Part shown: positions 1 to 64,000 of the stretch, piece after piece
How the letters are laid out: each line of letters starts with the position of its first letter
Position numbering within the stretch: position 1 is the stretch's first letter
IMG/VR virus record: IMGVR_UViG_3300020045_009368
Span: 1-64,000 of that record
DNA length: 64,000 bases
From: a virus
Direction: 5' to 3' (one strand)
Position numbers and translations under genes: made by a program
Notes under the pieces: generated by a model
Told to the model about the DNA's origin: nothing
Seen by the model: the letters and a program-made list of their open reading frames with translations, nothing else
Database searches by the model: none

Positions 1-2430
1 ATGAACTTTTAAGAAATGTATTGAATTACCTTTACTATCTAAACGTTTTTCTTCATAACCAATATCATCAGGTTTAATTGTTGTAAAATCAGTTAATTTA
101 TCTTTAATAGTTCCTTTTAAATTACCTTCAATAATTCTTTCTACATTAGATTTAGTTACAGCAGGTAAATCATAATAAATAGCACCTTTAAATTGACTAA
201 TTAATGATTGTAAACCATTAGTTTGTTTATCTGTATTTTTTGTAATTTCAATAAAATGATTAAGAACTTCTTTTTCAGTTTTACTTAATTTAGATAAATC
301 ATTTTTCCATTTAGCAATAGGTAAAGTAATACCATTTTTAACAATAGTATTATCTTTTTTAAAGTTATTAAAAGCTTCTTTAGCTTTTACATATTCTTTA
401 TTTTTAAAATCTTTACTTTCTTTAATTTTATTAAATGCTTCATATTTAGCATTTTGTAATTTTAAATATTCTTCTTTAAATTTAATAGAATATTCTCCTT
501 TTAAAACAGCATGACCAGTTGAATCAATATCTAATATATTTTCATATAATTTAGTTGGAGTACCTGTACCTTTTTCTTTAATTAATGCTTGAAATAATTT
601 ATCATCTTGAAAATCTCCTTCTCTAGTTAATTCAATAGTTTTTTCTCTAGCTTGAGTATAAAGATTAGCAGTTATACTAACAAGTCTTGAATTGTTATTA
701 ATCATATCTAAAAAATTAACTGCTGCTGAAGATATATCAGTACCAATTCCTTCCATTAAATTATTAATTTCTTTATCTAAATCTTGTTGTATTTCATTAA
801 CAAAAGGACCATTCATTTGCTTAGCAATCCATTGTTCTTGACTAATATTAGTTAAATTTCTTTGTTTAAATTCAATTGCTAACTTTTTTCTCCATTTATC
901 TTCAACTTGAGGTAAATAATTTAAAGTATTTAATTGTGTTTTAAGAATTTCTTTTAATTTATTATCAAATCTATTTTCTAATATATAATGTTCACCTTTA
1001 GCTTTTTTAATAGTTTCTACTATATCATTAACTAATTCTTCACCAACTTCTTCAATTTTATCTTTATTTAAAGAAGTAATTAAAGTAGATACATCATCAA
1101 TTAAATCATAAGAAGATAAATAAGATTTATATAAATCAACTAATTCAAGTCCGTTTTTATCTGTCAAATCTTCACGACTTAATCTTTCATCTAATTGTTT
1201 AATTGTAGATAACATTGAGTTAGTATAAACAGCAACACCTTTCCATTGATTTAAAACATCAACATTATTAATTTCTGTAATTAAATCTTGAATATGTTTT
1301 TCAAATTTAGTACCTTTAGCTTCATTTTGTTTTTTATATGTTTTACTACGAGCTAACATTTGATCAAGATTATCTTTAGCTTTATTTAAAGTTCTATTTA
1401 ATCTATCTTCAATACTTTCAATTTTAGTTTTTTTAAAATCTTCAATTTTTTGCTCAAATATTAATTGTTTTTGATTTAACATTCCTGTATAATCACGTCT
1501 ATCTTGTTCTATAAAATCAACAACTTGTTCTATTAATAAATCAGCCTCTTTAGATTTAGATAATCCAAATAAACGTCTTATAGCCTCTATAAACTGTTTA
1601 AAAAATGAAGTTTCATTTACTCTATCTAATTCTTTTAATTCATTTCTAAATTCAGAATTAGAATATATTTCAGCTACAAATTCTAATTCATCTTTAAAAC
1701 CATAACTTTCATTTTCTTTTGAAAAATTACCAGTTTGTCTAAGACTTTTATCAATTTGTTTAGAATCATACCATAAATACCATCTATCTATCAAACTTTT
1801 AAATTCTTTTTCTTCAAATGTTTGAGGATTAAGTAAAGCCTGTAAAGACTGACCATGTGCAATTTCATGAATAAAACCTTTAACAACATAATCTGTAGGA
1901 TAATTATTTATAATATCTCTACTCATTTCAATTATATTACTATTAACTCTAATATGCATTAATGCATTTTCACTAAATACTTCTTTACCTACTAATCTAA
2001 CTTGAGTACCTGTTCTACCTACTAATCGTCTAGCTTTTTGTAATAATTCAATTCCTTTAGGAGATAAATTTTTATAATTATTTAAAATATTTTCTAAAAC
2101 TTCATCAACAGTAAATTTACCTTGTTTATTATTAAATAATATTTTATTATTTTCATTAGAGTATTTTAATTCATTAGATACTTCCTGTTCAAAAACTATA
2201 TCAGTATTTTCATTCCAATCTAATTCATTTTTTTTAGACCCTTTAAGTGATTCTAATAAATTAGATTCTACTACTTCAGATTGTGTAACATCTTCTAATT
2301 TAGGATAAGAATCTAAACCATTTTTATCCTGAAAGATAGAAATTCTAGCCTTCAGGATTAATGGATTTAATTTTGATTGTTCTAATAACTCAATATATTC
2401 TTTTGAGCTTGTATTTATGCAATTTGCCAT
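1..2430 (-). CDS. Large ejected virion protein (phi14:2 gp67-like) with zincin HExxH motif; 3' end runs off the window
   Basis: Not in the ORF track because it is truncated. ATG at 2430 abuts the stop of the RNAP gene and reads MANCINTSSKEY...; GFIHEIAHG at ~1855-1869 is followed by EFVAE. Position next to the vRNAP is typical of crAss-like phages. Confidence 0.75.
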   Translation of the reverse strand, partial: MANCINTSSKEYIELLEQSKLNPLILKARISIFQDKNGLDSYPKLEDVTQSEVVESNLLESLKGSKKNELDWNENTDIVFEQEVSNELKYSNENNKILFNNKQGKFTVDEVLENILNNYKNLSPKGIELLQKARRLVGRTGTQVRLVGKEVFSENALMHIRVNSNIIEMSRDIINNYPTDYVVKGFIHEIAHGQSLQALLNPQTFEEKEFKSLIDRWYLWYDSKQIDKSLRQTGNFSKENESYGFKDELEFVAEIYSNSEFRNELKELDRVNETSFFKQFIEAIRRLFGLSKSKEADLLIEQVVDFIEQDRRDYTGMLNQKQLIFEQKIEDFKKTKIESIEDRLNRTLNKAKDNLDQMLARSKTYKKQNEAKGTKFEKHIQDLITEINNVDVLNQWKGVAVYTNSMLSTIKQLDERLSREDLTDKNGLELVDLYKSYLSSYDLIDDVSTLITSLNKDKIEEVGEELVNDIVETIKKAKGEHYILENRFDNKLKEILKTQLNTLNYLPQVEDKWRKKLAIEFKQRNLTNISQEQWIAKQMNGPFVNEIQQDLDKEINNLMEGIGTDISSAAVNFLDMINNNSRLVSITANLYTQAREKTIELTREGDFQDDKLFQALIKEKGTGTPTKLYENILDIDSTGHAVLKGEYSIKFKEEYLKLQNAKYEAFNKIKESKDFKNKEYVKAKEAFNNFKKDNTIVKNGITLPIAKWKNDLSKLSKTEKEVLNHFIEITKNTDKQTNGLQSLISQFKGAIYYDLPAVTKSNVERIIEGNLKGTIKDKLTDFTTIKPDDIGYEEKRLDSKGNSIHFLKVH

Positions 2431-5400
2431 TTATTTACAATTTAATTTTTGCCACTCAATTGTAGCTTTTTCTTCTTCTGATAAATTACTAAAATCATTT
2501 TCAATAATTTCTTCAATAACATCTTCTCTATAATAAACATCTCTTGGTAAAACTGCTTCTTTATACAAAGCTTCTATTTTAGTTTTATCATATAAATTAC
2601 CAATTGCAATTGTAGTTGGTTTTAACATTATACCATCAGTATTAAAATTAATAATTCTATTACCTTTTTTATCTTTCTTATTAAGTAGTTGAACATCTAC
2701 ATATTCACCTTTAATATTAGGAATAAATCTAGCATAAACACCTTTGTATTGTGAATTATAACCAATTAGTTTATAATAAATATTACCTTGTTCATTTTGT
2801 TTAACTCTAAAATAACCTTGTTTACCAGCTTTTTTCATTACAAAACCATTATTTGTTTTTAATGAATTTTTTTCAATTTGACTATCTGTAATATTTTTAA
2901 CAAATTTAGAATTTTCTAAATTAGCTAAAAAGAATTGATCGGTAAATTCATCTTCATTAAATTCATTAAATGAATCATAATTACGTGCAGTATCTATAAT
3001 ATATCTATTAATTTTATTTCTACTAAACCATTGTGATGGTATCATAGTAAAAAATTGATTCATATTCATAGCAAAACCTGAAGTTAAATAAGAATATTTA
3101 ATTAATTTATCTGTAAATTCTGGTTCATCATTTAATAAATCTGAAAAAGAATCAACCATATTGTTTTCAAATTCAGTAGATTTTTTTCTATTATTTAATA
3201 CAACAAAATCTCTATTTTCACCAGGTTTAACTATCATTTGATCAATTATAGTATAAACACCTTTATTATCATTTTTAAACTGTTCAAATTCTTTAGAAAA
3301 ATTAATTAATAAATCTTTTTTTTCTTCAACAGTAATTTTTAAAGGTTGAAATCCTGACATTATATAACTATAGTGATTTTTTTCTAATATTGTTCCTAAA
3401 TTTTTTTCACCAATTGTAGTATCTATTAAAATGGTTCCTTTAATATCATAAGATATTTCATTAAATGTATTTTGAACTGTTTTATTTGCAGATAAAAATA
3501 ATTTAGGATTAGCTCTAACAATTCTTTCAGTACCAAGTATAATATTATTATAATAATTATTAAACATTGAACTAGAACCATTAGGATTAGTAAATTTAGA
3601 TTTAAATCCTGTTATAATATTTTTTCTAAATTTAGATTTATCAGGTAATCTATTATATTTATTTTCGGCATTTAATATAAAATCAACTAAATTTTTAGCA
3701 ATATATAATGAAGTAACATTTTTACCCATACCATTAACCATAAATTTAGAACCATCAATATTATTTTTAATTGCTTTAGATGCAGATTGATAATTTAAAA
3801 AATCTTTAAAAATATCATATTGAAAACGTTCATTATACTCATTAATATTTTTTCTTAAAAATTCTAAATTATTTCTTTTATTATATATAGTACCAACTAA
3901 ACTTTCTTCAATATCTAAATAATTTTCTCCAAAATAACTAATTTTAAAAGCTTCTGCAGTACTAATATTTTGATTTTGAGAACTTTCATATTGTTCAGCA
4001 AATTCTACATACGCTTTAATAACAGGTTGAGCTAAAAAAGCATTTACATAAAATGGATGTAAACCTTTACGAAGTAATAAATTACCTGTATTAGTTGTCA
4101 TAGTAACCCAGTTACCTTCAGTAATATATGGATCTTTAGCAATATCAACAAATGCATTTAGAATTGCAGATATAGAATGAGATATTTTAATAGATTTTAA
4201 TTCATTAACCTGATTATCTGTTAAATTTAATTCTTTTTTATAAAAAGCTAAATCATGATCAGATAATGGTTGTGAATATTCTTCATCTAATTTATTATTA
4301 GTTCTATCTATATCAAAATTAGTAATTCCTAAATCAGATAAACTCCCTAACACATAATCCATTAAAGCGTTAGCTTCTTGACCAACTCCAGCTTTACCAG
4401 CTAAGAAACTATATTTAACATCTATATCTTCAATTGGATCAAATAAACTAAGATTAGTAATAGGTTTTTGTTTAAACATACTTCTAATATCATTTTTCAT
4501 ATGATCAAAATCAATAGGTGTCATTACATCTTTAATTACATTTTCATTAAGTAAAGTTGCTTTATATAATTCTATTAATCTATTTTGTAATGCTTCTTTA
4601 GTTTGTTCTGAATCAGGTTTAGTATTATCATAATTAACATAAACTAATTTATTATTTTCAAATTTATAACTTGGAAACATTAAATACATTTTATCAATAT
4701 CATAATCCGAACCTGTTTTAGTAGTAATACCTGTATAAGCTACAACAGTATCACCATTTTCTTCAGGAAGAATACCTACAATTTCTAATGCATCATTAGA
4801 AGATAAACCTTGATTAGGAATTCTATATCCAATAATATTTTCAGATATTTTTCTATCTATAATTTCATTAAATAATTTTTCTGGACTATATTTTTTATAA
4901 TCTGGAATATATTTAGCAATAAAACTACCCGATATTAATATACCACCTGGTCTAATTATTTTTTTACCACTTTCAGATAAAATATAATTATCATTTTCAT
5001 CTTTAAGAAATTGTGGTTCATGTGTAGTAGATAATGCTCTAGGACTCCAAATAACACCTTGTACTTCAGCATTTTCTTTAGTAAGACCAAAGTTACTCAT
5101 TTGAATAAATGACCCACCATTTGTCTTAATTTTAAGAATACGTTTGTTCATTATAGAACTAAATATATTCTGTAATTTAGATTGTGCTTGAGGTATTCCA
5201 TATATAGAAGTTTCAGATTCTAAAGCATTGATGATATTTTGTGAACCACCTCTACTTTTTAATTCTGAAATAATAGTTTTATAAAAACCTTCAATATTAG
5301 TAATAACTCCATCTTCACCAATTCCAAATTCATCTAAAACAGAATTATAACCTCTATTAGATAACTCACCAATTACATTAGCTATATTTTCAATCATTTC

Positions 5401-8400
5401 ATTACCTGAAACTTCTTGACCATCTAAATCAAATAAATTATCTAAATTAAATGCAAGACCTTGAAATATATTTTTTTGTATTTGACTACCTACTTCAGTA
5501 TCGTGGAATCCTTTAACAGGTAAATCTTGTTGAAGTTTCCATCCATTAGAAGGTATTGTCATTGGACTAAATTGAATATTATCTAAAACATTACCATCAG
5601 CATCATGAACTTTAGTTGGTTTATTAGAACCTACTTTAATAGCGTCAAATGTAACAAGTTCATTAATACCTTGTTTTTGCATTTGATTATATAATTTCTC
5701 AAGTCCATTACCAGCTCTTAATCTTGGTGATAATACAGCTTGTGAATATTTAAGAAATACTGGTCTACCATTAACTAATTGAAAATATACACCTTTAACT
5801 GGTGGTGCTACTTTTTTAAGTTCTTCTAAAGTAAATGGTTCATTATTATTACCAAGTAATTTTTCATACGCAGATTCATAAACATCATTCCATTTACCTA
5901 AATTAGTCCAAATATCTTTCCATCTAGTAGGAGTAATCCAAGCTTGAGCATCTGCAGAATTTATATTAGTATATTTACTAGCAATATCTTCACCTAATAA
6001 TTCATTTAATTCAGGTAAAAATGGACTTGCTATTTCAATACTTTCTGTAGAAGCAACAACATAATCTTTATTTTGATTATTTAATCTTTGATATAAACCA
6101 TCTGTATATGTAGCAGGTACACGTTTCTTATAATCTACACCATTTTTAAAATAAGCAATATCACCTGCAAACATTTTAGAATATTCAACATGTGACATTA
6201 ATGAATTAATATAAAAATCTGCAGTAGCTTTTAAAGCATTATCAGACTTATAAGAATTCCAAATAGTATCATCAATAGATTTATTAATTAATCCTTCAGA
6301 TGTTTCTTCAAATACGCCTTGTTTAGTTAATGAATCCATTGTTTTAATAACACCATTACTTAGTTCATTAGTAATATAACTTTTAATTCTATCTTCAAAC
6401 ATAGAACCTTTTAAATCACTTAAATAAGCATTACCATTTTCATCATAAATATTATGAAATTGATTATCTTTTGGTAAAGAATTCATTTCTTCATTAATTT
6501 TATCAAAAGATAAACTAGGAAACAATTGAGATTTAAATGCGTGTTTAGAACCTAAATGATAATATGTAATTAAATTATCTGCGTTATTTGGATCTGCTAC
6601 AAATTCTCTTTCATACTTCATTCTTTTGTATTCAGAATTAAAGTAATTAAAAACAATATCTATAACTTCTTCATTAAATATAATATCTCTATTACCAGAA
6701 CCATATCTTGCATTTGTAGATACATTTCTACCAATATTTAATTCATATTGTGTTCCTTTATCTGCAGGAGTTGTTGTTCTATAATAAGATCTATTTCCTT
6801 TACCTTTTTGAAATGATAATATTTTATTAACTGTATCTGCAATATATGTAGCTTTATCAATAGTTTTATTATCTTTACCTTCAATTGAATTTTCATCTTC
6901 TTGTAAAATATTAAAAGATGCTAAATCTATTTCATTAATTCTACGTTTAGATTCTTCAATTCTACCTTGTTCTTGAACAGGTTCAGGTAAAAATTCATCA
7001 ACTTGATATGTGTCATTTAATGCTAATAAATATTTCATCCAATCAGAACCTTGATTAAATTTAGATATATTATAATGATTTAACAATATATTTCTATCTT
7101 TTTTCCAAGATTTAATTGTATTAGATAAATATGATGGATATGAAAATACCCACTTTTGTTTACCTGCAGTAAATACAGACGCATCAGAACCTTCAGAAAT
7201 ATAAAAAGCTTCAGCTTTAGCTAAAGTTTTAAATACTGATTGATTAGATAAAGCATTTGTAAAATCTTTATTTGTATTTTTTAATATACTATCTATAAAG
7301 AATTGAATACCTGTTTTAACTTCATTAAATGATTTTTTAGAAATTTCATTATCTTTATTAATTAATTCTAACTTATCTAAAAAATGATTAAAACCTTCAG
7401 TTGTACTTTCAACACCTAATTTTCTTAAAACAGTAATCATATTTTGAATACCTTGCTCTTGTTCAAAATTAATTTTATTTAATTCTGATTTAATATTTAA
7501 TAAAGAATCTTTATCTATATTAAACTCTAAGTAAGGTCTACCTTCTGCGGTAATTAATACTTTACCTGTATATTTAACAAATTTATCTTTAAAATTTTTA
7601 TTCCATTCTGTAAATACTTCAGTTTCTTTTTTACCAGTTTCTGCAATATTCATTAAAGTATGTTGGATAACTTGTGTTTTAGATTGTTCATAAGTTACAG
7701 TACCATCTTCAGATTGTGTAATTACAGAATCACCTAACACTTCTTTATTTGTTATAACAGATGTATTAAATCCATTTTTATCTAAATTGAATGCTTGAGC
7801 AAATTCAGATTTAATATTATCATTTAAATCATCTTTAGATAATATTCTATATAATTCTTTAAAATAAGGTTTTTTATTAATAAATTTAGCAACTTGACTT
7901 TTTAATATATCAAATATATCTTCTTGTTCACCATTATTATCTAATGCAATTTGATTAGTTAAATTAGGTAATAAACTAGCATAAACATCATCAAATGATT
8001 TATATACTACATCATTAAGAAAATAATCTTTTTCAGTTGTATCTTCAATTAAAGATAATCTTAATTTAACATTTGCTGAAATATTATCTTTAGTACTTCT
8101 TTCAAATGAAGCTTTACCAAATCCAGGATCTTTTTCATTCTCAGCAGTTTCAATATCTTCTAATATAGTATCTTCTTCATTATTATTAACTGTTTCAGAA
8201 TACTTTACTTTACTTTGTTCAAAGAAAGTTTTAACATTATTAATAATCTCATCTAAATTGTTAGCTAAAACATCTTCTAAAAGATTAGCTTTATCTTCCC
8301 ATAAATAATCATCAGATTCTTTAAAAGTATTAATTCTTTCAGTTAATTTATTAACAATACTTTGTTTTAATGTTTCAGTATTACTATCTAAATTAATATT

Positions 8401-8817
8401 TTCAAAATCAATTTTTAAATTATTTTTAAAATAATTTGTTGCTAATACTTTTGTTATTTGACTAATCTCAGAATTTGTAAATAAAGATTTTAAAGATTTA
8501 GTATTTTCAATAATAATTTCTTTATTTTTATCTTTATCTATATAATAATAATCACCAGTAGCTTCATTTTTAAACAGCTTAGGTTCACCATTATCTTCAA
8601 TACGAGAAGTAGTTTGATTGTAGGTATAATCTGTATCAGATACATCATAACCAGTTTTAAAATCTTGTTCCCAATTACCAAAGTTTTTTATAAATTCAAA
8701 ATCATTCTTAAAATAGGAATGAAGAGCTGTTGCCAACTCCTCATCTCCATTATAAGCTTCTAATATTGTATTATATAACTGTGATTCTTGTCCGTTTACT
8801 ATAAATTTACAAGCCAT
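2431..8817 (-). CDS. Virion-packaged DNA-dependent RNA polymerase (phi14:2 gp66-like)
   Basis: 2128 aa; YRIPNQ and TGSDYDIDK motifs (catalytic DxDxD at ~4693-4707); middle gene of three giant genes. Confidence 0.9.
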   Translation of the reverse strand: MACKFIVNGQESQLYNTILEAYNGDEELATALHSYFKNDFEFIKNFGNWEQDFKTGYDVSDTDYTYNQTTSRIEDNGEPKLFKNEATGDYYYIDKDKNKEIIIENTKSLKSLFTNSEISQITKVLATNYFKNNLKIDFENINLDSNTETLKQSIVNKLTERINTFKESDDYLWEDKANLLEDVLANNLDEIINNVKTFFEQSKVKYSETVNNNEEDTILEDIETAENEKDPGFGKASFERSTKDNISANVKLRLSLIEDTTEKDYFLNDVVYKSFDDVYASLLPNLTNQIALDNNGEQEDIFDILKSQVAKFINKKPYFKELYRILSKDDLNDNIKSEFAQAFNLDKNGFNTSVITNKEVLGDSVITQSEDGTVTYEQSKTQVIQHTLMNIAETGKKETEVFTEWNKNFKDKFVKYTGKVLITAEGRPYLEFNIDKDSLLNIKSELNKINFEQEQGIQNMITVLRKLGVESTTEGFNHFLDKLELINKDNEISKKSFNEVKTGIQFFIDSILKNTNKDFTNALSNQSVFKTLAKAEAFYISEGSDASVFTAGKQKWVFSYPSYLSNTIKSWKKDRNILLNHYNISKFNQGSDWMKYLLALNDTYQVDEFLPEPVQEQGRIEESKRRINEIDLASFNILQEDENSIEGKDNKTIDKATYIADTVNKILSFQKGKGNRSYYRTTTPADKGTQYELNIGRNVSTNARYGSGNRDIIFNEEVIDIVFNYFNSEYKRMKYEREFVADPNNADNLITYYHLGSKHAFKSQLFPSLSFDKINEEMNSLPKDNQFHNIYDENGNAYLSDLKGSMFEDRIKSYITNELSNGVIKTMDSLTKQGVFEETSEGLINKSIDDTIWNSYKSDNALKATADFYINSLMSHVEYSKMFAGDIAYFKNGVDYKKRVPATYTDGLYQRLNNQNKDYVVASTESIEIASPFLPELNELLGEDIASKYTNINSADAQAWITPTRWKDIWTNLGKWNDVYESAYEKLLGNNNEPFTLEELKKVAPPVKGVYFQLVNGRPVFLKYSQAVLSPRLRAGNGLEKLYNQMQKQGINELVTFDAIKVGSNKPTKVHDADGNVLDNIQFSPMTIPSNGWKLQQDLPVKGFHDTEVGSQIQKNIFQGLAFNLDNLFDLDGQEVSGNEMIENIANVIGELSNRGYNSVLDEFGIGEDGVITNIEGFYKTIISELKSRGGSQNIINALESETSIYGIPQAQSKLQNIFSSIMNKRILKIKTNGGSFIQMSNFGLTKENAEVQGVIWSPRALSTTHEPQFLKDENDNYILSESGKKIIRPGGILISGSFIAKYIPDYKKYSPEKLFNEIIDRKISENIIGYRIPNQGLSSNDALEIVGILPEENGDTVVAYTGITTKTGSDYDIDKMYLMFPSYKFENNKLVYVNYDNTKPDSEQTKEALQNRLIELYKATLLNENVIKDVMTPIDFDHMKNDIRSMFKQKPITNLSLFDPIEDIDVKYSFLAGKAGVGQEANALMDYVLGSLSDLGITNFDIDRTNNKLDEEYSQPLSDHDLAFYKKELNLTDNQVNELKSIKISHSISAILNAFVDIAKDPYITEGNWVTMTTNTGNLLLRKGLHPFYVNAFLAQPVIKAYVEFAEQYESSQNQNISTAEAFKISYFGENYLDIEESLVGTIYNKRNNLEFLRKNINEYNERFQYDIFKDFLNYQSASKAIKNNIDGSKFMVNGMGKNVTSLYIAKNLVDFILNAENKYNRLPDKSKFRKNIITGFKSKFTNPNGSSSMFNNYYNNIILGTERIVRANPKLFLSANKTVQNTFNEISYDIKGTILIDTTIGEKNLGTILEKNHYSYIMSGFQPLKITVEEKKDLLINFSKEFEQFKNDNKGVYTIIDQMIVKPGENRDFVVLNNRKKSTEFENNMVDSFSDLLNDEPEFTDKLIKYSYLTSGFAMNMNQFFTMIPSQWFSRNKINRYIIDTARNYDSFNEFNEDEFTDQFFLANLENSKFVKNITDSQIEKNSLKTNNGFVMKKAGKQGYFRVKQNEQGNIYYKLIGYNSQYKGVYARFIPNIKGEYVDVQLLNKKDKKGNRIINFNTDGIMLKPTTIAIGNLYDKTKIEALYKEAVLPRDVYYREDVIEEIIENDFSNLSEEEKATIEWQKLNCK

Positions 8818-8819
8818 AA

Positions 8820-11800
8820 TTATTTACATGTTTTTTTGTATTCTTCAGGATATGCTTTTTTAAAGTTTTCAAAATCCCTAATTTCATTTTCTTTTGTTAA
8901 TGTACCTTCAGATTGTTTTCTAAATAATATAGACATTCTTCTAATTTCCTGAGCTTTTTCTCTACCTTTTTTAGCTTCAAATACTTCAGATTGAGTTTCT
9001 TTTAATTCAATATTTTCCACTGTTCCAGGTATTTCTGACAAAGATACAAAATTTTCCTGAACATTCCTAACATTTTCTGGTTTATTTTTAAATTTATTAT
9101 TAATTATAATATTAAAGTTATTAATAATTTTATCACTTGAAAATGCATTTTGTACAGGAAAATGTGTATCAATTTTATCATTTGATTTAAATTCAAATTC
9201 TAATATTGTTGATACATCACCATTAAGATCTCTTTCAGTTAATGTAGTAACATTAAAATATTTTTTCAAATAATTTTTAAAATCTTCAAGAACATTATCA
9301 TTTACTTGTTCATTACCAGCTAATATTATTTTATCTTTTAAAACTATAGTTACTTTAACATCATCACCATTTTGACTAATTCCAGTAATTTTATTAACTC
9401 TTGTTTTAGAATAATATAATTTTAATTGTATAAATTTTGAAATTAAATCTTTATTTTTTAAATTTTTAAAATCATTTAAAACTTTTTCTACATCAATATT
9501 TTGATCTTTTTGATTATTTTCAAATAAACTATCAAATCCAGTTCCTTCAGTTTTAACTTCAACTCCAGCATCAGATACTACTGGTTCATTATTAACTGTA
9601 ACACCTGTATTTAAATAGATATTAGTATAACCTTGAAAAGTTGGTTCATTAACTACTGCATTAGTAGATAAAATATTATTATCAACTAAATATTTAAGAT
9701 AATTTGCAGAATTAGATTTAAGATTAGTTCTTGTATTATCTGTTTCAGATTTAGGACTAATTTTAATCTGATGTCTTTTATTATTAATTAAATAATCAAT
9801 TATATTAGCTCGATTTTCAAATATATCATCAGCAGTAGTTTGTTTATCACCATAATATAAAACATCATTTTCAATACGCATTTGAGATTTAATATTATCA
9901 GATTGATAAATTAATAAATCAATTATTTCTTGAAGTTTAATATCATTTTTATTACCACCAATTACAGCTAATTCAGCTTGAAAATTATCTTCAATATTAG
10001 TTCTTAAAACCGTATTAATATCACTTAATGTACTATCTAATGATTTATTATTTAATAAAATTTCTTGATATAAAAAAGTAAGCATTTGAGCTTCATTTTC
10101 ATTAATTTTTTTAATATTTAATTTTAAAGGAAATAATGTACCATTAGCTTGTGGAATTGTTAAATATATTTCTCCTGCCGCATTAGGTTTAATTTTATCA
10201 TTTTTAAAATTAGAAGTAGTTCCTTTTAATATATTTTGTAATTGACCTTGGCTATTAACAACATATAAATTTTCTCTAATATAAGCTAAATCTTTAACTC
10301 CATTTAATTGAAGTATATTGTTTTCAGCTGTATCAGATTCTACTTTTAAAATACCTTTATATTGATCTTGAATAGTAGTTTTAATATTACTAATATTTAC
10401 ACCATTAATTAAATTATTAATTATCTCAGTTCTTAATATTTCTGTACTAGGATCAATTTCATCATTAGCTCGTCTAGTTTCAATTGGAGCTTTAACTTCA
10501 TTTGTAAATTGTACATTAATAGGAAGATAATCAAATAATAATTTAGGATTAGAAAAATCATTATTATTAAATGCTTTTAATGCTTCTAATACTTTAGGAT
10601 TTTTACCAGGATTTTGATTAATTTCAAATCCTATTTCATTACCTTTTTTATTAACAGGTTCTCTTTCATAATCTAAATATAAAGGAAATTGTTCTGTTAT
10701 AAAATTAAAAGCTTCACCAGTTTCTCTATTAGTACTAATTACTTTAACACCTTTACCATTATCTACATCACCTGTTTTAATCGTTTTAAGTTCTTCTGAT
10801 GAATTATTTTCACCTTCAGTAGGTATAAGTTCATCTGTAACAATTGAACCTTCTGTAGACGTTAAACTATCATATTTAGTTTCATTACTAAAATCTTGAT
10901 CTTCTTGAATTGCATCAGCTCTTTCTTCTGCATTATTAGATTCTTCAATAGCATCTAATTCAGCTTTTTTAGTTTCAGCTTTAGCTTTAATTACTTTATC
11001 TGTATCTGTATTAGTTTTAGGTAAATTATTTAATTCTTCTTTAGTTGTAGCATTATCAATAATATTATTAGCTTCATCTGCTTTAGTTATTACTTCAGGA
11101 GTATTATTAGCTTTAATTTTTTCTTCAGCTTTAATTCTATTATCAAATTGTTTATTTAAAAACTCATTATCCCAAATAGTAGAGTTAGTAGCTTCAGTAA
11201 AATTATCTAATTTATCTTGAACTTCTTGAATTTGTTTATTAACTAAATCTAATCTTGGATTATTTACAACTTTCTTTTGTTTATAAATATCTTCAGTTTT
11301 ACCTTCAATAAAATCAGTATTTTCAGAAATATCAATTGGTTGATCTTTTTGAAGTTCTTTTTGTTTTAATTTAAGTTCTTTATATTTTTGTTTTAAATCA
11401 TATTCTTCAGAACGTTCAGATATAAAAGCATAACCTACATTATTTAAAAAATCAGCAACTTGTTCTTTAGTAGCTTTAGGATTATTTAATTTAATAATAG
11501 ATGTTGACATATCTTTAAAAGATACTAAATCTTTTTGAAGCACCTTAGCTTTATTAATTACATTACTAATACGTTCTTTATTTTCAGTGTTTTGTTTAAT
11601 TTGTTCTGGAGTTATTGCTGAACCATCTTGATTTTTTTCAATTGTAGGAAATATAGTATTTAAATGCTCATTTAAAGCATCTAATGTTACTACATCCTCT
11701 CCAATAAAATTTTGAATAATATTAAATTCACCTTGTTTTTTTAAAGCTTCTAATGTTTCAATATCGCCTTCTTCAACAGCAGTATCATACATTTTAGATA

Positions 11801-13463
11801 ATTCTTCTTGAAAATCTAATGCTTGTTTAATTTTAGCTACATTTTCAGGAATAAATACTTTTTTACCATTAACTTCTTTATCTCTAATACCAGTTTCACC
11901 TGTTTCAGGATTTGTGTATTCTTCTGTTTCATATAATGGTGTATTATATATATCATTTAATGCTGAAGATTGACCATTAATTTTATCTCTAAGTCTTTCA
12001 GTTTGAGTTCTATCTCTTTGATCTTGTCTATATCCTTGAACAATAGATATAGGTGAACCTAATATACCACCTAAAAATCCAGCAATTTGACCTTCTGTAG
12101 TTCCTAATGACTTAACAAAATCATTACCAAATGTAAAAGGATCGAAATCTCCTGTAGCATATTCACTAAGTTCTCCTTTAAGTGCGTTATCAACATTTCT
12201 ATGTTCTGTAGATGTTTGAGCTACTTCTTCTGAACCTTCAGATAAAAATGCTTGACCTGTTCTTTTTAAACCTTGTTTAATTGTATTTTTAGTTGTTTTA
12301 TTTGCAACACCATTTACAACTCTATCTAATAATATATTAGATGGGTTTTTACCAAATAATAATTTTGCCTGAATATAATTAGGAATTGCTAATATACCTA
12401 CATTTGTTAAAAATGTATTTCTCATAGCTCTACCTTTTTGTTCTTTAAATGCAGACTCAGCTAATTCATCAGCAACTAATGTTTGAGCATTTTGACTTAG
12501 TTGATTATATTCATCAATAGATATTACATTATTACGTCTATCTATATCTAATTGTTGTAATTTATCTAAAACTTTATTTTGAAATTCTTGAGAATTTACA
12601 TTTAATGTGTTTTTAAAATTATCAACAAATTCAAATTTTCTAGCATCTAAATCATCACCAACTCCTTTAGCTTCAGCACCTGCTTCAAAATAAGTATTAA
12701 GTGCAGGTATAGTAATACTATCAATAGTATCAATAGTTATTCCCGCTGCAGTTAAAGCTTTTCTAGAACCTTCTATTCCTTCACCATAATTAAAATAACG
12801 TGCTAATTTATTAGCTCCACCAAATAATTTACCAGAACCACCAAGCATTTTAAAAGCTGCACCAGGAGCCATAGCAGATATTAAATATCCAACACCATCA
12901 GCTCCTTCAGTTGCCCAAAATTCACCCGATGATATTTTATCTAAAAAATTACCATTTGTTACTGTATCACTTACATAAACAGGTAAATATTCTTCATTAA
13001 TACTTTTAGATATTTTTTCAGCAGCTTTAATAAAATCATTATTAAAAGCAGTTTCTAAAAAATCAGTATTATCTTCACCTGTAACTAAATCTACAGTATT
13101 ACCTGCAAGACCACCAAGTGTACCTACAATAGCTGCTGCAGTTTTAGCTAATTCTAAACCTACTTTATTTGCAACTCTACCACCAAATGCTCCAGTTTCA
13201 GCCCAACCACCTTGTTGTTCAGATCTAAATTCATTAATAGAACCATTAGGATCATTTTCATTAAAACTAGAATCAAAATTAAAATTTTTATCATATTTAG
13301 ATTTACCAAAATCAGTATTATAATATAAATTATTAGAAGATTGTTGAGTTAATTCTCTAAAAGGTCTTAATGTTTTTGAATTATTTGGATTTGGATTTAA
13401 ACTTCTAAAAGTTTTCTTTTGTGTTGGTCCTGGTGAAGAATTACCTATTTCTTCTTCTTCCAT
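8820..13463 (-). CDS. Large ejected virion protein (gp65-like)
   Basis: 1547 aa with Gly/Ala-rich membrane-like N-terminal segments and coiled coils; directly upstream of the vRNAP. Confidence 0.7.
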   Translation of the reverse strand: MEEEEIGNSSPGPTQKKTFRSLNPNPNNSKTLRPFRELTQQSSNNLYYNTDFGKSKYDKNFNFDSSFNENDPNGSINEFRSEQQGGWAETGAFGGRVANKVGLELAKTAAAIVGTLGGLAGNTVDLVTGEDNTDFLETAFNNDFIKAAEKISKSINEEYLPVYVSDTVTNGNFLDKISSGEFWATEGADGVGYLISAMAPGAAFKMLGGSGKLFGGANKLARYFNYGEGIEGSRKALTAAGITIDTIDSITIPALNTYFEAGAEAKGVGDDLDARKFEFVDNFKNTLNVNSQEFQNKVLDKLQQLDIDRRNNVISIDEYNQLSQNAQTLVADELAESAFKEQKGRAMRNTFLTNVGILAIPNYIQAKLLFGKNPSNILLDRVVNGVANKTTKNTIKQGLKRTGQAFLSEGSEEVAQTSTEHRNVDNALKGELSEYATGDFDPFTFGNDFVKSLGTTEGQIAGFLGGILGSPISIVQGYRQDQRDRTQTERLRDKINGQSSALNDIYNTPLYETEEYTNPETGETGIRDKEVNGKKVFIPENVAKIKQALDFQEELSKMYDTAVEEGDIETLEALKKQGEFNIIQNFIGEDVVTLDALNEHLNTIFPTIEKNQDGSAITPEQIKQNTENKERISNVINKAKVLQKDLVSFKDMSTSIIKLNNPKATKEQVADFLNNVGYAFISERSEEYDLKQKYKELKLKQKELQKDQPIDISENTDFIEGKTEDIYKQKKVVNNPRLDLVNKQIQEVQDKLDNFTEATNSTIWDNEFLNKQFDNRIKAEEKIKANNTPEVITKADEANNIIDNATTKEELNNLPKTNTDTDKVIKAKAETKKAELDAIEESNNAEERADAIQEDQDFSNETKYDSLTSTEGSIVTDELIPTEGENNSSEELKTIKTGDVDNGKGVKVISTNRETGEAFNFITEQFPLYLDYEREPVNKKGNEIGFEINQNPGKNPKVLEALKAFNNNDFSNPKLLFDYLPINVQFTNEVKAPIETRRANDEIDPSTEILRTEIINNLINGVNISNIKTTIQDQYKGILKVESDTAENNILQLNGVKDLAYIRENLYVVNSQGQLQNILKGTTSNFKNDKIKPNAAGEIYLTIPQANGTLFPLKLNIKKINENEAQMLTFLYQEILLNNKSLDSTLSDINTVLRTNIEDNFQAELAVIGGNKNDIKLQEIIDLLIYQSDNIKSQMRIENDVLYYGDKQTTADDIFENRANIIDYLINNKRHQIKISPKSETDNTRTNLKSNSANYLKYLVDNNILSTNAVVNEPTFQGYTNIYLNTGVTVNNEPVVSDAGVEVKTEGTGFDSLFENNQKDQNIDVEKVLNDFKNLKNKDLISKFIQLKLYYSKTRVNKITGISQNGDDVKVTIVLKDKIILAGNEQVNDNVLEDFKNYLKKYFNVTTLTERDLNGDVSTILEFEFKSNDKIDTHFPVQNAFSSDKIINNFNIIINNKFKNKPENVRNVQENFVSLSEIPGTVENIELKETQSEVFEAKKGREKAQEIRRMSILFRKQSEGTLTKENEIRDFENFKKAYPEEYKKTCK
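9039..9070 (-). promoter_or_regulatory. Bacteroidota sigma70-type promoter embedded in the gp65-like CDS, upstream of the vRNAP gene
   Basis: Minus strand reads TTAGGAATGTTCAGGAAAATTTTGTATCTTTG, with the same spacing as the intergenic copies. Confidence 0.6.
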
Positions 13464-13465
13464 AA

Positions 13466-15211
13466 TTAATTATTTAAATTATTTTGTGCATTATAAATCC
13501 ATTCTTGAAATTGAGGATCTGTAAATTGTTCATCTACTTTTTCACCATCATTATCTGTATATGAAACATTATATGTTCTTGAATTTTTATTATATTTTAT
13601 TTCAGTATTTTTTAATCCATATTCTTTAAATAAAGGTACATTTAATTTGTGATAAATTCCAGGCTTAGTATCTACAATACCTGAAATTTCATTAATTGTT
13701 TTCATTGCTTTATATTGAGGAGTATCAAAATCATCACTACTTCTACTAACATATACTGTTTTAGTTTCTCCAGTTTCTTTATCAATTAAAACACCTGTTC
13801 TTGCTCCAATATTTTGTTTAGGATTTTTAAATTTATTAACTTTTGATTTAGCTGTCATATCACCACTATAAGTAAAATTATATTTACCCACATCATTTTT
13901 ACTAATTTGCTCACCGTTTTCATCAACCATATTATAAGCACCTATACCAACTCTTTCTAATATTAATGCAGAAGCTGCATTTTTATCTTTTGGAATTTCT
14001 TTAGATGAAAATAATAAAGCTGTTTTATCAACATTAGGATCTACATATTTATTTTGAATTGTAACTGTTTTATTTTCTTCTAAATATTTTTTAACAGCAT
14101 CTTGTACTTCTTTACTTTTATAATCTTTTCCAACTAATGAAGGAATTCCTCTAGTTACAGATCTTGCTAATTGCTTATATTCTTGAGAAGCTAACATTTC
14201 ATTAACTGATTTTTTAGTATCATATTTAAATGTTCCTGCAGTAGAACCTTGTTGACCATTTCCTTCCATTGGTGTTTTTTTACCTTGAAGAACATTTAAC
14301 ATATCTGAATTAGATGTAATATCTACACCTTCAACATTAATTCCTTCTAATTCACCATCATTAGATTCATCTGCTTTTGGTGGAGTATTGTAATTAGCAC
14401 TTTCTGAAGATTTACTTATATCTGATAATTCTAACATTGAATTAAAGTCATTATCAATTCTTTGTTCAGTTACATTTAATCCTGCATCTCTAACATATTT
14501 AGCACCTTCACCTCTTAACCAAGATTGTTTAAATGCTGCTTTTGCTGCTTCAATTTGTTGTGTGTTATTACTTTTAATTCTTTCACCATTTCTAGTAACT
14601 TCCCAAAATCCACCAGAACCATCTGGTTCTAAATGATGTCCTGAAGAAGATAACCCTTGTACAGTTTTACCTAATATAGAATGTGCAATTTGTTTTTCTT
14701 TATCATAATCTTGAAATGCTGCAACTCCTTGTGGTGTTACAGTAGTAATTTTTTTACCATCTTCATCATAACCTGTATAATTTGATGTTTTAGCTTTCCA
14801 TAATAATTCAGCTCTATCTTTACCTATTTTTTCATTAGATGCAGATTTCATAAATTCTTCTTTTTCTTTATTATAAATAACTTTAGCATTATTAATTTGA
14901 CCAACTTCTCCAGTTGGAGATATTAAATCTTGATATTGTCTATTAAGTTTAGTTATATTTTGAAATGTAGTTGAATTATATCCTTCTTTATTTAAAGTAT
15001 CAACATTCTTAGCAATTTCATTATCCATTTGATTTTTTAACTCCATAGCTCTATTTAAATGTACATCTAAAGGATCTGCTTTAATTCTAAGAGCTTCAGC
15101 AGCAGCAATACTAGCATCATGTTTTTGACGCATCATTGTAGGAGCTAAAAGTATCTCTTTAAAATCCAAAGGATTAAACTTTGATACACTTCCATTATCA
15201 TATCTGTTCAT
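13466..15211 (-). CDS. Internal virion/cargo protein
   Basis: 581 aa; lies between the cargo gene and the giant ejection genes. Confidence 0.55.
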   Translation of the reverse strand: MNRYDNGSVSKFNPLDFKEILLAPTMMRQKHDASIAAAEALRIKADPLDVHLNRAMELKNQMDNEIAKNVDTLNKEGYNSTTFQNITKLNRQYQDLISPTGEVGQINNAKVIYNKEKEEFMKSASNEKIGKDRAELLWKAKTSNYTGYDEDGKKITTVTPQGVAAFQDYDKEKQIAHSILGKTVQGLSSSGHHLEPDGSGGFWEVTRNGERIKSNNTQQIEAAKAAFKQSWLRGEGAKYVRDAGLNVTEQRIDNDFNSMLELSDISKSSESANYNTPPKADESNDGELEGINVEGVDITSNSDMLNVLQGKKTPMEGNGQQGSTAGTFKYDTKKSVNEMLASQEYKQLARSVTRGIPSLVGKDYKSKEVQDAVKKYLEENKTVTIQNKYVDPNVDKTALLFSSKEIPKDKNAASALILERVGIGAYNMVDENGEQISKNDVGKYNFTYSGDMTAKSKVNKFKNPKQNIGARTGVLIDKETGETKTVYVSRSSDDFDTPQYKAMKTINEISGIVDTKPGIYHKLNVPLFKEYGLKNTEIKYNKNSRTYNVSYTDNDGEKVDEQFTDPQFQEWIYNAQNNLNN

Positions 15212-16839
15212 TATTTTCTTTTATTTTTAATTAAATAACCACCTAAAGCTTTTTTAGTTGTTTCTGTTGGTAATACACCTTCTTTAGCTGCAGCTTCTTG
15301 TATTTCTGCTGTAGTGGCTTTAGGATTAGCTTTTATATATCTACCTAACCAATCATATCCTGTTGTAGTAGCTGCTATTTTTTTATAAACTTCTTCTTTA
15401 CCTACATCACCAACACCATTACCAATTTCAGCTAAAAATTTAGATTTTTCATTTCTATATGCAGCTTGATTTCTATCATTAATATCAAGTTCTTGATTAG
15501 CTTGATTTAAATTAGTTTGATCAACTCCTAAATCAAATTGTTGTTTAGTTACATTCATTTGTCTATTTTGTCCTGAAGCATTCATATAAGCATCTCCTAA
15601 TGCTTTAGTTTTATTTAAACCTGCTCCAAGTATAGCATTACGAGTAGCTCCAGTAGAACCACCCATTTGAGTAATTGCATTAACAGTATTATCATATTCA
15701 TTACCTGCAATATTTTGCAAACTTCTTTCATCTACATATTCAGGTTTAAATCTAGCATCTAATCTATTTAATCTTTCATATTGAGGTTTTTCAAGTTGAG
15801 ATAATTGATATGCATTCATAGCTATAGGAGCATATCTAGCAGCTTGACCTAATGTATCACCTAATTTAGATAAATTTGCTTTAGGTAATTTATTTGTATT
15901 TAAATTTGGATCTAACTCTGGATTAGAATATCCATTTCTTTCAGATAAATCACCAATTTCAATTCCTCTAGAATCAATTAAACCTTCAGTGTTAGGTGTT
16001 GCTGGTGTATAGTTTTTTTTATCTAATTCAAATTGCGCTGTAGTTTTTGGTCCTACAATACCATCTGCAACTAAACCTTTAGATAATTGATATTTTTTAA
16101 TATCTGCTAAATTAGTTGGTGCTATAAAATCATCAGCTAATGGTATTGGACCTAACCCGTCTAAAATTCCACCACCAGCATACATTTTACCACCATAAGC
16201 AAAATCATTAACAAACTGTGTACCTTGTTTTATATTTTCATTTTTAAGTCTTTTAGTTTCTTCATCTTTATTTAAAAATTTAGAAACCATTGGTGTTATT
16301 GCTTTACCTACAGTACTACCAATTAATCCACCAACAGGACCACCAATAGCAGTTCCAGCTATTCCTAAACCAGTTTCTACTCCAGAATTAATCATTTGCT
16401 CTTTATCTCCACTTAATAATGAAGGTAGCATTTTAGTACCTGCACTAAGATAAGGATCCATACCTTCAGCAGAATCTAATTCACCACCCATAAACATTTG
16501 TTCTTGTGGTAATTCTTGTGGTTTCATAGCTTCTTGAGCTTCTGCTATTTTAGATAACATATTATCTCTAGTAGAAGTTGATATTTTATCATTTCTATCT
16601 TTAAATTTTTTATCTATAAGTTTAGTAGCATCTGCTACAGTTTTATTAGTTAAAGATTTAGGTAATCCATATTGACCTATAATATCTTTATTTAATATAA
16701 TTCTATCACTATAGATAAAATTATTTTGTTTAGTTTCACCTTGTTCTACAGAATTACCTTCGCCTTGAGGAATTCCACCTAAAGGGTTTTGAGAATGTAA
16801 CCCACCTGTATTAAATTGAGTTAAATCATTTTTATTCAT
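15211..16839 (-). CDS. Cargo/ejection protein with glycine zipper and peptidoglycan-binding-like motif
   Basis: N-terminal GGLHSQNPLGG motif, GIAGTAIGGPVGGLIG zipper, YQLSKGLVADGIVGPKT (PG_binding_1-like) and repeated xxGG motifs. Confidence 0.6.
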   Translation of the reverse strand: MNKNDLTQFNTGGLHSQNPLGGIPQGEGNSVEQGETKQNNFIYSDRIILNKDIIGQYGLPKSLTNKTVADATKLIDKKFKDRNDKISTSTRDNMLSKIAEAQEAMKPQELPQEQMFMGGELDSAEGMDPYLSAGTKMLPSLLSGDKEQMINSGVETGLGIAGTAIGGPVGGLIGSTVGKAITPMVSKFLNKDEETKRLKNENIKQGTQFVNDFAYGGKMYAGGGILDGLGPIPLADDFIAPTNLADIKKYQLSKGLVADGIVGPKTTAQFELDKKNYTPATPNTEGLIDSRGIEIGDLSERNGYSNPELDPNLNTNKLPKANLSKLGDTLGQAARYAPIAMNAYQLSQLEKPQYERLNRLDARFKPEYVDERSLQNIAGNEYDNTVNAITQMGGSTGATRNAILGAGLNKTKALGDAYMNASGQNRQMNVTKQQFDLGVDQTNLNQANQELDINDRNQAAYRNEKSKFLAEIGNGVGDVGKEEVYKKIAATTTGYDWLGRYIKANPKATTAEIQEAAAKEGVLPTETTKKALGGYLIKNKRK

Positions 16840-16881
16840 AATTGATTTATATATTGTTTGTTAAGCTTATTTGCATTCTTG

Positions 16882-16913
16882 CAAATATAATAAATTTTAT
16901 TGTTTATTCCAAA
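16882..16913 (-). promoter_or_regulatory. Bacteroidota sigma70-type promoter
   Basis: TTTGG...TATATTTG upstream of the ATG at 16839. Confidence 0.75.
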
Positions 16914-16936
16914 CTATTTATTACATATTTTATAAT

Positions 16937-16981
16937 AAAAAAAGGTATAGAATATATCTTTAGATAATAAACTATACCTTT
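16937..16981 (-). terminator. Intrinsic terminator after the muzzle gene
   Basis: AAAGGTATAG/CTATACCTTT stem followed by a T-tract on the minus strand. Confidence 0.7.
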
Positions 16982-16988
16982 ATTGTTT

Positions 16989-19900
16989 TTAAACTGTATA
17001 TGAAATAATAGGATTATGTAATATTAATTGATAATTATTATTATGTTCATACTGTAATTTTAAATAAGTCCAAGGATTTCTAATACGTTGTCTAGTATTA
17101 TTATTTCTAGGAAGTATTATATTCCAATCTCTAAATTTACGTCTAAGATTTTTATCTCTTGCAAATATTAAAGGTGTTAATGTAGAATCTTGATATTCAT
17201 TATAAGTTTGAACATGTGTTAATGTTCTATCGGGCTGATCTACACCATTTAAATATAATTCAGATTTATATTTAACATTATCTAAAATAGTATCCATATC
17301 TGATTCAGGATTAACTAATAATATAATATAACTAGGATAATATGTATTAAAGAATTGATTATAATTACCTTCATATTGTTTAAATAATTGAGTATTATTA
17401 GGATTTAATGCTAAAAAATTATTACCTCTACTAATATATATACTAGGTATATAATCATGAAAACTTTCAAAAGCTTCAATTAGTTCATTATAAGATAATG
17501 TAGTTGAGTTTGTATCTTGTAAAAATGTAAAAAATACACAATTATTTATAAAATCATAACTTGCAGAAACACCTTGTTTTAAAATAGGATTATCAACAAT
17601 TAAATCATTTACTTGTATTTCATTACTCATATAAGTATGTAATCCTTTTTGATCTGTTAATCCACTAATACCTTGCTTAAACATATTGATTGATTTATTA
17701 ATAATATCAAAATAATAAAAAGCTTGAGGTGAACTTACAACAGACCATTTATTTTTAGTACCTGAATCAGTACTTATATATCTATATTCTTGTAATACTT
17801 TACCAGAACCTAATTCAACTTCTAAACCATCATTTCCATTAACTTGAACTCTGGGTTGTATTGAAAGAAATGCCACTGCAGAATCTTGTAATGTGTATAA
17901 TTCTTCATTAAATTCATGTAATGAATTAATTGCACCATATTTACCATTTAATGTTATAGTGTTATTAGGTTGTAAATCAGTCCAACTATCTATTACTTCA
18001 CCAGGTATTTTTACTTTACTTGATATTACATTAGTATCAAATGAATTAACTCTTTTAAATTTATAATCTAAATCTCGTCTTAATATTAAATTTGAATCTT
18101 GAGAATAAACTCTATTATATTTTTGATATTCTTCATCTTTAGGTTGAAATCTATTATCCCATTCTCTAATTGATAAATCATTTCTATTTTTTAAATCAAC
18201 AGTTGTTTCTACTTTAAATTCTACTATTTCAGTTAATTGTTGAGATGTTTCACTATAAATTTCAGTATCTGTTTTAACTAATTTTGTAAATAAAAAATTA
18301 TTTATAAAAGTATCTCCAAAATGTAAACAATTATATTCATTATTATCTATTAGTTGAAAATCACCTACTTCAATATAATTACTTCTTTTTTTAGATTCAT
18401 AACTATTACCACCATAAATATTACCTAAATATATTAAAAGATTGGGTATTTTAAATTCACCTAAAATACCAATTGAAGGATCTGCAATTAAAGAATCATT
18501 ATATAAATCTTCTATACCTAATCTATCTACAGTATCTAAAGTATTATCACCTAAAGCAAAAGTTATATTTTTAGCGCCCCAACTATTAACACTACTAATA
18601 CCATGATCTGGATGTCCATCTGAACCTTCACCAGTATCTGTAGCTAATAATTCTAAAGAATTATAATAATACATATCTGAATCATTATTATACATTGTTC
18701 GACCTTGACCTTTAGTAACTAAATTTGGAGTTCCGTATATTTCATAAGTATTATTTGAAGATATATAATTACCTCCATATTTTCTATATGTTTGACTAAA
18801 TTCCATTTCAATACTAGGTCTAGGTCCAAAATAACCATATCTAGATATCTGATCTATATCTCCAATTATTTCAATTGTATTTCCAGGTAGTAAAGCTTTT
18901 TCATCTCTAGGACTTATAGCATTAAAAACTTTTATTTCATCTTTTATTTCTTTAGTTTCAATATGTCGCATTTGTGACCAAAGACTATTATAATCATTTT
19001 GAATTCCACCAATAACATTTAATTCTACATCTCCTATATTTTGAATTATATCAAATGTGATTTCAGGAGAAAATAATTGCATTAATTTGTTAAATTGAAA
19101 TGTTCCAAAAGTCCAACCATCACTAGATGGAGATTTATATACTTCATTACCGCCATTACCAGGAATTGCAGGATGAATATTATCAAATCTATCTAATCGT
19201 AAATAACTTTCATTTCCATACATTGGACCTAAAAAATCATCAAATCTTCGCATCATAGATGGTATTTTACTACCATTATTAACTTTATTTATATAATCAA
19301 CTTCTAATGGATCTTCTTCATTATCTCCTGAAGTATCAACTGTTTGAGATAACATTCCATTAATAATACCTTGACATATAATAGTTCTATCTAAAAGAGT
19401 TCTCTCAGCTCTTATTAATCTATAACCAATAGGTTTTAATGATTCATCAAATATACCATCTTCATCTAAAAAATTATTATCATCAGCTAACCAAGTATAA
19501 AATAAAGGTTTTAATGTTATTTTTAAAGATGCGTAACATCCGTTTAAATTAGATTCATCATTTTCTACAATAGTTTTAAAATCAGCAATCCATTTTGGTA
19601 AACTAATTTGACCATAAATATTATAAAATTGAATACCTAATCTATATACTTCATTATCTTTTAAAAATCTTTTTTCAGAATCATCAATATTAAAATCATC
19701 AACGCCTATTTGATTTCTTATAATTTGATATTTTAAATAAGCTCCTTCTCCACCAATTATATCACTATTAAACTGTTTATTAAATATATCATAATTAATA
19801 TTAATTGTAGAATTATCATATGGTACAGTTGTTATACCGTCAATAACATCTTCATTTATTAAAATAGGTGGTTCAGATGATGAAATAATACCACCATCAT

Positions 19901-21065
19901 CAAATAATGAATTATAAACATTTGTTGTAGTATTATCTGTTTCAAATGAAAAAGCTCTTGTATCAATACTATCTAAATTATTATATGTATCAACATCAAA
20001 GTTTTTTTCTTTATAATTCGCAAAAAACATAATATTTTTTTTACTATTGATATGTTTAGGTATAATTATATCAGAACCTAAAAATAAAAATTCTTCTAAT
20101 GATATATTTTCAATAACATTACCATCGTCATAATATACAATTTCTAAATTATCAATAATATTTTGATCATATATCAATGATATTTCAGGTATTTGATTAT
20201 ATGATGTATATTTAACAGCATATAATCTTAAATTTGTATATGTTTGATCTAAATTACTTATTTTAATAATAGGAACAGTACCTACTACTTCATTAATATC
20301 TCCACCTCCATTATCATCACCTTTAGTTAAAGGTATTAAATCTGTTAATGGACTTATTTTAGTTTGAGAACCATTAATTTTATATAAATTATAAGCATAT
20401 TGAATCATACCTGAAGTATGAATTCCTCCTTGAATAGTATCTAATATTTCAGGTTGATCTAAATCAAAAGCACCTACAAATTGAATATTATTAAAACTTA
20501 AATTTATTAATTCTTCAATATCTTGATTTTCTATTGAATGATGTATATTAATAAATCTTGTTTGATGTTTACCATCAACCCAATATACTTTATCAATAGT
20601 TTCATTTTCAAAATTATTAATTACTTGAATTAAATTTTGAGTATTAAATCCAAGATTTCTTAAATAAAGTAATTCAATATCATATGTAACATCATTTACT
20701 TTCCATATACAATCAAAACCACTATTATCTGTAGTAAATAATATAAAATTATCTCTAACTAAACCATGTCCAATTAAAACTTGTGTTCCAGAAATACCAT
20801 AAGAAGCATCTATTTCATCAGTAATATAAGATAATGTTTTATCGTTATAAGATATTACTTTAGTTCCGTAGTTAATAGTAGGAATAGGAATAGTAATTAC
20901 TAAACTATTACCTTTTTCATTACTTACAGCTCCTGTAGACTGTGTATTTGTAGATATAATTTTAATATTTTGACCATGAAAATAAAATTCATTTGGTAAT
21001 AATGACTTAGAAATATCTTTATTTAATCCTTTTTGAAAACTATGTTTTACTTGTTTATTTGCCAT
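16989..21065 (-). CDS. Tail stabilisation/muzzle protein (P22 gp10-like crAss family)
   Basis: 1358 aa; N-terminal FQKGLNKD and C-terminal KFRDWNIILPR...RIRNPW motifs; tail module context. Confidence 0.75.
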   Translation of the reverse strand: MANKQVKHSFQKGLNKDISKSLLPNEFYFHGQNIKIISTNTQSTGAVSNEKGNSLVITIPIPTINYGTKVISYNDKTLSYITDEIDASYGISGTQVLIGHGLVRDNFILFTTDNSGFDCIWKVNDVTYDIELLYLRNLGFNTQNLIQVINNFENETIDKVYWVDGKHQTRFINIHHSIENQDIEELINLSFNNIQFVGAFDLDQPEILDTIQGGIHTSGMIQYAYNLYKINGSQTKISPLTDLIPLTKGDDNGGGDINEVVGTVPIIKISNLDQTYTNLRLYAVKYTSYNQIPEISLIYDQNIIDNLEIVYYDDGNVIENISLEEFLFLGSDIIIPKHINSKKNIMFFANYKEKNFDVDTYNNLDSIDTRAFSFETDNTTTNVYNSLFDDGGIISSSEPPILINEDVIDGITTVPYDNSTININYDIFNKQFNSDIIGGEGAYLKYQIIRNQIGVDDFNIDDSEKRFLKDNEVYRLGIQFYNIYGQISLPKWIADFKTIVENDESNLNGCYASLKITLKPLFYTWLADDNNFLDEDGIFDESLKPIGYRLIRAERTLLDRTIICQGIINGMLSQTVDTSGDNEEDPLEVDYINKVNNGSKIPSMMRRFDDFLGPMYGNESYLRLDRFDNIHPAIPGNGGNEVYKSPSSDGWTFGTFQFNKLMQLFSPEITFDIIQNIGDVELNVIGGIQNDYNSLWSQMRHIETKEIKDEIKVFNAISPRDEKALLPGNTIEIIGDIDQISRYGYFGPRPSIEMEFSQTYRKYGGNYISSNNTYEIYGTPNLVTKGQGRTMYNNDSDMYYYNSLELLATDTGEGSDGHPDHGISSVNSWGAKNITFALGDNTLDTVDRLGIEDLYNDSLIADPSIGILGEFKIPNLLIYLGNIYGGNSYESKKRSNYIEVGDFQLIDNNEYNCLHFGDTFINNFLFTKLVKTDTEIYSETSQQLTEIVEFKVETTVDLKNRNDLSIREWDNRFQPKDEEYQKYNRVYSQDSNLILRRDLDYKFKRVNSFDTNVISSKVKIPGEVIDSWTDLQPNNTITLNGKYGAINSLHEFNEELYTLQDSAVAFLSIQPRVQVNGNDGLEVELGSGKVLQEYRYISTDSGTKNKWSVVSSPQAFYYFDIINKSINMFKQGISGLTDQKGLHTYMSNEIQVNDLIVDNPILKQGVSASYDFINNCVFFTFLQDTNSTTLSYNELIEAFESFHDYIPSIYISRGNNFLALNPNNTQLFKQYEGNYNQFFNTYYPSYIILLVNPESDMDTILDNVKYKSELYLNGVDQPDRTLTHVQTYNEYQDSTLTPLIFARDKNLRRKFRDWNIILPRNNNTRQRIRNPWTYLKLQYEHNNNYQLILHNPIISYTV

Positions 21066-21817
21066 TAGTGTCGATATATTTGTTCTTTAACTCCAAAGTT
21101 ATTATAAAAACTTTGCTGAGGATTTCTATCAATTATCATTCTGTTTACAGAAGACATCATTGTTTCTAAATGATCTAAATTTTGTACCATCATAGATGTT
21201 CCTGCTTGACCTGTATAAAAATGTCTTTTTTGTTCTATATAACTAAATACTTTATCTTGTATTTTACCCATCATCCATAAAGGTTCTAGATATTTATGTA
21301 TAATATAATACTCTAAACCCATTTTAAAAGATTCATTATCTGGTATTAAAGGATAACCAAATTCATCTGAAGATACAGCTTTATAAGATACTTGTATATA
21401 ACCTTCTTTTTTAGAAGTTTGTATAACACAATTATTTACAACATACGAATAATCTAAATTACATCCATCTTCTTCATTTTTATAAATACCACTACCATAT
21501 ATCATAGGAATACCACAATTAGTATCACATATATTTTCACCACTATATCTAACACCTCTAATATTAAATATATTATTTGGTAATAAAGCTTTATATTCGT
21601 TTAATTCTAATGGTGGATCTGTAACTTTAGATTCTAAAGATAACGGAGCACCTATTAATTTTATATATTCTAATGCAAATTCAGCACATTGTTCATAAGA
21701 TAAATCTGTACATAAAGGATTTCTTAATACTTTATACATTATTTGACCTACTGAGGTCATTTTTCCTGATACCATTTTAATATAAATTAAATGCCTGAAA
21801 AGGTTCCAGGTCTTCAT
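21065..21817 (-). CDS. Tail ring/tubular protein
   Basis: 250 aa with SYKAVSSDEFGYPLIPD motif; adjacent to the muzzle gene. Confidence 0.65.
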   Translation of the reverse strand: MKTWNLFRHLIYIKMVSGKMTSVGQIMYKVLRNPLCTDLSYEQCAEFALEYIKLIGAPLSLESKVTDPPLELNEYKALLPNNIFNIRGVRYSGENICDTNCGIPMIYGSGIYKNEEDGCNLDYSYVVNNCVIQTSKKEGYIQVSYKAVSSDEFGYPLIPDNESFKMGLEYYIIHKYLEPLWMMGKIQDKVFSYIEQKRHFYTGQAGTSMMVQNLDHLETMMSSVNRMIIDRNPQQSFYNNFGVKEQIYRH

Positions 21818-22307
21818 TAAGTATTCTTGCAGCTAAACTTCTTGCAAAAAATCTACAAGGTTTAAACTTAAAATATTTTTTATTATAATAAGATGTACCT
21901 ATTTTTCTCATTTTAATTCTAAATATGTATTTAGAAGTATGATTATTTAAATATCTTATTACTAACTTTTTTTCTCTAGCTTCTTCATCATCAAGCCAAA
22001 GTTGATTAGTAGTTTTCCAATCAACTGGATTTTTATTAACAAGTCTATTGTTAACTATTTTTACAACTCTTTTATGTTTTCTTATACAAAAACATATTTG
22101 TGTTTTTACAGGTGTAAATTCTAAACCATCATTTATAATTGATTCTACAATTCTTTTATTAAATTCAGAAATTACTTTATTAAATTTAACAGAATTTTGA
22201 GGTTCTTTAATTGTAGATTTATAATGATTATAATAGTCTTTTATACCATAATCTATTTTTAACTTACCTTCAGTTCTTTTAGCTATCATTTGCATTATTT
22301 GTTTCAT
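21777..22307 (-). CDS. IHF/HU-like protein of the crAss tail module
   Basis: Basic 176 aa with VDWKTT motif; conserved position between ring genes. Confidence 0.55.
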   Translation of the reverse strand: MKQIMQMIAKRTEGKLKIDYGIKDYYNHYKSTIKEPQNSVKFNKVISEFNKRIVESIINDGLEFTPVKTQICFCIRKHKRVVKIVNNRLVNKNPVDWKTTNQLWLDDEEAREKKLVIRYLNNHTSKYIFRIKMRKIGTSYYNKKYFKFKPCRFFARSLAARILNEDLEPFQAFNLY

Positions 22308-22965
22308 CTTTAGGTAATTGTAATCTACCTACTAATTTTTTAACAATTTCTTCTGTAATATTATCTACATGATGTGCTTGTAATGGATAATCTGTTGTTA
22401 AATCATCAAAACATTTTTTAGGTATTTCACAACCACAACAGTTTGCATAATTTCTAAGTTCTAATGGATCTTCAAATATACCTGATACAGTTATACATTC
22501 AATTAATTTAACAGCGTTAGATTCACTAACTAAATAAATATATTGATCATCATCTAAAAATGCATATATAGCTTGACCAAATGATGAATATTTACTCCAT
22601 ATAGCTCTTTCTTTATTAACATAATTAAATGGTATTGCAACTCTATTAGTTGGTTTAACCGTAGTTATAGCTGATTTAAGATGTAATTCTAAAGGTTTGG
22701 GAACTTTCTGCTTTGTACGCATTATTGTGCCGCATTCGTACTCTAAATTACATTGATTGATAGATACTTCTTCAAGTTCTAAACATAGTGTTTGAAGAAT
22801 TGCATTATCAATAGTTTTTTGTAAGTTATTTAAATCATTTCTTAAATACTTAGCTCTTTTAATACCGTAAAGATACATTATATATCTTCCTGATATATTT
22901 GAATCATCACTGTATTCTTTAACTCCTTCTCTTACACTATACTCTAATTGAGCGATTGTTGCCAT
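22279..22965 (-). CDS. Tail ring protein
   Basis: 228 aa; QTLCLELEEV, GIFEDP and DETNNA C-terminus typical of crAss ring proteins. Confidence 0.6.
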   Translation of the reverse strand: MATIAQLEYSVREGVKEYSDDSNISGRYIMYLYGIKRAKYLRNDLNNLQKTIDNAILQTLCLELEEVSINQCNLEYECGTIMRTKQKVPKPLELHLKSAITTVKPTNRVAIPFNYVNKERAIWSKYSSFGQAIYAFLDDDQYIYLVSESNAVKLIECITVSGIFEDPLELRNYANCCGCEIPKKCFDDLTTDYPLQAHHVDNITEEIVKKLVGRLQLPKDETNNANDS

Positions 22966-22980
22966 ATATTATTTTAAATT

Positions 22981-23011
22981 AAAAAACCCTCAAATTTCTT
23001 TGAAGGTTTTG
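22981..23011 (-). terminator. Intrinsic terminator after the exonuclease gene
   Basis: AAAACCTTCAAA-loop-TTTGAGGGTTTTT on the minus strand. Confidence 0.6.
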
Positions 23012-23038
23012 AGTTTTATATTGTTGTTAAGTCTTTCA

Positions 23039-23974
23039 TTATTTATTAATTTCTAAATACTTTAAATAGTTTGTATTTGACATTTCAAATACTCTACCTG
23101 TATCTAAATCTATCATAATATGTTTTATTGTTCCAGAATTTGTAGTTACTGTTTTAACTTGTTTAATATTAATATTTCCTGTAATAGGAGAAGTTTGTTT
23201 AATTTGACCATTTAAAACTCCAGCATGAATTCTAGGATTATCTAAATATTTTAATTCATGATAAACTTTTTCAAGTTGTCTAACATCTTCATCACAATAA
23301 TCTAACATATCTTTCATTGCAGATCTATCGTTTTGCATTACAACTTTATTCCATAAATCAGGTGTAGTTTGTATTTTACCTTCAAATCCTAAAAATTTAG
23401 AAATATAATCTAATCTATTTGAATTTAAATAAAGTTTAGATTTAGCTACTTTTAATGTATCAAATTGTTTATAGTTAGGAAGTGTAGGAATTCTATGAAA
23501 TAAAGCTCTAGTTTTTAACCATTTAATATCAAAGTTATCACCGTTGTGAGCTACAATTAAATCTGCTTCATTTAATACTTCTACAAATTGTTCAATTAAA
23601 AATTTATCATTTTGATTTTTATCCCAAGATAAATTATAAACTTGATCTTCACCTAACCATTTATACGATACACATATAATTGCTCTTTCTTTTGTTATTT
23701 GATTTGGTTGAATATTTTGTTTATAACCTGCTCTCCAAAACCATCCTAGATTAGGAGATGTTTCTAAATCATATATTAAAATTTTACCTTCATTATTAAT
23801 TTTAGTAAATTCGTTATCTTTTAATTCTAAATTAACTTCTCTAATTGCGTCTTTACATTCTTGAATAGTTGTAATAAAACCTTTATTTAATAAAACACGT
23901 CTAAGTCTTTTACCACCTTCTTTTAAATATCCTTTTTTATTTCTTAAAAATTCTTTAATTTCTTCTTTATTCAT
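23039..23974 (-). CDS. DEDD/RNase H-like 3'-5' exonuclease
   Basis: ExoI YDLET, ExoII HNGDNFD and ExoIII YCDED motifs. Confidence 0.85.
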   Translation of the reverse strand: MNKEEIKEFLRNKKGYLKEGGKRLRRVLLNKGFITTIQECKDAIREVNLELKDNEFTKINNEGKILIYDLETSPNLGWFWRAGYKQNIQPNQITKERAIICVSYKWLGEDQVYNLSWDKNQNDKFLIEQFVEVLNEADLIVAHNGDNFDIKWLKTRALFHRIPTLPNYKQFDTLKVAKSKLYLNSNRLDYISKFLGFEGKIQTTPDLWNKVVMQNDRSAMKDMLDYCDEDVRQLEKVYHELKYLDNPRIHAGVLNGQIKQTSPITGNINIKQVKTVTTNSGTIKHIMIDLDTGRVFEMSNTNYLKYLEINK

Positions 23975-23999
23975 AATATTGATTTAATTAATATTAATA

Positions 24000-24031
24000 C
24001 AAAGATAATACAAATAAACGAGAAATCCTAA
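24000..24031 (-). promoter_or_regulatory. Bacteroidota sigma70-type promoter
   Basis: TTAGG...TATCTTTG upstream of the exonuclease gene. Confidence 0.7.
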
Positions 24032-24065
24032 TTTTTTTGCAATTATTTTATAATTTTTTTTATTA

Positions 24066-24302
24066 TTACACAGTTGTAGTAAAAATATCTTTAACTTCTT
24101 CAGCAAAATCAGCAAGAATTCTAAAAAAGAAATCGTTAATTTCTATATTTTTAAAATTTAAACCATTAGAATATAATGATTGACCTGTGTATTTATTAAT
24201 AATATTAAATTTATTATCTAAAAAAGTATATGTGTGATCATTTATTTTATAATACATTTCATTTAATAAAAAAAATTCATTATCAAATCTATTTATTTTC
24301 AT
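24066..24302 (-). CDS. Hypothetical protein
   Basis: 78 aa ORF coupled to the upstream gene. Confidence 0.5.
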   Translation of the reverse strand: MKINRFDNEFFLLNEMYYKINDHTYTFLDNKFNIINKYTGQSLYSNGLNFKNIEINDFFFRILADFAEEVKDIFTTTV

Positions 24303-24904
24303 TATAATTTTATTAAATATGTTAATGATATTGATTGATCAAAACTGTAACCACCTAAAATAACATTACCATTTCCAGTTTGAACACCTGCATTACCAGT
24401 AAAATTAAATTTATCTAATTCTTTAGTATTAGAAATTCCACCACCTACTAAAAAATTCCAAGTTTTTTTATTAAACTTAACAGGAACATCTAATTTTCTT
24501 TCTTTAATTGTCCAATCAAATTTCAAAGAATTTAATGTACCTTGTACTTCAGCAGTACCAATAATTTTAATACTATCATTTTCAAATGGAACTGCATATT
24601 TTCTAACTTGAATTGAATTTATATATTCTTTTAAACGCGCTGTTTCAGACTCTAAATTAATATATTTATCTGCTAATTCTTTATTAAAAGGATTTTCCGT
24701 AACAATTAAACTATCTTTGTATATCAAACTATCTTTAGTTTGAATAAGTGGTTTAGGTTTAATTATAACAGGTGAAGTACCAGACGATGCTGGTACAGTC
24801 ACTGTAACATTTTTAATTTCTTTTGGGCTAGTCCATCTACCTATAAAAAAAGATAACAATAAAATCGCTATTCCAATTATAATATATTTTATATTATTAT
24901 TCAT
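24302..24904 (-). CDS. Membrane-anchored lysis-associated (spanin-like) protein
   Basis: N-terminal TM helix, coiled coil and C-terminal beta strands; directly after the endolysin. Confidence 0.5.
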   Translation of the reverse strand: MNNNIKYIIIGIAILLLSFFIGRWTSPKEIKNVTVTVPASSGTSPVIIKPKPLIQTKDSLIYKDSLIVTENPFNKELADKYINLESETARLKEYINSIQVRKYAVPFENDSIKIIGTAEVQGTLNSLKFDWTIKERKLDVPVKFNKKTWNFLVGGGISNTKELDKFNFTGNAGVQTGNGNVILGGYSFDQSISLTYLIKL

Positions 24905-24907
24905 AAT

Positions 24908-25372
24908 TTAATTTTTAATTTCAAAATGCATCCAATCATAATTTTTTTCACGACCTAAAGAAACAAATCCATGTTTATAAAAAATGTCAATCATTTGTTT
25001 ATATTCAGGTCTAGCAAATCTTGCAGTTTTACTTGTTTCTTTTAATAAATTTCTTTCAGGATCTAAATCAATTGCAATACCCCAACTATGTCTAGAATAA
25101 TCTGAACCACCACGCATAGCTCTAAAATTAAAACAACCACCAAATAAATCAATTCCTAGCTCTTTTAATTTTTCATAACCATATACTTCTTTTAGTTCTA
25201 AAAATACTTTTTTAAAATTATCAGCAACTAATTTATGACATCTCATTTTGTTAACTGTAGTATTTAAATCCCAAGCTAATCTCATTGGATATGGTAAATC
25301 AATCGATACTAAATATTTTCCTTCTTGAGTTGGTTTACCATATTTAGTAATTGCTTCTTGTGTTGTAATCAT
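24908..25372 (-). CDS. Endolysin, M15-family Zn peptidase
   Basis: R...[10 protein letters not shown] and DWMHFE motifs. Confidence 0.85.
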
Positions 25373-25374
25373 AA

Positions 25375-25563
25375 TTATTTGATTTTATATTTATAATAAG
25401 GATCATTTAAAATTTTTTCAATTTCAATTAATCCTTGTTCTGTTTTATCTAAACTTTTTTTAATTTCTAAAGTTTCTTGTTCTAATGTTAAATTTGTTTC
25501 TTGATTATAACTTGTACATACTAAAAAAATAAAAGAAACAAATATTAATTCTATTTTTTTCAT
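25375..25563 (-). CDS. Small putative lipoprotein (o-spanin candidate)
   Basis: MKK, hydrophobic stretch, Cys (FLVC), then a coiled coil. Confidence 0.4.
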
Positions 25564-25931
25564 TAATCTAATTTTTTACGTATTCTATCTAAATCTTTTT
25601 CTAATTTATCAGCTTTTTCTTTTAACTCTTTGTTATAATTATCTCTAAGATTATCTAATTCAGCTTTGTTTTCAATCTCTTTATTTTTTTCAGCTTCTCT
25701 AATTGCTTTTAAACAATCTTTACTATCTGAAAGATTTAATGCTTTTTGGATTGATAATTCTCTTTTTATTTCATTTTCTCTTTCTTCAGCTTTATTAGCT
25801 CTTGAATAAAAAAAGAAATTACCTGCAGCCATTATTACCATTAATATTAAAGATAGAACCCAAGATCTATTCTTAGGTTCTGTATCAATAACTTTAATTG
25901 CGATATCTTTAGCATCTCCGCTATCTATCAT
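25563..25931 (-). CDS. Single-TM coiled-coil protein (i-spanin or holin candidate)
   Basis: One TM helix followed by a charged coiled coil; within the lysis cassette. Confidence 0.45.
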   Translation of the reverse strand: MIDSGDAKDIAIKVIDTEPKNRSWVLSLILMVIMAAGNFFFYSRANKAEERENEIKRELSIQKALNLSDSKDCLKAIREAEKNKEIENKAELDNLRDNYNKELKEKADKLEKDLDRIRKKLD

Positions 25932-25967
25932 TTTTATTTGTTTAGTTAGTTTAATTAATTTTAAAAT

Positions 25968-26124
25968 TTAAAAATTAGGTTGTATAAATATACCTTGTTC
26001 ACCAACTTGTAAAGTAACATTATATTTTTTTAGTAATTCTTGTAATTCGTTACTTGCCAATTTTGCTCTAGATTCCATATCTTCTTTTACAATTTCCTTT
26101 GCTTCTTCTATTTTTAGTGACATA
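25968..26124 (-). CDS. Small hypothetical protein (likely starts at MSLKIEE)
   Basis: Internal ATG follows the stop of the upstream gene; possible fibre chaperone. Confidence 0.4.
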
Positions 26125-26125
26125 A

Positions 26126-26362
26126 TTATATTTTTTTTAATTCTATATTTATTAATTCTAATATTTGTTTTCCTATTAAAGATTCTTTCCAATAAATAAA
26201 ATCACTTTGATAAGATTTTCGCTCTATTTTCAAAAGTTCATTATTTATATAAGTTATCTCTTTATAAAAAATTGACATTCTTTTCCCTTCTTCATGAGCT
26301 TCGATACCATCAAAAACTCTCTCTACTTTTATAATTGCTTCTAATTCACTAATTACTATCAT
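26126..26362 (-). CDS. Hypothetical protein downstream of the tail fibre
   Basis: 78 aa ORF. Confidence 0.5.
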   Translation of the reverse strand: MIVISELEAIIKVERVFDGIEAHEEGKRMSIFYKEITYINNELLKIERKSYQSDFIYWKESLIGKQILELINIELKKI

Positions 26363-26363
26363 A

Positions 26364-29360
26364 TTATACTGATGTTACGACTTCCCATCCTGAGTTGCCT
26401 CCTATTACTAATTTTCCTAAAGTACTGTCATATATTAATGCTCCTTTTACATAAGTTGGTCTACTTCCAGTAGCATATTGAGTTAAATTTACTCGACCTC
26501 TTAAAACAGTGTCAACAATAGAGGTATTACCTATTGTTGCAGTATTACTTCCTGCTCCAATTGCATTATATCCTATTACAATTTCATTTACAGACGTATT
26601 TGTAAATGCTTTTGTTAAATTTCCTAAAAATACAGATTGATTACAAGTTGTTAAAGGAGTTACTCCGTCTGCAATAAATCTACCTGCCCCAACACCAAAT
26701 ACTACATTTGCGGAACCTGACGTTAAATTATTGAAACATAAATATCCAAAACTACTATTTTCAGAACCTGTTGATAAAGCAGACAAACAATTAAATCCAA
26801 AACCAGTATTATTATTTCCGTTTGTTATGAGTTTTAATACATCATATCCGAATGCAGAATTATTACTTCCTGTAGTTAATGCTGTTAATATGTTATGACC
26901 AAATCCCGTGTTAGAAGTTCCTGTAAGTGAAGCTGAATTTAAAACAGAATAACCAAAACTTGTATTTGTTGGGGTAACGTTTTGTATTGCTATTCCTTTT
27001 ACAGTTGTACTAACTTCTTGTAAAATACTATTTCCTATAACACCTGATGCTGTAAATTTTGTTAATCTATTATTAGTACCTGTACCTGTTATTGGATTTG
27101 TTAATAAGTCTTGTTTAGTTGCTAAACCAGTATCAACATATATTTTTTGCGTATAATCTAAGTCTGTTATGTTTGGCGTGAAATCTCTATTTGAAGAAAT
27201 ACCTCTTGCTCCTGATGGTAGCTGTGAACCGCTTAAAACTAATCCTCCATCGTTATTTAAAGTGTCAATAAAAGTACTTAATGAAACGCTAAATTCTTCA
27301 AATGTAGCAGAAGATACAACTGACCTACCAGTTGTATTGCTTCCAAAACTTAAAGTTGCTGAATTTCCTAAATCTTCTAAATCTTTACTAATATCATTAA
27401 TACCAATTATTAAATCACTTTGTGTTGAAGAAAAACCCGTAATAGATTCAGTTTCTAATATTCCTGCAATAGGACTTCCAACTTCTGTTCCTGGTAATGG
27501 AATATAATTTCCAACTTGTGATTCTAAATATTCTTTTGTTATTAATGTTTTATTATCTCCTGAATTAATTAATGCTTCAGTTAATGTTGGAGCAATAACT
27601 CTACCTTCTTCATCAACTATAGCTCTTAATGTTTCAATTTGTAAATCATTTCCTGATACTGTTTTTTGTGAAGTATAAACCTCAACTCTACTTTGACCAA
27701 TTCCTTTACCTTTACCTGCTTTTAATTTAAGTGTACCACCATTAAGATTTGATGCACCATTTGGATTTTCTAATTTATAAATTTGCCCTCCAGAACTAGA
27801 GCCTGAACCGATATATATGTCACCATTAAAATTATCAATAGCTTCCCAAAATTGTGTACCTACTCCTGGAGAAGTTGGAAAACTATGAAATATAAAGTTA
27901 CCCACACCACTAGTTTGTTTATAAACACCAGAGTTTTGAGATATAGCATAAATATCACCATTATTATTAGAAGTTAATCCATACCAAGTTCTAAAAGTTT
28001 GTCCTAATCCAACAAAAGGACCAATTCCTCCTGTTTGTTTATAAATATCGTCATTATAAACAGGAATATAAATATCACCATTTGGTGCACTTGTAATTTT
28101 TCCATAATTTTTTGGAGGTTCACCTAGTGATACAAAAGAACCAGTACCCGCAGTTTGTTTATAAATACCACCTAATGTAGCACTTGAAGATACTCCATAA
28201 ACATCTCCATTAGGATGAGCATACACATCTAACCAAGGTACTGTTGTTATACTTTGTAAAACAAAAGAACCTGTTCCTGCTGTCTGCTTATAAATACCAT
28301 CGTAAGGTTTAGCATAATATATATCATTTGTACTTGTAACACAAATAGCATCTGGAGGCTGAGTTGAAGTTGCTTGATATAATGAAAAATCTGAGTCTAA
28401 AGGTCCTTTTTTAAATATACCTGCGGTATAAGTAGGAGCACCTTGTTGAATTGAAATATACATACTACCATCTGGTCCAAAAGTAACCTCGCTATAATTT
28501 ATAAGATCTTCATTTAAAGATATAAAATTACCAGAATCAGTTCCAATATCAGTACTTCCTGCTGTAATAGATAAATTTTTACCTTGTGTATTTTTGTCTG
28601 TTTTTTGAATACTAATTTCTCTATTAGATTGATTACCAAAATCAATATCTTTGTTTGGTGTAATTGTATCAATTCCTAAATTTGTGCCATTATCAAATAT
28701 TCTACTATTTCCAAGATTATATTCAGATGTAAATTTTGGAATAAAATCAGATTCTCCAATTATAATATTTACAGCATTATTATTAAGTAATTGAAAATCT
28801 GCATCTATAGTTTGTAATTCACCTAATCCATATAATCCACCAATAGGTAAAAATAAATAATCAGCTTCTAGTCCAATTTGTGTAACTTTAATTAATCTTG
28901 GTGCTATTGAAACATCTTGAAATTCAAAAGCAGGATTTAATTGATTTATATATTCTGAAACAGTTAATCCACCTAAATCTGTAATAGTATATATTTGAGT
29001 TAATGGATTATCTTCAATATCAAAAATAGTTATTGAATTTTCTGTAATAAATAATAAATTAGGTTTTGTCAATTGAATTCCATCAATACCATATGTTCCT
29101 CTTCCATAAGTTATTATATCATAAAATCTAACTCTAGAATAAGAATTTTCAGCATCATCTTCAGTAGCTACAAAAGCTTTTAATTTTACAATTTGAGTTT
29201 CAGATACGGTAAAAGTAGGTAAGTTATTATAAGCAATTAAAACTTTAGAATCTACTGATTGATTTGCAATATAAGGAATAGTTACAACTTTTACAATTTT
29301 ATTATTATCCTGAGCATCATTAAATGTAATATTACCTAATGAATTTTCTATATGTGCCAT
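26364..29360 (-). CDS. Tail fibre/receptor-binding protein with beta-propeller repeats and C-terminal NTxxG repeats
   Basis: Repeats of GIYKQTxGxGxF; NTGFG/NSAFG repeats; tail module context. Confidence 0.7.
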   Translation of the reverse strand: MAHIENSLGNITFNDAQDNNKIVKVVTIPYIANQSVDSKVLIAYNNLPTFTVSETQIVKLKAFVATEDDAENSYSRVRFYDIITYGRGTYGIDGIQLTKPNLLFITENSITIFDIEDNPLTQIYTITDLGGLTVSEYINQLNPAFEFQDVSIAPRLIKVTQIGLEADYLFLPIGGLYGLGELQTIDADFQLLNNNAVNIIIGESDFIPKFTSEYNLGNSRIFDNGTNLGIDTITPNKDIDFGNQSNREISIQKTDKNTQGKNLSITAGSTDIGTDSGNFISLNEDLINYSEVTFGPDGSMYISIQQGAPTYTAGIFKKGPLDSDFSLYQATSTQPPDAICVTSTNDIYYAKPYDGIYKQTAGTGSFVLQSITTVPWLDVYAHPNGDVYGVSSSATLGGIYKQTAGTGSFVSLGEPPKNYGKITSAPNGDIYIPVYNDDIYKQTGGIGPFVGLGQTFRTWYGLTSNNNGDIYAISQNSGVYKQTSGVGNFIFHSFPTSPGVGTQFWEAIDNFNGDIYIGSGSSSGGQIYKLENPNGASNLNGGTLKLKAGKGKGIGQSRVEVYTSQKTVSGNDLQIETLRAIVDEEGRVIAPTLTEALINSGDNKTLITKEYLESQVGNYIPLPGTEVGSPIAGILETESITGFSSTQSDLIIGINDISKDLEDLGNSATLSFGSNTTGRSVVSSATFEEFSVSLSTFIDTLNNDGGLVLSGSQLPSGARGISSNRDFTPNITDLDYTQKIYVDTGLATKQDLLTNPITGTGTNNRLTKFTASGVIGNSILQEVSTTVKGIAIQNVTPTNTSFGYSVLNSASLTGTSNTGFGHNILTALTTGSNNSAFGYDVLKLITNGNNNTGFGFNCLSALSTGSENSSFGYLCFNNLTSGSANVVFGVGAGRFIADGVTPLTTCNQSVFLGNLTKAFTNTSVNEIVIGYNAIGAGSNTATIGNTSIVDTVLRGRVNLTQYATGSRPTYVKGALIYDSTLGKLVIGGNSGWEVVTSV

Positions 29361-29361
29361 A

Positions 29362-29760
29362 TTATATTGTTTGTGTTAAGTATTTTAAAACTACTTTACT
29401 TCCAGAAGTTACTGTAAATGTAACAGGTGTTTGATTTAAATTTGTAAATTCAGTATTTAATACAGTTCCTGTTGGATACGTAATAGTTGTTAAACCTGTT
29501 GTTTCTGTTATATTACCTTCTAAAACCATAATTGAAAAACTATGGAATGAGTTAATTGGAAAAGACACTTCTTCATTATCTAAAGGTTCATAAACTATTG
29601 TAGTTTGTACACCGTAATCTATACCACCATTTGAGCAAGTATTTACAGCAGCAACTAATTCTACTAATTTTATTAAATCTTCATTTTTTATTTTTTTACA
29701 ATCTGCAAAAGCAATTAATAATTCATTAATTACTTGAGAAATTTCATTACAATTTATCAT
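29362..29760 (-). CDS. Tail-associated structural protein
   Basis: 132 aa; context only. Confidence 0.45.
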   Translation of the reverse strand: MINCNEISQVINELLIAFADCKKIKNEDLIKLVELVAAVNTCSNGGIDYGVQTTIVYEPLDNEEVSFPINSFHSFSIMVLEGNITETTGLTTITYPTGTVLNTEFTNLNQTPVTFTVTSGSKVVLKYLTQTI

Positions 29761-30413
29761 TATATATCTTGTTTTATTTGTATTTTTATTGTTTCAGAAC
29801 TAAAATCTTTATTAGTTACTAATAACGTCATATTAAGTAACGGAATTAAAACAATATCAAAATCATCTGTTATAATTTCATTTGTTGTTATATTTGTAAT
29901 AATATAATTAGTAATAGAAGACTCTGAAATTGCAAAGCATTTTTTATGCTCACCAGTATATACAATATCAACTCCAGTTTCAAATTCTAATTTTGTTTTA
30001 AATAATTTATTATTAAAATAATTATCAATTAAAATTTCTTCTGAAAGTTCATCAGTTATATTTACAGTTAATCTTGAATCTTGCCAATAAAATAACTTAT
30101 TAGATATTAAAAAATTATTACAATCTTTTGTTTCAGCTTGAACAAATTTTGGTTTAATTTGAACATGTTTTGGATATTTTAAAACAGGACATATGTATTT
30201 AGAAGAAAATTGAATATTTTCATATATAGAAGTTAATTTATTAATTTCTTCAACACTTAAATCTAAATTACAAGAATTTAATAATTTATAAATAATATTT
30301 AAATAATTAATATCTTCAATATTTAATTGACCATATATTTTAGATTGATTATAAATATTTTCAATAGATTTAATAATTACTGAAATATGTGTCTTATTGT
30401 CAATATGTAACAT
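29760..30413 (-). CDS. Tail hub-like structural protein
   Basis: 217 aa; context only. Confidence 0.4.
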   Translation of the reverse strand: MLHIDNKTHISVIIKSIENIYNQSKIYGQLNIEDINYLNIIYKLLNSCNLDLSVEEINKLTSIYENIQFSSKYICPVLKYPKHVQIKPKFVQAETKDCNNFLISNKLFYWQDSRLTVNITDELSEEILIDNYFNNKLFKTKLEFETGVDIVYTGEHKKCFAISESSITNYIITNITTNEIITDDFDIVLIPLLNMTLLVTNKDFSSETIKIQIKQDI

Positions 30414-30414
30414 A

Positions 30415-30993
30415 TTAATATTGTTTAAATTTATTACAAGAATTACATTCTATTGTTTCACAATTTTTACATTGTTTAATACTACAAAGTTTTTTTAATT
30501 TATGAATCATTTGAATTGCTTGAGTATAATAACCTATTTCAATTGCATTTTCAATCATTTCAATTAAAAGATTAATTGTAATTACAATATTATTATTAGA
30601 ATTATTTCCACAGTTAGTACAATTACCAATTCCAGATTCTAAAAAATATGATAATAAACATTGTATGTAATTACCTAAATTATACGTAATTCCTAATGCT
30701 GGATCTTGACAAGTACTACAATCAGATTCTTCATCTTCATATGTGCTTTCTACTTCTATAAATAATATATCTTCAAATTTAGAAATATTTAATTCTGAGT
30801 TAGTAACAATGAAAATTTCTTTATTGTTTATTTGTTCTAATTTATAATCTAAATTAATTTTTAAAGAATAATCTTTAAAATCATCCATTTTCCATAAATT
30901 AATATGAGATATTTCATATCCTTCATTTGTTTCAACATCAATTGCTAAACCTTCTCCGTTATTAATTATTGAGAAATTATTTATTACGATCAT
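30415..30993 (-). CDS. Cys-rich tail hub-like protein
   Basis: CxxC clusters and a Cys-rich C-terminus, as in crAss hub proteins. Confidence 0.5.
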   Translation of the reverse strand: MIVINNFSIINNGEGLAIDVETNEGYEISHINLWKMDDFKDYSLKINLDYKLEQINNKEIFIVTNSELNISKFEDILFIEVESTYEDEESDCSTCQDPALGITYNLGNYIQCLLSYFLESGIGNCTNCGNNSNNNIVITINLLIEMIENAIEIGYYTQAIQMIHKLKKLCSIKQCKNCETIECNSCNKFKQY

Positions 30994-31007
30994 TTATTTT
31001 TTGATAT

Positions 31008-31044
31008 AAAAAAAGAGGAAAAGGAAAAATCCTCGTCCTCTTTT
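31008..31044 (-). terminator. Intrinsic terminator after the auxiliary capsid gene
   Basis: AAAAGAGGA/TCCTCTTTT stem with T-tract. Confidence 0.7.
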
Positions 31045-31064
31045 AGGTTAATTTTATTTTAATA

Positions 31065-32072
31065 TTATACTACTGGTAAGTTAGCAGGTACTGTTGCTAA
31101 TGTTCCAACAGCAGTTCTAATATCAGTAAGTACTGAATTTGTATTTGCATTGTTTGCTAATGTATCAGAAGCTTTTTCTACAATAATTGTAAGTACTTTA
31201 TACTGTCTTTCAACAGAAGTTTCATTACGTGGTGCAAAATATTTAATTTGAATTACATTATAAATACCAGAAGCTGAAGCGTAATAAGGAGTAAGACTAC
31301 CGAAGTTAGCAGGATACCCAAAATCTCTTGCAGGATCATATTTCATACCTTTAGTAAAGTATTCATAATTAGTAGCCCATTTACCAGTTCCATTTCCTAC
31401 GAAAGGAGCAACTGTCTGTGTAGATGTCAAATAACCTAAATCAGAACCTTGTCCGTTTGTAGGTACATTTTCAAAAACTTTACCTTTAGCTGTAAATAAC
31501 AATTTACGTCCGTCAATACGACCTGGTCTGTTTGCTTGGAATTTTTCAGTAATTAAAATACCTGTACCATCTGCAACAGCTGTAAATTCATTTCCACCTC
31601 TACGAGCTAAGTTTTTATTCAAAGAAAGCAAAACACCATTTCTAATAGTAGTTGCAGTATCAGAACCAATTACTTCACCTGTTACATAGTAACCTGGAAT
31701 AACTGTAAAATTTTCAGGAGATAATTGATCTTCTAATCTAATTTCAACTTGATAAGTTTTTTTTGGTGCAACTGCTCCAGCAGCGTTAAAACCATCAACT
31801 TTAACAGCACCTAATACTTCAGCAGCATAAGCTTTAACTGTAATTTTATCAATATAGCGAGGATCTATTTTATCTGAAAATTCAAATCCACCAGCAGCTT
31901 CTGTGGCTTTTTGAAGTACAAAGAATGGTTTTCCTGCAGCTACATTTGATCCGTCTTTTGACAAGACTTTTAATTCTTTATCACTGGCTGTTGCAATAAA
32001 AGTAGCTACTGTTGTTTCTGTTGCTACTGCATTACCAATCATTAATTCACCTACTTGATTAGGTCCAAACAT
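31065..32072 (-). CDS. Auxiliary capsid protein
   Basis: 335 aa; MFGPNQV start, GNGTGKW...EYFTKG motif, high-expression codon usage, conserved position. Confidence 0.7.
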   Translation of the reverse strand: MFGPNQVGELMIGNAVATETTVATFIATASDKELKVLSKDGSNVAAGKPFFVLQKATEAAGGFEFSDKIDPRYIDKITVKAYAAEVLGAVKVDGFNAAGAVAPKKTYQVEIRLEDQLSPENFTVIPGYYVTGEVIGSDTATTIRNGVLLSLNKNLARRGGNEFTAVADGTGILITEKFQANRPGRIDGRKLLFTAKGKVFENVPTNGQGSDLGYLTSTQTVAPFVGNGTGKWATNYEYFTKGMKYDPARDFGYPANFGSLTPYYASASGIYNVIQIKYFAPRNETSVERQYKVLTIIVEKASDTLANNANTNSVLTDIRTAVGTLATVPANLPVV

Positions 32073-32103
32073 AATTTTTAATTTATTTAATTTATACTAG
32101 TTT

Positions 32104-32850
32104 TTATTCATTACGAATATCTAATTGAACTTTTGTTTGTAAATTATCTTTTTGATAATCTGCTAAAGCTAGTTCGACAGCTCTATCTAATATTTCAGAA
32201 TGTATTTCTTGATCTAATTCACAATTAGTTAATGTTGAAATACCATCTATTGTTAATGTTTCTGAAGGATATGTTGTTAAAAGATTTTCTAATATAATAG
32301 GTTTAGGGTATTTAATATATCTAATTTGATATTCTAAACTACCTGTAATATTATAAGGGGATATAATTTCAACAACTTTATCATTTACAATATTTGATAT
32401 ATTTAATCTCCAAGCAATTTCTTCATTTGGATTTTGAAATGGATTTTTAATTTGAGTATTAAATTCATCATGTGTTACTGGTACAACTTCAATTATTGCA
32501 CCATTCGCACAATCTTCAGATGTAACTTTTACTTTTTCATTTATGATTAAAAATAATTCATTAGGAACTATAAAAAATCTAGATGAAGGATGTATTGCAA
32601 TTGAATTTGATGTTGAAACATTTACTTTATAATCTTTAACTAATTGTTTTAAATCAGTTCTTCTTTTTTCAGAATTTTCAAATCCTCTTTTTTTTCTATT
32701 ACTATCAGGATCATAATAATTTTTAACAATTTCTAATTGAGCCTTAGTTAAATAAACTGATTTCTCATAAATATCTAAACTAGGATTAGATTGTCCAGCA
32801 ATATTATTATACTGAATATCAAAATTGTTATTAAATTCCTGTACAGTCAT
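32104..32850 (-). CDS. Head-tail ring protein
   Basis: YEKSVYLTKAQ, YIKYPKPIIL and CELDQEIHSEILDRAVELA motifs. Confidence 0.7.
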   Translation of the reverse strand: MTVQEFNNNFDIQYNNIAGQSNPSLDIYEKSVYLTKAQLEIVKNYYDPDSNRKKRGFENSEKRRTDLKQLVKDYKVNVSTSNSIAIHPSSRFFIVPNELFLIINEKVKVTSEDCANGAIIEVVPVTHDEFNTQIKNPFQNPNEEIAWRLNISNIVNDKVVEIISPYNITGSLEYQIRYIKYPKPIILENLLTTYPSETLTIDGISTLTNCELDQEIHSEILDRAVELALADYQKDNLQTKVQLDIRNE

Positions 32851-32852
32851 AA

Positions 32853-33716
32853 TTATTTATTTTGTTTTGGTTTAGCTTCAATTAAATCTCTTATTTCTTG
32901 ATTTTTAGGATTATCTAAATAAGCTACAGCATTATCAAACGTTGGTAATTCACCAGGATTACATAATTCTAAACCATCAACAGTTGAATATTTGTTACTA
33001 TTTTTAACAATAACTCCTTTATCAATCGCTGTATTAATTAAAAGTTTAGTATGAAATGATTTATCATTAACAACACTTACAAATTGTGAAGGCATTGTAT
33101 CAATAAATTCTTCTACTTTAGTTTGAATCCATCCTAAACTAGAATCTTTAGATATTGGTTTATTAGTAAGTAATTTAAGTACACCTAACAATTTATCTCT
33201 ATCATCTTCGATTTTACCATACATTTTAAATGCTTCTTTTTTAGAATCATATTTAACTTTAGATTCTAACATTTCTTCATGTTCTCTAGTAATTGCAAAT
33301 TGATATGTTTGATTTTTATTACGATCTGCCCAAGTAAGAGCAATATCTTCTTTAGATAATGTTTCAAGTATTTTAATTGAAATATAATCCATAGGATTAC
33401 TTAAATCAAATCTGTTGTTTGCATCATCTTTATGTAAAGACACTCTAAAATTTACCCAAAAGTTTCCATATACAGATAAATCTAAACCTGTAACAGCTTC
33501 TAAATATTCTTTTTCATCTGCAGATAATACATTTTTAATAGAACCATTTCTTTGTAATGGTGCAGAAAATTTTCTAACTGCTTTATCTAACATACCTCCT
33601 GCAATAACGTGATTAGCTTCTACATTAGCAGCCATACCTCTACGTCTATGAATATATTTAACTATAACTATTTCATTAGGTAATGTAAAATTACCTTTAT
33701 ATTGTTTTGTTTCCAT
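32853..33716 (-). CDS. Conserved crAss head-module protein
   Basis: 287 aa with FDLSNPMDYI motif; immediately after the MCP. Confidence 0.6.
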   Translation of the reverse strand: METKQYKGNFTLPNEIVIVKYIHRRRGMAANVEANHVIAGGMLDKAVRKFSAPLQRNGSIKNVLSADEKEYLEAVTGLDLSVYGNFWVNFRVSLHKDDANNRFDLSNPMDYISIKILETLSKEDIALTWADRNKNQTYQFAITREHEEMLESKVKYDSKKEAFKMYGKIEDDRDKLLGVLKLLTNKPISKDSSLGWIQTKVEEFIDTMPSQFVSVVNDKSFHTKLLINTAIDKGVIVKNSNKYSTVDGLELCNPGELPTFDNAVAYLDNPKNQEIRDLIEAKPKQNK

Positions 33717-33777
33717 TCTTCTCTTATTTTATTTCTTCTTCCGAAAGATTTTTATGATTTTAATTTATAATAAAATG

Positions 33778-33864
33778 AAAGGGACGTACATCACGCCCCG
33801 ATCACATTATTACTTTTTATTATTTTAAAGTGCAGGTGCTAAGGCTAATGCTTAGTTGGGCACT
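33778..33864 (-). terminator. Two GC-rich hairpins after the MCP stop (stabiliser/partial terminator)
   Basis: AGTGC...GCACT hairpin and GGGGCGTGATGTACGTCCCTTT hairpin on the minus strand. Confidence 0.5.
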
Positions 33865-33878
33865 GTTAAACTAATTTC

Positions 33879-35393
33879 TTAGTCTATAATTGCTGGTTTT
33901 AAAGTTGCAGTTCTAGAAGCATCTTTTACTAATGAACCAACACCTTCAACAAGTGCTGTCATTGTAGCAGAATCTTCCATTGTTTGCATCTCACCACCTC
34001 TACGTCCTGTAAAAGGATTACGGATACCTGCTTGGTAACCACGTAATTCATCAGAACCTTTAACTTTAACTTTTTGGATATTTGGCTCTTCCATTGAACC
34101 AATGTAAAGAATATCATATCTGTAAGATTCAGCAACACCACCATCTGGGTGAAGTACTTTATTTCTTACTTTATCATCATACATTGGATCTACTTCTAAC
34201 ATTACGTGAATGTTATTAGGAGCTCTATATTCTGTGAATTGGAATCCTGCAGAAAATGCGTTATCATGGAATTTAGATTGTACTTGTTTGATTGCATTTT
34301 GATTTGTATTATCAAATCCTAAAGCAGCCCAACCTGAAGCAATTTCAGCTACAGCTCTATGAAATTGAGCAGCACCTCTTTCACCTGTACGTAACATAAA
34401 TTTACGTTCTGACCAATCTAATTTACCTTCAGATAATTCAGAAAGTAAATCTTCTAATAGACGAATTGAGAATCTGTTATAAGTAGTAGTATTAGATACT
34501 TCCATTTGTTCTCTAATTCCAGAACCAGCTTTAATTTCAACATTAGCATTACCTTTGTTTAAGAAACGACCATTTTCATCACGGTTTGTTTTACCAAACA
34601 TGATTGTTCTAGATTTAATTCTAGATAGTTGTTTTTCAAACTGCCAGTAAACTTCTTGCATCCAAGTAGTAGAGCTATGTACTTTTCCTGTATTAGGATC
34701 TCTTGTTTCAATACCTGCAAAATATACTGGTTGAATTTTACAATCAATCATTGCACCTGAAACTTTGTGTTCCATACGAATAGAAGTAAGTGAGTTTCTC
34801 ATTAAGTATGGAGAAGTGAATCCCATACCAGCACCTTGGATAGATAACTCATCTTCAACTGGAGCACCCTCAATAGAGAATTTATTTCCAGGTAAAAATT
34901 CATCTCCAGGAATACCTGCTAATGACTCTTGACCACCAAATACTTCACATGTATAAACATAATTAGAACCTTCCTCGAAAGGATCTTCAAGAATACGCAT
35001 TTGATAAACGTCTGGTCTATGACCAGCAATTAAATGCATTTTAGTAAACCATTTTTCACCAAACACTAATTCAAATGTTGCTCTAGCAGCTCCAATACCT
35101 ACGGTACCAGCATCAACTACAGCTCCATTATATCTTGCTTCAACAAGTGGAATGTTTCTTTCATCAGAACCAACAACTTTCCAAACAAATTCGTTTGAAC
35201 CTGCATCTAATACTTTTTCTGGAAATAAAGATAAAGTTGTATCTAAATTTTTCATTCCTGAATTTTGTAAAAGCACAGTAGTTAATGGAGAAATCAATTG
35301 AGGAGATTGTCCAAATAATTGTGAAATGTGATTTTTTAATGTTATGCCTGACCATGCTTGTCCACGAGTCATGACAAATTTCCCTATACTCAT
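33879..35393 (-). CDS. Major capsid protein (crAss-type)
   Basis: 504 aa with strongly biased codon usage; IKAGSGIREQM and RTGERG motifs; portal-scaffold-MCP order. Confidence 0.9.
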   Translation of the reverse strand: MSIGKFVMTRGQAWSGITLKNHISQLFGQSPQLISPLTTVLLQNSGMKNLDTTLSLFPEKVLDAGSNEFVWKVVGSDERNIPLVEARYNGAVVDAGTVGIGAARATFELVFGEKWFTKMHLIAGHRPDVYQMRILEDPFEEGSNYVYTCEVFGGQESLAGIPGDEFLPGNKFSIEGAPVEDELSIQGAGMGFTSPYLMRNSLTSIRMEHKVSGAMIDCKIQPVYFAGIETRDPNTGKVHSSTTWMQEVYWQFEKQLSRIKSRTIMFGKTNRDENGRFLNKGNANVEIKAGSGIREQMEVSNTTTYNRFSIRLLEDLLSELSEGKLDWSERKFMLRTGERGAAQFHRAVAEIASGWAALGFDNTNQNAIKQVQSKFHDNAFSAGFQFTEYRAPNNIHVMLEVDPMYDDKVRNKVLHPDGGVAESYRYDILYIGSMEEPNIQKVKVKGSDELRGYQAGIRNPFTGRRGGEMQTMEDSATMTALVEGVGSLVKDASRTATLKPAIID

Positions 35394-35425
35394 ATTATAT
35401 ATTTATTTATTAATTTTGTTACTTT

Positions 35426-35938
35426 TTAATTAAAACATTCAGTGTAACCTTTGAATATTTTTTGTGGTACATATCTATTTACATTTTTTAATGAATTATA
35501 TTCAAGCCAAATAGCATCATATTTATTCATTAACGCAAGTTCCAATATTTCTACCTTATATGGAATTTTCCATAATCTATTTTTAATATTTTTTGTTAAA
35601 CCGTATTTATAAAATATAGTTCCATCTTCTTCAATTAATTTTAAATTATAGAAATATAATTCTTCATTAATCCATATTTGTTTATATCTTTCAGCAAGTG
35701 TTATATTATAAGAAGCTTTAATATATTCATCTGTAGGATTTTCTAATCTTTTTAAATGTCTTAATTCTTTTTTACGAGTATTTATACGATCTTTATTTAA
35801 TTCTCTATATATTCTTTCTCGTTCTAAAATTTTAATTTTATTTTTTTGATAATAAATTTTAGATTTTTCACTTATTTCTTCTTTCTTTTCTAACTTTCGC
35901 TTTTTATCATATTCAGCTTTCTTTTCTTTTGCTGTCAT
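35426..35938 (-). CDS. Free-standing GIY-YIG/T5orf172-like endonuclease
   Basis: Basic N-terminal repeats; C-terminal YKYGLTKNIKNRL...E...GYTECF. Confidence 0.6.
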   Translation of the reverse strand: MTAKEKKAEYDKKRKLEKKEEISEKSKIYYQKNKIKILERERIYRELNKDRINTRKKELRHLKRLENPTDEYIKASYNITLAERYKQIWINEELYFYNLKLIEEDGTIFYKYGLTKNIKNRLWKIPYKVEILELALMNKYDAIWLEYNSLKNVNRYVPQKIFKGYTECFN

Positions 35939-35947
35939 AATAAAACT

Positions 35948-37018
35948 TTATAAATTTAATACGTGACCGTTTGTATTATCATAACTCTGACTATCTTGCA
36001 TCCATAATGGAGTACCGTTATCTGCAGTTCTAGTTTGTTTAGCTATTTTTTCTAAATCTTTAATTGCATTAGATTTTGCAGGAGTAGTAAGTTTTGAATA
36101 ATCTTTAAATCCATTTGTTAACTCATAAAACATATGCATACGTGCTTCAAATTCTAAAGGATTTTCTCTACGATCTCTCATGAATTTATTTTCAAATTCT
36201 CCATCTGGAGATTTTCCAACAATTTCAGTGATATTTTTATAAACTTTATCTTGAATAACTTTAGTTAGTTTTAAACCTTTTACTAATTCTTTAGATTCAT
36301 AAATAGTTTGTTTAAGTTCTTTATCTAGATTTTCTTGAGCAATTCTATCTTGTTCAATTTTTTGTTTATAATTTTCTTGTTCTTGTATAATTTGTCTTTT
36401 TTGAAATTCTTTAAGACTTTCTAAAGATTCAACAGCATCTTCTAAAATTGCATCATCACCCAAATCAATTAATCTTTTTAACATACGAGATGTTTTAGCT
36501 TGATCTAATCCTTGATTTTGTAAATCTTGTTGAATTATTTGTTTAGCTAAAGATAAATCTTCTTTTAAAGTATCTTCAGTAATTACAGATAGGTCTTGTA
36601 TAGCTTTTTTACTTTGTGCTATTTTATTAACATCAATATTATTAATAAAATCTTCATTAAGTTTTAAAGCTTGAATTTCTTGTTCTTTTTTAAATGCAGA
36701 TACTAAATCATCAACAGATTTAATAGGTGTATTTTCGATGTCCAATGAAGGTAGTAATCCTTGTTCGTAAACAACGGTAGCTAAAGAAGAATATAAGTTG
36801 GAAGAAGGTTCACTACCCTCATCACTACCTTCATCTTGTCCATCTTCCTCATCTACTTCCTCTGGACTTTCATCCTCGACTTGGTTATCAATATTTTCTA
36901 TTACAGATTCATCTGTAATTATTTCATCATCTTCTGAGTTTTCTTCAAAATTAGGAATTAAACCAAAGTTTAATTCGGTATTATCAAAGAAACCCATATT
37001 TAAATTCTCTTCTTCCAT
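35948..37018 (-). CDS. Scaffold-like acidic head protein
   Basis: Acidic N-terminus plus coiled coil; between portal and MCP. Confidence 0.65.
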   Translation of the reverse strand: MEEENLNMGFFDNTELNFGLIPNFEENSEDDEIITDESVIENIDNQVEDESPEEVDEEDGQDEGSDEGSEPSSNLYSSLATVVYEQGLLPSLDIENTPIKSVDDLVSAFKKEQEIQALKLNEDFINNIDVNKIAQSKKAIQDLSVITEDTLKEDLSLAKQIIQQDLQNQGLDQAKTSRMLKRLIDLGDDAILEDAVESLESLKEFQKRQIIQEQENYKQKIEQDRIAQENLDKELKQTIYESKELVKGLKLTKVIQDKVYKNITEIVGKSPDGEFENKFMRDRRENPLEFEARMHMFYELTNGFKDYSKLTTPAKSNAIKDLEKIAKQTRTADNGTPLWMQDSQSYDNTNGHVLNL

Positions 37019-37051
37019 AAGTAAATTTATTATGTTTTTTCTTTAAGTTTA

Positions 37052-37129
37052 CAAATATAATATAAAACTAAAAAAATTCCAAATATTAATTAATATATTT
37101 TCAATATTTGGAAGATTTTTAATAGCTTT
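37052..37129 (-). promoter_or_regulatory. Sigma70-type promoter with upstream AAAGCTATTA motif (head operon)
   Basis: TTTGG...TATATTTG; upstream motif at 37120-37129. Confidence 0.75.
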
Positions 37130-39544
37130 TTATGTATTTGTTTTCTTCTTAATTCTTGCAATTTGTTGATCAACTTTTTTAGCTTCCATTGAATCTTTAT
37201 GTTTTAACATATCGTTATCTAAAGCTTTTAATTTTAAAGTATAATCTTTTCTAGCTTTTTCTACATCTAATTCAAATTTATTAATATCTAAAGGATCTGC
37301 AATACCATCATCATTTGTATCATTAGCTTCTAAGTTTCCACCTTTATCACTAATTTCTGCAATGTAACGTCTAGTATCATTATCTCTAATATTTTTAGTA
37401 TCTTCTAATTGAAGTTTTCTTTCTTCTAAATCTTTACGATATTGTAGATCTTCTTGAGCTATTTTATTTTGTTGTTCACCTTGTTGAGATTGACGTTGTG
37501 CCATTTCATCTTCAGCATTTTCAAGTTTTCTTCTCATATCTTGTAATGATGGACTAAAATAAATATCCATAATTGTTGACATAGAACCACCATTTTGAAT
37601 AAACGCTTGAGCATATTGTTTAATAGCTTGTTCAAGCTCCATTGTTTTAGCCGTAGAAGTAACTAATATACCATAATCAGATTCAGCAAGAGTTTCACCT
37701 TCCATATTTAAAACTTCTATAGTTTGATCATCTAAGATATATTGAACTTTTTTGTTTTCAACATCTCTTAATGCAACTTTAGCTGTTTCTAAAAAAGCTT
37801 CTAAAACTCTAATTTTAACTGATTCATGTAACATAAACCAATATTCTGTAATATGACTAGATTGATTAACAGAACGTTCTACACCACCAACAGTTTCTCT
37901 ATTAGCAACTTGACCTTCACGTTGTCTAGATACACCACACAATTCACCCATTTCCATTTTAATGAATTCAAGTAATTGTATATGTTGTTGTATATAAGCA
38001 CCAGTTTCCATATCAATAACAGACTGACCTTGATTTTGCATATTACCTGATAACTTACCAGTTGATGCTCCGTGATTACCTTCTTTAAAACTATCTACAA
38101 CAGCAATCTTATTTACTACAGCAAAGTGCATCCATTTCTCTATTTCCCAATTTGCAGGAACTTGAGCTAAATCTAAACGCATTATTTTACCATAGTTAGA
38201 TGCAATAGCTTTATTAAGTCTATCAAATATAGCATCATACATATACTGAAAGTTTTTAGCTCTATCTATAAGAGATACTGCTTTACCTTGATTAGTATTA
38301 TATATTTGACCAATAACTCCAAGATGTCCTTTAGATGGGTTATTTGCTTTTACATATTGTATTTGTCTAGGACGCATTTTTAAATAAATATCTTTACCTA
38401 ATTTAACACCTTCCCAAGCTTCATTAATCCAAAATATAGTTTCTTCTTCACCTCTAGCTTTATCAGTTATGTATTCTTCTGATTCAAATCTAAATTGAGT
38501 TTCACCATATTCATCATAATATTGAATTTTTTTTACTTTACGTAATGATTTCCATCTAACTATAAATTCTCTAATGTTTCCATTTTCATCTGTATAATTA
38601 GAATTAAAAACATGTCCATTTAATTCAGCTAATCCAAATAAAGTATTATATGTATCTTTTCTACCATAAATACTTTCTTGTCCATCTCTTAATAAAGTAT
38701 GATTATTTTGATCATCAGAATATCCACCTTTTGAAGTAGTGCTATATTCTGTAAGATAATCTATTTCTTCAGGTTTTAATTCGTCGTAATATTTATCAAT
38801 TAAATAATTAGGTGATTTATGATCTTCAATAATAATTAAAGACGAATCTTCGATTTTATCAGAATTACCATTTCTTACAGCTCTAACTTTTAATGGATTT
38901 AATTTATCAAAAGTAGGTTCACCATGTTCTATATCTAAGATATATATTTCTTCAGCCATAATTAAAGCATCCTTAAAACCTTTACTAAATTTTTCTTGAA
39001 AATTAAGTTCTTGCCAATAATGTTTAAGAATTTGATTAGCCATTTTCTCACGCATGTCTTGCCAAGAATATTTCATATACTTACCAAGCTCTTCCATTTT
39101 AGCTTTTAATTCATCATCTTGATAATTAGCTTCTAAAATAGCAGTTAATTTTTCAGTTAAAAATTTCTTTTTATCTTCTTCTTTTTTAGTAATTGCATCA
39201 GAGTTAATAACTACTGCGGACCAATCAAATCTACGTTTAATTTCTTCACCAACTAATAAATCAACTTTAGGTACAACAATTGGATGATGAGGTATTTCAT
39301 CAGAAATATATGTTGCATCTAAATGACTTGGATTAGTTACTTTAAGTAAATCTTCTTGATCTAAAATACCATTATAAAGATTTAAATTAATTATTTTATT
39401 CTTTAAATCTTTACGAACACCTTCATTATGATAATAAGAATGTGTATCTGAATAATCTACATTATCTTTTCTCCATTCTTTATTTTTTTTACTATAAGGT
39501 AATCTCTGTAAAGGTAACGGAATTGTGTTTATTCTTGCATCCAT
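37130..39544 (-). CDS. Portal protein
   Basis: 804 aa; LLVGEEIKR and GVSRQREG motifs; adjacent to TerL. Confidence 0.85.
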   Translation of the reverse strand: MDARINTIPLPLQRLPYSKKNKEWRKDNVDYSDTHSYYHNEGVRKDLKNKIINLNLYNGILDQEDLLKVTNPSHLDATYISDEIPHHPIVVPKVDLLVGEEIKRRFDWSAVVINSDAITKKEEDKKKFLTEKLTAILEANYQDDELKAKMEELGKYMKYSWQDMREKMANQILKHYWQELNFQEKFSKGFKDALIMAEEIYILDIEHGEPTFDKLNPLKVRAVRNGNSDKIEDSSLIIIEDHKSPNYLIDKYYDELKPEEIDYLTEYSTTSKGGYSDDQNNHTLLRDGQESIYGRKDTYNTLFGLAELNGHVFNSNYTDENGNIREFIVRWKSLRKVKKIQYYDEYGETQFRFESEEYITDKARGEEETIFWINEAWEGVKLGKDIYLKMRPRQIQYVKANNPSKGHLGVIGQIYNTNQGKAVSLIDRAKNFQYMYDAIFDRLNKAIASNYGKIMRLDLAQVPANWEIEKWMHFAVVNKIAVVDSFKEGNHGASTGKLSGNMQNQGQSVIDMETGAYIQQHIQLLEFIKMEMGELCGVSRQREGQVANRETVGGVERSVNQSSHITEYWFMLHESVKIRVLEAFLETAKVALRDVENKKVQYILDDQTIEVLNMEGETLAESDYGILVTSTAKTMELEQAIKQYAQAFIQNGGSMSTIMDIYFSPSLQDMRRKLENAEDEMAQRQSQQGEQQNKIAQEDLQYRKDLEERKLQLEDTKNIRDNDTRRYIAEISDKGGNLEANDTNDDGIADPLDINKFELDVEKARKDYTLKLKALDNDMLKHKDSMEAKKVDQQIARIKKKTNT

Positions 39545-40206
39545 TATACTATTCTTAAATTAGTTTTATATTGTAAATGTTTCTTTGTTAATTGAGAATG
39601 TAAAGTTTGACAAGGAATATTTAATAATTGAGAAGCTTCTTTTATTGAATTATAAAAAATACCAGTTTCCATATCTAGTAAAATTTTAGAAGTATTATTT
39701 GCTAATTTCATTTTTTCTTTAGTTTCAGAACTTAATGATTTACCTAATCTTACTAAACTCATTTTATTTTTAGTTTTATTAGATATAATTTTACCTTTTT
39801 GTTTTTCAGATATTTTTCTTTTAACTTCTTCGGTCCTTGGAATTTTATACAATTTACTATTTTCACCAGATAAAGAAACTATCATTTTTTGTTTTGTTTC
39901 TTCTGACATTATATATCCATGAACACCATCTCCACCATCAGTATGATTTACAAGAATTCCTGTTTTTTTGTCTATTCTACCATAATAAGATATTAAATTT
40001 ATTTCTAAATTTTTAGCTTCTTCTTTAGTTAAATTTGTATATAAAATTTCAATTGTGTATCCATATTTATTTACAAAATTTTTCCATAAATTAGATCTAC
40101 CTGATTTACTTTTTGATCTTTTTAAAGAACCAATACCAATATAAAATATTTCTCCATTAGGTTTTAAATGTTGATATACTATTTTGTTTCTTTTTTCACC
40201 TTCCAT
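39544..40206 (-). CDS. GIY-YIG homing endonuclease with NUMOD3 repeats
   Basis: VYQH...FYIGIG, LVNHTDGGDG and SEETKQKM-type repeats. Confidence 0.8.
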   Translation of the reverse strand: MEGEKRNKIVYQHLKPNGEIFYIGIGSLKRSKSKSGRSNLWKNFVNKYGYTIEILYTNLTKEEAKNLEINLISYYGRIDKKTGILVNHTDGGDGVHGYIMSEETKQKMIVSLSGENSKLYKIPRTEEVKRKISEKQKGKIISNKTKNKMSLVRLGKSLSSETKEKMKLANNTSKILLDMETGIFYNSIKEASQLLNIPCQTLHSQLTKKHLQYKTNLRIV

Positions 40207-40240
40207 TTATATAAGTTTATTAAATTTTCTATTAACTTTA

Positions 40241-40317
40241 CAATATACGAAATTTTTATTCATTTTCAAAGTAATTATAAAATTATTTTATATGATTGGT
40301 TGATTTCTAATAGCTTT
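40241..40317 (-). promoter_or_regulatory. Variant sigma70-type promoter with upstream AAAGCTATTA motif (portal operon)
   Basis: TTTG...TATATTG; upstream motif at 40308-40317 lies inside the TerL 3' end. Confidence 0.55.
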
Positions 40318-42555
40318 CTTTTGATTATAGTTTTTATTAAAATATACATCATTACTTAAACTTTCAATTTGTTTGCCATCATTCTCAATAGCAGCTTTAC
40401 TTATTTTATATTTATCTTCTCTAAGTATAAATAACATACCTGCCGCAGATATTCTATCAAAGTTACCATCGCTATTCCATTTCATTGCTTCTTCTATATG
40501 TGCAAGTCCTCTCATAGTATGTAAATACATCATTCCTTCTTCATTACCTAATACTGGAGTATTCATCCAATCAGCATGAAGTTTTCTACCCCATTTATTA
40601 ACTTCAGCATTTGCTAATGTACCTTTAGATAAATTACCATAACCAGTACCTTTAGCTAATTGCATATCTTTAAGAATTTGAGGTGTATCACATAGTCTAT
40701 GTAATTGATTCTTTTTATCAAAATAACTAAATAGACCTTTTAAGTTTTTCTCATAGTTTGCAATACCATTATAAAATTCAATTGTGCGTAAAGCTATTTC
40801 ATAAGCTTCTTCAGCTAACTTAGGTCTACCTGTGTATTCACAAACTATTCTATCTGTAAAAGTATCCATTCCAATTATACTAAATAAAGATGTACCTGCA
40901 TCAGCATCAATAGGGTCAATACCAAATATATATCTACCAAAAGCAATTTCACCATTAGCATTTTCTTTAGGCATCTCAAATATTTCTAAACAACCTTCTC
41001 TATTAGCATTATCTTTATCATAACTTCTAAGAGGAAATTTATCTGTAGTAGGTTTCCATTTAAGTTTGCCATTTTCACCTCTAATTAAATTACCTACATA
41101 ATGTTCAGCTAAGAAAGAATCTTTTTTAACCATAATAGATTCAAGATGTTCTTTTAAATCAGATACAGGAAACACTGTTCCTTCAGTACGCATAATTGCT
41201 TCTTGAGGTGTAATAGGTTCTTCTGCTTTCTTTTGTGTGATTGCATTTGGATCTGTAGAACTATATTTTACAATATGTCTATCAGATAATATTTCAACTA
41301 ATGCTTTAATTATGTCAGGTTCACCAACAGTTTCATCATAACACATATTACGATTCATATACGCACCCCAAAAGAAACCACACATATTATCCCCAGTTGC
41401 ATTTTTATCAAATACATTTGGTATTCCATATATATTATAACCACCAGGACTATAAAATAACTTTTCAGATCCTTCAAAACTACCACCTTCAACTCCACCT
41501 GTACCCATTGCAATCATGAATCCAAATGTCATATTACCATCTTCTACTGCTTTTCTATTAACGTTCCAAGCTTTTTCAAGATTTGGAAATAAACCATCTT
41601 CTTCATAATGAATTAACGGTCCTCTAATACCCCTAGCTTTATCAGGATTATCTTTTAATGATATGCCATGTACAGAAGATAATAATCCTTTACGTGAACC
41701 ATATTCATCTTTAAATCCTAATTGTATTTCTAAAGTACTTCCCGCTCTATCTACAGTTCTCATTCTAGGTAATGGTGTATGTTCTGCAATCCAATCAAGA
41801 TTATCTACAACTTTACCCCAAATACCTTTATCTCCAGATAAAAAACCTTTTTCAGAAGCTAGATGAAAGTTTGGATTCCCAGATCCAGGAAACACATACA
41901 TATTTCTAGGACTCCAAGATGCCGCTTTAAAAGATGCACCAATACCACGAGTCTTTAACATTTTACCATGTTTACCTCTACGTTTAGCTTGTTCTACATA
42001 GTGGTGAAATAAATAATCACCTAACCATGGTTTACCAAACTCTTGTAATCTTTCTCCTTGTGATTTACTTCCTTCAGATTGAGTTCCTGCTTTTTCAACA
42101 ATCCAAATAGGACTATAGTTCCAATAGTAATATAACTCTCCAGGAATCCATTCACCATCACTAGGTCTTACTAATCCATGTTTCCATCTACGCTGTTCTT
42201 CTTTCCAGAATTCAGCATATAAAGATTTAGGATTTGGATTTGGTGTTATATTAGTATATTTACCATTCTTTTTAAAAAATAAAGCTCTTTCTCTAAAGAA
42301 ATCCATATCTTCCAATATGTGAGGATTTGTTAAATCTACTTCAATTCTACCATCACCATAATCAGATGAAAGAGGTCTGTCTTTAGCATAACCTCTTATA
42401 TTTTCTAGAGCAATTAATCTTTTAATAAATTCAACTGAAGATAAAGTATCTAATAATTCTAACCAAACTTCACGAGGTAAACTATTTTTAAGTTCCTCAG
42501 TAAGTTGAGTTTGATAAGAATTCATTTTATATATTATTTCTAATTCATTTTCCAT
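40288..42555 (-). CDS. terL: Terminase large subunit
   Basis: Walker A-like KTRGIGASF, Walker B-like HYEEDG, GTGG coupling motif, nuclease GIDPID and NFDRISA. Confidence 0.9.
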   Translation of the reverse strand: MENELEIIYKMNSYQTQLTEELKNSLPREVWLELLDTLSSVEFIKRLIALENIRGYAKDRPLSSDYGDGRIEVDLTNPHILEDMDFFRERALFFKKNGKYTNITPNPNPKSLYAEFWKEEQRRWKHGLVRPSDGEWIPGELYYYWNYSPIWIVEKAGTQSEGSKSQGERLQEFGKPWLGDYLFHHYVEQAKRRGKHGKMLKTRGIGASFKAASWSPRNMYVFPGSGNPNFHLASEKGFLSGDKGIWGKVVDNLDWIAEHTPLPRMRTVDRAGSTLEIQLGFKDEYGSRKGLLSSVHGISLKDNPDKARGIRGPLIHYEEDGLFPNLEKAWNVNRKAVEDGNMTFGFMIAMGTGGVEGGSFEGSEKLFYSPGGYNIYGIPNVFDKNATGDNMCGFFWGAYMNRNMCYDETVGEPDIIKALVEILSDRHIVKYSSTDPNAITQKKAEEPITPQEAIMRTEGTVFPVSDLKEHLESIMVKKDSFLAEHYVGNLIRGENGKLKWKPTTDKFPLRSYDKDNANREGCLEIFEMPKENANGEIAFGRYIFGIDPIDADAGTSLFSIIGMDTFTDRIVCEYTGRPKLAEEAYEIALRTIEFYNGIANYEKNLKGLFSYFDKKNQLHRLCDTPQILKDMQLAKGTGYGNLSKGTLANAEVNKWGRKLHADWMNTPVLGNEEGMMYLHTMRGLAHIEEAMKWNSDGNFDRISAAGMLFILREDKYKISKAAIENDGKQIESLSNDVYFNKNYNQKKAIRNQPII

Positions 42556-44036
42556 TCGTTTTCTTGTAATACAATAGCTTTAGTGCTAAGTATGACTTTT
42601 GCTGTAGCAACAGCATTTAATAATGCACATCTTGTAACTTTAAGTGGATCTATAATATTTTTTTCAAAATAAGTTATTCTTGGAATATCATGCCCTTTAA
42701 TATATTTTTCATCTAAATCACATCCATTTTTAGAAATTGTCCAATTTGGTTCACATAATGAATCACATATTGATAATATAATTGGGTCTGTTGTTATAGA
42801 TGAATATCTGGCTTCTAATAAAGCATAACCTGCACCTTCTACAATACCTTCTTCTAATGCGCAAGCAACTGCTTTAATAGAATCATCATATCTATCAAAA
42901 CGTTCTAACATTTCATTTTTAGTTTTACCACCTACTTTAATAATAGATACTTTACCTTCTAATTTTTCAATTCTTTGAGTAAGTAACTCTTTATCGTAGT
43001 CAGTTAAATCAGAACTAGTTAATTGTTCTTTTAAAGATAATATTTTAGAATCTATATTTATATCTTCGTGTTTAACTAATACACTATTATTTTTACTAAT
43101 TTTACATGACTTCAATCTACCAAGTATTCCATTAGTATATTGTTTAGTAAAATCTTTAATTACAGTTGCTCCTGTAAAATTAGCTAAATCATCTAACAAA
43201 TCTTTTCTATGTTTAGAATAACCTGGAGTTTTAATAACTACAATCTTAACACCTGTACTTAAAACAAATGATTCTAATTTACGTAATACTTGTTCATGAA
43301 TATCTTCACACATAATTACTAAAGAACAATCTTGTACTTCAGCTTGTTGTAATTGTAATTTAAATGTTTCTAATTTTTCTAATTTACCATCAAGTAATAA
43401 AATAAATACATTTTCATTATCAAACTCTACAGTACCTTTAGATTCATTAGTAACAAAATGTTTACTAAAATAAGATACTGGTAATGACATACCATCTACT
43501 AATTCTAATACATCTTCTATATTATCACTTTCTTCTATTTTAACTATGGAAGTATGGTTGTAAGCCTGTTGAATAAGTTCACCAATTTGTATATCATTAT
43601 TAGCAGATATACTAGCAACATATTTAATATCTTCATGTTTTAATTCTCTTGAATTAAGTTTTAATTGTTCAATAACTTTAGGAATGATTTCATCAAAAGC
43701 TTTGTTAATATCTTTAGATTCAAAATCTTTTAAGTTGTTTACAAATGCAGTAGTAAGTACTGTTGCAGTAGTTGTACCATCACCAGCTTCTTCTACAGTT
43801 TTATTTGCAGCTTCTCTTAATAGTTCTACACCAATATTTTCAATTGGATCTTTTAATTTAATACTATTAATAACACTGACACCATCTTTAGTAACTACAT
43901 ATTTATTTAATCTAATATTTGGTATAATAACAGTAGCACCATTTGGACCCATAGTAGAAGCAACTGCATCATTAGCTTTATTCATTCCAATGATTAATTT
44001 ATCTTTTCCTTCTTTATTGTAATATATTTCTTCCAT
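42540..44036 (-). CDS. groEL: Phage-encoded GroEL-like chaperonin
   Basis: TMGPNG, TKDGVSV, AGDGTTTATV, EEGIVEGAG and IIDPLKVTR motifs; no GGM tail. Confidence 0.92.
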   Translation of the reverse strand: MEEIYYNKEGKDKLIIGMNKANDAVASTMGPNGATVIIPNIRLNKYVVTKDGVSVINSIKLKDPIENIGVELLREAANKTVEEAGDGTTTATVLTTAFVNNLKDFESKDINKAFDEIIPKVIEQLKLNSRELKHEDIKYVASISANNDIQIGELIQQAYNHTSIVKIEESDNIEDVLELVDGMSLPVSYFSKHFVTNESKGTVEFDNENVFILLLDGKLEKLETFKLQLQQAEVQDCSLVIMCEDIHEQVLRKLESFVLSTGVKIVVIKTPGYSKHRKDLLDDLANFTGATVIKDFTKQYTNGILGRLKSCKISKNNSVLVKHEDINIDSKILSLKEQLTSSDLTDYDKELLTQRIEKLEGKVSIIKVGGKTKNEMLERFDRYDDSIKAVACALEEGIVEGAGYALLEARYSSITTDPIILSICDSLCEPNWTISKNGCDLDEKYIKGHDIPRITYFEKNIIDPLKVTRCALLNAVATAKVILSTKAIVLQENEWKMN

Positions 44037-44037
44037 A

Positions 44038-44301
44038 TTAATCTACTAATGTTGTTAAATTTAAATATTCTAAATTATTGTATTTTAATAATTTTTTATA
44101 TTTAGTATAAATATTTTTATCAAAATCTAATATAAAAACAAATGATTTTACTTTTACATTTTTAATAGTTTTATCATACCATATAATTTGATATGTATCT
44201 TTATTATCACTTTTTAAACAACCTGTAAAATATATTCTTTTTTTATTTTTCATATTATTCAAAATTAAGACCTCCTTCAAACATACCCATTTCACGAGCA
44301 C
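44038..44301 (-). CDS. Hypothetical protein (true start probably MKNKK at ~44253)
   Basis: Short basic ORF. Confidence 0.35.
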   Translation of the reverse strand: MLVKWVCLKEVLILNNMKNKKRIYFTGCLKSDNKDTYQIIWYDKTIKNVKVKSFVFILDFDKNIYTKYKKLLKYNNLEYLNLTTLVD

Positions 44302-44818
44302 CTTTCATACGTCCTTCTGTTTCTACTTTTTCTTTAATTAATTCTTTTTCTGCAGCTTTTAAATCTTGCATTACCGTTTTAATTTTACTAATACCTGTTA
44401 CAATTCCAGCTAAAGGATTTACAGGTTTACCATTATTATCTCTTTCAGCTAATAATGCGTCTGTATGTGTTAAATATTCAGATATATCATTAGCCGCTTT
44501 TAAAGCGTTTTTATATAGTTTACCTATTACAGTTAAACTTCTTTTTTCATAGAACTCAATTGCTTCTTGTATAACTGAATCTATTTTCCAACTATCATCT
44601 AAACCAATATCTCTTTTAATTTCAATAACTCTTTCTTTATTTTCCATAATTAAATAATCAGATTTAATATCTGCATAATAATATATGAATAACATTTCTT
44701 TAAATGCTTGTTCTTTAGTTCTAGATTTATCTCTTTTAAGAATTGCTCGAAAAGGTAATAATCCCCAAAGATTATCTTCAACACTTAAATTACCTTCATG
44801 TAATATAAATCCATTCAT
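44255..44818 (-). CDS. Conserved crAss protein upstream of TerL (possible small terminase)
   Basis: RDKSRTKEQAFKEMLFIYY motif, helical; context. Confidence 0.45.
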   Translation of the reverse strand: MNGFILHEGNLSVEDNLWGLLPFRAILKRDKSRTKEQAFKEMLFIYYYADIKSDYLIMENKERVIEIKRDIGLDDSWKIDSVIQEAIEFYEKRSLTVIGKLYKNALKAANDISEYLTHTDALLAERDNNGKPVNPLAGIVTGISKIKTVMQDLKAAEKELIKEKVETEGRMKGAREMGMFEGGLNFE

Positions 44819-45519
44819 AATATATAATATTTAAAAGTTGTTTTATTTTTAATTTTATCAGTTAAAACTTTTTTAAACCAATCATATTTAAAATTATTAT
44901 CTTCTGCACATTTTTTTATTGAATCCCAAATTTCTTTAGTTTCTGTATTTATTACAAATCTTCCTTTTTTATTTAAACCTGTTCTAATTAAACTAAATTT
45001 TATTTTTTGTTCTTCTGTTCTTTTTTTACCTTTATTAGCTAATCCAATTTTTATTTTAGTTTCTTCTGAAATTTCAATATTAAGTAAGGATTTTTTAATA
45101 TTTTCACAATGTTTTTTACTTCGTTTCATACCTGTGTGAGATTTGGACATTTTTTTCTTAGTTTCTTCAGTATGTTTGTTTCCTGTATTTATAATTCTTA
45201 ATTTTTCTTTAGTTTGTTCTGAAAGTATTTTTGGAGTATGTTCAGTTTCTGTTAAAACACAATTTAAACCTATTTCAATAACATTATAAAATTCCTGATA
45301 ATATCTCTCTCTATTATTGAGTTCTTTAAACTCACATTCTTCTATAATTTCAAAAATATGATTTTCTGGTAAATATTTATTTAAAGATCTAAATAATTTT
45401 GTTTGTTGTTTACAAGCTAATCTTTTATATTTTTGCCAACGTTTATGTATATTACAACTTTGCCCAACATAGATTTTTCCAGTTGGGCTAGTTATTTTAT
45501 AAATTCCTACAATCTTCAT
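44815..45519 (-). CDS. GIY-YIG homing endonuclease with NUMOD3 repeats
   Basis: GIYKITSPTGKIYVGQS and HTEETKKKMS repeats. Confidence 0.85.
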   Translation of the reverse strand: MKIVGIYKITSPTGKIYVGQSCNIHKRWQKYKRLACKQQTKLFRSLNKYLPENHIFEIIEECEFKELNNRERYYQEFYNVIEIGLNCVLTETEHTPKILSEQTKEKLRIINTGNKHTEETKKKMSKSHTGMKRSKKHCENIKKSLLNIEISEETKIKIGLANKGKKRTEEQKIKFSLIRTGLNKKGRFVINTETKEIWDSIKKCAEDNNFKYDWFKKVLTDKIKNKTTFKYYIL

Positions 45520-45902
45520 TACGATTTTTTAGCTTTATAATATTTTCTTTTAGGTTTTTCAATAACTTCTTGAACAGTTTCAACAACTATTTCATTTTTA
45601 GAAATTGAGTTTTTTAAATCTAAATGATCTTGTTTTTCTTTATTTAATTTATTAACTAAAATATTATGAATTTTCATTGTTTCTGAAGAAAATTTCTTTT
45701 CTTTATTTAATTCATCTTCTAATTTTAAACTTTTAGTTTCTACAACACCTTTTTCATATTTTTGATATAATCCATAGATTAATCCTAATAGAGCTGTTGC
45801 TCCTGTTCCTAATTGTTCAAAAGTAAGTAACTTAAAAGCCCATGCTGTTCCTAATCCTACTACCACTAAAAGTGATGCTATTTGTGAGTATAATTTATTC
45901 AT
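45519..45902 (-). CDS. Two-TM membrane protein (holin-like)
   Basis: Two N-terminal hydrophobic helices and a basic C-terminus. Confidence 0.45.
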   Translation of the reverse strand: MNKLYSQIASLLVVVGLGTAWAFKLLTFEQLGTGATALLGLIYGLYQKYEKGVVETKSLKLEDELNKEKKFSSETMKIHNILVNKLNKEKQDHLDLKNSISKNEIVVETVQEVIEKPKRKYYKAKKS

Positions 45903-46281
45903 TTGTTTGTAAAGGTTGATTGTTAATAAATACTGTTTTAACTAAACTATCATTAATGATAGCATATGTAACACCATCATAATGAATTGGTGATAATTTA
46001 ACTGTTGAAATAGTTTCATGTGTATTGTTTGGATTTGGAATATATTCCATCATCTTTTCAATATCAATTCTAACTTTAGTTCCAGGATTGATTCCTTTTA
46101 CATAAGGACCTACTGCAACTACATATTGAGTTTCTGACATTACATTATCTGAATATACAAACTCTCCATCTTCTTGTTCTGTATTAAGAGTAATAATTAA
46201 TTTACTCGTTGTTGGTTGTTCTGGGAATGTCAATGCTATCTCCATTACTTCCGCTTGACTCAAATTCTTCTTTTCTTCCAT
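45895..46281 (-). CDS. GroES-like co-chaperonin
   Basis: VVAVGPYVKGINPGTKV and DGVTYAII motifs match the GroES beta-barrel pattern; near groEL. Confidence 0.6.
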   Translation of the reverse strand: MEEKKNLSQAEVMEIALTFPEQPTTSKLIITLNTEQEDGEFVYSDNVMSETQYVVAVGPYVKGINPGTKVRIDIEKMMEYIPNPNNTHETISTVKLSPIHYDGVTYAIINDSLVKTVFINNQPLQTNE

Positions 46282-46564
46282 GTTTACTTTCTTTTAAAGC
46301 TTTTAAATAATTTATTCTACTTTCATGTCCTCTTACTATTTGACTATTAGTATATATTTTACCAATATATTTTAAATAAAAGGTTGTTTTTAATTTATCT
46401 ATTTCTTCATCAGATAAATTGTCTAATTGTAATTTTCTTATTTCCTGATATATAAATCTAAATTGTGATTCAACAATATCTTTAACTTGATTATCTGTTA
46501 AATTATTATTTAAACCTACTGTATGTATAATATCTTTAATTTTCTTTTCATCTATTTTATTCAT
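46202..46564 (-). CDS. HU/IHF-like DNA-binding protein
   Basis: Helix-helix N-terminus (VKDIVESQF) and FYLKYIGKIY strand. Confidence 0.5.
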   Translation of the reverse strand: MNKIDEKKIKDIIHTVGLNNNLTDNQVKDIVESQFRFIYQEIRKLQLDNLSDEEIDKLKTTFYLKYIGKIYTNSQIVRGHESRINYLKALKESKHGRKEEFESSGSNGDSIDIPRTTNNE

Positions 46565-46946
46565 TATAAATTAAATTAAAATTAAATGTTAATACAAAGT
46601 TTTTAGGATTGTCTACTATATCAGGAATATAATTTTTAGATATTTGTTTATCTATAATAACTTTCTTTTTTCTTAATGAAGTTAATATATTTTGTAAACC
46701 ACTATCTACTATCTCTAATTCATCAAGAATTAATTGTTTAGTATCATAATCAAATACTTCTTTCCATAGAACTTTATTATTAGTTATTTCTTTTGATAAT
46801 TTATAATGATAATATAAAAATAAAGCTAATACTTTTTGTTCTTGATTTGTTAGATTATGAAAAGGTTTTAGAAATTCAATATATCTAAAAAAGAAATTCT
46901 TGATTTTAACATTTAGATTAGCTTGTTTTATATTACTCACTTTCAT
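46557..46946 (-). CDS. Winged-helix DNA-binding protein (candidate late regulator)
   Basis: LTNQEQKVL...LQNILTSLRKKKVI HTH-like pattern. Confidence 0.5.
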   Translation of the reverse strand: MKVSNIKQANLNVKIKNFFFRYIEFLKPFHNLTNQEQKVLALFLYYHYKLSKEITNNKVLWKEVFDYDTKQLILDELEIVDSGLQNILTSLRKKKVIIDKQISKNYIPDIVDNPKNFVLTFNFNLIYNE

Positions 46947-47101
46947 TTTGTTTTATAGTTCCTTCTCTTACTATTTTAACTTTAGAATTTAATACATGTT
47001 GTATTTCTCCTAATTTTAATTTATATGAATTACATTCATTTATTTTTTCTTGCATCTCTATCATTAAAGCTTCAAGTAAAAGTTTATATTGTTCTAATTC
47101 A

Positions 47102-47764
47102 TTATTCATTTTCTAAATAGTTTATAATATCTGTTAATATAGGATTTCTATGATTAGCTGTTAAAGTTTTAAATCCTACTAAATTACTTTGCTCTAATTT
47201 TATTATAGAATGAATACAACTGTTTTTACCAATTGCTTTATCTATCTGTTGTAATGATCCGCAAAAGATCATTTTACTATCTTTACCTAATCTAGTTAAT
47301 ATAGTTCTAAAATCAATATAATCCATATCTTGAAATTCATCTACAATAACAACTGATTTCATAAAAGACACACCTTTTGCAACTTCAATTGGCATAATCT
47401 TAATTAAACCTTCTTTAAGCATTTTATCAGTTTGTTCTTTACCTTGACATACTTCTAAGTTTTGAACTAAAGGAAATGTATAAGGTGCCATCTTCTCTTC
47501 TAATGTTCCAGGTAAAGCTGCTAAACTATTTTTTAGCATTGGTCTAGTAATCCAAATATTATCTACTTGTTTCTTTCTAAATGCTTTTAAAGCAGTATGA
47601 ACTGCAGCAAGTGATTTACCTGAACCAAAATCTCCTAATAGAAAATTTACATCATATTGATAAAACAATTCTACAAATTCTTTTTGTTCTTCATTTAAAT
47701 CAACTAATAACTTAGGTTCTGTTTTAAGTTGTCTTTTTTCTGTATTAGGAATCTTTTCTCTCAT
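47102..47764 (-). CDS. phoH: PhoH-family ATPase
   Basis: GDFGSGKS, LPGTLEEKMAP, VIVDEFQD, LTRLG and HRNP motifs. Confidence 0.88.
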   Translation of the reverse strand: MREKIPNTEKRQLKTEPKLLVDLNEEQKEFVELFYQYDVNFLLGDFGSGKSLAAVHTALKAFRKKQVDNIWITRPMLKNSLAALPGTLEEKMAPYTFPLVQNLEVCQGKEQTDKMLKEGLIKIMPIEVAKGVSFMKSVVIVDEFQDMDYIDFRTILTRLGKDSKMIFCGSLQQIDKAIGKNSCIHSIIKLEQSNLVGFKTLTANHRNPILTDIINYLENE

Positions 47765-48062
47765 TTACGAAATCATTGTATTTATAAATATTTTCAAATT
47801 CTGCAATCTCATTAACGCTACCACATCTCATACATATATTGTTTACATCTTCATCTGTAACAATATGTAAACTTTTACAATACTTACAAGCTACAACTGG
47901 TTCTTTGTCATAATCTGTTTTGTTATCTTCTTCCATTTCTTTAATTAATTTTTTAATATCTTCCACCCATGAACTATCATATGCTGGGAAAGGTCCTAGT
48001 TTATTATAATAACTCACATGCTTATATAATACTTTAAGATGTTTGAGTCTTTCTTTTTTCAT
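47745..48062 (-). CDS. Zinc-ribbon protein
   Basis: CKYC...CMRC. Confidence 0.6.
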   Translation of the reverse strand: MKKERLKHLKVLYKHVSYYNKLGPFPAYDSSWVEDIKKLIKEMEEDNKTDYDKEPVVACKYCKSLHIVTDEDVNNICMRCGSVNEIAEFENIYKYNDFVNERKDS

Positions 48063-48240
48063 TATTATTTATTGTTAATTCTATAATCCATCCTTCTACT
48101 TCATCTAAAGCATTAATTAATACTTTATAATTATAATTAGGATACTTATCTTGAAATGTTTGCATTTTATCTCTAAATTGATCCATTTGATCTAATGCTG
48201 TTTTTAGATCTTTTTCTTTTATTAAATATGTGTTATTCAA
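48034..48240 (-). CDS. Hypothetical protein
   Basis: ORF in a tightly packed operon. Confidence 0.5.
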   Translation of the reverse strand: MNNTYLIKEKDLKTALDQMDQFRDKMQTFQDKYPNYNYKVLINALDEVEGWIIELTINNNEKRKTQTS

Positions 48241-48703
48241 TTTGTAATTGTTTTAATAGTTTTTTAAATTCTGATTTATTTTTAATTATTCCCTTAAATA
48301 AATCATATTCTCTACCTGAATTAGTTTTTTGATAAATCCACATTTCTTTATTATCTAATCCATATAATATAATTATTTTATAATCATCACCTACTGAAGG
48401 TCCTCCTATATAAGTTTTACTTTCTAAACTTAACTCTATATCTTCATTATCTTTAGTAATTTTAAATCCTAAACTTTCAATATCTTCTCGATCTAAGTAT
48501 TTAACTTTAATTGAATCACCATGATTTTTGAAAGAAGGAATTAAATCTACACAATCATAATGGTAAATTTCATCTTTATCATAAAATTCAAAAGTTTCTT
48601 TAATCCATTTTTCTTCTGTATAAGCAGAACTATACCAAACTTCATATTCAAATCCTTGATGGAATTCTTCTATTTCTGGTGTATAATATTTATTTAATTC
48701 CAT
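48233..48703 (-). CDS. Hypothetical protein
   Basis: 156 aa ORF. Confidence 0.55.
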   Translation of the reverse strand: MELNKYYTPEIEEFHQGFEYEVWYSSAYTEEKWIKETFEFYDKDEIYHYDCVDLIPSFKNHGDSIKVKYLDREDIESLGFKITKDNEDIELSLESKTYIGGPSVGDDYKIIILYGLDNKEMWIYQKTNSGREYDLFKGIIKNKSEFKKLLKQLQIE

Positions 48704-48974
48704 TATTTTCTTTATATTTATTCCAATCTACTTTACTCATTAAATCAGGAAATCTTTCAGGATTACATGATTGTTGTACTGAAGTTTTACCTTTAAAATC
48801 ACATCCGCATTTAATACATTTGTTTTGAACTGCACAATCATTTTTACATAGTAATCTACGATATGCTATTTGTTCTCTTATATGTTCTGGTTGTAACTTT
48901 AATTCTTCTAATATTCTTTGACCATTACCTTCTAAATAAGAACTAATATTATGTAATGTTATCTTTTGTTTCAT
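48690..48974 (-). CDS. Cys-rich hypothetical protein
   Basis: CKNDC...CIKCGC...C motif. Confidence 0.55.
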   Translation of the reverse strand: MKQKITLHNISSYLEGNGQRILEELKLQPEHIREQIAYRRLLCKNDCAVQNKCIKCGCDFKGKTSVQQSCNPERFPDLMSKVDWNKYKENNGIK

Positions 48975-49188
48975 TTAATTGTCTTTCTAATTTACCTAAT
49001 TCAAAAATTAAATCTTGTTCTGTATATTCAGTTAATGCTGTATAATTATCATTAGATTCATTTTCATCTACAAACCAATAAGGAATATTGTAATATTTTT
49101 TACCATTATGTATTGAAACAACATTATAATTTTTAATAAAATCTAATATTTCTTTTGTAACAGCTATTTTATGTGGAACTATTTTCAT
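48949..49188 (-). CDS. Hypothetical protein
   Basis: 79 aa ORF. Confidence 0.5.
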   Translation of the reverse strand: MKIVPHKIAVTKEILDFIKNYNVVSIHNGKKYYNIPYWFVDENESNDNYTALTEYTEQDLIFELGKLERQLNETKDNIT

Positions 49189-49423
49189 TATGTAACTTAC
49201 TTAATATTAATGTTTTTTCTAAACTATCTAATTCTCTACCTATTAATTCAGGTACAATAGAATCTATATTATCAGCTGTAACTTTATCTTCTAATGTATT
49301 TAGATATTCTGCTATTTTATCTATTTGTCTAACTCTAGTATAAAATTCTTTAACTTGTTTTTTAACTTTTAATTTGTCTTGAACTTTAACTTTTCTTAAA
49401 CCGTTTTTAGTATATGTTGCCAT
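49169..49423 (-). CDS. Hypothetical protein
   Basis: 84 aa ORF. Confidence 0.5.
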   Translation of the reverse strand: MATYTKNGLRKVKVQDKLKVKKQVKEFYTRVRQIDKIAEYLNTLEDKVTADNIDSIVPELIGRELDSLEKTLILSKLHNENSST

Positions 49424-49704
49424 TTTTATAACTTTGTTACTTTATATTTCTTTTCTAATTCTTTTATAAAATCTTCTACTGATAATGGCTGACCATATCT
49501 TTTAGTCATATTAAAAGTTAACCAATCCATATTCCAAACTCTAAATTCTTGTAATAATTCTTTCATTATAATCTTTCAAATTTTAAATACTGAGGATTTT
49601 CTTTTCCCCATTTAACTCTATATTGTTCTAATTCTTCATCTGACTTGTCAGGCATTACTTTTTTCCAATATTCTATATTAATTGGATTGTTTTCTTTATT
49701 CATA

Positions 49705-49917
49705 TTAATAATATTTTTTATTGTTTGAATCTTTTACAAAATAACTTTCATAACACCATGAACTTTTTCTAACTTCTTTAGGTACATTTTGAATAAATAA
49801 TTCATGAGATTTAGTTTTAGCTTCTTCTAAAGAATTAAATTCAATACCTGTTTCTTCTTCTACATAAGGTGCTTCCATAACACCAAGTCCTGTTAATTTA
49901 ATTATTTTATACTTCAT
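49705..49917 (-). CDS. Hypothetical protein
   Basis: 70 aa ORF. Confidence 0.5.
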   Translation of the reverse strand: MKYKIIKLTGLGVMEAPYVEEETGIEFNSLEEAKTKSHELFIQNVPKEVRKSSWCYESYFVKDSNNKKYY

Positions 49918-50194
49918 GTATTTTATAATTTAATGTTCTAATCTCTTTAACTTTAGTTCCTTCAAAGTTAAATACTAAATGTGTTTTAATATAACCTGTT
50001 TTGTTTCTAACAAATATTTGAGCTACTGGATTATATCTATCATCTAAAAACAAACCAACATTTACATCATTAATTCTATTAGAATCTTTAGCATACTTTT
50101 TAGTATAATAATTTCTCAGTTTAAATACATATTCTGCATTAGTTACTAAATCATTTTCTATTTCTTTATATTTACTTTTTATATCTACGACCAT
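49907..50194 (-). CDS. Hypothetical protein
   Basis: 95 aa ORF. Confidence 0.5.
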   Translation of the reverse strand: MVVDIKSKYKEIENDLVTNAEYVFKLRNYYTKKYAKDSNRINDVNVGLFLDDRYNPVAQIFVRNKTGYIKTHLVFNFEGTKVKEIRTLNYKIHEV

Positions 50195-50366
50195 CTGGTT
50201 TATTATTTTTACTGTTAAATTCTTTTTCTGCTAATTTTTTATATTCTTCTAAAGTGTATATTTTATTATTAGACATATCTAATATTTCTATTTTATAAGA
50301 TTCACTTCCAGGTTTACTTGGTTGATTCCATTCATCATTAAAGTATTGTGTATTATCTTCTTTCAT
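50172..50366 (-). CDS. Hypothetical protein
   Basis: 64 aa ORF. Confidence 0.45.
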   Translation of the reverse strand: MKEDNTQYFNDEWNQPSKPGSESYKIEILDMSNNKIYTLEEYKKLAEKEFNSKNNKPDGRRYKK

Positions 50367-50902
50367 TAGTTTAATTTTAAACGTTCAAAATCTTTTCTAT
50401 ATAAGATAACATCATCACCTTCAATTATTCTTTTAATCTCTTTAGAATTAAGTCCTAATTCTTTATATTTAGCAACATATTTATTATTTTCTTCTTGTAG
50501 TTGTTCATATAATATTTGTGTATTAAATGTAGTTTTTCTAAACTGTCCTTCAACTGCTCTATCACCTAAATGAAATAATATTGCTTCTAAACATTCATCT
50601 AAAAATAAATTACCTTTATAATCAGTTAAAAGAAATGTTCCAGCAGAAGCAATCATATCAGTTAAATATACATTAATATCAGGATGATTATTTAGAAATT
50701 TAATTAGTATTTTCATTGCTGTCATTTCACCACCATGTGTAGAAAAATATAAATCTATTTGAGGACATCCGTGTAAATGATCAATTAAAGTTTGAACTGA
50801 TTCTTTACTAATATCACTTTCAAAATAATGAATATATCTTTGTGTTGGTACTGATGATTCTAATTCATCTAATAACGCATTTATTAAATCTTCTTTTTGC
50901 AT
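50366..50902 (-). CDS. ClpP/crotonase-like serine protease
   Basis: LYFSTHGGE (cf. INSPGG), IASAG catalytic Ser and ILFH catalytic His. Confidence 0.7.
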   Translation of the reverse strand: MQKEDLINALLDELESSVPTQRYIHYFESDISKESVQTLIDHLHGCPQIDLYFSTHGGEMTAMKILIKFLNNHPDINVYLTDMIASAGTFLLTDYKGNLFLDECLEAILFHLGDRAVEGQFRKTTFNTQILYEQLQEENNKYVAKYKELGLNSKEIKRIIEGDDVILYRKDFERLKLN

Positions 50903-50930
50903 ATATTTATCTTATATTTTAATTATAGTA

Positions 50931-50961
50931 CAAAGATAATACTTTTTTTTGACATATGCAA
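50931..50961 (-). promoter_or_regulatory. Bacteroidota sigma70-type promoter
   Basis: TTGC...TATCTTTG upstream of the ClpP-like gene. Confidence 0.7.
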
Positions 50962-51011
50962 GTTTTTTAGCAATTATTTTTAAAAAATATGTAAAATAAA
51001 TTTTAAAGCAT

Positions 51012-51046
51012 AAAAAAACCCACTAAATCCTAAGACTTAATGGGTT
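51012..51046 (-). terminator. Intrinsic terminator of the putative ncRNA
   Basis: AACCCATTAAGTC-TTAG-GATTTAGTGGGTTTTTTT. Confidence 0.75.
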
Positions 51047-51300
51047 GTGTCGTATAATTCTCATATACGAGAATATTTTATATAAGTTTCCTATAACTAA
51101 TAAAGTTATAATTTAGTTATTTAACTAATAGATATAGCGAGGTTTCCACGATTTCTAACTGAAATGTGTTACCCTTGGCTAGCCAGTGTTACAGAAGTTG
51201 TCATACCTCGCAAAACCCATCCTCTTAAAACTATACGTTGGTGCCGTGTCCACCATTAATTAAGACAACTGTATCCTAAACTAGTTGCTATTTTATTTTA
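51012..51300 (-). ncRNA. Putative ~290-nt structured ncRNA
   Basis: Own promoter and terminator, locally GC-rich, several helices (GCGAGGT/ACCTCGC, TGGTG/CACCA), no ORF over 25 codons. Confidence 0.6.
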
Positions 51301-51306
51301 ATACTA

Positions 51307-51384
51307 CAAAGATACAACATTTATTTGTAAAATCCTAATTTTTTAGTAATTATTTTCAATTATTTGGAGTTTACTAATAGCTTT
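51307..51384 (-). promoter_or_regulatory. Sigma70-type promoter with upstream AAAGCTATTA motif driving the ncRNA
   Basis: TTAGG...TATCTTTG; upstream motif at 51375-51384. Confidence 0.7.
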
Positions 51385-51387
51385 TTG

Positions 51388-51579
51388 TTAATATTCTAAT
51401 CTCATATTAGATTCTTTATCATACACAACCATTGTTTTTTTAGTTCCATTAACAAATCCAAACATTAAATCTTTAAATTTTGGTAATATAAGTTCTTGTT
51501 CACATTCTTTTGCAATAAAAGATTTTGAAAAATATATATCTTTAATATATTTAACATATTTTAATTTTTCTTTATTCAT
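51388..51579 (-). CDS. Hypothetical protein
   Basis: 63 aa ORF with its own promoter. Confidence 0.5.
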   Translation of the reverse strand: MNKEKLKYVKYIKDIYFSKSFIAKECEQELILPKFKDLMFGFVNGTKKTMVVYDKESNMRLEY

Positions 51580-51594
51580 AATATTTAATTTTTA

Positions 51595-51626
51595 CAAATA
51601 TACAACAAATAATTGACATTTCCAAA
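51595..51626 (-). promoter_or_regulatory. Bacteroidota sigma70-type promoter
   Basis: TTTGG...TATATTTG. Confidence 0.7.
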
Positions 51627-51803
51627 TTTTTTTTAATTTTTTTTTAAAATTTTTATTTGTGAGTGAATATGCTAAAATTTTATTTTTTTTAGAAAAAATT
51701 ATTATTCTCAAATGTGCTAACTAACCTAAACTTCACCCCACTCTTTTCAAGTTTTGGTAATATACCCCTATACATTATCTTATTAATCCTTAAATGTCTT
51801 ATT

Positions 51804-52174
51804 ATGACTAAATTCAAAGCTGTTCAAAATGAACAAACTGGCAAAACTGATTACAACTTTCCTGCGGAATTAAAATCTGTAGGAACTAAAGAGTTTGAAA
51901 ACTCTAATGGTACAAAGTATGTACTTGGTACTGTTGACTTCACGTACCCTAATGGTACACCTGCAAAAGCTGTCACAACTCAAATCTTTGCTAAATCATT
52001 AGCTCACGGTATGAAAGTTGGAGATTCTTTGTTATCAACTCTGTCTCGTGATGATAACAACACTATGTGGATTAGAACTTCACACTTACTGCTGGTAACA
52101 CTATTGACATTGATGCCTTTGGTAGCTTGTTTGATGAAGTTGCTGTTGAAGAAGAAGTTGAAGCAAATGCTTAA
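51804..52174 (+). CDS. Putative SSB/OB-fold protein with acidic tail; one frameshift near 52088
   Basis: MTKFKAV...RTSHL, then the -1 frame reads TAGNTIDIDAFGSLFDEVAVEEEVEANA* and ends just before a terminator. Confidence 0.55.
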
Positions 52175-52178
52175 TTAT

Positions 52179-52208
52179 AGGGAACCTTCGGGTTCCTTAT
52201 TTTTTTTA
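52179..52208 (+). terminator. Intrinsic terminator
   Basis: GGAACC-TTCG-GGTTCC followed by a T-tract. Confidence 0.85.
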
Positions 52209-52262
52209 TCCATAACTAACCTCACACTATAAGAGTCTTAACTCTCAATGTGTTCTAAATAT

Positions 52263-52753
52263 AATTCTCTTAAATAACATCTAACTTCATAAATGGTGTT
52301 TTAACTCAGATAGCTACGACTTGGCTACAGTTTGTTAAGGATTTTAAGAGAATTTAAATATAAATTTATACCTTATTATATATAGGTGTAAATAAAGTCA
52401 TAAATATTAAGAGTTTAAGTTGATTTTTTCCCTTAATACTTTAAAATTACATTATGAGTTTAAATTTAACTATATTCGTGATATTAATCCTGTCTATATT
52501 AAATTTAATGAATCTTTGAACACTTTCGAGTTAGTAAATCTTATAATGTAATTTAAATTATTAAACTCTATTTAATAGGTCATAAGCAACTATTAACTTG
52601 TAAGGTGCAACCTTGTAGAGTTTATTTTTTATTAAATTGATGATGTGAGAGAGTTATACTATTTTTCATTGATTACGTTTCTAGTGTAAATGTGGCTTTA
52701 TACCTAAACATTTGTTTACATCACTGTCACAAATCTCTCACATCATCAATTTA
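52263..52753 (+). ncRNA. Cluster of four stem-closed structured elements (52263-52354, 52444-52554, 52562-52624, 52633-52753)
   Basis: Perfect terminal inverted repeats of 12, 12, 9 and 20 bp enclosing internal hairpins. Confidence 0.55.
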
Positions 52754-52807
52754 TTTAATACTTATAGCTTTCTTAACACTAATTAACTAACATCTAACTA
52801 TTAAATT

Positions 52808-53053
52808 ATGGAAATATTATACTCATTAATTTGCATTGTATTATTCTTATTAATACTAATTTGTGTAAATAATACAAATAAATCATCCAAAATTACAAAT
52901 AAACCAAGACCAACAATAAATAAATCACAATCTTTACCACCTAAAGGGCCTAAATCTAAACGTCAATGTTTATGTGGTTATACTGAAATATGTCCATCTC
53001 AAGAAGGTATTTGTACTAATTTATGTGTTGGTGGAGATGATTGGAATGATTAA
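52808..53053 (+). CDS. Small membrane protein with Cys-rich C-terminus
   Basis: N-terminal TM helix; CLCG...C...C...C. Confidence 0.55.
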   Translation: MEILYSLICIVLFLLILICVNNTNKSSKITNKPRPTINKSQSLPPKGPKSKRQCLCGYTEICPSQEGICTNLCVGGDDWND

Positions 53054-53061
53054 AACAATTT

Positions 53062-53248
53062 AATAGTTAAATAAGGCACTGTACGTGGAGTACAGCTTAA
53101 ATAAAATATTACTTTCCCTAATAAGTCTAAATTATTATATTGTAATAAATACAACAGTATCTATAAATGTATAAAATATGTGCAACCTTTAGAAAGTTAA
53201 CAACATAATCAATTTATAATAGTATGTGAGATATACTAATTAACTATT
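53062..53248 (+). ncRNA. Stem-closed structured element
   Basis: AATAGTTAA/TTAACTATT; CTGTAC/GTACAG hairpin; 3' AGTAT-GTGAGAT-ATACT hairpin. Confidence 0.5.
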
Positions 53249-53285
53249 TATTTAAAACAATTAACTAACAACTAAAACTAATATT

Positions 53286-53510
53286 ATGAAAGTATTTCTA
53301 GTTTACAGTATTATAACAAATACATCAAAACCATCACATTATGCTTCTTATAAAACAGAAACATTAGAAGGTATGTTTGATACTAATGAACAAGCATTAA
53401 TAAAAGTAGATGAATTACATTCTAAATTTAGAGAGCTTGAAGAAGAATATCCTGAATATTATTTCACTAATGTTGAAATTAGAGAAAATATAGTACATAT
53501 ATCTAATTAA
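53286..53510 (+). CDS. Hypothetical early protein
   Basis: ORF with AACTAA...ATTATG leader. Confidence 0.6.
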   Translation: MKVFLVYSIITNTSKPSHYASYKTETLEGMFDTNEQALIKVDELHSKFRELEEEYPEYYFTNVEIRENIVHISN

Positions 53511-53542
53511 AACAAATTATTAACTGACTAAATAACAAAACA

Positions 53543-53905
53543 ATGAAAGCTTATTTTCAAAACAAACTAGTATCTATTAAAGACAAAATTAATAGTACAT
53601 CAAAACAAATCATTAAAGGTGTTGATGAATACAAATTAAATGAAATAGTGTCATTATCACAATCATTAAAAGTATTAAAACAACAGCATGAAGAGTTAAC
53701 TAAAGATGCTGTAAAGTATTTATCAGTTGATGACATCATAGGACTTGCAAATCATAAAGCATCAAGCTATTCTCCAGAAGTAGTTAATCTTCTTGATAAA
53801 TACCCTCTTGAATCTGCCTTTAAACATGATAGAACTGTAACTATTCTTGAAAGAGAAAAACTTGTTCTTACATTTGGCTATTCATTAAGAGATGCAAAAG
53901 TATAA
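53543..53905 (+). CDS. Hypothetical early protein
   Basis: 120 aa ORF. Confidence 0.6.
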   Translation: MKAYFQNKLVSIKDKINSTSKQIIKGVDEYKLNEIVSLSQSLKVLKQQHEELTKDAVKYLSVDDIIGLANHKASSYSPEVVNLLDKYPLESAFKHDRTVTILEREKLVLTFGYSLRDAKV

Positions 53906-53913
53906 CAACACTT

Positions 53914-54160
53914 TAGTCAGTCAATTACAGGTAATGCTGGGTTGACTGATTATATTAAATTAAACTCTTGTCTTATCATATGTGTAAGCTAAGTGGTGGA
54001 TTTCGTATTACCAACAAGAGTTTTATTAAACTAATAATAGTTATAATGTATGGAATTATTATATATGATTTAATCACATATATAGTGACACATAGGTTGA
54101 ATAAGTTTAATGTGATTAATTAAATACAACTGCTGGAAACGTAACATTATAACTATTATT
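53914..54160 (+). ncRNA. Three tandem stem-closed elements (53914-53952, 53962-54023, 54033-54160)
   Basis: Terminal inverted repeats, e.g. AAACTCTTGT/ACAAGAGTTT and 17-bp AATAATAGTTATAATGT/ACATTATAACTATTATT. Confidence 0.55.
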
Positions 54161-54187
54161 TTTATTAACTAACTAAACAATAACATT

Positions 54188-54343
54188 ATGAAAACAAAAG
54201 TATTTACAGAGTATGGTTCACACTTAGAATCAAAAGTAAATGAATGGTTATTAAAAAATAATAAAATTAACATTAGTTTTATAACTCAGTCATCAACTGA
54301 ATGTATAACTGTTTTAACAATATTTTATGTTGATTTAAATTAA
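54188..54343 (+). CDS. Small protein, 51 aa (below the ORF-track cutoff)
   Basis: MKTKVFTEYGSHLESKVNEWL...; typical leader. Confidence 0.55.
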   Translation: MKTKVFTEYGSHLESKVNEWLLKNNKINISFITQSSTECITVLTIFYVDLN

Positions 54344-54349
54344 TTAATT

Positions 54350-54463
54350 ATGAAAACAATAAAACATTTATTCAAACTAATATATTGTATGTGTGATAGA
54401 AGTCATTCAGACAATAATTTACCTAATCCTAAATGTACCAATTGTGGTCATTTATTACCTTAA
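54350..54463 (+). CDS. Small Cys-rich peptide, 37 aa
   Basis: MKTIKHLFKLIYCMCD...CTNCGHLLP. Confidence 0.5.
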   Translation: MKTIKHLFKLIYCMCDRSHSDNNLPNPKCTNCGHLLP

Positions 54464-54468
54464 TTATT

Positions 54469-54741
54469 ATGACAAATAAAAAAATAATAATAATTGGTGC
54501 AATGTTAGGTCATGAATTACATACTAATGCATTACATTATCATAGATTAGAAAAAATTGAACCTATTATTATAACTGGTTTAACACAAACTAAACATGAT
54601 GTATCATTACCTAATGTTTTAGATAACAATATTGTAATGAAAATGAACCACAGTTATAATACTAATTTAATAGTTAAAGACTGTATTAACAAACGTAATA
54701 AATTTGTTAATAAACCTAAATTCTTACGTAAAAAGAAATAA
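54469..54741 (+). CDS. Hypothetical protein
   Basis: Likely start MTNKK after the ATTATTATG leader. Confidence 0.5.
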   Translation: MTNKKIIIIGAMLGHELHTNALHYHRLEKIEPIIITGLTQTKHDVSLPNVLDNNIVMKMNHSYNTNLIVKDCINKRNKFVNKPKFLRKKK

Positions 54742-54906
54742 TATTAATCCCAAATCTATATTATGTCAACAATAACTAACTTACAAATTGAACAGTTTTA
54801 TAACAAAGATAATAAAACTGAAGGTTCTAATTTTACACCATTTAATAATATATCACCAACCTTGGTTAAAATTATTAAAGAGGTATTAACTAACAAATAA
54901 CAAATT

Positions 54907-55452
54907 ATGAAAAAATTATTATTAATTGTATTACTGATAACTAGTTTATCTAATGCACAACAAACAGAAAGAGATTTTAAATTTCTTTTAAGTTTAGGAG
55001 TTGATCCAAGAATGGCAACAGTAGGACCTCATGATGGGCAAGAAAATAATAAACCAACTTTAGATATTGAAGGATCTATTGGTTTTGAATGGGAAAACAA
55101 TCGTATTATGATGCAATATAAAAGTCATAAAGCAATTAATTTTGCAAAATGGACATATATTCAATATGATTTAAAAACAAATCTTTTTAAAAATGTTTAT
55201 GGTTATGGTGGTTTAGAAGTTAGTCAAATAATTAAAAAACATCCAGATGCGTTATATGATCAACCAGATAATTATAGAGATACAACTATAAATCCTATTA
55301 TTTTTGGTGCAAATTTAGAAGTTCAATGGAAGTTTAATGATGATAAATTTGGAATTGGTTCACAATTCTCAATGTATCAAGCAGAAGATGAACTAAAAGA
55401 ATATAAGAAATTTCGTAAAGAAGTTACAATTACATTATTTATGTATTTTTAA
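54907..55452 (+). CDS. Secreted outer-membrane beta-barrel-like protein
   Basis: Sec signal peptide (MKKLLLIVLLITSLSNA), amphipathic strands and terminal Phe. Confidence 0.65.
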   Translation: MKKLLLIVLLITSLSNAQQTERDFKFLLSLGVDPRMATVGPHDGQENNKPTLDIEGSIGFEWENNRIMMQYKSHKAINFAKWTYIQYDLKTNLFKNVYGYGGLEVSQIIKKHPDALYDQPDNYRDTTINPIIFGANLEVQWKFNDDKFGIGSQFSMYQAEDELKEYKKFRKEVTITLFMYF

Positions 55453-55464
55453 TAACTATTAATT

Positions 55465-55686
55465 ATGAAACATTTATTAAAAAAACTATTTTTTGCTTTA
55501 GTAGTATTACTAAGTATATTTATATTAGGTATATTTGTACCTATGATTATATCAATTTTTATTAGTATTATAACAGATGCTACATTAACAGATTGTGTTC
55601 AATCAGCAGGATTTAGAGGACTTACTATTTGTTGTATTATATTTTCATCAATTTATATTATTCATCAAGTAAAAGATTTACCTTAA
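55465..55686 (+). CDS. Small two-TM membrane protein
   Basis: Hydrophobic 73 aa ORF. Confidence 0.55.
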   Translation: MKHLLKKLFFALVVLLSIFILGIFVPMIISIFISIITDATLTDCVQSAGFRGLTICCIIFSSIYIIHQVKDLP

Positions 55687-55693
55687 ATAAAAT

Positions 55694-55864
55694 AAACCAA
55701 GACAACTGATTAGTATTAGGTGGTTGACCGATACCTATGTACGTGGTCCAGAGCTCTGTCTTGGTTTTAAAACATAAACACATTAGCAGATTAAATATAT
55801 GAAGTACATGCGTGAAGACACCGTAGTGAAATATATTTAGATCACGTTCAAAACTAATGTGTTT
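55694..55864 (+). ncRNA. Two stem-closed elements with possible pseudoknots (55694-55767, 55776-55864)
   Basis: AAACCAAGACA/TGTCTTGGTTT and AAACACATTAG/CTAATGTGTTT. Confidence 0.55.
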
Positions 55865-55979
55865 TAATAATGTATCATTTCAGTTTATATTATAATATTA
55901 AAATAAAATGAAAATTGCAATATATATTGCTAAAAAATTAACAAAATAACAACAAATATTAATCTTAAAAGCAAATGTC

Positions 55980-56705
55980 ATGGAACAGTTTAAAAGAGCA
56001 CAGGTAATAATATTACCTACAAAAGAAAAAACAGGTATTATATTAGGATTAGAAAGCAATCATTTATATAATAGAATAGGAAGATATAATGATAATCTTG
56101 GAAAAGATGGTAGTATTGAATTTCAACATTTATATATTACATCAGATGATGAAATAAAAGAAGGAGATAAAATTTATAATATTGAATTTAACAAAATATT
56201 TACAGTAAAATCAATTTATGAAACAGTATTACATGAACAAGCTATATCCTTTTTAGAAGGAGGTATTGGAAATAAAAAAGATTGTAAAAAAATCATAGCT
56301 ACAACAGATACTTCATTAAGTGAAACACATAAACAATTAGTTAAAGTAAGTGAAACAACAACTAAAGTTATAGATAATTTACCTCAACCATCACAACAGT
56401 TTGTTACTAAATATATTGAAGAATATAATAAAGGCAATGTAATTAAAGATGTATTAGTTGAATATGAAAATATTTGTCAATGTAGTAATTATATTGAACA
56501 TAGTTATAGAGTTGACAATAAAGAATGTTCAGATGATAAGGGTTATAAACTAAAAATCAATTCTAAAGACAATACTATTACAATTAAAAAACTAAAAGAT
56601 AGTTGGAATAGAGAAGAAGTAATTAAATTATTAAATAAATTTTTAGAAACTGCTTATGATGGTAAAACTAAAAATTATAATAAATGGATTGAAGAAAACT
56701 TATAA
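55980..56705 (+). CDS. Hypothetical phage protein
   Basis: 241 aa ORF. Confidence 0.65.
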   Translation: MEQFKRAQVIILPTKEKTGIILGLESNHLYNRIGRYNDNLGKDGSIEFQHLYITSDDEIKEGDKIYNIEFNKIFTVKSIYETVLHEQAISFLEGGIGNKKDCKKIIATTDTSLSETHKQLVKVSETTTKVIDNLPQPSQQFVTKYIEEYNKGNVIKDVLVEYENICQCSNYIEHSYRVDNKECSDDKGYKLKINSKDNTITIKKLKDSWNREEVIKLLNKFLETAYDGKTKNYNKWIEENL

Positions 56706-56733
56706 ATAACTAAAATAAATAAATATTAAAATT

Positions 56734-56937
56734 ATGGCAACATTACAAAAAGATCCAAACTCAAAAAGAAGTTTAAAACGTTTAAAAACAGGTATTACAA
56801 ATTCAAGACCTGTTCGTAGAGCTTTAAAAAGACTAGCTAGAGCAAAACAAGGATATTTAAATATTAATGAATGGAGAAGAATTCATTATGTTAGTGATTC
56901 AAAACCTTGTGAACCAGGAGCAATGAATTATAATTAA
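56734..56937 (+). CDS. Small basic protein
   Basis: Arg/Lys-rich 67 aa ORF. Confidence 0.55.
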   Translation: MATLQKDPNSKRSLKRLKTGITNSRPVRRALKRLARAKQGYLNINEWRRIHYVSDSKPCEPGAMNYN

Positions 56938-57004
56938 AGTAAATAGGGTTGTGTTAATAATAATCACAACCCTTAAAATTAAATAACTAAATTAAACATA
57001 AATT

Positions 57005-57394
57005 ATGAAAAATCAAAAAGAATTAACAACAGTAACTTACAACTTTGCAGACAATACTAAAGTTGTACAACCAATTAACAAACAAGCTTATTTTGATGAA
57101 AAAGGACGTAAACGTTCTATTCAACAATTACATCATGTATTTGAAACTACAGCTTTTGATAAAAAAGCTATTGGTTATACACTTGAAGGTAAAGAATCTA
57201 TTGCAGTAGCTGTTGAAGAACCTCAATTTACTAAAGTTGAGCGTTACAATGCTAAAAAAGATCACAAAGACTTTATTAAATCTAATTTAAAAGAGTTTAA
57301 CAATCAAAAAAAACAATTTCAAGCTTTAGTTGTAGATAAATTCATGAATAACAAAATGCGTGTTAGAATGAATGCTACAATTATTACTAACTAA
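57005..57394 (+). CDS. Hypothetical early protein
   Basis: 129 aa ORF with biased codon usage. Confidence 0.6.
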   Translation: MKNQKELTTVTYNFADNTKVVQPINKQAYFDEKGRKRSIQQLHHVFETTAFDKKAIGYTLEGKESIAVAVEEPQFTKVERYNAKKDHKDFIKSNLKEFNNQKKQFQALVVDKFMNNKMRVRMNATIITN

Positions 57395-57400
57395 CAATTT

Positions 57401-57459
57401 ATAAAATGTTGCTATTGCACGTACATACTATCTGTTTGAAAGTCAGATCAACATTTTAT
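57401..57459 (+). ncRNA. Stem-closed structured element
   Basis: ATAAAATGTTG/CAACATTTTAT; ATCTG..TGAAA..CAGAT hairpin. Confidence 0.5.
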
Positions 57460-57478
57460 TTTAACTAAATAATAAATT

Positions 57479-57754
57479 ATGGAAAAATATATAATTGAAA
57501 CAATATTTGTTTTTGCATTTGTTTTATCTTGTTTATTAATTAAATCAAGTAAAAAACAAAAACATACCAATATTCAAGGTGAAATTGGTAATAAATTAGC
57601 TTTAATTCATAAAATGAGTAAAACTAATAAAGAAAGTGATGGATTCTGTATTGAAAACACAGAAAGACCAATTATTCCTTATGAAAAAGAACCTGGTTCT
57701 TTCTATTTATCAGAACATATTAGTTCAGTAATTGATAAAAAACTTGTATTATGA
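57479..57754 (+). CDS. Membrane-anchored hypothetical protein
   Basis: N-terminal TM helix. Confidence 0.55.
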   Translation: MEKYIIETIFVFAFVLSCLLIKSSKKQKHTNIQGEIGNKLALIHKMSKTNKESDGFCIENTERPIIPYEKEPGSFYLSEHISSVIDKKLVL

Positions 57755-57936
57755 TAACAGTATCTATATTTGGAATTGTAATACTTATATTTGTATTACA
57801 CACAATTTTAACACATTTACTTAATTGGTTTATTAGATCTTGTGGTAATTCAGAATCTTTAGCTGTTTTAGTTGTAATAATTAATATTATAGAAATTGGT
57901 ACTTGTATTGGATTATTAAATTATTATATATCATGA
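57751..57936 (+). CDS. Small membrane protein
   Basis: Two TM helices. Confidence 0.5.
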   Translation: MITVSIFGIVILIFVLHTILTHLLNWFIRSCGNSESLAVLVVIINIIEIGTCIGLLNYYIS

Positions 57937-58457
57937 GTAATAAAAAACAAGTATTTCTTTCATTAGAAACAGCTAGACAAATGTGGAACGGATTAATTCA
58001 CGATTATCCACATATAAATAAACTAGTTGAATTATTCTTATTAGATAATTTTACTAAAGAAGAATTAGAAGCTAAAGAATTACCTAAAACTTGGGAAGAA
58101 TTAAAAAAAGTAAGTGGTTATTATATTAATCAATATTCTGAAATAGGTAGTGGTAAAGATTATTCTACATCTGTTACATCAAAAAATACATTCCCAACTA
58201 AAGAATTAGCTGAAGCATCATTAGCATTATCTCAATTATTACAATTAAGAGATGTTTATAATGGTGATTGGAAAGTTGATTTAAATAATAGACCTAATGA
58301 AACTTTATTTCTTATTTTAAATAAACATAATAATATATTTAAATCAGATACTCAAGGTGGATTAAATAGAATTTTATCATTTAAAAAAGAATCTATTAGA
58401 GATCAATTTGTTGAAAACTTTAAAGATTTAATAACTCAAGCATTACCACTATTATGA
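57933..58457 (+). CDS. Hypothetical phage protein
   Basis: Likely start MSNKK; LPKTWEE and QLLQLRD motifs. Confidence 0.6.
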   Translation: MSNKKQVFLSLETARQMWNGLIHDYPHINKLVELFLLDNFTKEELEAKELPKTWEELKKVSGYYINQYSEIGSGKDYSTSVTSKNTFPTKELAEASLALSQLLQLRDVYNGDWKVDLNNRPNETLFLILNKHNNIFKSDTQGGLNRILSFKKESIRDQFVENFKDLITQALPLL

Positions 58458-58654
58458 TACAACTAGGAAATTTTATAGCAATTTGTATTGGTATTATTAT
58501 TTATATTATATGGGGTTATTATTCTATTAAAGATATGAGTAATAATATTGAAATATCAAATAAAACAGGAATTTGGTTTTGTTTAACATTTATTATAATT
58601 TTTATATTGTTTATAATATTATTAATTTATTTAAATAAATACACAATACCATAA
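58454..58654 (+). CDS. Small membrane protein
   Basis: Two TM helices. Confidence 0.5.
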   Translation: MIQLGNFIAICIGIIIYIIWGYYSIKDMSNNIEISNKTGIWFCLTFIIIFILFIILLIYLNKYTIP

Positions 58655-58819
58655 ATAGTTATTACTGATTGAAAAAGGGTTTAGAATAGACAGTAATACT
58701 CAAAATCTCACCCAGTAACCCTGCAAAATAGTCATGCAATTGAGATTTTAAGACCCGAACTATATTTGTCTTAATCGACTTCAATATAGAAGTTAAAACT
58801 GTAGGTGAGATTAACTATT
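58654..58819 (+). ncRNA. Multi-hairpin stem-closed element
   Basis: AATAGTTA/TAACTATT enclosing four hairpins. Confidence 0.55.
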
Positions 58820-58939
58820 AATTAACAATTTAACAAATAAAATTATGAAACATTCAGTACAACAATTAAAAGAATGGTTAGCTACTAACAAAAAAGACGA
58901 TTACAAAACAATTGTAGTTTATTAAATAATATATAAAAT

Positions 58940-59161
58940 AAAACCATCTAATCCTTAAACTGGCTAGGAGTGAAACATTTAGATACAGATTCTGTTAAGC
59001 ATAATATGGAACTTATGAGAGTTAATCTTTAAATAACTTATAATAAATATTAGAACGTAAGAAATATACAAAGCAATTTATTGTGGTAGATATTATAAAC
59101 TCGGTAAATATAAAAATATTTTATTTAAACTTATATTAACGCCACTCATTTAGATGGTTTT
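58940..59161 (+). ncRNA. ~220-nt stem-closed element
   Basis: AAAACCATCTAA/TTAGATGGTTTT and GAGTG/CACTC. Confidence 0.5.
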
Positions 59162-59176
59162 TTAACAACTAAAATT

Positions 59177-59359
59177 ATGAAATACAGAGAAAATGATTAT
59201 TTTAATAATATAGATGATTATTTAATACAAGATGTAAGTATAAAATCAAACCTTGTTTCTAAATTACATTTTTATAATGGTAATTGGTATTCAAATAAAA
59301 GTTTAAACTATAAAATGACATCTGTAATTTGTATTAATATTAATGAACTATTAAACTAA
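59177..59359 (+). CDS. Hypothetical protein
   Basis: 60 aa ORF. Confidence 0.45.
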   Translation: MKYRENDYFNNIDDYLIQDVSIKSNLVSKLHFYNGNWYSNKSLNYKMTSVICININELLN

Positions 59360-59452
59360 AATTATGAAAAAACACAGAACAACAATAGTAGCTTTAGTGG
59401 TTACTATTTGGATTATTACAGAAATAATTATTAATATTAAACAAATAATATT

Positions 59453-59740
59453 ATGATAAAAGATCCTATTTTAGAAAAAGCTAATCAAATTCTTATCGAA
59501 AAAAGATTAGAACAAAGAAAACAATTTCATAAATCTAAAAGAAATAAAAGAATCATTGAAGCTGGTTTATGTCCTGAATGTGGTGAAAAATTACAAACTA
59601 TATTCAAGAAAAAAGAATATATAGGAAATCCTGAATTACCATATTCTTTTAAGAATTTAATTTCAATTACAACTTGTAATAAAAATTATACACATTATCA
59701 CAAATTAGAACATGATTATGATGATGAATATTATAATTAA
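59453..59740 (+). CDS. Zn-ribbon-like protein
   Basis: CPECG...C...H. Confidence 0.55.
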   Translation: MIKDPILEKANQILIEKRLEQRKQFHKSKRNKRIIEAGLCPECGEKLQTIFKKKEYIGNPELPYSFKNLISITTCNKNYTHYHKLEHDYDDEYYN

Positions 59741-59897
59741 TCATGTCTGAATATAAACTTCATTTAATAGGTAAAAAATCTATTAAAATTATTGAAAGGT
59801 TTGATAACTCAGTTTTAGTAAAATATGTTAAAACAGGTATTGAAGCTTCAGTAGATCCAAAACTAATTAAAACAATAACAATTAAAAACAAAAAATT

Positions 59898-60455
59898 ATG
59901 CAAAATTTAAACTTTACAAAAATCGCTTTATGGGGAGTATTAGGAATATTCTTAATCTTTATTGCGTCAACATTGATTTCATTCTCAAATAATGAAATTG
60001 AATTAAGAAACACTTTTGAACAAAAATTTGAAGAAAGAACTGCTTTCTATGATAAAATGTCAAAAGTATTTAATCAAAAATCTCAAATCGCTGTTAAAAA
60101 TGATTCTTCATTTAGAAAAAACATCGATATTATTATGTCACAACGTAAAGATTCTGAACAAGTAATGATGAAATGGATTACTGAATCAAATCCTAATGCT
60201 AATTATTCAGAAGTTGCTGTATTATATAAAGATTTAAGTAGAGCTATTGAAGCTCAAAGAGAAGGATTTTTTAATCAAGAAAAAGTATTACAAGATGTTG
60301 TTAGACAACATAAAAATTTAATACAACGATTTCCAAATAGTTTTTATAATTTATTCTTTGGTAGAAAACAATTAGTTTATAAAGTAATACAATCTACTTT
60401 AACTGAAGAAGTTATAAAAACTGGTACAGACAATAATACTAAACTTGATCTATAA
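59898..60455 (+). CDS. LemA-like membrane protein
   Basis: N-terminal TM helix, coiled coil and C-terminal IQRFPNSF..LFFG. Confidence 0.65.
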   Translation: MQNLNFTKIALWGVLGIFLIFIASTLISFSNNEIELRNTFEQKFEERTAFYDKMSKVFNQKSQIAVKNDSSFRKNIDIIMSQRKDSEQVMMKWITESNPNANYSEVAVLYKDLSRAIEAQREGFFNQEKVLQDVVRQHKNLIQRFPNSFYNLFFGRKQLVYKVIQSTLTEEVIKTGTDNNTKLDL

Positions 60456-61612
60456 TGATTTGGTATGCAATACTTATCCCACTAGTAATATCATTAGTGG
60501 GATATTTTCTATACAAGCATAAATTTGCTTGGTGGGAATTATTTTTACCTGTAATCATTTCATTAATCACAATTATAACATCTTTTTATAGTATGAAATC
60601 TTATACTTTAAGTGATGTTGAATATAATGGTTATTTAATTACTGAAGCTAGATATTATGAATCTTATGAAACATGGGTTAAAAAAACATGTTCATATACT
60701 ACATGTAGTGGTTCAGGTAAAACTAGAACTTGTACAACACATTATTATGATTGTTCATATTGTGATTATAATTCTGAATATTGGGTTATGGTTGATACTA
60801 AAGGTAATGAAATTGGTATTAGTGAGCAAAAGTATAATCAATTAATTAAAAAATGGTCAGCTACACCTAAATTTGTAGAATTAAATAGAAATATTAATTA
60901 TCATGGTAGTTGTGGAAAAGATGGAGATATGTATTCTATTAAATGGAATAAACATATTCAAACATCTGAAACATCTACATATGAAAAAGAATTTACTAAT
61001 ATTTTAAAATGTAATCATTCTGCATTTAATTTCCCAATTATAGAAAAAAAAGATGCTATTAAATTAGGTTTGTATGAATATCCTATAATAGGAGAATATA
61101 ATAAACAAAATTCTGTAATAGGTCTTAGTCAATTAAATATTAAAGGTAAAAAACAATTACAAACAACAATGAATTATCTTAATGGTAATTTAGGTGTTTC
61201 TAATAAAGTTAGAGTTTATACTTTGTTTTTTGTAGATAAAGAAATTGATATTGCTTTTAAACAAGAAGCCTATTGGGATGGTGGTAATCAGAATGAATTA
61301 GTTGTATGTATTGGTGTTGATAAAATAGGTAATATTAAATGGTGTAAACCTTTTACTTGGTGTGATAATAAAAGAATGATTGTAGATACTAGAGAAGATA
61401 TTATGAATATGAAATCTATTAATAGTACTAAAATGTATAATATCTATAAAAATAATATTATGTTATTTTGGAAATATAAATCATTTAAAGATTTTAATTA
61501 TTTATCATTTGAACCTTCAACAGGACAATTAATATTTGTTTATGTATTAACTACAATTATATCATTATTGTTAACAATATGGTGTATATATAATGATATA
61601 GATAACGAATAA
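60455..61612 (+). CDS. Membrane protein with Cys-rich loop and TPM-like C-terminal domain
   Basis: Two N-terminal TMs, CSYTTCSG...C...CSYC, YWDGGNQNELVVCIG and a C-terminal TM; translationally coupled to the LemA-like gene. Confidence 0.55.
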   Translation: MIWYAILIPLVISLVGYFLYKHKFAWWELFLPVIISLITIITSFYSMKSYTLSDVEYNGYLITEARYYESYETWVKKTCSYTTCSGSGKTRTCTTHYYDCSYCDYNSEYWVMVDTKGNEIGISEQKYNQLIKKWSATPKFVELNRNINYHGSCGKDGDMYSIKWNKHIQTSETSTYEKEFTNILKCNHSAFNFPIIEKKDAIKLGLYEYPIIGEYNKQNSVIGLSQLNIKGKKQLQTTMNYLNGNLGVSNKVRVYTLFFVDKEIDIAFKQEAYWDGGNQNELVVCIGVDKIGNIKWCKPFTWCDNKRMIVDTREDIMNMKSINSTKMYNIYKNNIMLFWKYKSFKDFNYLSFEPSTGQLIFVYVLTTIISLLLTIWCIYNDIDNE

Positions 61613-61756
61613 AACAATAACAAACCATTAATTAATAAATATGAAAATAAACATTATGAAGTGGTTAAATGATAGTATTCTATCAAATAAAATATTGGGA
61701 ATTGAGCAAAAGCTCTCTAAGAAAAGTAGATAACAAGTCTTCCACTACTATATTTT

Positions 61757-61838
61757 AAAATGTGATCGTCTAGTGCCACTTAAGACAGCAGTACATCCAG
61801 TATTGAAAACGTAGGTTGAAATCCTACAATATCATTTT
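61757..61838 (+). tRNA. Degenerate tRNA-like cloverleaf (pseudo-tRNA; TCC at anticodon position)
   Basis: GTCT/AGAC D arm, CAGTA-CATCCAG-TATTG arm and GTAGG-TTGAAAT-CCTAC T arm; imperfect acceptor stem. Confidence 0.5.
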
Positions 61839-61954
61839 GTCGCTCAGCTATATATCCAGGCTTAATCAAATAATGGATTGTAAAGAAATATAGAGTTCTA
61901 TAATTGATTTAGAACTCTATATATTTCTATTAACTAACTAAACAATAATAAATT

Positions 61955-62233
61955 ATGAATATATTAGCACAATACAATAATCTTTTTAAAAAAGATGAAT
62001 TAGTATATATTGAAGATCCAATTTTAAATATTAAAGGTTTAGCTAAAGTAGTAAATACTTGTTATTTATCAGAATTACCTAAATCAGAATTACCTTATGG
62101 TTGGAGATATGGATTAAATTTTCCTCAAATAATTGTACATTTTGAAAATGAAAAAGATCCTAAAGCACATGTTTTATATCCTTGTGATGAATTTAAATAT
62201 ATTAAAAAACTAATTTGTCCTGTAAAAGAATAA
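61955..62233 (+). CDS. Hypothetical protein
   Basis: 92 aa ORF. Confidence 0.55.
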   Translation: MNILAQYNNLFKKDELVYIEDPILNIKGLAKVVNTCYLSELPKSELPYGWRYGLNFPQIIVHFENEKDPKAHVLYPCDEFKYIKKLICPVKE

Positions 62234-62348
62234 ATTATGGATTTATATCAAAAACTACTATTCTCTAATGGAGAAATTGTATATCAATATATATTTAATA
62301 CTGTTGATTTAAATAATGGATTAAAAAATAACTAAATTTAATTAAATT

Positions 62349-62579
62349 ATGGAAACATTAATAATAATTTTATATGTAATAATAACACAAATTATATGTT
62401 ATTATATTAATAAATCAATTCTTAAAAAAACTCTTAAACACGATAGTGTTTACAATTGGGGATTAGTTAATACTAATTTACTAATGAGTTTTTTTATAGC
62501 ACCGTCTGTAATCTATTGGATATTAGTATTTATACTAAATTTACCAAGATTACCAGAAGAACCACCTAAATGGTTGTAA
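62349..62579 (+). CDS. Small membrane protein
   Basis: Two TM helices; PPKWL C-terminus. Confidence 0.55.
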   Translation: METLIIILYVIITQIICYYINKSILKKTLKHDSVYNWGLVNTNLLMSFFIAPSVIYWILVFILNLPRLPEEPPKWL

Positions 62580-62580
62580 A

Positions 62581-62796
62581 ATGACTAAAGAAGAAAAAGT
62601 TAAGTTAAAACAAGAACGTGCTCATAGAAGAAAACATAAAAGATATTTAAAAGATCAAGAATATTATAATCTTGCTCGTAATAAAGATATTAATAGAATA
62701 TCTATTGGAAGAAAAATAGCAAAAGGTAGATATTTTCAATGTGAAATGGGTTATGGTGATTGTGAAGATAGAGGTTACTGTAATGGTGATTGTTAA
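62581..62796 (+). CDS. Small basic protein with Cys-rich C-terminus
   Basis: CEMGYGDCEDRGYCNGDC. Confidence 0.55.
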   Translation: MTKEEKVKLKQERAHRRKHKRYLKDQEYYNLARNKDINRISIGRKIAKGRYFQCEMGYGDCEDRGYCNGDC

Positions 62797-62809
62797 AATA
62801 TTTAAAATT

Positions 62810-62868
62810 TGGGATATAGCTCAATTGGAAGAGCAGTGTTTTTCTAGGTTCAATTCCTAGTATCCCAA
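62810..62868 (+). ncRNA. tRNA-like RNA lacking the anticodon arm
   Basis: TGGGATA/TATCCCA acceptor stem, GCTC-AATTGGAA-GAGC D arm, 9-nt linker, CTAGG-TTCAATT-CCTAG T arm. Confidence 0.8.
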
Positions 62869-62935
62869 CTAACAAATTTTCATAATTTTTGTTAGTAAAA
62901 TGTTAGTAAAATAACATTTTGTTTTAGTTAGTTGG

Positions 62936-62994
62936 ATAAATTGAGTGAAATTGGGTAACTGCGAAATCAGATATGTAATAGTAGCTCAATTTAT
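62936..62994 (+). ncRNA. Stem-closed structured element
   Basis: ATAAATTGAG/CTCAATTTAT; internal CTG-CGAAAT-CAG hairpin. Confidence 0.45.
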
Positions 62995-63049
62995 TTTTAA
63001 ATAACTACAAAATTATGAATAATAAAATAAACTAAAAATAATAAAAATT

Positions 63050-64000
63050 ATGAATAAAAATGAATTAAAAAAAGGAGAAATTTATGCATATATACCTGAT
63101 AGTAATACTTTTGGATTAACAGGAGATAATCCTTTTATTTTTGTAGCTGATCCTATTAAAAATACATCACAAACAACAGGTACTAAATATTGTGTAGTAA
63201 ATACACAAGAATATTTTAGATCAAATCTTAGATGTTATTGGACAAAAGGTCTAAGACATGCAACTCCAGAAGAAAAACATTGGCTCAACACTTGTATAGA
63301 ACAAAATAAATTTGTATCTTATGAAGAAGCTATGAAAACATTTATTCCTGAATATGTTGAATGTATTAATAATAAAGATATTCCTTATGGAATAATTGGA
63401 AGAATTTATAAATTTAATAACTTATCTGGAAAACATTGGGGACTTAAATGTAATTTAAAATGTGCAAATTACGATCCAGATACTACTTTATATTTTGAAA
63501 TATATCAAGTTAAACCATCAACTAAAGAAGCTTACGATGCTCAATTTGTAGTTAAAGAACCTGAGTTTGTATTACCTGAAAAATGGTATATTAAAATAAA
63601 ATCAACAGAAGAAGCTAATATTTATAAAGATTTTTTTAAAAAAGTAAAACCTAATCAAAATTGGGTTTTTTGGATTGATTTTATATATGGTTTTAATGGT
63701 ATTAACTATACAAATAGTGAATCACAAGGAACATTGATAACTTTTGAACAATTTGAAAAATATGTTTTGAAAGAAACTGAAGAATTAAGTCCTTTAAAAT
63801 TAGCAGCTATTGAACATCCTCATTTAGCTAAAGTTGAATCTAAACCATTTGAAATATTATCAATTATTAATAATATTACTAAAGAACAATTAGATCTTAA
63901 AAAAGATGGTTACTTTAGAAGTAAATTTTCTAGTATTCATTTAAACAATGTTAATGATAAATATTCAATTGTTTCAGTTGCTAATAAAGAAGGTAATATA
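63050..64000 (+). CDS. Hypothetical multi-module protein, truncated at the window end
   Basis: Open frame MNKNELKKGEIY...RHATPEEKHWL...LPEKWYIK; absent from the ORF track because it has no stop in the window. Confidence 0.6.
   Translation, partial: MNKNELKKGEIYAYIPDSNTFGLTGDNPFIFVADPIKNTSQTTGTKYCVVNTQEYFRSNLRCYWTKGLRHATPEEKHWLNTCIEQNKFVSYEEAMKTFIPEYVECINNKDIPYGIIGRIYKFNNLSGKHWGLKCNLKCANYDPDTTLYFEIYQVKPSTKEAYDAQFVVKEPEFVLPEKWYIKIKSTEEANIYKDFFKKVKPNQNWVFWIDFIYGFNGINYTNSESQGTLITFEQFEKYVLKETEELSPLKLAAIEHPHLAKVESKPFEILSIINNITKEQLDLKKDGYFRSKFSSIHLNNVNDKYSIVSVANKEGNI

Follow-up and report, generated by a model that had tools for sequence, protein, structure and literature searches.

Species 1 and 2 of phage T4 (rnaC and rnaD) are stable, structured RNAs encoded inside a tRNA cluster, and the pRNA of phi29 belongs to the packaging motor, for which every phi29-like phage, as far as is known, requires it. 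GOLLD (RF02032) and ROOL (RF03087) are orphan, intricately folded phage RNAs of 500-800 nt, often encoded near tRNA genes and patchily distributed. The put element of HK022 and the EAR element of Bacillus open a long operon, where they follow directly on the promoter and precede a terminator, and no phage protein is known to be needed for their action. The crAss-like phages rank with the most abundant of all known viruses, and to our knowledge almost nothing is known about their RNA biology. Abundant long non-coding RNAs have been reported from the g004-g005 and g005-g006 gaps of phage phi14:2, where they are transcribed early and rightward (bioRxiv 10.1101/2020.03.07.982082). A structured RNA of the kind described here was not found in the literature on crAss-like phages.

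Here we analysed a stretch of 64,000 nucleotides (the window) that is part of a 99.8-kb virus record with crAss-type capsid, portal and large terminase genes. Its nearest relative in culture is phage phi14:2 of Cellulophaga (Crassvirales, Steigviridae), with 61% identity in the capsid protein (MCP). Like the T4 species, the RNA encoded on the minus strand at 51 kb is phage-encoded, 100-300 nt long, structured, apparently stable and not known to have a dedicated protein partner, and in a single relative it is linked to a tRNA gene. Unlike them, it contains two pseudoknots supported by covariation, and in most cases it opens the structural-gene arm as a unit with a separate promoter and terminator. 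There is no relation in sequence or structure. With the pRNA (RF00044) it shares a phage origin, a similar size and a loop complementarity that could in principle be intermolecular, but it does not match the pRNA model, is optional and does not follow the phylogeny of portal or TerL. GOLLD and ROOL are likewise orphan RNAs with a patchy distribution, but theirs is far wider and their models do not match the 171-nt core of the RNA. The put and EAR elements occupy a similar position behind a promoter, but they are smaller and built differently, and the RNA has no terminators to suppress for 17 kb and is followed by operons with promoters of their own. The phi14:2 RNAs are also non-coding RNAs of a crAss-like phage of Flavobacteriia, but they lie elsewhere in the genome and are early, and no homologue of our RNA was found in phi14:2 with covariance model R1 (filters off) or R2.

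The transcription unit and its promoter class

The unit at 51010-51300 consists of a promoter, a conserved core of 171 nt, a variable 3' tail and an intrinsic terminator (Table 1). The original prediction had postulated a stand-alone structured RNA gene with a dedicated promoter and terminator, and both signals could indeed be located on the minus strand, next to a fold that is supported by covariation. The terminator is the sole terminator-like site in the interval 50300-52000, where 0.2 would be expected. Only two minus-strand sites were found between 33000 and 52000 by the consensus scan on which this count is based, namely the terminator of the RNA itself and a site at 33781-33799, which is located 3' of the capsid gene (ending at 33.8 kb) and past further promoters. 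The terminator of the RNA is thus the only one on the minus strand from 51 kb to 33.8 kb, and in this way shields the RNA unit from a long block devoid of such sites. The next gene (50366-50902) encodes a protein of 178 aa that matches phrog_32912 and, weakly, a ClpP-like protease, and it has its own TATCTTTG promoter just past the terminator of the RNA.

Table 1. Features of the RNA gene in window coordinates
Feature	Position	Strand	Evidence or remark
Upstream promoter box: AAAGCTATTA at 51375-51384, then ..CCAA..ATTGAAAATAAT	51339-51384	-	Three promoters align
Core promoter: TTAGGA (-33 region)-N18-TATCTTTG (Bacteroidota -7 element)	51307-51338	-	Kept in 9/9 close relatives
Probable transcription start (~51299-51301) and A-rich leader (..AAAAUAAAAUA)	51293-51300	-	Spacing behind the -7 element
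Conserved RNA core, 171 nt	51122-51292	-	RNA position p = window coordinate 51293 - p
P1 hairpin: GCAAC (51288-51284)/GUUGU (51269-51265)	51265-51288	-	99% paired, nearly invariant
PK1 5' strand, UAGUU (RNA positions 10-14)	51279-51283	-	Pairs with 51180-51184
PK2 5' strand, ACA (RNA positions 21-23)	51270-51272	-	Pairs with 51191-51193
P2 (CUUAA/UUAAG), enclosing the P3 hairpin (UGGUG/CACCA, loop GACACGG)	51223-51264	-	
P4 (GGGU/AUCU) and P5 (GCGAGGU/ACCUCGC), closing a large internal loop	51130-51218	-	
PK2 3' strand, UGU (RNA positions 100-102)	51191-51193	-	Pairs with 51270-51272
PK1 3' strand, GGCUA (RNA positions 109-113)	51180-51184	-	Part of the TGGCTAGCCA 'palindrome'
Semi-conserved 3' module: AU-rich hairpin, then UAUAGGAAACUUAUAU	51080-51121	-	Helix 9 covariation
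Window-specific insert with a small hairpin (UUCUCGUAUAUGAGAA), 33 nt	51047-51079	-	Missing from relatives in alignments
Intrinsic terminator, 13-bp stem and U7	51010-51046	-	Stem and U-tract at 51017-51046

The upstream box and the A-rich leader motif are both retained in relatives. The window holds three exact copies of the 10-mer in the box, with a constant spacing between copy and -7 element, and the copies precede the RNA, the operon of the 356-aa protein and the capsid, and the portal operon, where the box lies inside the end of terL. The alignment of the RNA promoter with the promoters at 37052-37129 and 40240-40317 extends from the box over ..CCAA.. to ATTGAAAATAAT, and the earlier claim of an upstream motif in common with the capsid and portal promoters was thereby confirmed. 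Judged by its sequence, the RNA promoter belongs to the same class as those of the capsid and portal operons. Tripartite promoters of such a type in phi14:2 are active in the middle/late phase, are read by the host RNA polymerase, and are located in front of the portal and gp092 homologues as well as, in many cases, tRNA genes (bioRxiv 10.1101/2020.03.07.982082). The timing that we assign to the promoter class is taken from the genes that it precedes and from phi14:2, which is a phage without the RNA.

The elevated GC content that had been noted for the region was also recovered, with a value of 0.43 at 51150-51249 versus about 0.22 in the flanks. The predicted folding energy is lower than that of shuffled sequences on the minus strand (z-score -3.9) as well as on the opposite strand (-3.7), and since the two values are similar, folding energy alone does not pick the strand. 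The minus strand was chosen because of the promoter, the terminator and the invariant G-U pairs in helix P4, whose pairs are G-U or G-C and whose G-U pairs would become C-A on the opposite strand.

The 25-codon ORF that had been pointed out before is present (51179-51256, minus strand), but it is not conserved and its ATG is lost in relatives. That the transcript is the mRNA of a small peptide, encoded by this ORF or by a 13-codon ORF (MGFARYDNF..), is scarcely credible. ORFs of 11-27 codons do occur in many members of the family, but none is common to all members, many members contain no ORF longer than 4 codons, and start codons are lost by changes from AUGG to AAAG or AUAG and from UAUGAC to UACGAC. 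Furthermore, the substitutions are compensatory in helices, not synonymous. With its own promoter and terminator and no conserved ORF, the unit is a stand-alone small RNA gene of the phage, with a predicted product of about 290 nt.

Fold and covariation

Homologues were recovered by pattern scans and two covariance models (R1 and R2), and the core in the window scores 175.8 bits with model R2. Conservation extends over the 171 nt of the core, and the 3' tail and the terminator are variable. Three helices that had been read from the sequence, GCAACT/AGTTGT (P1), TGGTG/CACCA (P3) and GCGAGGT/ACCTCGC (P5), turned out to be real, the latter two with compensatory changes. In a model-guided alignment of 19 sequences, changes on both sides of a pair were seen in all six pairs of P2 (99% paired), in two of the five pairs of P3, in two of the three pairs of the P6 hairpin and in all eight pairs of the 3' hairpin (helix 9). 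For P5, which is 99.7% paired, the corresponding number is four of seven, and the region of P3 differs in size between subtypes. The 3' module motif that follows helix 9 is found once in the window.

The P1 loop of 14 nt bears both pseudoknot strands in addition to an invariant UAGG. PK1 was found by scanning a plain MAFFT alignment for complementary columns, in which it is 100% paired with both-sided changes in 3/5 pairs. The pseudoknots were then counted in 44 distinct sequences aligned by a model that holds only P1, P4 and P5, and thus no pseudoknot. PK1 is 99.1% paired in this set, again with both-sided changes in 3/5 pairs. For PK2, pairing reaches 100%, 3/3 pairs have changed on both sides, and at least five distinct compensating combinations occur. 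Controls in which the 3' partner was slid by 1-3 columns were 35-47% paired. Taken over all 24 tested pairs, both-sided changes were observed in 10, and 99.3% of the cells are paired, versus the 35-47% of the slid controls. In L382, which diverges most from the other members, PK1 has a further C-G variant. The covariation thus indicates a double pseudoknot, in which a segment within the P5/P6 internal loop is joined at either end to the P1 loop by base pairs, a pattern that is equally compatible with pairing within one molecule or between molecules.

The covariation check across crAss-like relatives that had been proposed for the locus hence lends support to P2, P3, P5, P6, PK1 and PK2, and the compensatory changes in several helices identify a structured RNA family that evolves under the constraint of a predicted fold. 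Other pairings that had been suggested did not survive the comparison. The GGCUA at 51184-51180 pairs with the P1 loop, and the TGGCTAGCCA 'palindrome' is therefore one strand of a pseudoknot and not a hairpin. The proposed long-range pairing CGTATAGTT/AATTATACG has one of its arms in the 33-nt insert that relatives do not have. Helices 92-94/100-102 and the GGC/GCC 'palindrome' (helices 6 and 7) from RNAalifold were rejected, being unsupported in divergent members and in conflict with PK2 and PK1, respectively. A 7-bp pairing made of invariant bases only, GGGUUUU/GAAACCY, is a possible alternative that would form in competition with P4 and P5.

The strictly invariant unpaired motifs comprise UAGG in the P1 loop, ACGGGUUU, GUAUGACRACUUC, AGCCAAG and GGAAA. 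Of these, GUAUGACRACUUC and AGCCAAG are located in the large internal loop closed by P4 and P5, which has GGAAA on its 3' side and also contains the P6 hairpin (51147-51168). Together with the double pseudoknot, such a large number of invariant unpaired nucleotides is a signature commonly seen in RNAs with a specific binding partner or a catalytic activity. A reading of the P5-proximal loop as a K-turn or sarcin-ricin motif, made by eye, was discarded as the sequence is off the consensus of these motifs.

Distribution among relatives and the occupants of the locus

The searches recovered about 60 homologues (44 distinct cores from 52 hits) on environmental contigs of crAss-like phages, with about 40 contigs from IMG/VR, 27 from metagenomes and one from GTDB. 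The GTDB contig (L261; DASVUV010000089.1, 104,255 bp) is the single match among 185,579 GTDB species genomes. It comes from the bin of an Allosphingosinicella MAG and most likely represents a misplaced genome of a crAss-like phage. Weak covariance-model matches in L259 and L260 and at a second site in L254 were judged to be non-homologous. The 14-mer CGTGGAAACCTCGC was tried as a probe for the family and matched mostly by chance, and of the matches to GATGGGTTTTGCGAGG, 5/14 were chance matches in coding DNA. A search for related loci via the ClpP-like protein found no relatives, and blastn against the GenBank phages gave two short chance matches only.

The Rfam/Infernal search suggested in the original prediction was also performed. 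In Rfam 15 (4227 models, including pRNA, ROOL, GOLLD, 6S, tmRNA, RNase P, riboswitches and self-cleaving ribozymes) no family matched the RNA at the gathering score, and when E was relaxed to 10 the region 50850-51450 gave chance-level matches to miRNA, snoRNA and rliH models only. A tRNA at 62810-62868 was the only match in the whole window at the gathering threshold. The RNA thus represents an uncatalogued family which, as far as searched, appears restricted to one clade of environmental crAss-like phages. Short contigs of relatives that cover the core are present in metatranscriptomes from two mosquito runs and one marine run, libraries which can also contain DNA, and another run yielded none. 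One of them (X20) covers 51123-51291 and another (X17) covers 51135-51339, and since strand, ends and level cannot be read from such contigs, they are not taken here as a sign of expression.

Among 16 near-complete related genomes, the RNA is present in 10 and absent from 6, and carriers and non-carriers are interleaved when ordered by capsid, portal or TerL identity. Even the closest relative of the window phage (95% identity in MCP, 83% in portal) does not carry the RNA. On the portal tree, the pattern of presence needs at least five gains or losses, compared with a mean of 5.1 for shuffled labels, and three well-supported sister groupings are mixed for presence of the RNA. The non-carriers have other non-coding elements in this position, likewise downstream of a promoter of that type. 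These comparisons identify the locus as a putative cassette slot, in which the RNA is optional and can be swapped.

The replacements are of several kinds. A class B element of about 300 nt, unrelated to the RNA, is found in L289 (~195-460, plus strand) and L290 (~475-740, plus strand). Just downstream of class B lies a gene for a protein of 180-191 aa (for example G001:72270-72812 and G007:81759-82334), which is present in 3 non-carrier genomes and in no carrier. A GC-rich class C element of about 100 nt is found behind the same promoter type in L292 (~810-910, plus strand) and L293 (~700-800, reverse strand). In G002 (C1:6740-7330, minus strand), an insert of about 590 nt replaces the RNA and contains about 270 nt of GC-richer non-coding sequence followed by a small ORF, and the flanks with the promoter and the terminator are conserved with the near-identical G005. 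An Rfam search with class B, class C and the G002 insert gave no match. A hairpin UAUAGG..CUUAUAU(CUA) precedes the terminator in the RNA family (51080-51095 in the window, minus strand) and is also present in class B (L289, ~425-445), and may thus serve the cassettes as a common signal for processing or for their boundary.

No ORF family tracks the RNA in a search for partner proteins by phyletic profile, in which the best uncorrected p value among about 2,900 ORFs was 0.008. Likewise, complements of the invariant motifs are absent from the window at up to two mismatches, and in the whole phage genome only AT-rich 10-mers at chance level were found. The RNA does not, by these searches, resemble a base-pairing sRNA directed against the genes of the phage itself.

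Candidate functions

We considered the possibility that the RNA acts in cis on the genes behind it. The original prediction offered an attenuator or riboswitch that controls read-through into the ClpP operon, and the order of promoter, structured RNA, terminator and gene would suit such a role, as would the ability of the 5' arm of the terminator in the window to pair with UAAGA..AUGGGUU in the core (the pairing proposed as TAAGA..ATGGGTT/AACCCAT..TCTTA). However, at least six different families supply the adjacent downstream gene across 16 loci, and this gene is ClpP-like in only 5/16, with no conserved downstream gene or pathway, and the next gene is driven by a separate promoter. A terminator is found 3' of the core in 37/39 distinct relatives, at a distance of 58-210 nt, but the stems are of at least four unrelated sequence types and the competing pairing is possible only with stems of the ACCCA type, so that most cannot form it. 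In one relative (L219), a tRNA-Thr(UGU) gene at 1417-1490 (plus strand) lies under the same promoter as the RNA, with 10 nt between its end and the RNA, an arrangement that suggests processing like that of a stable RNA in this phage. The variable downstream gene, the retained terminators and this tRNA gene together fit a discrete stable RNA better than a leader, and the attenuator or riboswitch, which we regard as very unlikely, is largely refuted by the comparison. A second possibility in cis is processive antitermination of the put or EAR kind, whereby the nascent RNA would bind the host RNA polymerase and permit read-through into the leftward block. The RNA is located directly behind a promoter that heads a co-directional middle/late block, ahead of a terminator. 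Such a mechanism needs no dedicated phage protein, in agreement with the phyletic profiles, and alternative RNA cassettes occupy the same place in related phages, much as lambdoid phages alternate N/nut and put. We nevertheless consider it unlikely, since the only minus-strand terminator for 17 kb downstream is that of the RNA itself, separate promoters precede the next gene as well as the portal and capsid operons, the terminators are strong and almost universally retained, and the RNA is optional among close relatives.

Other hypotheses attribute the function to the folded molecule as such. The RNA could be a self-assembling structural RNA in which PK1 and/or PK2 form between molecules to build a ring or cage for packaging or for the enclosure of cargo late in infection. 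The covariation of PK1 and PK2 fits intermolecular pairing equally well, the promoter class is the one of the portal and capsid operons, and the PK1 strands are partly palindromic in the subtype of the window. We give this hypothesis little credence, because the palindromic character is lost in other subtypes, in which the complementarity between two different strands is kept, the pRNA, ROOL and GOLLD models are unmatched, and the RNA is missing from 6 of the 16 genomes, among them that of the window phage's sister, with a scattered distribution over the portal tree. The dispensability of the RNA argues against a part of the packaging motor, and with this distribution and no match to the pRNA model, the phi29 pRNA-like role proposed at the outset is not supported. 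A slim chance is left for a ribozyme or a ligand-sensing RNA that acts on itself, for example in self-processing from a longer transcript. Double pseudoknots are typical of the glmS, HDV-like and twister ribozymes, the invariant unpaired positions (among them GUAUGACRACUUC, AGCCAAG, GGAAA and ACGGGUUU) are framed by covarying helices, and a tRNA or additional 3' modules sometimes accompany the RNA in tandem. Yet the known ribozyme and riboswitch models are unmatched at E up to 10, no conserved context of a cleavage site was identified, and with a promoter and a terminator of its own the RNA does not evidently need self-processing.

We favor the hypothesis, with a probability of roughly 55%, that the RNA is an optional, stable and trans-acting folded molecule that is made with the middle/late genes and has a host factor or a universally conserved factor as its most likely partner. 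The host RNA polymerase would transcribe the RNA from the tripartite middle/late promoter, and the product would act in trans as a stable folded molecule instead of as the leader of the next gene. It would be an optional cassette and not a core part of the virion or the packaging machine. Late in infection, it may bind, titrate or mimic a host protein, an enzyme or a defence sensor, to name some examples of partners. No phage protein travels with the RNA and there is no tie to the packaging proteins, which by elimination leaves a component of the host, or one that is conserved universally, as the most likely partner. A core phage protein that is present in all relatives could also serve as the partner. 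A role as a decoy, a mimic or a titrating RNA is our most economical guess.

A more far-reaching idea, which we put forward tentatively and hold to be possible at most, is that the RNA belongs to a new class with an activity of its own, possibly a ribozyme, or a high-affinity decoy or mimic that would neutralise a host factor, such as one in RNA-sensing defence, and that the elements at the locus are interchangeable 'cartridges' behind one late promoter. If this were true, the locus would be the RNA counterpart of the protein anti-defence islands. With about 60 sequences, which all come from one clade, the family is a narrow one, and we regard it as a solid new RNA family, not as a breakthrough. 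For experimental research, it offers a 171-nt construct with a testable fold, natural 'swap' controls and the question of optional late RNAs in a lytic phage.

A few further observations concern the surroundings of the RNA and the rest of the window. Seven relatives (L002, L003, L224, L270, L273, L267 and L242) have 145-210 nt of extra sequence between the core and the terminator, which in L224 includes a T-arm-like GAGTTCGACTCTC, and the extra sequence may represent additional RNA modules of the same transcription unit. ARAGORN called no tRNA anywhere in the window. The tRNA-like gene at 62810-62868 (plus strand) is 59 nt long, scores 46.5 bits with the Rfam tRNA model and has acceptor, D and T arms, with only 4 nt in the place of the anticodon arm. 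A GroEL-like chaperonin (42540-44036, minus strand) and a PhoH-like ATPase (47102-47764, minus strand) are also encoded in the window, and the chaperonin gene is located directly upstream of terL and overlaps its start.

Follow-up and report, generated by a model that had tools for sequence, protein, structure and literature searches.

A predicted RNA behind a degenerate tRNA gene, conserved in about 25 related phages, mirrors the early-gene start sites of a crAss-like phage

The window analyzed here is a stretch of 64,000 nucleotides, the first 64 kb of a 99,779-bp viral genome with 24.7% GC. Its portal protein is 57% identical to that of Cellulophaga phage phi14:2 and 43-48% identical to those of gut crAss-like phages, and the genome is therefore an uncultured member of the Crassvirales. 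The genes at 1-51.6 kb lie on the minus strand and encode the large structural and virion proteins, whereas from 51.7 kb onwards nearly all genes are on the plus strand, starting with about 35 small genes, referred to below as the early block. A tRNA-like element followed by a non-coding segment lies on the plus strand just downstream of this block, and a gene for a 621-aa protein follows. Between the conserved upstream gene (ending ...PEEPPKWL*) and the tRNA-like element, this phage alone carries a 71-aa ORF (62581-62796), basic at its N-terminus and Cys-rich at its C-terminus, with no Pfam match. A Pfam search of nine neighbouring proteins returned no family. A preliminary description had proposed that the segment at 62865-62935 is antisense to the translation-start consensus of the phage, is closed by its own stem, and could be released by 3' processing of the tRNA-like element as a multi-target antisense RNA of about 70 nt silencing early or host mRNAs. 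We therefore examined the sequence, the relatives and the predicted targets of this segment. The parts of the locus and the predicted targets are as follows.

62810-62868, plus strand: tRNA-like element with acceptor stem, D arm and T arm, in which 4 nt replace the 17-nt anticodon arm and no CCA is encoded; proposed RNase P/RNase Z processing handle.
62868-62896, plus strand: hairpin 1, with its 5' arm at 62868-62876, loop TTTTCATAATT at 62877-62887 and 3' arm at 62888-62896; the loop holds the word TTTCATAAT (62878-62886), the complement of the start consensus AUUAUGAAA.
62897-62920, plus strand: hairpin 2 (AAAATGTTA / TAACATTTT), an insertion specific to this lineage with a tandem GTTAGTAAAAT duplication.
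62924-62933, plus strand: largely unpaired linker word TTAGTTAGTT, the complement of the early leader box AACUAACUAA.
62934-62998, plus strand: long terminator-like hairpin (62934-62996) with a 12-bp basal stem GGATAAATTGAG / CTCAATTTATTT, the conserved internal motif GUGAAA (62945-62950) opposite AGUAGC (62980-62985), a variable interior, and a T-run at 62994-62998.
62865-62935, plus strand: outer stem CCAACTAAC / GTTAGTTGG, an alternative pairing in this phage only.
54167-54196, plus strand: predicted target, the start region of the gene at 54188, containing both AACTAACTAA and ATTATGAAA, 8 nt apart.
61932-61963, plus strand: predicted target, the start region of the gene at 61955 (AACTAACTAA ... 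ATTATGAAT).
52785-54915, plus strand: span holding further predicted target start regions with the AACTAAC leader box (genes at 52808, 53286 and 54907), which are among the top predicted duplex targets.

We first verified the sequence features on which the antisense proposal rests, and the observation held. Both plus-strand words are present, TTTTCATAATTTTTGTTAGT at 62877-62896 and CATTTTGTTTTAGTTAGTTGG at 62915-62935, as is the 9-bp inverted repeat CCAACTAAC (62865-62873) / GTTAGTTGG (62927-62935). The word AAATTATGAAAA occurs with its ATG at 54907, 57005 and 59364, as the preliminary description had claimed, and at four further plus-strand sites, and its only antisense copy is at 62877. The start consensus of 123 gene calls, made crudely as the longest ORF with the first ATG, is ATT ATG AAA at -3 to +6. 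The leader box TTAACTAAC lies 19-23 nt upstream of the ATG of six genes, at 52808, 53286, 54188, 54907, 61955 and 25931, five of them in the early block. Genome-wide, AACTAAC is no more frequent than base composition predicts (15 observed against 23 expected), and what is unusual is its position in leaders, not its count. The leader box TAACTAACTAA (54166-54176 and 61931-61941) carries TAA in all three reading frames and its complement carries TAG in two or three frames, and the box could also act as an all-frame stop in front of early genes. Directly before the leader box of gene 61955, at 61872-61931, lies a perfect hairpin (ATATAGAGTTCTA...TAGAACTCTATAT), one of many structured spacers in the early region.

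The upstream element scored 46.5 bits on the Rfam tRNA model, with the anticodon arm deleted in the alignment, and ARAGORN found no tRNA anywhere in the genome; it is therefore not a canonical tRNA with a complete cloverleaf. A scan of 61500-64000 against the Rfam covariance models at E <= 10, which includes any C4 model that Rfam holds, listed only this tRNA and chance-level hits, with nothing but tRNA over the module. The trailer starts one base after the discriminator, on the same strand. In the relatives described below, hairpin 1 begins 0-2 nt after the discriminator, which leaves no room for a promoter between the tRNA and the trailer.

To determine whether the arrangement exists outside this genome, we searched for relatives. 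Searches of the region and of the downstream protein by blastn and tblastn against 50,697 phage records found no close relative among cultured phages, and the exact tRNA-like word had no match in IMG/VR. By contrast, six IMG/VR contigs (L002 to L007; related contigs are denoted by L and a number) were found only through distant homologues of the 621-aa protein (31-38% amino acid identity). They carry a tRNA at the same place (Glu, Pro or Leu) or a tRNA-like element that ARAGORN rejects, and behind it the same non-coding module. Pattern scans raised the family to at least about 25 distinct uncultured phage contigs. The module is found once per genome, including once in each of four complete or nearly complete genomes of about 100 kb. 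Members found by pattern scans are biased towards exact words, and the unbiased set has eight loci. The module is absent from phi14:2 and from the gut crAss phages crAss001, cr108_1, IAS virus and DAC15. In 185,579 bacterial genomes the module pattern gave 46 hits, and those inspected read as ordinary minus-strand gene starts with no tRNA or hairpin in front, so there is no sign of the module in host genomes. The preliminary description assumed a Flavobacterium host; this was a guess, and the nearest cultured relative infects Cellulophaga.

The tRNA slot is variable among the relatives. L003, L004, L007, L037 and L121 have canonical tRNAs (Glu, Pro, Leu, Val), while L006, L108, L158 and L162 have tRNA-like elements that ARAGORN rejects even at a relaxed threshold. 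The armless element is not unique to this phage: by hand parsing, L002 (5590-5650), L151 (same element as L002) and L005 (5560-5620) also have an acceptor stem, D arm and T arm with only about 10 nt where the anticodon arm should be. In addition, ARAGORN called tmRNA-like genes, with tags ending ...KTEMLIAA* or ...KLAMVA*, in L002 (1296-1657), L003 (2435-2827) and phi14:2 (4031-4500) but none in this window; in phi14:2 the call falls inside the long intergenic region reported as abundantly transcribed non-coding RNA (10.1101/2020.03.07.982082), and these calls may be false positives.

We next analyzed whether the module behaves as an RNA structure on the plus strand. Eighteen members have 15 distinct hairpin-1 stems of 4-9 contiguous pairs (6-9 in all but L005, whose stem is interrupted by a mismatch), and every one of the first five stem positions shows several Watson-Crick pair types. 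There are 13 G.U pairs, which would be C.A mismatches on the other strand. Each 5' arm pairs with its own 3' arm over 7.8 contiguous pairs on average, against 1.25 with the 3' arms of other members. On a plain MAFFT alignment, in which three rows are out of register, the covariation score was 0.505 against 0.177 +/- 0.042 for shuffles (0 of 500 as high), and with the partners slid by one to three columns it reached at most 0.293. The basal stem of the long hairpin also covaries (A-T to G-C, and T-A to A-T to G-C) over 15 distinct stems. This stem, of 7-12 bp, is followed by a T-run on the plus strand in all members, and it is the only such hairpin in the genome; a consensus terminator scanner did not list it, because its loop is too long and it has few G-C pairs. 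From its sequence pattern, the GUGAAA/AGUA(R)C pair resembles the bulged-G (sarcin-ricin, loop E) motif AGUA/GAA and may bind a protein, which is our inference. Between these two conserved strands the interior falls into at least five unrelated sequence classes, one of which is an insertion of about 100 nt in L005 and L006 that contains a T-loop-like GTTCGAGTC. A 60.6-kb wastewater-metagenome contig is nearly identical to the window on both sides (5 differences in 296 nt) but replaces the 93 nt at 62896-62988 with 99 unrelated letters. The interior of the trailer therefore turns over quickly, being swapped between very close relatives.

Within this folded RNA, two words are kept: UUUCAUAAU in the loop and UUAGUUAGUU in the linker. 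Both TTTCATAAT and TTAGTTAGTT are exact in all seven members ascertained without using them, namely the window and L002-L007. L015, also found through the protein, keeps UUCAUAAU and UAGUUAGU, with TAGTTAGT in the linker. A scan that required only the linker and the long hairpin, and not the loop, found six further members, of which five have TTCATAAT in the loop while one (L211) has a different loop and has lost the CAU. The predicted unpaired probability over 22 members was 0.83 for the loop word and 0.65 for the linker, against 0.42 for the RNA as a whole. Hairpin 2 is absent from most relatives, and L121 and L234 have unrelated hairpins inserted at the same point; all three known insertions between loop and linker are self-contained hairpins, so the two words stay topologically adjacent.

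Two features of the preliminary description are specific to this lineage. The outer stem CCAACTAAC / GTTAGTTGG is the minimum-energy fold of the isolated 81-nt piece, but not of the longer RNA or of the processed trailer; it is not conserved in relatives, competes with a conserved hairpin, and was rejected as a defining feature. The second CAT (62915-62917) lies in hairpin 2, and only the anti-AUG word at 62878-62886 is conserved. The unit is also longer than about 70 nt, because it runs on into the conserved terminator-like hairpin ending near 62998.

We then turned to the target side. The loop word is the exact complement of the start consensus AUUAUGAAA at -3 to +6, and the linker is the exact complement of AACUAACUAA. 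Exact ATTATGAAA starts occur at 9 of 35 early-block genes and 0 of 88 others (Fisher 5e-6). In two complete relatives (G001 and G002), genes with this core and with AACTAAC leaders cluster in the roughly 10 kb upstream of the module on the same strand, as they do here. In contrast, phi14:2, the only module-free phage checked for the leader box, has no AACTAAC leader, and ATTATGAAA occurs there at its chance frequency. The 8-10 nt between the two words, which form the 3' arm of hairpin 1, match the 6-10 nt between leader box and start context in the targets. Between 51.6 and 66 kb, 62878 is the only intergenic plus-strand site with at least 8 of 9 matches to TTTCATAAT, and no second anti-start hairpin was found elsewhere in the early region.

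Chance complementarity of AT-rich sequence had been named beforehand as a refuting outcome, and we compared the RNAduplex energies of the trailer against all start regions (-30 to +15) with those of dinucleotide-preserving shuffles. In this genome the mean of the ten best energies was -19.4 kcal/mol, against -16.3 +/- 1.1 for the shuffles, 1 of 200 being as low. The corresponding values were -17.5 against -13.4 +/- 1.0 for G001 and -19.3 against -13.4 +/- 1.0 for G002, with 0 of 100 shuffles as low in each. Nearby early genes paired better than the other genes in the three genomes (Mann-Whitney p 6e-4, 0.004 and 1e-6, respectively), and nearly all of the best predicted targets are early-block genes. 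RNAduplex ignores intramolecular structure and allows large interior loops, so these figures measure complementarity, not affinity.

Concerning the position of the module, in relatives the tRNA follows the stop codon of the upstream gene by 10-15 nt, and we found no conserved extended -10 or Bacteroidota TAnnTTTG word upstream of the tRNA slot; the TGTTAAAAT at 62791-62799 is private to this phage. The module is therefore most simply the last element of the early transcription unit. After the T-run comes a conserved A/T-rich stretch (62996-63049), whose apparent mini-ORF (63015-63035, MNNKIN*) is not conserved as an ORF, the ATG being AGG in L006 and GTG in L151 and L234. This stretch keeps TGAATAAT, which resembles an extended -10 box, and a promoter scanner listed TTTAAA-16-AATAAT at 62996-63023. 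This suggests a promoter for the next gene set, in line with the sigma-70-like middle promoters reported for phi14:2 (10.1101/2020.03.07.982082). Among sequencing runs, no RNA data set was listed for the stretch, and contigs from three metagenome runs of possible RNA origin and one DNA run covered only neighbouring pieces and give neither ends nor strand.

Taken together, these results support the preliminary interpretation only in part. Sequence comparison and statistics show that positions 62869 to about 62998 form a conserved non-coding RNA of a clade of environmental crAss-like phages. This RNA lies on the plus strand as the 3' trailer of a tRNA-like gene, folds into hairpin 1 and a terminator-like hairpin, and presents two mostly unpaired words that are the exact complements of the start-codon context and the leader box shared by the early genes upstream. 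These features, with stems that covary around the unchanged words, are what a tRNA-released, multi-target antisense RNA would predict. The remainder is inferred from sequence alone: transcription by read-through at the end of the early block, release by RNase P and RNase Z at the tRNA(-like) handle, and pairing of the free RNA through its loop and linker with the initiation regions of early mRNAs, which would block ribosome entry and shut down that gene class; any targeting of host mRNAs is likewise only a proposal. Bacteroidota initiate translation on A-rich, unstructured leaders without Shine-Dalgarno pairing, so masking the leader should be an effective block. The processing idea is supported by the absence of an encoded CCA, by the retention of the acceptor and T arms that RNase P and RNase Z recognise, and by a slot that tolerates canonical, armless and otherwise degenerate tRNAs, as expected for a processing handle. 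We favour this reading, a tRNA-released RNA that masks early translation starts, but only tentatively, with less than even confidence. Both words are AU-rich, and each duplex of 9-10 bp is weak. Only two genes in this genome (54188 and 61955) match both words fully, while most early genes match partly, and one RNA would have to titrate many mRNAs. L211 has lost the CAU loop, and because loop and linker otherwise never vary, the family offers no covariation between regulator and target. Moreover, early transcription in crAss-like phages is by a virion RNA polymerase whose start and stop signals are unknown (10.1101/2020.03.07.982082), so that the 3' end given here is a guess.

Other explanations appear less likely. 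The module could be only a processing, stability and termination element, with hairpin 1 and the linker bound by a nuclease or another protein as recognition or protection signals for tRNA 3' maturation and for the operon end, and with the complementarity as a by-product, for example of an ancient inverted duplication of a leader. Its constant position directly 3' of a tRNA(-like) element, the covarying hairpin with its T-run, the leader-like 5' arm of hairpin 1 (AACTAACAAA), which an inverted duplication would leave, and L211, which keeps the rest of the module without the CAU loop, agree with this view. However, this unlikely reading does not explain why 9 + 10 unvarying, unpaired nucleotides with matching spacing equal the complement of the start region of one gene class, why that class is the adjacent one in three genomes, or why phi14:2 lacks both the module and the leader box. 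A cis-acting 5' untranslated regulator, in which the loop on read-through transcripts would pair with the first ATTATGAA after the terminator (63012-63019, or the gene start at 63047-63055) to control the downstream gene, is more doubtful still. The first ATG after the hairpin does lie in an ATTATGAA(A/T) context in most members, but ATTATGAA is simply the general start consensus, that ATG is replaced in L006, L151 and L234 while the loop is unchanged, so the pairing is not maintained, a terminator-like hairpin lies in between, and the module precedes unrelated downstream genes in different phages, such as L092, L159 and L162.

Mimicry of the anticodon stem-loop of a CAU tRNA (Met or Ile2), as a decoy or ligand for a tRNA-binding enzyme or a host anticodon nuclease, is suggested by UUCAUAA in the loop, which would read as U33, C34 A35 U36, A37, the canonical anticodon-loop pattern, and by the neighbouring tRNAs that in some members have lost their own anticodon arm. 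We consider this improbable, since the loop has 8-11 nt and never 7, the stems have 6-9 bp, are AU-rich and lack the G-C pairs typical of initiator tRNA, the hairpin is also present behind complete tRNAs, and neither the linker UUAGUUAGUU nor its match to the leader box is explained. Equally improbable is function of the minus strand or of the DNA itself, as a real minus-strand leader and start of a mini-ORF or as a pair of inverted protein-binding sites. Although the reverse complement reads as a complete early-type start region, and the bacterial hits inspected read as real minus-strand gene starts, the minus-strand ORFs have 4-6 codons and are not conserved (MKIC*, MKSSL*, MKYSLY*), the G.U pairs would become C.A mismatches, the T-run follows the hairpin only on the plus strand, and all neighbouring genes are on the plus strand. 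None of these rival readings accounts for both words, their spacing and the class-specific targets together.

The separate steps of the proposed mechanism have precedents. 3'ETS-leuZ of E. coli is a regulatory RNA made from the 3' external transcribed spacer of a tRNA operon (10.1101/2021.04.25.441314), reportedly also described by Lalaouna et al. (2015). It lies directly 3' of a tRNA, ends at the operon terminator, is released by tRNA processing and acts by base pairing; however, it sponges small RNAs with the help of Hfq, whereas the present element is complementary to mRNA start regions, shows one seed in a hairpin loop, is phage-encoded, belongs to a phylum that mostly lacks Hfq, and has no sequence similarity to it. 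The C4 antisense RNA of phages P1 and P7 (PMC8198154) is encoded on the same strand and in the same operon as its targets, is cut out of its precursor by a tRNA-processing enzyme (RNase P; PMC3858429, PMC3378863) and represses by pairing at a ribosome-binding region, but it has a single target operon (icd/ant), controls lysogeny and is not fused to a tRNA, while the present element would address a whole class of genes. The TMERs of murine gammaherpesvirus 68 (PMC4045068) combine a viral, non-decoding tRNA-like element with one or two regulatory hairpins released by tRNase Z; they belong to a eukaryotic virus, are transcribed by RNA polymerase III and carry microRNA precursors for RISC, and the resemblance is one of architecture only. 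The RegA repressor of phage T4 shuts off many early mRNAs by occupying the start-codon region, but it is a protein, whereas the effector proposed here is an RNA. Finally, phi14:2, the nearest cultured relative, produces abundant early intergenic non-coding transcripts of unknown function from its early region (10.1101/2020.03.07.982082), although it lacks this module and the AACTAAC leader.

In its furthest-reaching form, which remains possible but which we hold with less confidence than the reading above, a clade of environmental crAss-like phages would end its early gene block with an anti-initiation RNA. A tRNA, or a tRNA stripped of its anticodon arm and kept only as an RNase P/Z handle, would release a small RNA whose loop and adjacent linker pair at the same time with the start-codon context and the leader box that tag the early genes, and the whole temporal class would thereby be switched off after transcription, as an RNA counterpart of T4 RegA. 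For crAss-like phages, which are among the most abundant viruses of Bacteroidota, and in which the way early genes are switched off is unknown and no early promoter or regulator has been defined even in the model phage phi14:2, a conserved RNA that mirrors the start-region tag of the early genes gives a concrete hypothesis that can be tested by mutation. The module also marks the boundary between early and middle genes, which helps in annotating uncultured crAss-like genomes. If the hypothesis is correct, it would also explain why these phages keep tRNA genes that can no longer decode, and it would add a class-wide, loop-presented antisense regulator to the few small RNAs known in a phylum that initiates translation without Shine-Dalgarno pairing.
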